Positions 1-64,000 of a DNA stretch of 64,000 bases are shown piece by piece (the stretch's first letter is position 1; each line of letters starts with the position of its first letter). The stretch lies in NCBI RefSeq assembly GCF_044704955.1, contig NC_091986.1, positions 191,580,001-191,644,000 of the forward strand, written 5' to 3'. The position numbers and the translations under genes were made by a program. This DNA comes from Pristiophorus japonicus. Its lineage: Eukaryota. The notes under the pieces were generated by a model that worked only from the letters and a program-made list of their open reading frames with translations, had not been told where the DNA came from and searched no databases.

Positions 1-1235
1 CTTGGCATTGAGATTGTGGCTGCATCTTCATGGTGCTTCATGCAAGGCTCCTGGTGCTAAACCTCTATTACCTGCAGTGGTCCTCTGCACATTCCCTTCT
101 TTCCTGAGAGATTACCATCGACCAGAGAGTGTCCAACACCTTCCACTGATGGTTACAAACCTCATATGCTGACTGCGACAACTGCAGCCATTTACCATTA
201 CTAGCCTTTGTGATTGCTTCCCTGTTTGTGTGGGAGCCCCATATCAAGGGAGCCTAGATGCAAGAAATCTTATCCTTCACTCTGTGCAGTTCTTGATGGG
301 CTGTGTGGCTGGTGCTGGGTTAGAACAGAAGCCAAATAGGGTGTGAACCGGCAGCACAATTTATCGCCTGATGTTCAGCTCTTTTTTTTAAAGAAGGCAA
401 TACAAAGCTCTGAGGACTTTTAACCTCGGGCCAACTTGCTTGGAGTGCTCCAGCATTGAAACACTGATCATCCTGAGTGGTTCGAATGCAGTAAAGCCAT
501 GGGTATTGCTTCAAAGTACTGCTTTACAGATGAATCCTCTGCTTTATTGCCACAAATATGACTGCTGCGCAATTACAATGAGCTCTAACTTTGTATGCTG
601 CATCCCACCCTGCCAGGAAACTATGCAAGGCAATACACTCCACTACCCAATTTGGGTTTGCGAAAGTTTTTCTAAAAGAAATACACCATTATGTAGATTG
701 ATGGGGCATCGTGCTCCGTAGAATGGGAAAGAGTGTATAATTCAGATACTCGGATGATGTGTTTTAGTCTATTCAGTCACTCCGTGCTGAAATATGCAAA
801 AAAGGAGTAAATGAGCAAAATACTTTATGCAGGTACCATGCTTTTAAGTTTTTTGTTTAAAACTTGCATTTGTACACTGCTTAATTATGTAATTGTAACA
901 CTTCAATAGCTTGTCAAAAGCAGTTTTAAATGAGGTATTTTTAATAAATATTGTGCATTACATTTATGAAAGTATCTAATCAACATTCTCAAGCTTTTTT
1001 TCCCCTGGAGACATTGAAAGAGCTTGTTGTATAGTCCCTTTAGACTCCTAAGAACAGCAGTTGTATCACCTCTCAACCTTCCCTTTACCAGTGAGTAGAT
1101 GCCCAGTTTACATAACCCCTCCTAATAATCCATTCCCTCCATCCTCTCAATCATTCTGGTTGCTCTCTTCTGTATCATTTCTATAGCTGCAATATTGTTT
1201 TTGTACTGTGGTAACCAGAACGGCACACAGTATTC

Positions 1236-2645
1236 TATGCCCCTTAGTCCTTGACTCTCCAACCAGCAGAAATAGTTTCTCTCTCTCTCTACCCTATCTG
1301 TTCCCTTTAATAACTTGAACTTAGATCAAATCAGCCCTTCACTGTCTAAGTTCTAGGGAATACAATCCTAATTTGTGTAATCTCCTTGGAGTCCGGGTAT
1401 CATTCTGGTAAACCTGTGCTGCCCTCTCTCCAAGGCCACAACAGGTAGAGCGTCCGAATTCTGGAAACCTCGGGACTGAGGCCGTTCCGGATTTGGGGTA
1501 TTTCCGGATTTCGGAACGTCTTTTCGACGTCCCAAATTTGGAAACGCCTGTACCGAGTTAAGAGGGGGGCCAAGCGGGAGGAGGTCGGGCGGCTGAGTGG
1601 GAGGATGGGCGGGGAGGTGTGGGGGAGGTGGCGGGTCCAGATTTCGGAATATTTTCTGGATTCCAGACGATCCCGCCATGCATCGGCCCGGATTCCAGAA
1701 CATTCCGAATTCCGGAACTCCGGATTTCAGATGCTAAACCTGTATATCCTTCCTAAGGTGTGATGCCTAGAAATGCTCACAGTACTCCAGGTGTGGTCCA
1801 ACCAGGGCTTTGTTTAGCTGTAGCATAACCTTTACGCCCTTGTGTTCTAGTTCTCTAGATATATAGGCCAGCATTCCATTAGCCTTTTTGATTATCTCCT
1901 ATACCTGTTCATGACATTTTAATCTATGTACACGGATCCCCAAGTCTCTTTGGACTTTTAACCATTTAGAAAGCTTTTCACCATTTAGAAAGTACCCTGT
2001 TCTATCCTTTTTAGGTCCAAAGTAAATGGCTTCACATTTGCCTACATTGAAATCTGTTTGCCACAGTTTATCCCTTTGTAATTTTATGCTTTCATCTACA
2101 TTGTCTATAGTGCCGACTAACTTTGTGTCATCGGCAAATTTGGACATGTGGCTTTCTATCCCATCATCTAAGTCATTAATAAATATGGTGAATAGATGAG
2201 GTCACAACACAGATCCCTGCAGGACAACAGTAGTCACATCCTGCCAATTAAGAGTTCCTGCCCATTATTTCTACTGTCTCCTGCCGCTCAACCAATTTTC
2301 TAACTAGGTCAATAATTTGCTTTCAATTCCATGGGCTTCAACTAAACAGTCTCTTCTGAGGAACTTTATCAAATGCTTTGTAGAAGTTCATATAAATAAC
2401 ATCCATTGATATACCCCTATCTACTACTTCAGTCACCGCTTCAAAAAATTCAATCAGTTTTGTGAGGCATGACCTACCTTTTACTAATCCATGCTGGCTC
2501 TCTGATCAGCTGAAAATGTTCAAGGTGTTTAGTCACCCTATCCTTAATTATAGACTCTAGCAATTTCCCGATAATAGCTGTTAGGCTAACTGGTCTATAA
2601 TTCCCTGGTTTCCCTCTCACCATTATTATAGTAGAGTGACATTCA
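1236..2645 (-). mobile_element. CR1 LINE ORF2 (RT to 3' region) fragment, decayed, interrupted by a MITE at 1442-1742
   Basis: ORF 1899-2147 reads SKFADDTKLVG..WQTDFNVGKC..QRDLG; upstream part reads NYRPVSL and KAFDKVP. Several stops and frameshifts. Confidence 0.9.
1442..1742 (+). mobile_element. Tc1/mariner (Tigger4/Zombi-like) MITE
   Basis: Imperfect TIRs CAGGTAGAGCGTCCGAA / TTCAGATGCTAAACCTG followed by TA; repeated TCCGGATTT subterminal motifs; cleanly splits a CR1; homologous to 15571-15978. Confidence 0.75.
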
Positions 2646-3408
2646 CCAGTTAATTGTCAATTGAGCAACAAATCTTTGCCATGATACCAGCAGAATTCCC
2701 CTCTGCGAGTAGTACTGTGAGATCGTTCAAGTCCACTTGATCAGGCAGACACGATCTGGCTTCAATCTCCTATGTGAAGGATGCCATATGCTGCAATTCC
2801 TCCAATTCACTGTCAACATAGATTAAGCGCTCAAATTATGACGGAGTTCAAACCCATAAACCACTGCCAGAGGTGAGTATCTTGGGTTTATCTGAACTGA
2901 TTTTTATGAATCCAGTGACGACCTAAGAAATGCAGGTGTCTTGTCTCATTGCAGACAGTAACAGAAAGTTTGAGCTATGCAGAGGGTGGTGGCATTAGGC
3001 TTATCGAATTTGATGGAAGAGTTGTTTAAAATTAATTTTTTAATCTCATCTGTTGTTCTGATAGTATAAATTAATGTTGAGCTTAGTATAATGAAATATT
3101 TTGGAATAAAAAAACTCTTGAAGTCTCCTATGATAGCTGATATGAATAAACCAGAGTGCAGCTGAGCCGTACAAAGGAAAAAGATTCAATTTTTCATCCG
3201 AGCTTTATGCTAAATTGGCTGATCTCTTTGGAACAATGGTATGGACGCTTCAGTATCCCTGTTGGAAGCACCGTGATTTAAAAAAAATGAAATGCTAATT
3301 GATAAATTGTTTATTACTGGGTAGTAGGGAAAGTGTATTGCATTGTAATCTTCAGAAGGGAAGGTCTATCATGAGAATAATCAGAGAGGAAAGTTGTTTA
3401 CAAAAGTA

Positions 3409-4284
3409 GGGCCCAGAATTTGCAGTCAGCGGCGAAGCAAAGGCATTCGCCATTGGCCCCAAAGAAAGTTGCTCAGAGGCCTTGGGATCTCTGGCGAAAT
3501 GTTTGCCATTTTCGGCACGTAATTGATTTCAATGCTCTACAGTCGGAATTCCCTTGTGCGATCTGCTGTGATGTCACCAAGCTGTCTGAGCAGCCAATCA
3601 TACTGCAGAATTTTCACAGACGGGGAATCAGGAAATGCTTTTATCCGAACTTTCAAAAAATGTTAGGAGTCTAAAACAAAGATTTGGTCTCTTGCATGGG
3701 GATAAAGTAGAACCTGAAATATCATAAACTAACTTGACCATTTTTTTTTAAAGTTTCTTGAATTGTAATTTTTATCATAATGCAGAAATTTGACACAGCA
3801 CAAATTTAAAATGAGTTTTTCAGGGCCATAATATTTGTTTAACAGTCTCTACACTGTTAACTCCCAATTACACCTAATCCAACAAGGCTTAATGGGGTAT
3901 TTAACAGCGATATTGCAGCAGAAAAGCCCAAGGTTTTATTGGTTTCACTGGCAATCAGATGGGTGGGGTTGCAGATCAAAGGCTGAAGCAGTTTGTTTGC
4001 AATTTTTTTCTGTCATCATTCCATTCAGACCACAGGTACAGTGCCCATTTCAATCTTGTTTTGTGATTTACACCTTACCCGTCATCACAAAGAAATCGGC
4101 TTTGGGTGGGGTTACAGGGGGTTTCCACAGTGCAGCCAGTGTCTGAGCAGTGAATGACCGGAACTTCAGGATTTCCACATTTGGATGTGCATGCGCTACG
4201 TCCTGAAGGTGCGGTCAGTTTCAAAGGGCTAATAGCGGTAAATGCTGTTGGTTTGCCATTATTACCCACTGCAAATTCCAGGCC
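3409..4284. mobile_element. Old Harbinger-like MITE
   Basis: Imperfect TIRs GGCCCAGAATTTGCAGT / ACTGCAAATTCCAGGCC; CpG-richer subterminal arms; TSD not recognisable. Confidence 0.55.
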
Positions 4285-4599
4285 AACGTCTTAAACACCT
4301 TGGTTGAAGCCACAAGGAAAGTAATAGCTATCTGGGTGTTTCACGTGCAGGACAGACTAAGTTAATTATCGGAGTTTTGTTTGTACATTTTTAAGAACAA
4401 ATAATCTTGTAATGTTCTACAGTTATTCTACATTGTGCCCAGTCCACTAATGCTAAGGGAGATCAGTGATGACGGGTAAGGTGTGAATCACAAAACAAGA
4501 TTGAAATGGGCACTGTACCTGTGGTCTGAATGGAATGATGACAGAAAAAAATTGCAAACAAACTGCTTCAGCCTTTGATCTGCAACCCCACCCATCTGA
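3955..4599. repeat. 134-bp inverted duplication (3955-4088 vs 4466-4599)
   Basis: Direct reading: the two segments are reverse complements with one visible mismatch. Confidence 0.95.
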
Positions 4600-4928
4600 G
4601 GCAGTTGCTAACTGGGGTCATTCTCCTGCTTTTTCCATTAATCTTCAAATCAATGCCAAGAATACAAATCTCCAGATGCCAAGAATACAAATACAAAGTT
4701 CATTATAAACACCACTGATCAGAAGTGACGATTTCTATGTTTAAATGCACAAGATCTGTGATCTATTTGCCCCAAAGAGGTAAGCAATTCAGAATTTAAG
4801 GTTTGTTTTGTGACATTAATTTTGTGACATTACTTTAATTTTTTGACATTAATAATTTTGAGTCTAAGGGATTTTGTTAGCTTCAATTTTAGGAATGCAA
4901 TTTGTCAATCCAGTCACTGTTGGTATGT

Positions 4929-5348
4929 GTCAGCTGTGGCTCAGTGATGACACACTCACTTCTGAGTCACAAGATTGTGGGTTCAAGTTCCACTCCAGAG
5001 ATGAGCATATCATTTAGGCTGGCATTTCTGTGCAGTACAGGAGGTGCTGTCTTTCAGATGAGACATTAAACCATGGCCCAGTCTACCCTCTCGGGTGGAT
5101 GGAAAAGATCCGAAGGCACTTTTCGAAGAAGAGCAGGGAAGTTCTCCCAGTGATCAGGCCAACAGTTATCCCTCAACCAATACCTAAATTAGATGATCTG
5201 GTCATTTATGTTATTGCTGTTTGTGGAGGTTTGCTGTGCACACATTGGCTACTTTACAGCAGTGACTACACTTTCGAAGTGCTTCATTGGCTGTAAAGTG
5301 AGTTGGGACACCGAGGTTGGAAAAGGTGCTATATAAATGCAAGTCTTT
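4929..5348 (+). mobile_element. tRNA-derived SINE, SacSINE1/DeuSINE-like, full length
   Basis: A-box TGGCTCAGTG, B-box GGTTCAAGTTCC, Deu-like core GTCTTTCAGATGAGACATTAAACC, L2-type tail GCTATATAAATGCAAGTCTTT. Confidence 0.85.
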
Positions 5349-5619
5349 AATAATTTGTGCTATGCAGAGAATTGATCTCTAGTTAAAAGATGAAGTCTTC
5401 GAGATAATGTTACCAACCATGCCATTTTCATCTCCATAATTACATTCAAATAATTTATTTCGCTGTGATTCAAGTTATCGGGTAACGGATAATAAATGAT
5501 TTATCGAATGCTTTGGCACAAATGTGGTGCTCTGCACAATACCCATGTAAATTATTTTGGCAGATCATCAATTGTTTTAGCATTCTGTGGCTCTCTGAAG
5601 TCTGGACATACGAAGAAGG

Positions 5620-5830
5620 AATGAATTTGCATTTATATAGCGTCTGTCATGTCGACATCCGAAAGCACTTCACAACCAATGAAGTACATTTTGAAATGTA
5701 GTCACTTGTAGTGTAGAAAATGGGGCAGCCTAATTGTGTACAGCAATGTCCCACAAACAGCAATGAGATAAATGACTAGATAATTTGTTTGTGATGTTGG
5801 TGGAGGGATAAAATGTTGGCCAGGACACAC
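5620..5830 (-). mobile_element. 3' half of the same SINE family
   Basis: TTGCATTTATATAGCG...CCCACAAACAGCAATG...GGGATAAATGTTGGCCAGGACAC is the reverse complement of the 3' half of 4929-5348. Confidence 0.8.
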
Positions 5831-5953
5831 GGATCCATGACTCATCCTGACTCAGAAGGATGAGCTTTGATGGTTGAATGGCCTTTTTCCATCTTGGCTT
5901 TACTTGTTTTCTTGTGTTGATTTCTAGCTCTGGCTCATTGTAAACATTGTACA

Positions 5954-6530
5954 GGGCTAGAAATTTGGTTCTCAGCAAAACAGTATTTTTTCGCCAGAAT
6001 TACTGTTTTTGCTTCACTATCGCTATCAGGCCGTAAATTCAAGCTTTAATTTGTGCAGCGGTAAAAAGCGACGTTGCACGACAATTCGCGGTGCAAACCG
6101 CGATCCTCGCCAACTTTAGTCCGAGGCCGAAACCGCTGCGAGTTAGGCCACGTGAGGGCGGAAAAGCACCAAAAAATAAATTGGAGGGGGGGGGGGAAAC
6201 ATTCACAACATTTACAAGACACTTATCTATCAAATCGCTGAAAAAGAATTTAAAAATAAAAACATTAACTTACCTTTTTGCAGGGCTTCATACTTACCGC
6301 TGTTGGCAGGGCTGCTATGACAGGTTTTTCCCTGTCTGTATTATGAGCGCAGAATACTGGTGCGGAGAGAGCCAAATTTTTGGCGCAAACGCTATTTCGG
6401 CCTTGCACAGCAGTGCTCCTCTGCCCATCAGTACGTGGAAAGCACTGCTGCAAAAACGCCACCATATTTCCCACAAAAACGGTGAAATAGCACCAAAAGC
6501 CCGGTCGCAAAATCACCAAATTTCTAGCCC
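5954..6530. mobile_element. Harbinger-like MITE (577 bp)
   Basis: Perfect 16-bp TIRs GGGCTAGAAATTTGGT / ACCAAATTTCTAGCCC; CpG-rich arms; flanks ACA / TCT do not form a TSD. Confidence 0.75.
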
Positions 6531-7282
6531 TCTGAATCTTCCGATTGGTCCATGTTAGTGTTAGTCATTGAGCCTAAATGATATGCTCATCTCTGGAGTG
6601 GAACTTGAACCCACAATCTTGTGACTCAGAAGCGAGTGTGTCATCACTGAGTCACAGCTGACACATACCAACAGTGATTGGATTGACAAATTGCATTCCT
6701 AAAATCTAAGCTAACAAAATCCCTTAGACTCAAAGTTATTAATGTCAAAAAAATAAAGTACTGCAACAAACCTTAAATTCTGAATTGCTTACCTCTTTGG
6801 GGCAAATAGATCACAGATCTTGTGCATTTAAACATAGAAATCGTCACTTCTGATCAGTGGTGTTTATAATGAACTTTGTCACAGATTGAGCTAATCTAAC
6901 ATATCACTGTTACACTTCAGTTTAGTCAGTTTTTAAGAAATGTGTACATTGGCTACAGGAATAAAAGTTATCCCTGTTTCCAAGTACAATTATAAACTGC
7001 TTAATAAAGTTTCATGGAGTAATTTGTTGTATGTCTGATAGGCTAATAATCAAAATCCTTTTTTTTTCCGACCAGCATTGTTTAAAATTGCATTGGAGGA
7101 AGTAAAGTCTTGAATTTAAAATTGTTCCATCCCCATCTTAAATCTCAAGATACTGATGGTGAGGCACATTTTTTTTAAATAAGAATTCTGCTTGTTCCTT
7201 TAGTTGTATACTAGTGAGAAGGGCAAGAACTGTCCTTTTGAACTGATGTGCAAACATCAAGAGAACTATTTTAATAAAAAGA

Positions 7283-7375
7283 AAGACTTGCATTTCTACA
7301 GCACCTTTCACGACCACCAGGTGTCTCAAAGCGCTTTACAGCCAATGAAGTACTTTTGAAGTGTTGTCATTGTAT
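7283..7375 (-). mobile_element. SINE 3' tail fragment
   Basis: AAGACTTGCATTTCTACAGCACC...AAAGCGCTTTACAGCCAATGAAGTACTTTTGAAGTG matches the SINE tail. Confidence 0.7.
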
Positions 7376-8319
7376 TGAAAATGTAATATTTAAATTGTAA
7401 AACCAGTGTTAATTCATTGCAGTTGAAGCTTTATTTTGAGCTTGCATCAGCAAAACAATTACTGTCACAAACTGCTACTGGAATATGTAAAGTGTGTGAC
7501 ATACTGGGGGTTTGCCCAGATGAATAATTAGTATAAAACAGCTAAAGAAAATTCATCATCTAATGGAACAGCAACAATAGTTGGTGAGCAGTGCTAAAAT
7601 GTTCTTTTTTGAGTCCCAGATTCAAAGTAATTTTATTGCTAAATGCTGGGTATCTAATTAAGCCTTTGTTACATGTTTCTGTGCATTGGACTTGCCTTTA
7701 TTGCTACTTTAAAATATTGATAGACAAGCCCAGGGGTTGTGCACACCATTGTCAACTGTTTTGAAATCTGAGAGGAATAATGAATAGATGAAATTAAAGC
7801 TCCACTTAGTTGTGCATAATTGCCCTTACAGGAGAATAAACACCAACGTATACTGGTTAGGATGAACATGTGTAATTCTACATGCCATCACCTTATTGCC
7901 CAGCTTGGAATCTAGCCCAACTGATGTGGCAAAGATCTCCTTCCTGTTTTTTTTAGTTGTAGAATGTTGTGTGAAGTAAGTTTGGGAAATATTGGCCAAA
8001 TCCCTAGTAGGTATGGGCCCCAGTGCAGAGTGCTCCTGATCTGGCACAAAATAATGTCTTGCATTTAGTTTTAAAAAGATATAAAAATATACAAAAAGTC
8101 TGCTATACAGAATTTTTGAGATGCTTTACTCGGCAGGTGGGGGTGTATGTAACACATCAACACCTATGGAAATAATTGCTTTGTTTTGCAAAAGGGTTTC
8201 CCAGAAATATGATCCGATTGTGGTATTTGAATGGTATATACAACTCATGGGGACATTTAACATTTTTGAGATTGTAATGTATACACCTGTGAGTATGCTC
8301 ACAGATTTGTAGAGCTGTT

Positions 8320-9165
8320 GGGCTCAATTTTGTCCAAAGCTGTTTTCTAGCATATTGCCAGAGTTACGCCCCTTTTTCTAGGCCAGAAATACTCAATATT
8401 TGTGCCAAGTTTCCCCACTGTATTTTTCAAAATTGCCACTGTGCGGCCTGTCCAGTCACCTCGCGGGGGGCGGGGGGTTGAGGCTGCTGTCTGCGCCGAA
8501 AAAATGATGTCGCCCTTCTGTGCGTGTGCGGTTAAAAAAAAGTTATGTTTTTGATATTCCTATGGGCGCACATGCGCACTATGGCTCCTGGTCTGCATTC
8601 GGCCATTTTTAAAGAGCCAGTTGTGTATGTGAGAACCTTGAGTGCTGTGTAAGAACATATGAAAAATCGGAGCTGCAATACAAGATGCAACATCGTGCAA
8701 GGACCAAGATTTTCTTACAGGATGAAGTGGAGGCACAAGTTGCTGTGATTGAGAACAGATGGCAGGAGCTGTACACCAGCAGAGGTCACACAAAAGTTCC
8801 ACCCAAAAAAGTGAAGAAACGCTTGGAACCAAGTTGCAGAAGATTACTATGCAATGGTGACCACCCTGAGTTCTGGAGGCCAGTGCAAAAAGAAGTGACA
8901 GGACCTTGGTCAAGTAGTTAGTGTAAGTAATATTTTCATTTATTCAATACAATTGTAATTTAAATCTGACCAGCTGTATGTCCCACTCAGCAGAAAGACA
9001 CCCTCTCTAAAAAGTTGTATTTTCATCTTTGCAGAGGAAAGTGGCACATAACAAAAGGGAAAGAACTCGAACAGGAGGAGGCCTGACAAATCTGCACCCA
9101 CTGACACCCTTGGAAGAGAGCGTCGCTGCTTTGATGGGTCCTGCCTGGAGAAACGCAGAAGCTCA
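8320..9165 (+). mobile_element. Truncated Harbinger-like element (Myb-gene side)
   Basis: Begins with TIR-like GGGCTCAATTTTG (compare 42346), then a CpG-rich promoter-like segment and the Myb-like pseudogene; no second TIR found. Confidence 0.7.
8685..9165 (+). pseudogene. Harbinger Myb/SANT-like (NAIF1/MSANTD-type) gene remnant; exon 1 8685-8922, intron 8923-9034, exon 2 from 9035
   Basis: MQHRARTKIFLQDEVE..IENRWQEL..KKR/WNQVAEDY..QCKKK*QDLGQVVS|GTAAGT...TTGCAG|RKVAHNKRERTRTGGG..LTPLEE; one frameshift and one stop; homologous to 51411-53089. Confidence 0.85.
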
Positions 9166-9302
9166 AAATGGCAGGAAGGATAGACAGGTTCTTTGTTCTC
9201 TCTCGCTAAGGTCTATATGGACCACACTCCCCGGGCTCATTGCAGTCTTGTGACTTCTTCCGATCGCGTTCAACAGCACCTTCCACCCCCGCCCCCCGGC
9301 AA

Positions 9303-9419
9303 TGGGTCATCGACCTGAAACGTTAACACTCTTTCTCTCCACAGATACTGTCTGACCTGAGTATTTCCAGCATTTTCTGTTTTTATTTCAGATTCCAGCA
9401 TCCACAGTATTTTGCCTTG
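9303..9419 (+). mobile_element. Penelope-type terminal repeat fragment (hammerhead 5' core missing)
   Basis: GGTCATCGACCTGAAACGTTAAC...CTCTCCACAGAT...CCAGCATTTTCTGTTTTTATTTCAGAT, homologous to 44378-44653. Confidence 0.7.
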
Positions 9420-10444
9420 TGACTTTATCCTCACTTGATGTCCGTATTTATATTTCCAGCAAGTTGCTTAGAAGTGAGGAATAGCAGGAATCTTGATTTC
9501 CCTGCTGCTGCCCAGCACAGGGATACTGTGACTGATTGTGGTAACTCACTACTTCATTTGTTTAACTTAAACCAGGGATGAAACCTGGGATCTTTCCTGG
9601 TTTGTATGGTCATGTCTTGTAGTATATTAACCCACCAAGCATCATTTAGGTTTGTAATGCAAGAAATTGAGCTTTAACCAGCTGAAATAACACAATGTAC
9701 CAGCAGCAAACATCCGTATGCTGTTGTGTTTGTTCAGGTAGAGCCACCCAATCCTGCTTAAGAAGCTATAAGCTAATTAATAGTTTCTTCAGGCAGCAGT
9801 TGGTTATTGGAATAAATAATCTCACAGTGCAGCAAACATTGATTCATTCAATGGAATCACAATGATTCCTAATTTGGAAAAGATTGGAGGGATATGGGAG
9901 AAAAATGCAAATTGGCATATGCCAACATAGAAAACTTGAAAATGTGGCCAAAGCCCTTTTTAAAAAAAAATGGCAACCTAGAAACAGCTTAGAATCTAGG
10001 CCTATGACGTGCAGTTACCCTGAAAGTGCAGCAGGGCATGGTTTTTCAATCACCTAAGCTGCAGGTATACCCAATGCTCTATTACTTTTCTGGTGAAAGG
10101 CAATGGCAAAAATTGCGTTCTCCCTCATTTCCTGTAGAAATAGATATTGTGGGCCATTGCTTAGATTTATTGCTGCTCTATTGCTCATTCTAATAAATTG
10201 CTTTAAAATTGCTATATGATTCAGTGACAGACACACTCTTCTACTGTTTTTTCCAGCTCAGAAGAATACAGAATCGTGCACACCAATATTTTTTATAATT
10301 AAAATTAAAGCATGAAATTCACCTTAAGTACTGTGGATCTGCACCAACAAAACACCTTCAATCTTAATGCAGTGTATATTCCAACAAAAGATTTGCCTAT
10401 GTTAATACTTTTGGTCCCAAGTATAAAAATCACCGTTAAGAGAA

Positions 10445-10718
10445 CAGTTTGCCTTTTCGCCTTCATCCCTTTTATCATTTAATCACTCCTGCCTTCCACC
10501 CTATTACAGACATTCCCTTTTGTTCTTTCTTCCCTGCCTCCGTACTTGCTTAAAAACTGTTATATATCTCAACTTTTTCTAGTTAAGGCAAACGGTCATC
10601 GACCTGAATGGTTAACTCTGTCTCTCTCTCTCCACAGATGCTCCCTGAGCTGCTGAGTAATTCCAGCATTTTCTGTTTTACTTCAGATTTTCAGCATCTG
10701 CAGCATTCTGCTTTTGTA
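10445..10718 (+). mobile_element. Penelope-type terminal repeat, hammerhead degenerate
   Basis: Colinear with 44378-44653 (CCTGCCTTCCACCCTAT...GGTCATCGACCTGAA..TTAACTCTG..CCACAGATGCT); CTGATGA and GAAAC are mutated. Confidence 0.75.
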
Positions 10719-12611
10719 TTAGTATTGAGATTTGTTCTGATTGTAATTAGCTGAAGTATAACTCATTTGTTTTAAAGAATTGCACTGTTAGCTACTCCTT
10801 GCTGATTGAATTGAAATAATCAGCCAAAGTTTGTAATTAATAGACAATTAAACCTAGTTGTCTTACTCATAGGTTGGCTGTTTTCAGCAAAGTACACATT
10901 GTTCTGGCTATAGTACACAGAAGACTGCTGATTGGCTTTTAGTAAAACAATTGCTGAGGTATATTTTTAGCCTTGAATTTCATAGTGGGAAGTTGAGGTA
11001 ATTGTCAGCAGAAAAATGTTACGTGAACAAGCGAGCATTTTAGTTCTTCGTGGGGCTAATTACTGAAAATGAATTTAAGAAAGAAGTATACTTGCAAACA
11101 CTCTTTGATTATGCCGATTTTCTTTTCTGCTCTTCATCCTCCAATTTCCCTTGAATTGAGGCTGCTTGCCATCATGTACACATCTTCCTCATTCAGGAGA
11201 GCAAGGTGATCTGAGAGACTCGCAGTTTTTTTATTTCTATTGGTGCTTCCTCATCAGCCAACAGAACTGGACAATGTCGAGCTTTGCAATTTTACTTGGC
11301 CTCTTCCCTCTCCCAAATGAAACGAGAATTTTTACGAAAGTGAAAAGGCAGTTGGCACAAGAAATTGCTGCTTTTTCACAGATATAACCAGCTTTTCATC
11401 ATATCCCTCAATCGGTTCTCTCTGCAGAATCCATTTCATTGTTTCTTGAATCGATTCATATTATGAAACTGGAAAGAGACTGAGCTGATGCTCTCGGAGC
11501 ACATTTTTTCTATTGGTGTGCAGGAAAAGAAACAATTAAAAAAAAACATGTTTTACTCCTTGCTTTTATTTAGAGGAAGGGTCTAGGAAATATCGTTTAG
11601 TAAGTGCAGTCGATGGTCTTGGGTTTTTTTCTCCCAAGGTTACATAATGATTAATTAGATTTGTCCAATATTTTTTTGCTCCACTGGAGCTAAGAACTCA
11701 AACATGTTGGGTAACCTGCATCCTCCTGCCCTGAAACATTATACCACCATCTAATGTGGTCTGGGATGTTGTGACGAAAGCATGGATTCCATTCTGAGTC
11801 GAAAGGTGAAACATTTCAGTAATTTCTGTTGTACTGCTCTGAAATAACAAGTTAATAAGGAAGCTGTCTTTTTACTTATGAAATTTCAAAATGGAGACTG
11901 GGGATGTACTGTTTGTGAGCCACAAGCCCAGTGTTTTATATGTAAATCAACCAAAATGCAAAATGCTGGTTCCAGGTGCCAGTCAAATTATTGACCCTTT
12001 TGAAGGACCATGGCTATTTTATGTTAACTCTCACGCACGCCGACCAAGCAAAAGTTGTGATCTCAATTTCTGTTGAATGTCAAAAGCAATCGGGCCAACA
12101 GATGGCCAAGAGACTACAATCCACCCATCTACACAAGTGCTAGCAATGGTGAATATCTTAACTGCCTCACCATTGAGAATAATGAATTTAATCAAATAAT
12201 CCTGCTTTCGCACCAAAGTAAACAGACATATAATTGGGGAACAACTATGTGGTCCCCAGCTCCCTGCTTCACACCACCGATACAATGTTAAGTGGCCAAG
12301 AGTCATCTCAGTTGAAAGCGACTGAAACAAACGAACCACAGAGATTTGGACTATCTCAAATTTTGAACTTGTTTATATATTATGTAATGTAAGTATTGTA
12401 CTAGTCTCTTGCTGAGTCTTTCTGCTTGTTTACAGTTATTATGCTTATAAATAAATCTGAATGTAGTTGTGCGGTAGTTACTACCTTTTGGAGTAGACAG
12501 AGTGGCAGACATCCCACGTAGTCTCTGGTGCATTATATTGTAATGAAGGTATCATTGTTATTCCTGTGGCAAGCTATGCTACTCATGGCACATAAGAGAA
12601 GGTTGTTAAAG

Positions 12612-37995: not shown

Positions 37996-38637
37996 GAGAA
38001 GAAAGTGGTCGTGGAATGCAAACCTTTTAATTTTTCTTCAGTTACCAATTCTAACTGATCGAGCTTTTAGGATAGTTGGAGGATCTGACATTCAGCCACC
38101 ATGAAACTTATCAATAGATTATACTAATTTGACCTTCATTCAGTACAAAATTAGGCTAATTAGAAAATAGAATTCTTTCAGCTCGAATCAAAATACCTCA
38201 TCATTATGGTTTGGAGATAATCTATTAATGGATTATGCTATTTTACAAGTGCAAACTAGGCTAATCAGAAAATGAACTTTCCCCATTTTGCACCATTTCC
38301 TCTAGCAGGTACCCACTGGTTCATTACTGGTATTACTCATGTACCAATCATTGCACAATTTTGATATTTTATCCAGTACCAGTGAAACACAGTTCAGTTG
38401 CAGTTCACTACGTATTTTACTCCAATACCAATTTTTGGAAAGTTTGTTCGGAAATGTAAACTTGGAAATTACTGTGATGATTAGCTCATTTCTATCAAAT
38501 TCCTTTCTCTGCTCCTTTAACAATAGACATGAATCCATTTAAAACGGGTTCATACCTCTGTTCAAAATAGAGAGCAGAATTTAATGAAGTACGTTGAGCT
38601 TTCATATAACCTTTCCTATAACACTGTAATTTCCTGG

Positions 38638-39395
38638 TGTAAGCTGTGGCTCAGTGGGTAGCATTCTTTCCTCTCAGTCAGAAGGTTGTGACTCAAGTCC
38701 CATTCCAGAGACTTGAGCACAAAAATCTAGGTTGACACTGCAGTGCTGAGGAGTGCTGCACTGTCGGAAGTGCTGTTATGAAATGTTACACTGAGGACCC
38801 CGTCTCCCCTTTGGGTGAATCGAGAAGATCCTGTGGCACTATATTTAAAGAAGAACGTAGGGGGTTCTCCCCTGTGTCCTACTTTCGAATGTGGGGCAAA
38901 GCTTATAATGTGATGTCTAGTTTGGCTAGCCATTTGATAGCCTCCTGATATGCCGAGTGGAGAAGAGAGAAATGCAACAGATCTTAGTGGGCAGGTTGAT
39001 GTGATGTGTTCCATAGTCTGGGACTCGTGGCCACAGTCTCACTTTGAGTCGTCCCTCATCTTCCACTTGTGGAGCAGGTGGCTGCATCGTCCATGTCATG
39101 TGCGGATTGGTTTGAGCGCCGTCTACAGTCTTCGAGGGAGGTCAAAGCCAGGGGCCTCTGCTGTTGGGTCAGTGATGAGGTATTGGTTCTTTGTGCCCGA
39201 GCCAATATTTATCCCTCAACCAACATCACTAAAACCGGTTACCTAGACATTATCACATTGCTGTTTGTGGGAGCTTGCTGTGTGCAAATTAGTTGCTATG
39301 TTTCCCACATTACAACAGTGGTAAAGTACTTAATTGGCTGTATAGCACTTTCGGACCCCTTGATGTTGTGAAAGGTACTATATAAAAGTGTTTTT
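38638..39395 (+). mobile_element. SacSINE1/DeuSINE-like SINE, full length, interrupted at 38881-39198
   Basis: Head GCTGTGGCTCAGTGGGTAGCA..CAAGTCCC; resumes GCCAATATTTATCCCTCAACC at 39201; tail CTATATAAAAG. Confidence 0.85.
38881..39198 (-). mobile_element. Ingi/Vingi-like (I group) LINE 3' fragment
   Basis: Minus strand translates LITDPTAEAPGFDLPRRL*TALKPIRT*HGRCSHLLHKWKMRDDSK*DCGHESQTMEHITSTCPLR, a C-terminal CCHC-type motif. Confidence 0.7.
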
Positions 39396-39725
39396 TTTTC
39401 TTTCTCTCATTTTCAGCCTCAAAACATAATGTTGCAGATCGCACAAAAAGAGTAAATATTGAACATCTAACAAAGATAAAGAATATCATTACGTTAGTCA
39501 CAGGTATAATGGATGAATTCCTGTCTCAGCCGGTTCATAAAATTTGAACTCTATTGATATATCTACACTGCAGTAATACAGTGCAGAAAACAACTATTGA
39601 AATTGTTTTCACATTAGGGCTTGGCAAGTGTCATTAGGGAGCCGGCACTAACGTAGTTGTATGTTTGAATATATTCTTCTATGAAGGTTGTGGGTTGAAG
39701 CTCCCTTGCGGAATTAAACTTGCAA

Positions 39726-40120
39726 TAAGAACATAAGAAATAGGAGTAGGCTATTTGGTCCCTCGAACCTGCGCCGCCATTCATTAAGATCATGGTTGAT
39801 CTGATCTTGGCCTCGACTCCACTTTCCTGCCTGCTCCCCATAACACTTGACTCCCCTATAGTTCAAACATGTGTCTTTCTCTACCTTAAAAATATTCAAT
39901 GACCCAGCCTCAATAGCTCTCTGGGGCAGAGAATTCCAAAGATTCACAACCTTATGATGCCCTCTATTTCTAGATTCCCCCACGAGGGGAAACATCCTCT
40001 CTGCATCTACCCTGTCAAGCCCCCTCAGAATCTTGTATGTTTCAATAAGATCACCTCTCATTCTTCTAAACTCCAATGAGTGTAGGCCCAACCTGCTCAA
40101 CCTTTCTTAAGACAACCCTT
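39726..40120 (-). mobile_element. CR1 3' end with small internal deletion
   Basis: ORF 39714-40100 SRLGLHSLEFRRMRGDLIETYKILRG..VVNLWNSLPQ; TTCTTATG tail. Confidence 0.92.
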
Positions 40121-40716
40121 TATGGTAGGCAGCCACTTCGCTGCAGTACGAAAGAAGTGCTGCACTCGGGTGCTGTCTTTCGGATCAGATGTTGAACCAG
40201 ATCTTTTGTCTGCCTGCTTGGGTAGATACAAAATATATTTTGTGTATCCAGTTCTAGTCACACAGATGCAAGGAAGAAATTCAAGTGCTGGAGACTGCAA
40301 AGAAGAGACCAATACTGAGTGGGTGGGGAGGGGGTGGTCCTAGTTATGAGGAAAACCTGGAGAAAGTTGGACTCTTCATCTTTGAAAGGAGATTTACAAT
40401 AGGTGCTCTCGTAAAAGGCAAGCAATACTGTAAATGGTATGGAAAAGGTATATCTTTAAAATTACTTTAAATTGTGAAAGTAGGAAAAGCTGTTGCATTA
40501 AGTAACAAATTTCAGAGCAGTAGCCAGAGGTTTTCCTTCATACACACTAGTCAATACTTGGAATGGACTTCCAGGTAACAGTAGTGGAGGTGGAATCCCT
40601 GGAATCATTTAAGAAATTTAAGATGTCATTAGATGCTGCGATGGGGGGACCAAAGGGTATTCTGGATGGGCGAACTAAGATGGGCCAAATTTAGAATTTA
40701 AAAAGTCCTAGTAATT

Positions 40717-40929
40717 TGTTATGTATGTGAACCTCACCTGTGTGTAAGACTTGCTACCAGAGGCCACACCTGTGGGAGACCTATGGGTTACCTGTGTGTA
40801 CCCTGGTGCACGCAGGTATAAAAGGCAGGCCACCACGTTGCTGCCTCACTTTTGCAGTTAGATTAAACAGACCAAGGTCACACTGGTTTTAGCTTAACAC
40901 AGCCTCATGGAGTTATTCTAAAAGTAACA
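40717..40929 (+). mobile_element. Solo LTR (Gypsy/BEL-like), 213 bp
   Basis: TAATT | TGTTA...TAACA | TAATT: 5-bp TSD and TG..CA inverted ends; TATAAAAG near 40818 and ATTAAA at 40862. Confidence 0.85.
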
Positions 40930-42345
40930 TAATTGATGCTTGTCGCTGTGATCAGAGCTGTGAAGATGGATCTTTTATAAACACTGGCTGTGAGCCACCC
41001 TTAGTCGTAGGCCATACACACTCTTCTGATACGAATTTCTGACAATGAATTATATAATTGGACCAGCATAACTCAGTGTTGAGATTTTAAACTCTTTCAA
41101 TTCCCCAAATTCCCCAAAAATACTTGCACGTTTTGCCTCCGTGCTGCCTTCAAAGTGACTGCTCACAGTGTAGAGAGAACCATGGCTTCAGTAACAAACT
41201 CCCTTGCATTCCTACAAATGAATTTACATTTTGTGGTTTACGCAGACTGCAGTACTATTGAAATTGTTTCGAAGATGTTAATCTTCTGTATCGTACAGTC
41301 CATGTCATCACTAACATTTTGGTGAAGTTTAATGGTGTCAGTGTAAAATGTCCATGCTGCATCCAGCCAAGCTGTGAAATACGTCCAATGGTACAATTAT
41401 AGCGTTGCCCCCAAATTTTTGTCTGCAGGATATCATTTTGAAGTACATAACACTGGGTGGAGTACCAGTAGTTACAGGTCTGTTACTGTCGGAGGTTTAG
41501 TGGAAGTGCTGAATTATCAGAATTACATAAGAATATTGAAACATAGTCACTGAAGTGTGATTTTTGCTGTAGTGTTTTAATACCAAATAAGCCCTGAGCC
41601 AACACTTAGAGGAGATATGCTGGCCAGCAGTGAGAAATGCTAAATACCTCAAGAAGTGAAACTAACCAGATAACTCCGAACAGTGTGAATCATCCCCCAT
41701 CTTAGTAGTGGAGCAAAGACGTTCCAACAGGTAGGAAATTGATTACAAATTTTTAAGTTTTCATTTTCTTTCCTCTTCTAAGGTGGAACATTATTTTAAG
41801 ATGAAGAAATGCAGAGTCGATCTTTAACAACACAAGCAAACCAATCTTGCTATATGTAAGTAACGGATATGTATTCTAAGGATTTGTTAAACTGCTGCCG
41901 TTTTCAAATCTGATTACAGTGTGTAGTTTTCTGTATTTTTCCATTTCAGAAGATTTTTAGTTAAAATATATTATATACTGGTGATATGTGTTAGCCTGTG
42001 TTTTGGAAGAAATCGAGCCCTCTGGATGTTCCAGCTTAGTTCCTCTATCAACATAGCTACTTGTAGATTCTCCCTCCTTCTTGTTCTGCTACAGTATTTG
42101 CCTTGACCCAACATTGCTCACCTTGGAGTGTCTGGACTAACTTCGCAATTGTTAATGAATTGTTGCAAGATTAGATGAGTGAAATTGACACTTACATTTC
42201 ACTAAAAAGGATGTTCTTTCAGTTTGTGACAATCCCGTGTAGGTGATCTATGTCTTCTCCTCCCCCAATTGGTGCATACTCCAATGTCACCAGAATAAGA
42301 GATGGCAGATATATTTCAAAATAAATAAGAATTGTTAGAATCAAA

Positions 42346-43425
42346 GGGCTCAAAATTGGCCAGGAGTTGCTCCATTTTTTTGGAGCAATTTGATTTTTTT
42401 CTAGAATATCTTAAAAATCGCCATTTTGCACATTCAATTTGCACCAGTGTAAGTGAATTAGTTACGATTTTTTTAGTTTCGTTTAGTTTTTCTCGAAAGG
42501 GCGCATTACCAGCCAGTTCTGGCCATTTAGGCTACTTTGGCCAGCTAATAATTACTCCAAATCTACTAAGGCCAACGTATGTGGCCACTTGTGAAAACAC
42601 TTGCGGAGAGTTAAGAAATCGGCGCAGGTAGGTACATCGGAGGCCAGCGGAACTTAATGACTTGACGAAAGAATGTGAATAGGATCAAACAGCTATACAG
42701 GACATCATATGACAAACTTCGCAAAGTTAATTTACTATACAGCAGAAGCATTCATGGAAGCTTAAACTACAAAAATAAAAGAAGTAAAAGATAGTTGAAT
42801 TAAATTGCCCTAATTTCACAACTAATTTAAACAACTATTTGTTTGCAATGATTATACTGGGCCAGAATTAAGCCCATATTATCTAAATAAAGTCTACATC
42901 AATAAATAAGATATTCTGTGTTCCTCCGTCACTTATGTTTTTCTGTCACAATAGCACCAGGTAAATAGGCTTGACAAATGGTCACCGCTATTCACAAGAG
43001 ACAAAACATAGTTACATCATTTTTTCAAAATATCCAAATAAAAAATAGAAGTAAGCACGTCCTACCCTACTTTCACCTTCAGCCCGGGAAAGCAGCGGGC
43101 CGGTCTGTGCGGTAGGCCACTCGGCCTGGGATAGGGGCGGGACGCACCAGCAACCGGTGTATGATGATGATGATGATGATCGGGTCCCACGCTGCAGCAC
43201 GCACACTGAGAGGCTGGGGGTGAGGAACTACACTCCAACGCGCATGTACAGACGTCCCGGCACTGTTTTCAGCGCGGGACGCTGGCTCCGCTCCCGACCC
43301 GACTGGCCACGCTGCGCGAAGACCCGGGAGAGGCTGGACAGCGACAAAAGTGGGGAACAATTTTTTCGGAGCACTTTACAACACAAAAGCGGCGCATCTC
43401 TGGTGGGTGGGCCAATTTTGAGCCC
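42346..43425 (+). mobile_element. Non-autonomous Harbinger, subfamily C
   Basis: Perfect 16-bp TIRs GGGCTCAAAATTGGCC / GGCCAATTTTGAGCCC; flanks AAA / ATA inside a CR1 (CATAGAAT)n tail; arms homologous to subfamilies A and B. Confidence 0.88.
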
Positions 43426-44377
43426 ATAGAATGGAAGTCATTTAGCCCATCGTGCCTGTGCCATCTCGTTGAAAGAGCTATCCAATTAGTCCCACTCCCT
43501 TGCTCTTTCCCCATAGCTCTGAAAAATATTTCCCTTAAAGTATTTATCCAATTCCCTTTTGAAAGTTATTATTGAATCTGCTTCCACTGCCCTTCCAGCC
43601 AGTCCATTCCTGAATCTAACAACTCGCTGCATAAATGCTTTCCCCCTCATGTCGCCTCTGGTTCTTTTGCCAATTATTTTAAACCTGTCGCCACTGGAAA
43701 GTTTTTCCTTATTTACTATTATCAAAACCCTGAATGATTTTTAACAGCTCTATCAATTCTCCCCTTAACCTTCTCTGCTCTAAGGAGAACAACCCCAGTT
43801 TCTCTCGTCTCCATGTAACTGAAGTCCTTCATCCCTGGTGCCATTCTAGTAAATCTCCTATGCACCCTATCGAAGGCCTTAACATCCTTCCTAAAGTGTG
43901 GTGTTCAGAATTGGCCAGAATGCTCTAACTGGGACCTAACCAGTGTTTTATAACGTTTTAGCATAACTTCCTTGCATTTGTATATCCATCCATTTATAAA
44001 GCCAAGGCTTCCGTGTTTCTTATAAGCCTTCTCAATTTGTCCTGCCACTGTTTATTACATTTGAATTTCCTGTATGTCCAAGTTCAGGTCATGTATATCA
44101 AAAAAAGCATTGGTCCCAACGCTGACACCGGGGGTACGTCACTGGACACTTCCACTGCTTTCTGTTCCTTAGCCAAATTTTTTACCCGCACAGCTGCTGT
44201 CCCTTTAATCCATAAGCTTAAATTTTGCAAACCAGTCTATTATGTGGTATTTTATCAGACACCTTTTTGAAAGTCCATATACATAACGTCAACCATACTA
44301 CCTTCATCAACCCCCTCTCCATTAGTTCATCAAAGAACACAATCAAGTTAATCAAACACAATTTGCCATTTAAGAAA

Positions 44378-44653
44378 GGCATCTTTTGTTTCTTTACTTG
44401 TCCCATTACCATCTCATTTTGCTTTGTACTATCATCCCTTTTGTCTCTAATCTCTCCTGCCTTCCACCCTATCACAGACCTTCCCTTTTTTTCTTTCCTC
44501 CCCTTTCCCTGCTTCTGCACCTGCTTAAAATCTGTTCCATCTTTAACCTTTTCCAGTTCTGATGAAAGGTCACCGACCTGAAACGTTAACTCTGTTTCTC
44601 TCTCCACAGATGCTGCCTGACCTGCTGAGTATTTCGAGCATTTTCTGTTTCTT
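44378..44653 (+). mobile_element. Penelope-type terminal repeat / retrozyme-like unit
   Basis: 276-bp insert in a CR1, flanked by degenerate direct repeats TTTGCCATTTAAGAAA / TTTGCCTTTAGGAAA; contains a hammerhead core; multicopy in the window. Confidence 0.75.
44555..44591 (+). ncRNA. Minimal type I hammerhead ribozyme motif
   Basis: AGTT-CTGATGA-A-AGGTC-acc-GACCT-GAAA-CGTT-AACT: stem I AGUU/AACU, intact CUGAUGA and GAAA boxes, 5-bp stem II, palindromic AACGUU stem III, predicted GUU cleavage site. Confidence 0.8.
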
Positions 44654-46619
44654 TTTGCCTTTAGGAAATTCTTGCTGGCATTAATTTATTAACCCAGATT
44701 TTTCCAAGTGCCAATTAATTTTGTTCAGGATTACTGTGTCTAACAGTTTCCCTACCACCGGTGTTGGGCTGACTGGCCTCCAGGCCTCTGGCACCACCTC
44801 CATATCTAAGGAGGATTGGAAGATTGTGACCAGAGCCTCTGCTATTTGCATTCTTGCTTCCCTCAGAAACTCTGGATGTATCCCATCCGGACTAGGTGAC
44901 TTCTACTTTGAGCACTGCCAACCTTTTAAGTATCTCCCCTTTATCTATTATCTATTTTTATCCTATCCAATTTCTCTACCACGACATTGGCAGCCTTCTC
45001 TTCAGTGAAAACTGATGCAAAGTACTCATTTAGTACCTCAGTTATGCCCTCTGCCCCACCCTTTCTCTGAATGCCGTTTTACTACTTACAGCAGTGATTA
45101 CACTCTTAGTATTTCATTGGCTGTAAAGCGCTTTGAGACATCCAGTGATCGCGAAAGGTGCTATATAAATGCAAGTCATTTACTATTTTTATATTTATAA
45201 AAGATGCTGTGTTCCTTTTTATGTTATCTGCTAATCTATTCTCATGCACTCTTTGCTCCTCTTATTTCCTTTTTCAGTTCTCCTTTGTACTTTCTGTATT
45301 TAGCTTGGTTCTCAAATTATGAACCTGACATTTATTATCGGCCTCCTTTTTCGGTTTCATTTTAATCTCTCAATTTTTAATAATCCAGGGAGCTCTACCT
45401 TTAGAATATCCTTCCTTTTGCCCTCGTGGGAATGTGTCTAATCTGTATCCGAGCTGTCTCCTCTTTGAAGGCCGCTTGTATCACAAGAAAACTGCTGTGA
45501 CATTGGAACAGTTACCATGGCATCTTGTGTTACTTTGAAACAATTGTCAGTTTTGTACAACACTATACCAACAAGAGTTTTCTGATAACTCTACTCGATA
45601 TAATTTGATGATTATGTTATTATTTATAGTATAAAGTGTTTCTCCATTTCAGAAATGAAAACCAATACGACTGAATTATTGAGTGCAGCAGTCACATGAA
45701 GAGTTGATAACTCTTGGTAACAGGGAATTTGATCCCCTGAATGCTGGGTTGGAAAGCAAACACCTTAAACTCCCTGGTGCAGTGAAATCATCCTGGTGTA
45801 ATTCTGGTTTACAGCCTGTGTTGGTCAAAGATACTCTTCTAGGATACTTGAGATAATGGCCCTTGGCTAGACTTTTGTGGTTAAAACATAATCATACTAA
45901 ATCAGGCTCCAGTTTATCTGTATACTTTAGAATTTTGAAAACTTCAGTAAGGTCTCCTGAGTCATTTTTTTTCCCTCCCAAGTTAAGAATTCTAAATTGC
46001 CTTAGACTTTCCTAATAGCTCAGGTACATAATCTCTGGCATCAATTTATGATCCTCTGTACCCACACAAAAAAACAGTATTTCCACAAAAATTGTGCACT
46101 GTCTTCGAGGTAGTGCCAAGCTAGCAGTCTTTAGGAGTTCATATTGTCTTCCAGGACTTCAGTTCTAATCTCTTTGGCGACACAGCACAGGATCTTCTTT
46201 GCTTATTGTTGCATATTACACTGATTTTGTTTCAATGAGCTATTCACCACGACCCCAGGTCCTTGCCCTATATTATGTCCTGTATTCTATTACCATATAC
46301 CTTATATTCTTGCTGCTGCTTTTTTCCAAATCTGTGATTTCAGTGCAACCACCAAAATCTATTCAGATCTCTCAGCAAAATAGGTTATAGGTCTTGGAAA
46401 GTGGACTAGATTGACTTTGTGAACTTCACAATTATTGCTAAGTTTTGTATTATTAAGATGCCAGCTGATAAATCATTTCAACAATAAAGTTTATTTTTAG
46501 TCCCATCATTGAGAAAGATCGTAAGAATTTAATGAATTGTACATGTGCACACTATGGGAATAATATGCTCATGGGCTAAAAGTTTGAAATGATAAAGGCA
46601 TAGATATCTGACAGGAATA

Positions 46620-46990
46620 ATTGTTTTCTTGGGACAAGTGTATATTTCAAGGTGACCTAATTAAGGTTTTCGAGATTAAGAAGGGAATTATCGAAGTTGA
46701 TCCAGGCAATTTGTTCACATTGATGGAGTTCAAATACCAAGGGACACAAGTTTAAAAATGATGAAATTAAGAGCAAGAAGGAAACGGTGGTAAGTTTTCA
46801 ATCAAAGGATAAATGGACATGTGGAATAAGTTACCACTGAAGCCGACAGTGTAAAAAGGTGTGTTTCTGGAGCAGATTTGATGATGAGGTGGATGCTGGG
46901 TTGACCTAGGTGGTGCGTTGACCTGTCACAAATAGAGAAAGGTTTGTTGGCCATAAAGGCCTATTCTTTTCACAAATTGCGTTCTTAATT
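46620..46990 (+). mobile_element. Old CR1 3' remnant
   Basis: GGTGACCTAATTAAGGTTTTC (GDLIKVF), ACCAAGGGACAC (T.GH) and TGGAATAAGTTACC (WNKLP) remnants. Confidence 0.55.
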
Positions 46991-47547
46991 TTTTACTGTA
47001 ATATATGGCCACTCATATGATCAGGAAACACCAGTGGCTTCAATTTAAAGTTGTCCTATACTTACCAGAGAGAAATAAAAGGAAATTCTGGAAATCTGAA
47101 ATAAAACTCGAAAAGGCTAGAAATTCACAGCAGCTCCATTCTGGCAGTGTCTGCACCAGAAACATTAACTATCTTTTTTCTGATGCTGAGGGGCCTGCTG
47201 TGCATGTCCGGCTTTTTCTATTTTTCTTGTGTATCTACACGTATTCTATTAATCTGGAATCTGATGTATATACAGTAATAGTGCTGAGGACACGGAAGCC
47301 TAAATGAATTATTTACAGCTTGTGCAAAAAAAAAGTCATGGCTGCATTTAATTTATCTTGCGATTTGCTCTCGTTATAAGACCAGCTGGTAAATTTTGGC
47401 TCGCCTTATACCTGTTACAGAATAGCTAGAATTTGTAACTTTGTGGTATCTACACATGAACAATTACTGAAAAAATGTGGCTTTGCATAAATTCTACAGG
47501 TGAATTCAGAGACTTGGGGTAAATTCAAAACACAAAGAACCTGATCA

Positions 47548-49797
47548 TCATAAGAAAAAGGAGCAGGAGTAGGCCATTCGGCCCCTCATGGCTGATCGTA
47601 TACCTCAACTCCACTCTCCTGCACTATCCCCATATCCCTTGATTCCCTTACTATCCAAAAATCTATCCATCTCGGTCTTGATGATAGTCAACCACTGAGC
47701 CTGCACAGCCCTCTGGGGTAGAGAATTTCAAAGATTCACCTCCCTCTGAGTGAAGACATTTCTACTCATCTCAATCCTAAATGGCCGACCCCTTATTCTG
47801 ATACTGTGACCCCAGATCTGGACTCTCCAGCAGGGGAAAAAACATCCTCCCTATATCTACCCTATCGAGCCATGTAAGAATTTTGTATGTTTCAATGAAA
47901 TCACACTTCATTTTTCTAAGCACTAGAGAATTTAGGCCTAGACTATTCAATCTCTCCTCAGGACAATTCCCCCATCCCAGGAATCAGTCTGGTAAACCTT
48001 CGTTGCACTCTGTCTACGGCAAGTATATCCTTCGTTAGGTAAGGAGACCAAAACTGTACACAATACTCCAGGTGCGGTCTCACCAGGGCCCTATATAATT
48101 GCAGAAGGACATCTTTACTCTTATACTCAACATACCATTTACTTTCTTAATTGCTTGCTGTACCTGCATGTTAACTTTCAGTGATTTGTGTACAAGGACA
48201 CCCAGGTCCCTCTGAAAACCAACATTTCCCAATTTTTCACCATTTAGAAAAATACTTCGTTTTTCTATTTTTCATACCAAAGTGGATAACTTCACATTTC
48301 TTCACATTATATTCAATTTGCCATGTTCTTACCCACCACTCACTTAGCCTGTCTATATCCCCTTAAAACCTCTTTGCTGCATCCTCACAAAGCTAGGTGG
48401 GAATGTAAATTATATAATCAGCAAAGTTGGATATATTACATTTGGTTCCCTCATCCAAATCATTAATATAGATTGTGAATAGCTGAGGCCCAACACTGAT
48501 CCCACTCGTTACACCCTGCCAACCTGAAAATGACCCGTTTATTCCTACTCTCTGTTTTCTGTCCGTTAACCAATCCTCAATCCATGCTAGTATATTACCC
48601 CCAATCCCGTGAGCCCTAATTTTGTTCAATAACCTCTTGTATGGCACCTTATTGTATGCCTTCTGAAAATCCAAATACACCACATCCACTAGTTTCCCCC
48701 CCCCCCCCCCCCCCCCCCATCTATTCAGCTAGTCACAACCTCAAAAAAAACTCTTAACAGATTTGTCAAACATGGGGGTAGAAATTCCGATGTCTCCAGG
48801 CCCGTACGAAGTTTCTATGGACCCGGGAAGGCATCGGAAAAGTCTGTTTTCAGCGCGCAATGCGCATGCGCTGAAAACCAACTTTTCTGATCAAGCTTGA
48901 CAGATCGTAGCCAGATTGCAGATTGGGAGCGAGGACATCTGTATGGGCAAGTTTGCGATATTTACGCATATCTTGCCCAGCAAATGTCCTCAAAAATCTT
49001 GCTCCTGAAAAAGCAGGCGCATAGCCTATTTTTACAGGCGCAAGTGTTTTAAAACACACACATAATAGAAATAAAGTTATGAAAACATAATTTGTTGTTA
49101 AAAACCCTCCCCAAATGGTAAGTTTATTTTACGGCATAATTAAAAAAACTTAAAATATATATTTTCCCAATTTTTTTAAGACATTAATAACTTTAATTTA
49201 AATGAATCTTGAATATGTAGTGTATATTTTCTATTTTTATTAGTGTTTTGGGTGTTTGGGGGGGTGGGGTTTCTCATTCAAAGTAATAGGAATTTCGGAC
49301 TTACGGAACTCCTATAACTATCAATGAGAATATACTATACCTGATCAGCTGCCCAGAGCCATGTGACTCCAGCTCCAGGCCTGTGCACGTCCCAACGTGC
49401 ACGCGCTGCGACACACAGGGAGAGGAGGCCTGTGGATCGGAGCTTCAGGTAGGTATGCATTTTTTCTCAAATCTAGTCGAACGCCTGGGAGAAGGAGAAA
49501 GCGGAATTTCTACGCCATGATTTCCCTTTCAGAAATCTGTGTTGATTCTGCCCAATCCCTATTGTTATTTTCTAAGTGTCCTGTTACCACGTCCTTAATA
49601 ATACATTCTAGCATTTTTCCCTACTACTGATGTCAGGCTAACTGGTCTGTAGTTCCCCGTTTTCTCTCTCTCTCCTTTCTTAAATAGCGTGGTTAGATTT
49701 GCTACCTTCCAATCTGCGGAAACTGTTCTAGAATCTATGGAATTTTGAAAGATGACAAGCAGTGCATCCACTATCTCTGGCCACCTCTTTCAAAACC
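47548..49797 (-). mobile_element. CR1 (RT to 3' tail), interrupted by a MITE at 48775-49516
   Basis: VDVVYLDFQKAYNKVPYKRLL..QLFTIYINDLDEG..ISNFAD; ENYRPVSL upstream; CATAAGAA tail. Confidence 0.92.
48775..49516 (+). mobile_element. Harbinger-like MITE, subfamily F
   Basis: ATG | GGGGTAGAAATTCCG ... CGGAATTTCTACGCC | ATG; removing the insert and one TSD restores CR1 GTCAAACATGATTTCCC. Confidence 0.9.
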
Positions 49798-50814
49798 CTA
49801 GTATGTATTCAATATTCAGGAAGGATAGACAGAAAGGAAAAGGAGGTGGGGTAGCATTGCTGGTTAAAGAGGAGATTAATGCAATAGTAAGGAAGGACAT
49901 TAACTTGGATGATGTGGAATTTGTATGGGTAGAGCTGCGAAACACCAAAGGGCAGAAAACGTTAGTGGGAATTGTGTACAGACCACCAAATAGTAGTAGT
50001 GAGGTTGGGGATGGCATCAAACAGGAAATTAGGGATGTGTGCAATAAGGGTACAGCAGTTATCATGGGTGACTTTAATCTACATATAGGGCCCAAGTTTC
50101 CACATGATTTGCGCCTGATTTTTAGGAGCAACTGGTGGAGAACGGACTATCTTAGAAATCGCAATTCTCCACATTTTTTTTTCTGCAGTTCTAGTCAGGT
50201 AGAACAGTTCTACTTTGTAACAGAATTTTTTCTTCAAAAGTGGGCGTGTCCGGCCACTGATGCCTGATTTGAAAGTTTCCACAGTGAAAACGTACTCCAA
50301 ACTAAAGTAGAATGGAGCAAGTGAAGATTTTTGTAGAACTGAAAAAACCTGTTGTACACATTAAAAAATCAGGCGCAGGTTACAAATTGGGCGTCCAGAA
50401 CGAGGTGGGGGGGGGAGGGGCGGGGGAAGGGAAGTCATTAAATTCGACAATAAATCCTTATTTATACTTATACAAATATTATACAAATAAATCCAACCTG
50501 AATAAACATTTATAAGCAAAGAAAAGATTAAATAAACCATCTTCCTACCTGTGTGAAAGTGCTTCAGTCAGCTCAGCGATGTTCCCGTGAACGGGAGGCA
50601 GGGGCAGGTAGGCAGGCAGGCAGTAACGAGGCAGCAAGCAGCCTTCCACTTGAGGTGGAAGCCTTAGTCAGCTCAGCGATGTTCCCGCGAACGGGAGGGA
50701 GGGGCACGCAGGCAGCCAAAGATACAGCAGCAGGCTTCGAGCTGTAAGGGGGACTGAGGCCATTTGGACAGGGAGAGGCAGCCACATCGACAGTTTTATA
50801 TTTACATTTGCAGA

Positions 50815-51054
50815 ATGGGTGCTGCATTGTCAACACCACATATTATTATGCAATGGTTCGCCATCAATTCACTGCATAGGAGAGAATTGATTAGAGCTCA
50901 CCGCAACAGGAACGTCGTAGCCCGTAGGTTGATGGGCAGGAGACCTTACCCACGTCGACAATATCGAACCAGGCGCTCGTACCTGGACATGAGCGAGGCT
51001 GATTGTGTGAAAAGGCTGTGTTTTCGCAGAGAAGTTGTCACTGAGTTGTGTTAA
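50815..51054 (+). pseudogene. N-terminus of a HARBI1-like Harbinger transposase; DDE domain absent
   Basis: MGAALS..RRPYPRRQYRTRRSYLDMSEADCVKRLCFRREVVTELC* resembles the conserved pre-HTH segment of PIF/Harbinger transposases; runs abruptly into AT-rich DNA. Confidence 0.7.
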
Positions 51055-51157
51055 TGGAACATGAAACAGTTTTAATTAAAAATTATTTTATTGAAAAGTT
51101 AACGTCACTCTAATAAAATATTTGTTGTATCAAACTATACTTTTTAATATGACTCTT

Positions 51158-51385
51158 GAAGATCACTTAAAAACTTTAAGATCACTTATAAACTTGTAAA
51201 GTTACAAAAGTTACAAAACACTTTGTGTGAAAAATTTTACACTCTATGATCACTTAAACTTCAAGATCACTTTTTAGATGCAAAATTAAATAATTTACAG
51301 AATGTGCGAGCATTTACACTATAAGATCACTTAAAAACCATAAGATCCCTTATAAGTTGTAACATAACAAAACTTACAAAACAAT
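51158..51385. repeat. Degenerate AT-rich repeats (about 6 GATCACTT motifs) between the convergent genes
   Basis: GATCACTT recurs at about 51161, 51180, 51248, 51265 and 51324, with GATCCCTT near 51344; poly(A)-signal-like hexamers on both strands at 51086-51117. Confidence 0.7.
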
Positions 51386-51410
51386 TTCAATTTGAAAAAC
51401 GCTACTACAG

Positions 51411-53089
<1,679 letters not shown>

Positions 53090-53309
53090 TGCAAAGTTGA
53101 ATTGGCACTTTTTTTTCTCCAAACACAGTCCTTAATTTGCAGGCACAGGTACAGCAAGTTTAGCAGTGAAAAGCTGAACTCACTGATTTCAGCAGGTGAT
53201 TTCTTCAGCAGTGCTGCTAAAAGCACTCCCTCACACACAGAAATATCAATAAAATTAAAATACAAGCCTTTGCAGGGATCCAAGAACAAATCTTCACTTT
53301 TCTGCAGCA

Positions 53310-53480
53310 CTTTCTAAAATGGCCGAGTGCCAATGTTTTTTTCACACTGCGCGTGCGCGAACGCTCCAACGCGCACGCGCAGCGTTGCCGGCAGGAAAAA
53401 AAACTAATTTAAATAGTACCCGCCCCCTCCCACTTACAAAATCGGCGCGAGTGTAGGCTCTGCCCCCCTGGGTGCCGTGC
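53310..53480 (-). promoter_or_regulatory. Putative CpG-type promoter of the Myb-like gene (GC box, NRF1-like, YY1-like motifs)
   Basis: Minus strand order GGGGGCGGG, GCGCGTGCGCG, CGCGCACGCGCA, CGGCCATTTT upstream of ATG 53089; same order precedes ATG 8685. Confidence 0.45.
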
Positions 53481-56299
53481 CAGGCAGACAAGGAGCTGCA
53501 GAATGCTCCAGAATCGCGATTTTTTTTTTTAGGCGCCGTTTTAGGCGCGAGAAACGGACGCCCAGCTTGGAGGGGCGCCCGTTTTTTATCGTGTGGAAAC
53601 TTGGGCCCATAGAGTGGGCTAACCAAACTGGTAGCAATACTGTGGAGGATGATTTCCTGGAGTGTAGAAGGGATGGTTTTCCAGACCAATATGTCGAGGA
53701 ACCAACTAGAGAGCTGGCCATCCTAGACTGGGTGTTGTGTAATGAGAGGAGATTAATTAGCAAACTTGTGCGAGACGCCTTGGGGAAGAGTGATCATAAC
53801 ATGGTAGAATTCTTTTAGGATGGAAAGCGACACAATTAATTCAGAAACTAGGGTCCTGAACTCAAGGAAAGGTAACTGATGGTTTGAGGCGTGAATTGGC
53901 TAGAATAGACTGACAAATGATACTTAAAGGGTTGACAGTGGATAGGCAATGGCAAACATTTAAAGATCACATGGATGAACTTCAGCAATTGTACATCCCT
54001 GTCTAGAGTGAAAATAAAATGGGGAAGGTGGCTCAACTGTGGCTAACAAGGGAAATTAAGGATAGTGTTAAATCCAAGGAAGAGGTATATAAATTGGCCA
54101 GAAAAAGCAGCAAACCCAAGGACTGGAAGAAATTTAGAATTCAGCAGAGGAGGACAAAGGGTTTAATTAAGAGGGGGAAAATAGAGTAGGAGAAGAAGCT
54201 TGCCGGAGCATAAAAACTGACTGCAAAAGCTGCTACAGATATGTGAGGAGAAAAAGATTAGTGAAGACAAACGTAGGTCCCCTGCAGTCGGATTCAGGTG
54301 AATTTATAATGGGGAATAAAGAAATGGCAGACCAATTGAACAAATACTTTGGTTCTGTCTTCACGAAGGAAGACACAAATAACCTTCCGAAAGTACTAGG
54401 GGACAGTAGGTCTAGTGAGAAGGAGGAACTGAAGGATATCCTTGTAAGTCAGGAAATTGTGTTAGGGAAATTGAAGGGACTGAAGGCCGATAAATCCCCA
54501 GGGCCTGATAGTCTGCATCCCAGAGTACTTAAGGAAGTGGCCCTAGAAATAGCGGATGCATTGGTGATCATTTTCCAACAGTCTATCGACTCTGGATCAG
54601 TTCCTATGGACTGGAGGTTAACACCACTTTTTAAAGAGGGAGGGAGAGAGAAAGCGGATAATTATAGACCGGTTAGCCTGACATTGGTGGTAGGGAAAAT
54701 GTTGGAATCAATTATTAAGGATGAAATAGCAGCGCATTTGGAAAGCAGTGACAGGATCCAAGTCAGCATGGATTTATGAAGGGGAAATCTTCAGATATAG
54801 TGCCTTTGGCTTTGACTTTTTTCCTAATTTTCAGTTATTTTAGTCAATGATGCCATATTACCTTTGTCTCTCCGTCTCTTCCTGACCTACTCTGCTTATT
54901 TTTACCCAAAACTCTGCTCTGCTCTCGACCCTTGAAATTTCTCTTGCTGCTTTTAAATGTATTATTTCTTGAATCCTCCCACCTCTTTCTCCTGCCCTCC
55001 CCCCAATAGTTTAAAGCCCTGTCTACTGCTCTAGTTATTCGATTCATATAGAGCTATTTTCCCTGAAAGTGGTTGCATAATATAAATAGGTTGATGTCTT
55101 TTGAACTCCTGGATATATTAATGTCTTGAAACATTTCTAAAGATCGGTTATGCTGGAATTATTTTTACCTACGTGAAGCATAGCAATTCACACAGATCTT
55201 CTGGAATTTTTTGAGGATGTAACTAGTAGAGTGGACAAGAGAGAACCAGTGGATGTGATGTATTTGGACTTTCAAAAGGCTTTTGACAAGGTGCCACACG
55301 AGAGATTGGTGTGCAAAATCAAAGCACATGGTATTAGGGGTAATATACTGATGTGGATAGAGAACTGGTTGGCAGACGGGAAGCAGAGAGTCAGGATAAA
55401 CCGGTCCTTTTCAGAATGGCAGGCAGTGACTAGTGGAGTGCCACAGGGCTCAGTGCTGGGACCCCAGCTCTTTACAATATACATTAATGATTTGGATGAA
55501 GGAATTGAGTGTAATATCTCCAAGTTTGCAAATGACACTAAACTGGGTGGCGGTGTGAGCTCTGAGGGGGACGCTAAGAGGATGCAGGGTGACTTAGACA
55601 GATTAGGTGAGTGGGCAAATGCATGGCAGATGCCGTATAAGGTGGATAAATGTGAGGTTATCCACTTTGGGGGCAAAAACACAAAGACAGAATATTATCT
55701 GAATAGTGGCAGATTAGGAAAAGGGGAGGTGCAATGAGACCTGGGTGTCATGGTTCATCAGTCATTGAAAGTTGGCGTACAGGTGCAGAAGGCGGTAAAG
55801 ACGGCAAATGGTATGTTGGTCTTCATAGCTAGGGGATTTGAGTATAGGAGCAGGGAGGTGTTACTGCAGTTGTACAGGGCCTTGGTGAGACCTCACCTGG
55901 AATATTGTGTTCAATTTTGGTCTCCTAATCTGAGGAAGGACGTTCTTGCTATTGAGGGTATGCAGCGAAGATTCACCAGACTGATTCCCGGGATGGCCGG
56001 ACTGAGATATGAGGAGAGACTGGATCAACTGGGCCTGAGTGCGGCGTGGCAGAACTTAAAGAGGAGGACCCACTGCCGTGGCCGCTGTCTATCAATTTTC
56101 GCCAGATGACTTCCTGATCAGCCGGCAAGACAGTGCCCCTGGGTTCGGCTGGGCTGCCAATGGGCAGCCTGGAACCCCTCTTGGATGCCAGGCCACTCTC
56201 TGGGTGAAGAAGTTTCTCCTCATCTCGGTCCTAAATGGCTTACCCCTTATCCTTGGACTGTGACCCCTGGTTCTGGACTTCTCGAACATTGGGAACATT

Positions 56300-57799
56300 G
56301 GGCCCAAGTTTCGGGCCGCGCCTAGAACGGCGCAGCCCCGACCTGGACGCCCGTTTTTCACGCCACAAAGTGCGTCTAAAAAAAACTTCCAGATTCTCCG
56401 GCTCCCTGCTGGTCCTCTGGCCCTCGGCTCGGTGCAGCAGGAGCTGTGGGGGGCGGAGCTAGGTCCCTGCGCTGAAAACAGTGCCGGGACCTCTGCACAT
56501 GCGCGCTACAGTGCAGTAGCTCCAGGTGCCCAAAACTGTGTGGGAGGGGCTGCGTGCATAAGACTCGTCCCACGCCCAGCTCCTGCTTCCTCCCGACCCG
56601 ACTCCCACTCCACCCCCCCCCCGCCCCCGAACCGACCTCCCTCCTCTTCTCTTCCGCCGCCCCCCCCCCGGACCGGCTCCGACCCGCGCTCCCCCCGACC
56701 CGACCCGACCCAACGCCACCTACCTGTAAATCTGGTGCTGGGGACGGGCCCTGCCCGAGGTCTTGGGCCCAGCCACCGGGCCCAGCCCATTCAGCCTCCC
56801 TGCCCCCCCCCCCCTGCCTTTCTCCTTCCCCCCCACCCCCTTCTCCTTCTCCTTCCCCCCCTTCTCCTTTCTCCCCCCCCTTCTCCTTCTCCTTTCCCCC
56901 CCCTTCTCCTTCTCCTTTCCCCCCCCTTCTCCTTCTCCTTTCCTCCCCCTTCTCCTTCTCCTTTCCCCCCCTCTCTTTCCTCTCCTTTCCCCCCCTCTCC
57001 TTTCCCACCCCCCCCCTCTCCTTTCCCACCCCCCCCTCTCCTTTCCCACCCCCCCCTCTCCTTTCCCACCCCCCCCCTCTCCTTTCCCACCCCCCCCTCT
57101 CCTTTCCCACCCCCCCCCTCTCCTTTCCCACCCCCCCCTCTCCTTTCCCACCCCCCCCCTCTCCTTTCCCACCCCCCCCTCTCCTTTCCCACCCCCCCCT
57201 CTCCTTTCCCACCCCCCCCCTCTCCTTTCCCCCCCCTTTCCCCCCCTCCTCGTCCTCATCAGGAACACAGACAGTGACACACTGAGGGGGGCATCCCAGC
57301 GCGCTGTTGGAGGGCTCCCGGTGCTGCAGTCGATAAGTAGAAAATTTTTTATTTCTTGATTTAAAAAAAAAATTAGTTCTTATTAATTTTTTTTGATTGA
57401 TTTATTGATGTTTTTATCATTTATTATTGATGATGGCTCTTTATTTGTAAAACTGAAGTGTTTAATGTTTGTAAACTTCCCTTTAAATGCCCCCCCCCAC
57501 CATTCCCTACGCCTGATTTTCTAAGGTGTAGACAAGGTTTTTTTTCGAGCGTACAAAAATCTTCACTTACTCCATTCTAAGTTAGTTTGGAGTAAGTTTT
57601 CACTGCCGAAACTTTGAAAACAGGCGTAAGTGGCCGGGCACGCCCCCTTTTGAAAAAAAAATTCTGTTCCAAAGTGAAACTGTTCTAACTGACTAGAACT
57701 GGAGCAAACTAAATGCCGAGAATTTGAATTTCTAAGATACTCCGTTCTACACCAGTTGCTCCAAAAAATCAGGAGCAACTGAGGCCGAAACTTGGGCCC
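56300..57799 (-). mobile_element. Non-autonomous Harbinger, subfamily B (1500 bp)
   Basis: ATT | GGGCCCAAGTTTCGG ... CCGAAACTTGGGCCC | ATT. Confidence 0.95.
56803..57250. repeat. C/T-rich minisatellite (~20-bp units, two variants) inside the MITE
   Basis: (C)nTTCTCCTTCTCCTTT units followed by (C)nTCTCCTTTCCCA units. Confidence 0.95.
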
Positions 57800-57929
57800 A
57801 TTCTTTCTGCATCTAACCTGTCTAAACCTGGCAGAATTTTAAACGTTTCTGTGAGATCCCCTCTCGTATACTTACCTTGGAGGCAGTGCAATGGAGCTTC
57901 ACTAGCTTGATTCCTGGGATGAGAGGTGT

Positions 57930-58619
57930 CTGCGATTCCAGTGGGGAGGCCTTCTCTTCCTGCGCTTTGAAGCGCGCTCCTGTCCTCGAGGTTCGAACAC
58001 AGAAGGTGCGGTCACATATGACTGCACAACCAATCAGATACAGTATTCTCATTAATAGCAATAAGAACTCTGTATCTACAAGTTCTCATTGCTATTGATG
58101 AGAAAAAAAAACAAACAAACAAACAAACACACTAAACACAACGCAAAAAATAAAAAGCACACCTCACACAATTAAAATTAATTGAAATTAAAGTTAATGT
58201 GTTAGAAAAAAATATATTTTTCCAATTTTTTTTAACTAAAGTTTTGTAATTATGGTTTAAAATAAATTTACCTTAGTGGGCAAGGTTTTTAGCATAATGT
58301 CTTTAAATTTTATTATTTTTAAAAATGTTTTAAAACTCTTATGCTGGTAAAAGTAAGCTATGCGCCAGATTTTACTAGGCGCAAGAGCTTTAAGGACATT
58401 TGCTGGGCAAGAGATGGGCAAATAGCGTAATCTTGCGCACGCGAATATCCTTGCTACCGAGATGCGTGCGATCTGTCGAGCCAGAACTTGACAGATCAGA
58501 AAAGCCGGTTTTCGGCGCATGCGCATTGCGTGCTGAAAACCGGCTTTTGTGACACGTTCCTGGGTTCCTGGGTCCATACACACTCCGTACGGACCCGGGG
58601 AGGCCGGAATTTCAGGTCC
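57930..58619 (-). mobile_element. One-ended copy related to MITE subfamily F
   Basis: Ends CGGAATTTCAGGTCC; reverse complement aligns with 48775 onward (CCGTACG..ATGGACCC..TTTTCAGC.CGCAATGCGCATGCGC.GAAAACC). Confidence 0.8.
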
Positions 58620-59026
58620 ATTGTGTTTATGAATGCTGGATATACTTGACACATGGAAGGCCACTAAAGGGATTTTTTGAAAATCAATGTTTAGCGGATT
58701 GCAAATTGATCACCCAAGACCAGCAACAGGAGAAAATTGCAGCTTTGAAATAAAACAGACACTGGAGCTTAGCTCTCGAGACCGAAAGCATATTTGTCAA
58801 ACATTTAAACGCAACTCTTTTTGAAAACCAGTGATCCCACGACGTGGGTGGAAAGGATCTTAACTGTGGTTTTAAAAAAAAAAGTAGATTTGATACACTG
58901 AAAAAACATAAGAAATTCAGAGATCTTTAAACATGCCGGGGATTGTCACTGGTGCTTATGCAAAGACTGAACTAATCTGCATCCAATGAAATCTTCAAGG
59001 TTCAGCCTTTATTCCCCAGATGCTAT

Positions 59027-60146
59027 GGGCCCAAGTTTCCACATGATTCACGCCTGATTTTTAGGAGCAACTGGTGGAGAACGGACTATTTTAGAAATCG
59101 CAATTCTCCACATTTTTTTTTCTGCAGTTCTAGTCAGGTAGAACAGTTCTAGTTTAGAACAGAATTTTTTCTTCAAAAGGGGGCGTGTCCGGCCACTGAC
59201 GCCTGATTTGAAAGTTTCCACAGTGAAAATGTACTTCAAACTAAAGTAGAATGGAGCCAGTGAAGATTTTTGTAGAACTGAAAAAACCTGTTCTACACAT
59301 TAAAAAATCAGGCGCAGGTTACAAATTAGGCGTCCAGAACGAGGAGGGGGGGAAAGGGAACTCATTAAATTCGACAATAAATCCTTATTTATACTTCTAC
59401 AAATATTATACAAATAAATCCAACCTGAATAAACATTTATAAGCCAAGAAAAGATTAAATAAACCATCTTCCTACCTGTGTGAAAGTGCTTCAGCCAGGG
59501 AGAATTNNNNNNNNNNNNNNNNNNNNNNNNNNNNNNNNNNNNNNNNNNNNNNNNNNNNNNNNNNNNNNNNNNNNNNNNNNNNNNNNNNNNNNNNNNNNNN
59601 NNNNNNNNNNNNNNNNNNNNNNNNNNNNNNNNNNNNNNNNNNNNNNNNNNNNNNNNNNNNNNNNNNNNNNNNNNNNNNNNNNNNNNNNNNNNNNNNNNNN
59701 NNNNNNNNNNNNNNNNNNNNNNNNNNNNNNNNNNNNNNNNNNNNNNNNNNNNNNNNNNNNNNNNNNNNNNNNNNNNNNNNNNNNNNNNNNNNNNNNNNNN
59801 NNNNNNNNNNNNNNNNNNNNNNNNNNNNNNNNNNNNNNNNNNNNNNNNNNNNNNNNNNNNNNNNNNNNNNNNNNNNNNNNNNNNNNNNNNNNNNNNNNNN
59901 NNNNNNNNNNNNNNNNNNNNNNNNNNNNNNNNNNNNNNNNNNNNNNNNNNNNNNNNNNNNNNNNNNNNNNNNNNNNNNNNNNNNNNNNNNNNNNNNNNNN
60001 NNNNNNNNNNNNNNNNNNNNNNNNNNNNNNNNNNNNNNNNNNNNNNNNNNNNNNNNNNNNNNNNNNNNNNNNNNNNNNNNNNNNNNNNGGGGAGAGGGGG
60101 GGGCGTCGGGTCGGGGAACAGGAGCGCGGATCGGGTCATAGGGCCC
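59027..60146 (+). mobile_element. Harbinger subfamily A left arm, N-gap, truncated right side
   Basis: 59027-59495 nearly identical to 50088-50567; after the gap a G-rich internal segment, then only GGGCCC. Confidence 0.88.
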
Positions 60147-60554
60147 ATAGTGTTGACATTTAGTGATGTGATGATTAATGAATAGTGCAGTAAGTTAATC
60201 GTGACCTGTATTTGATAATTAATCCGTTGGTCAATCATTACAATTACTGGAGCAAATTAATTCAAAGGTTTAACCAATATACAAAAGTAATTTAGAAATA
60301 GTAAAACACAATTGAAAGTTTCGGAGACGGGACATGAACATTTCGGTGGTGGCTGAAATCTCTGCCATCCATTATCGGGTCAGTGGGAATCCTTCCAACT
60401 TGGGGTTCTGTTTAATTCAGGCTACTATAGCTGTTTAAGGAGCTGGGGTGAAATGCAAACAGAAAATGCAATTTAGGGATATATTAAGATTGCCGAGAGC
60501 CCTGTCTTTTTGTGAACAAACTCATAGAGTTGCAATTGTGCCTCACGTTTCATT

Positions 60555-60802
60555 GAACAACGTTACCCTGGAAACCTAAATGCTTCGAGTGTTGGGCATG
60601 CGCAGAACGGGCATTATTTTTAAGGCGAAAAAATTTAGCTCCGTCCTTAAAAACGGAGGTATTTTAAGGCTACACCAAAATTTAAAAAACTTCTGGCAAA
60701 ACGTAGACTTTTTTTTGCTGTTATTTCGTCCTAAAAAACAGCCGTTAATTGGAAATAACACCAAAAAACTGAGCTATTTTTCAATGTGGAATATCTGGAC
60801 CC
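60555..60802. mobile_element. Possible Harbinger-like terminal arm fragment
   Basis: CpG/A-tract-rich arm ending TGGAATATCTGGACCC; X-box-like GTTACCCTGGAAAC and GCATGCGCA motifs; no partner TIR. Confidence 0.4.
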
Positions 60803-61309
60803 TTGTCTCTGCTTCCCCTCATACATAATTGTTGCTGCATTTTTTTTCCATAGCTGTGTAAACCAGTCTTTCCTCTGCAACAAACATAGCTAGGTCCTGT
60901 TTATAGTATATATTGATCCAGTCTATGTAATATAGGATTATTCCAGTCATTGAAACATTGATTAGGATAGGTAAAGGATTTTTAGTGTAATCTGAGGTCA
61001 AGAATTAAAGCTTTCCTTTCCTATCAGTGGCCCTATTTTAGGTTGTGGCTTTGAGCAGCAATGGGAAAGAAACTTTGTCCTCCGCTGACGATATAATTAG
61101 TAGTAAAGGTAAAAAGAGAATTGCAAATACTGGGATTAAAACAGAAAATGCTGGTTCATTAGCATCTTGGGGAAAGATGGGTTATACCTACAATACTTAG
61201 AATACAAATTTTTCATCAGTACAATCGGTAACCTAGCTGGTTTTGTAGTTTTCCCAGGACACTTGACCATTGTGGTTTCTGTCGCATATTTACCCGGCAT
61301 CATTATTAG

Positions 61310-62195
61310 TGATCTTAATGACCAAGTCGTGACTATCAGTTTATCCTCGGTAGTGGAGAAGCTTTTAGAAATGATAATCAGGGACAAAATTAACAGTCAC
61401 TTGGATAAGTGTGGATTAATTAAGGAAAGCCAGCACTGATTTGTTAAAGGCAAATCGTGTTTAACTAACTTGATTGAGTTTTTTGATGAGCTAATAGAGA
61501 GGGTTTATGAGAGCAAAGCGGTTGACCTGGTGTACATGGACTTCCAAAAGGCGTTTGATAAAGTGTCACATAACAAGCTTGCCAGCAAAGTTGAAATCCA
61601 TGGAATAAAAGGGACAGTGGCTGCATGGATACGAAATTGGCAGGAAACCGAGTAATGGGGAACGGTTGTTTTTCGGACTGGGGGAAGGTATACAGTGGTG
61701 TACCCTGGGGTCGGTACTTGGACCACTGCTTTTCTTCTTGTATATTAATGACTTTGACTTGGACTTGGGTGTACAGGGCACAATTTCAAAGTTTGCAGAT
61801 GACACAAAACTTGGATGTATAGTGAACAGTGAGGAGGATAATGATAGACTTCAAGAGAACGTAGACAGGCTGATGGAATGGGTGGACACGTGGCAGATGA
61901 AGTTTAATGCAGAAAAGTGTGTTGGTAGGAAGGATGAGGAGAGGTAATATATTCTAAAGGGGGTGCAGGAACGGAGAGACCTGGCGGTATATGTGCACAG
62001 ATCATTGAAGGTGGCAGGGCAGGTTGAGAAAGCAATTTAAAAAAAAAAACATACAGGATCCTGGGCTTCATAAATAGTGGCAGAGAGTACAAAAGTGTGG
62101 AAGTTATGATGAAGCTTTATCTGGTTCGGCCACAACTGGAGTATTGTGTCCAATTCTGGGTACCTCACTTTCCGAAGGGTGTGAAGGCCTTGGAG
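61310..62195 (+). mobile_element. Decayed CR1 RT fragment
   Basis: KGKSCLTNLIEFFDE, YMDFQKAFDKV, SVLGPLLF..YIND, SKFADDTKLG, RPQLEYCVQFW. Confidence 0.92.
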
Positions 62196-64000
62196 CATAA
62201 GAACATAAGAATTAGGAACAAGAGTAGGCCATCTAGCCCCTCGAGCCTGCTCCGCCATTCAACAAGATCATGGCTGATCTGGCCGTGGACTCAGCTCCAC
62301 TTACCCGCCCACTCCCCATAACCCTTAATTCCCTTATTGGTTAAAAATCTATCTATCTGTGATTTGAATACATTCAATGAGCTAGCCTCAACTGCTTCCT
62401 TGGGCAGAGAATTCTACAGATTCACAACCCTCTGGGAGAAGAAATTCCTTCTCAACTCGGTTTTAAATTGCCTCCCCCGTATTTTGAGGCTGTGCCCCCT
62501 AGTTCTAGTCTCCCCGACCAGTGGAAACAACCTCTCTGCCTCTATCTTGTCTATCCCTTTCATGATTTTAAATGTTTCTATAAGATCACCCTTCATCCTT
62601 CTGAACTCCAATGAGTAAAGACCCAGTCTACTCAATCTATCATCATAAGGTAACCCCCTCATCTCCGGAATCAGCCTAGTGAATCGTCTCTGTACCCCCT
62701 CCAAGGCTAGTATATCCTTAAGTAAGGTGACCAAAACTGCACACACTACTCCAGGTGCGGCCTCACCAATACCCTGTACAGTTGCAGCAGGACCTCCCTG
62801 CTTTTGTACTCCATCCCTCTTGCAATGAAGGCCAACATTCCATTCGCCTTCCTGATTACCTGCTGCACCTGCAAACTAACTTTTTGGGATTCATGCACAA
62901 GGACCCCCAGGTCCCTCTGCAACACAGCATGTTGTAATTTCTCCCCATTCAAATAATAATCCCTTTTTACTGTTTTTTTTTCCAAGGTGGAGGACCTCAC
63001 ATTTTCCGACATTGTATTCCATCTGCCAAACCTTAGCCCATTCGCTTAACCTATCTAAATCTCTTTGCAGCCTCTCTGTGTCCTCTACACAACCCACTTT
63101 CCCACTAATCTTTGTGTCATCTGCAAATTTTGTTACACTACACTCTGTCCCCTCTTCCAGGTCATCTATGTATATTGTAAACAGTTGTGGTGCCAGCACC
63201 GATCCCTGTGGCACACCACTAACCACCGATTTCCAACCCGAAAAGGACCCATTTATCCCGACTCTCTGCTTTCTGTTAGCCAGCCAATTCTCGATCCATG
63301 ATAATACATTTCCACTGACTCCGCGTACCTTTATCTTCTGCAGTAACCTTTTGTGTGGCACCTTATCGAATGCCTTTTGGAAATCTAAATACGCCACATC
63401 CATCGGTACACCTCTATCCACCATGCTCGTTATATCCTCAAAGAATTCCAGTAAATTAGTTAAACATGATTTCCCCTTCATGAATCCATGTTGCGTCTAC
63501 TTGATTGCACTATTCCTATCTAGATGTCACGCTATTTCTTCTTTAATGATAGCTTCAAGCATTTTCCCCACTACAGATGTTAAACTAACCGGCCTATAGT
63601 TACCTGCCTTTTGTCTGCCCCCTTTTTTAAACAGAGGCGTTACATTAGCTGCTTTCCAATCCGCTGGTACCGCCCCAGAGTCCAGAGAATTTTGGTAGAT
63701 TATAACGAATGCATCTGCTATAACTTCCGCCATCTCTTTTAATACCCTGGGATGCATTTCATCAGGACCAGGGGGTTTGTCTACCTTGAGTCCCATTAGC
63801 CTGTCCAGCACTACCCCCCTAGTGATAGTGATTATCTCGAGGTCCTCCCTTCCCACATTCCCGTGACCAGCAATTATTGGCATGGTTTTTGTGTCTTCCA
63901 CTATGAAGACCGAAGCAAAATAATTGTTTACGGTCTCAGCCATTTCCACATTTCCCATTATTAAATCCCCCTTCTCATCTTCTAAGGGACCAACATTTAC
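62196..64000 (-). mobile_element. Young CR1 LINE (ORF2 RT and 3' UTR), extends past the window end
   Basis: ORFs 63527-63958, 62891-63481, 62746-63012 and 62414-62746 tile one ORF2 with a few frameshifts; tail (TTCTTATG)n; almost identical to 28429-28972. Confidence 0.96.

Follow-up and report, generated by a model that had tools for sequence, protein, structure and literature searches.

A two-gene Harbinger-like transposon with an internal deletion, inserted into a LINE of the sawshark Pristiophorus japonicus

Harbinger transposons depend on two proteins, as summarised in PMC9179366 and PMC9392472. Within the PHIS superfamily (Han et al. 2015, PMC4482050), members of the PIF/Harbinger group carry DDE_Tnp_4 and Myb/SANT genes between short terminal inverted repeats (TIRs) that begin with A or G, duplicate a 3-bp target, TWA, and have a mean length of ~4.1 kb. 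Two-gene elements of vertebrates are likewise found in NuwaII, which includes Harbinger-2_CPB and Harbinger-2N1A_XT, and zebrafish Harbinger3_DR pairs a transposase with a Myb-like partner. Single-gene variants are described in reports on sea kraits (Harbinger-Snek; 10.1101/2021.06.13.448261) and C. inopinata (Harbinger-1M_cIno; PMC13668399), where large internal deletions coexist with short non-coding derivatives that have the same ends. Harbinger has already been reported in shark genome papers; a 2022 survey recorded none in elephant shark and called for study of other cartilaginous fish (PMC9179366).

Here, we analyzed a window of 64,000 nucleotides from P. japonicus and found that the segment 50088-53608 is a real transposon insertion inside a LINE endonuclease frame, as confirmed by its ends, its target-site duplication (TSD) and empty sites. 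The left TIR (50088-50103, + strand) pairs with the right TIR (53593-53608, - strand) at 16/16 positions, exactly as the initial annotation had claimed, and at 19/20 when extended to 50107; the random expectation for a 16-mer TIR match in the window is ~2e-5. The copies of the proposed ATA duplication lie on either side, at 50085-50087 and 53609-53611 (both +). Removing the element and one ATA joins 113 and 68 open codons of an Exo_endo_phos frame, which bears out the predicted restoration of a reading frame on excision. The LINE frame alone cannot fix the TSD, because the duplication is 3 bp long and the frame stays open whether 0, 3 or 6 extra bases are removed. The TSD is instead fixed by empty-site LINE contigs that hold a single ATA in 4/4 public sequencing runs. 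The host LINE, which we take to belong to the CR1 group, contributes the upstream part of the endonuclease frame (49806-50084, +; Exo_endo_phos E 5.6e-06), with LINE contigs diverging from the window sequence at ~49805. Its decayed downstream part (53612-55737, +) reaches reverse transcriptase (RVT_1 E 5e-20 at 55177-55737).

The + strand of the element retains a 77-codon transposase remnant (50815-51045) that ends in VVTE and has zero catalytic residues. An 80-codon transposase-like N-terminus ending in VVTELC had been proposed; the open reading frame stands (79 codons plus stop) but only 77 codons are transposase, and the LC and stop (51046-51054) derive from the far side of a deletion. Over its residues 119-196, the P. 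japonicus protein UniRef100_UPI00398E9A59 matches the remnant at 96% identity; this protein likely belongs to the same family and is annotated as a host gene ('putative nuclease HARBI1') rather than a transposon. After the remnant-like segment this protein runs into DDE_Tnp_4 (E 1.2e-36), and thus provides the longer relative that had been sought to join the N-terminus to a DDE domain. Its transposase frame is open over 405 aa with the D295/D371/E407 triad intact. It is the sole database protein behind the transposase link, and as a gene model it also includes a fused, unrelated Myb-like exon at its front; the model joins an upstream exon one residue before the corresponding Met. Directly before the ATG in the element lies a pyrimidine tract followed by AG (50795-50813, +), likely the acceptor site of an intron in the 5' UTR. 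For residues 197-523 of the same protein the window offers no convincing match, the best (E 0.066) being spurious. Consistent with an internally deleted copy, as claimed initially, the missing DDE region agrees with a junction at 51045/51046, where a contig of run X6 and one of run X7, each coming from a different side, both cease to match at 51045; these are two contigs among the 32 records listed. Judged by UniRef100_UPI00398E9A59, ~329 transposase codons would have been deleted, and the predicted full length is at least 4.5 kb, compared with the PIF/Harbinger mean given above.

On the - strand, the initial annotation had predicted a three-exon Myb/SANT-like gene. Its exons agree with those of relatives, but the frame is not intact, with ~13, 2 and 1 nt missing. 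Exon 1 (52847-53089) is open over 81 codons and encodes a Myb/SANT-like domain that gave the Myb_DNA-bind_5 profile match being looked for (E 2.8e-11; 43.6 bits against a cut-off of 21.7); it is 85-88% identical to three P. japonicus proteins (P0002-P0004). Intron 1 (52736-52846; 111 nt, GT-AG) is an exact gap in alignments to the P. japonicus relatives P0002-P0005, and the spliced joint 52735-52847 is confined, among the four runs, to 3 contigs of X5. Exon 2 (52586-52735) is frameshifted near 52595, where 8/8 relatives read TAQAG-P/T/S/L-x-x-E and, by comparison with them, ~13 nt would be missing. A contig of run X5 stops fitting at 52596, at this gap, and the splice model terminates at 167 aa. 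Intron 2 (52452-52585; 134 nt, GC-AG) is placed by homology. We rejected an alternative GT donor lying 4 nt 3' of the GC donor, which puts exon 3 in frame but meets a stop at 248 aa and conflicts with the relatives. Exon 3 (51490-52451) encodes an acidic stretch, Pro/Ser/Thr repeats and a helical C-terminal region, and compared with other copies lacks 2 nt near 52166 and 1 nt near 51493; the relative P0125 ends in TPP and then a stop. The small indels most likely post-date insertion. All exon-1 matches (4/4) and C-terminal matches (8/8) come from P. japonicus and, wherever they cover an exon junction, share it with the element. In the ESM Atlas the C-terminal region reached at best 0.79, to unnamed clusters, and a complex of this region with transposase residues 119-460, predicted without alignments, scored 0.02, a value that speaks neither for nor against binding.

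The two gene remnants converge, as first described, on an AT-rich spacer (51046-51410; 25% GC) that is mostly Myb 3' UTR and holds AATAAA at 51112 (+) and 51092 (-). Upstream of the transposase remnant, a variable stretch of higher GC content (50573-50760), which contains an imperfect repeat of 53 bp, is absent from a related copy at 28166. That copy does retain a perfect 13-bp inverted repeat with a 10-nt loop found in the 3' arm (53347-53382). A candidate subterminal motif, GCGCCT, is no more than a lead, being chosen post hoc and without a shuffle control: the two 350-bp ends contain 2+2 occurrences, where 0.13 would be expected per 350 bp. Rfam gave 0 matches over 49000-55000.

We next turn to related copies. 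The 5' arm (50088-50572, +) is common to the copies at 28166 and 59027, with identities of 96.9% and 96.2%, respectively, over aligned columns (95.6-96.9% overall). The former (28166-29824, +) is a non-coding derivative of the same family with an AAA duplication and a 3' arm 92.8% identical to the element's; a 540-bp retroposon-like insertion interrupts it at 28429-28968. The latter (59027-59506, +) consists of a same-family 5' arm followed by an assembly gap (N run 59507-60088), and its right end was not found in 60089-64000. Copies at 56300, 19669, 13754 and 42346 are only 61-84% identical to the 5' arm, and 56300 and 19669 match the 3' arm at 65-67% over ~120-135 bp. The initial proposal that the element shares its ends with, and explains, the neighbouring MITEs therefore holds closely for 28166 and 59027; the other four are indeed distant and represent sister families that it does not directly explain. 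Recent activity was not borne out, as the copies are 3-7% apart. A second, older Myb copy (8685-9157) lies 365 bp inward of a TIR-like end located at 8320. In the public runs, variants inside the element fall on many distinct contigs (69 at 51742 and 62 at 51855 in run X1, for example), and the element is thus multi-copy, a status drawn from contig variants and not from summed run depths. Another deletion form, with a joint at 50844-53088, is present in 3/4 runs. None of the contigs spans the element, and they include no complete copy that is bounded by the two TIRs and has its two genes intact.

Target sites decide the classification. The four complete elements in the window are flanked by identical triplets in 4/4 cases (chance ~1e-7): ATA, AAA, AAT and CTT. 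Whereas the PIF/Harbinger group duplicates TWA, this small sample has it in 0/4 complete elements and 0/3 closest-family sites (ATA, AAA, TAT). Because none of these duplications is TWA, we file the family in the Harbinger-like PHIS superfamily and not in strict PIF/Harbinger; of the original label, the Harbinger-like two-gene type stands and the strict-sense group does not. The general PHIS features are present, namely TIRs, a 3-bp duplication and a DDE_Tnp_4 transposase (via UniRef100_UPI00398E9A59, the copy itself keeping 77 codons). So are two features of strict PIF/Harbinger: a second gene with Myb/SANT, though broken here, and TIRs mostly <60 bp with A or G as first base (here 16-20 bp and G). 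A profile search of UniRef100_UPI00398E9A59 listed no HTH family at E up to 0.1. The NuwaII target C-TNA-G is matched partly by the flanks (C before the triplet at 4/6 sites, G after it at 4/5) but not by the triplets (T-ATA-G, C-AAA-G, C-TAT-?). The CWG duplication of NuwaI occurs in 0/4 complete elements, and the ANT of Pangu in 1/4 and in 0/3 closest-family sites; the second ORF of Pangu is without a known motif, whereas that here has a Myb domain. ISL2EU, with an AT duplication and a YqaJ second ORF, differs from the 3-bp duplication and Myb second ORF seen here. The flanks also show no consensus like the long palindrome centred on CWG that Harbinger3_DR targets, according to PMC3016246. 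The family seems not yet described, Dfam and Repbase lying outside this comparison.

Collectively, these data make it very probable that 50088-53608 is a non-autonomous two-gene Harbinger-like (PHIS) copy in a LINE, which has lost ~4/5 of its DDE gene and whose three-exon Myb/SANT gene is frameshifted. Because of these two losses it was likely mobilised only by proteins from intact copies. We observed directly the ends, the duplication, the empty site, the gene remnants, the junction, the indels and the 96% relative with an intact DDE triad; the steps of movement are borrowed from Harbinger biology. By this analogy, the Myb protein would bind subterminal DNA as well as the transposase, which it would carry into the nucleus, and the transposase would cleave the TIRs and integrate the element through a 3-nt stagger, loosely favouring A/T-centred triplets in this family. 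The non-coding 28166 copy and 59027 would have been mobilised by these same proteins.

A compatible reading, which differs in the timing of the deletion and which we consider possible though distinctly less probable, is that the 3.5-kb deleted form was amplified as a Myb-only subfamily supplying the DNA-binding partner in trans, and that 50088-53608 decayed later. The deletion takes the catalytic region but stops short of the Myb unit, which it spares entirely, its edge lying slightly beyond the Myb polyadenylation signal (51092), and the sea krait and C. inopinata variants offer a precedent. However, the two contigs at 51045 (X6, X7) do not cross the junction, and among the 32 records listed none bridges 51045/51046 with 31 letters per side. 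It is very improbable that the element is a chimera, a MITE-like shell with captured, unrelated Myb-like and transposase fragments. The Myb and DDE genes were never found intact in one sequence, and 50573-50760 is unlike the interior of the 28166 copy; yet the 50844-53088 deletion form joins transposase side to Myb side in the same arrangement, the older Myb copy is also near a TIR-like end, and descent explains convergent remnants of exactly the two expected genes more simply. A domesticated host gene pair, as suggested by the database names 'putative nuclease HARBI1' and 'nuclear apoptosis-inducing factor 1-like' (the latter borne by the Myb relative P0004), is refuted in the present case, given the deletion and the existence of empty sites. 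Domesticated HARBI1/NAIF1 genes are single-copy, syntenic and without TIR or TSD; the locus has intact TIRs and a TSD in a LINE, it exists in many divergent versions and neither of its genes is intact, and 33 of the best 120 transposase matches come from one species.

As a non-autonomous Harbinger-like element, this copy is dead and ordinary: it resembles Harbinger-Snek and Harbinger-1M_cIno, but its remaining gene is broken too and it gives no sign of current activity. Its study nevertheless shows how a two-gene Harbinger-like family is built in a shark. Transposon copies probably underlie many of the shark annotations 'putative nuclease HARBI1' and 'NAIF1-like', and the non-TWA duplications suggest that target choice is looser than the textbook rule. 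Related transposases also form several shark-ray clusters, with identities of 74-92%, that have the look of domesticated genes. We tentatively suggest, as a conjecture we hold to be doubtful, that the family represents a cartilaginous-fish Harbinger-like lineage with a loose A/T-centred triplet, outside the six PHIS groups, with a transposase predicted to be catalytically intact in the sawshark, and that sharks and rays domesticated it on several occasions (at least 5 host genes beyond HARBI1, some without the triad). The conserved shark-ray clusters are the larger prize and, if synteny confirms, would be lineage-specific domesticated genes.

The focal element spans 50088-53608 (3521 bp) and ends in inverted repeats (TIRs) that match at 16/16 positions and then at 19/20; the chance expectation of this 16-mer TIR in the window is ~2e-5. 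ATA directly flanks the element at both sides. It splits the endonuclease frame (Pfam Exo_endo_phos, E 5.6e-06) of a LINE that has RVT_1 farther along and that we take to belong to the CR1 group. The initial annotation held that removing the target-site duplication restores this frame. Removal of the element and one ATA does leave 113+68 open codons, but the frame is equally open with 0 or 6 extra bases removed, so it alone cannot settle the duplication. The empty site is defined by other LINE copies, in which both flanks are joined with a single ATA (contigs of 4/4 sequencing runs compared, 8 listed). A LINE piece in reverse orientation at 49595-49789 (-), either a 5' inversion or a nested copy, adjoins the host LINE 5' break at ~49805.

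Exact triplet duplications (ATA, AAA, AAT and CTT) flank 4/4 complete elements in the window (chance ~1e-7); the element at 42346 is flanked by AAA/ATA, and TAT, AAT and AAC occur at single ends. According to passages of PMC4482050, the defining duplication of PIF/Harbinger is TWA, which was found at 0/4 complete elements, nor at 42346 or the single ends. No CWG or TNA duplication was present among the window sites, and ANT fits 1/4 complete elements. In this small sample, which mixes several families, C precedes the triplet in 4/6 sites and G follows it in 4/5, recalling NuwaII, although the window triplets are not TNA. Because the duplications are not TWA, CWG or TNA, we filed the element, Harbinger-like in its working, in the PHIS superfamily without a group; the original PIF/Harbinger label survives as a Harbinger-like two-gene organization.

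The + strand frame at 50815-51054 alone had no Pfam match. When longer proteins were searched with it, 1/21 candidates matched: P0001, a P. japonicus "putative nuclease HARBI1" (UniRef100_UPI00398E9A59), identical at 76/79 positions over residues 119-196. P0001 runs on into DDE_Tnp_4 (E 1.2e-36) with the catalytic triad D295, D371 and E407 present, and is thus a longer relative linking this N-terminus to a DDE domain. A different Myb-like sequence makes up the first 118 residues of P0001 and was probably fused on by the gene model at the AG preceding the transposase ATG. One contig from each side (X6 record 17 and X7 record 26, from two public runs) stops fitting at 51045; the remnant therefore comprises 77 codons, not 80 as first read, and the terminal LC-stop belongs across the junction. 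By this alignment ~329 transposase codons appear to be missing, and no convincing leftover of P0001 residues 197-523 was found anywhere in the window. Contigs of 3/4 runs carry a second internal deletion form, 50844-53088 (2243 nt skipped), which takes out nearly all of both genes.

On the - strand, Myb exon 1 (53089-52847) matches the Myb_DNA-bind_5 profile (E 2.8e-11), as anticipated; of 8 candidate proteins, 4 match it at 85-89%, all from P. japonicus. A 111-nt GT-AG intron is skipped exactly in those 4 proteins and in three contigs of run X5; none of the contigs listed for the other three runs skips it. The X5 contigs represent a spliced form and, the library type not being on record, are no proof of expression. 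The C-terminal region matched 8 proteins among 1.84 billion, all from P. japonicus, several of which connect this region with exon 2 or with the Myb domain. Relatives thus confirm the exons and intron of the proposed three-exon gene, but its frame is broken at three places. Extra residues, ~13 nt by count, are present at the exon 2 end in 8/8 relatives, and X5 record 12 no longer fits at 52596; with that gap the splice model ends at 167 aa. Compared with other copies, the focal one lacks 2 bases at 52166 (all four runs) and 1 base at 51493 (contig comparison), and these two indels agree with the frame change and TPP-stop of the database protein P0125. Given the transposase deletion and the three Myb breaks, neither gene works in this copy.

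A second, older Myb fragment (exons 1-2, with frameshifts and a stop), missed initially, lies at 8320-9157 (+); its part at 8685-9157 is 80% like the focal gene and begins 365 bp inward of a TIR-like end at 8320. Four P. japonicus host gene models (P0129, P0130, P0131 and P0132: a kinesin, NDUFB8, RNA exonuclease 1 homolog and one unnamed) continue into exons of the focal Myb family, three entering at the exon 2 start; these are annotation artefacts or else cases in which exons were captured from intronic copies. A perfect 13-bp hairpin in the 3' arm (53347-53382) and GCGCCT words repeated in both 350-bp ends are candidate Myb binding sites.

By analogy with Harbinger3_DR, as summarised in passages of PMC9179366 and PMC9392472, the Myb protein would bind the element ends and the transposase, carrying the latter into the nucleus, and the transposase would cut and paste the element with a 3-nt stagger. 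Both proteins would have come to the focal copy from intact ones, for example the copy behind P0001. The main gap is that no intact full-length copy was seen in the window or run contigs, and no contig spans the element. The deletion ends just beyond the Myb polyadenylation signal, so an amplified Myb-only subfamily possibly lies behind the 3.5-kb deleted form; excerpts of 10.1101/2021.06.13.448261 and PMC13668399 describe comparable cases in sea kraits and C. inopinata.

The focal element shares its 5' arm with 28166-29824 and 59027 (95.6-96.9%) and its 3' arm with 28166 (92.8%), bearing out the near-exact sharing of ends first reported. The 28166-29824 element, a non-coding derivative, later received a 540-bp insertion (94% like 62193-62732), and the 59027 copy terminates in an N run. 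More distant sharing with 56300-57799, 19669-24767, 13754-15021 and 42346-43425 was also upheld (61-84% on the 5' arm), but these are sister families that probably had their own autonomous partners, so the element directly explains only the first two of the surrounding MITEs. The older Myb copy at 8685-9157 fits such separate partners. GC-rich or CT-rich minisatellite interiors lie between the arms of the non-coding derivatives 13754-15021, 19669-24767, 56300-57799 and 28166-29824. Of eight N runs, seven lie within the 19669 element (20736-24096) and the eighth (59507-60088) truncates the 59027 copy; long "ORFs" in these stretches were rejected as gap artefacts. Copies of the focal family diverge by 3-7%, which gives no sign of current activity, and we dropped the description "recently active". 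Slow evolution of sharks is reported in part of PMC8455134. The sequence occurs under two organism labels.

Passages of PMC8455134 list PIF-Harbinger for the whale shark, and an excerpt of PMC12498223 gives Tourist/Harbinger as the commonest DNA transposon type in the grey reef shark; the relevant passage of PMC9179366 reports no such elements in the elephant shark and calls for more species. We found no description in the literature searched of the focal family or of shark-specific domesticated Harbinger copies, and the focal TIR start is absent from the text supplements of PMC4482050, which possibly exclude its sequence files. The focal copy is a dead copy of a known type of element, and its family, judged by the literature searched, is probably undescribed.

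P0001 residues 119-523 match 620 proteins (E up to 1e-20). In a FastTree tree of the best 120 of 620, rooted by hand, one clade of 65 members (support 0.977) contains no named bony-vertebrate protein: 33 members come from P. japonicus and 31 from other cartilaginous fish, and 1 is unnamed. Callorhinchus P0108 groups with this clade without support. Among these best 120, the triad is intact in 17/33 P. japonicus and 10/32 other cartilaginous-fish proteins. Within a 62-protein subset, small clusters are 74-92% identical between shark orders or between sharks and rays (P0018/P0024/P0048; P0010/P0015/P0016/P0019/P0020/P0021; P0047/P0050; P0017/P0026; P0012/P0014; P0025/P0027). Slow evolution or transfer are alternative sources of this likeness. 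Catalytic residues are replaced in most of the cluster proteins, and from their sequences the clusters look like candidate elasmobranch-specific domesticated genes.
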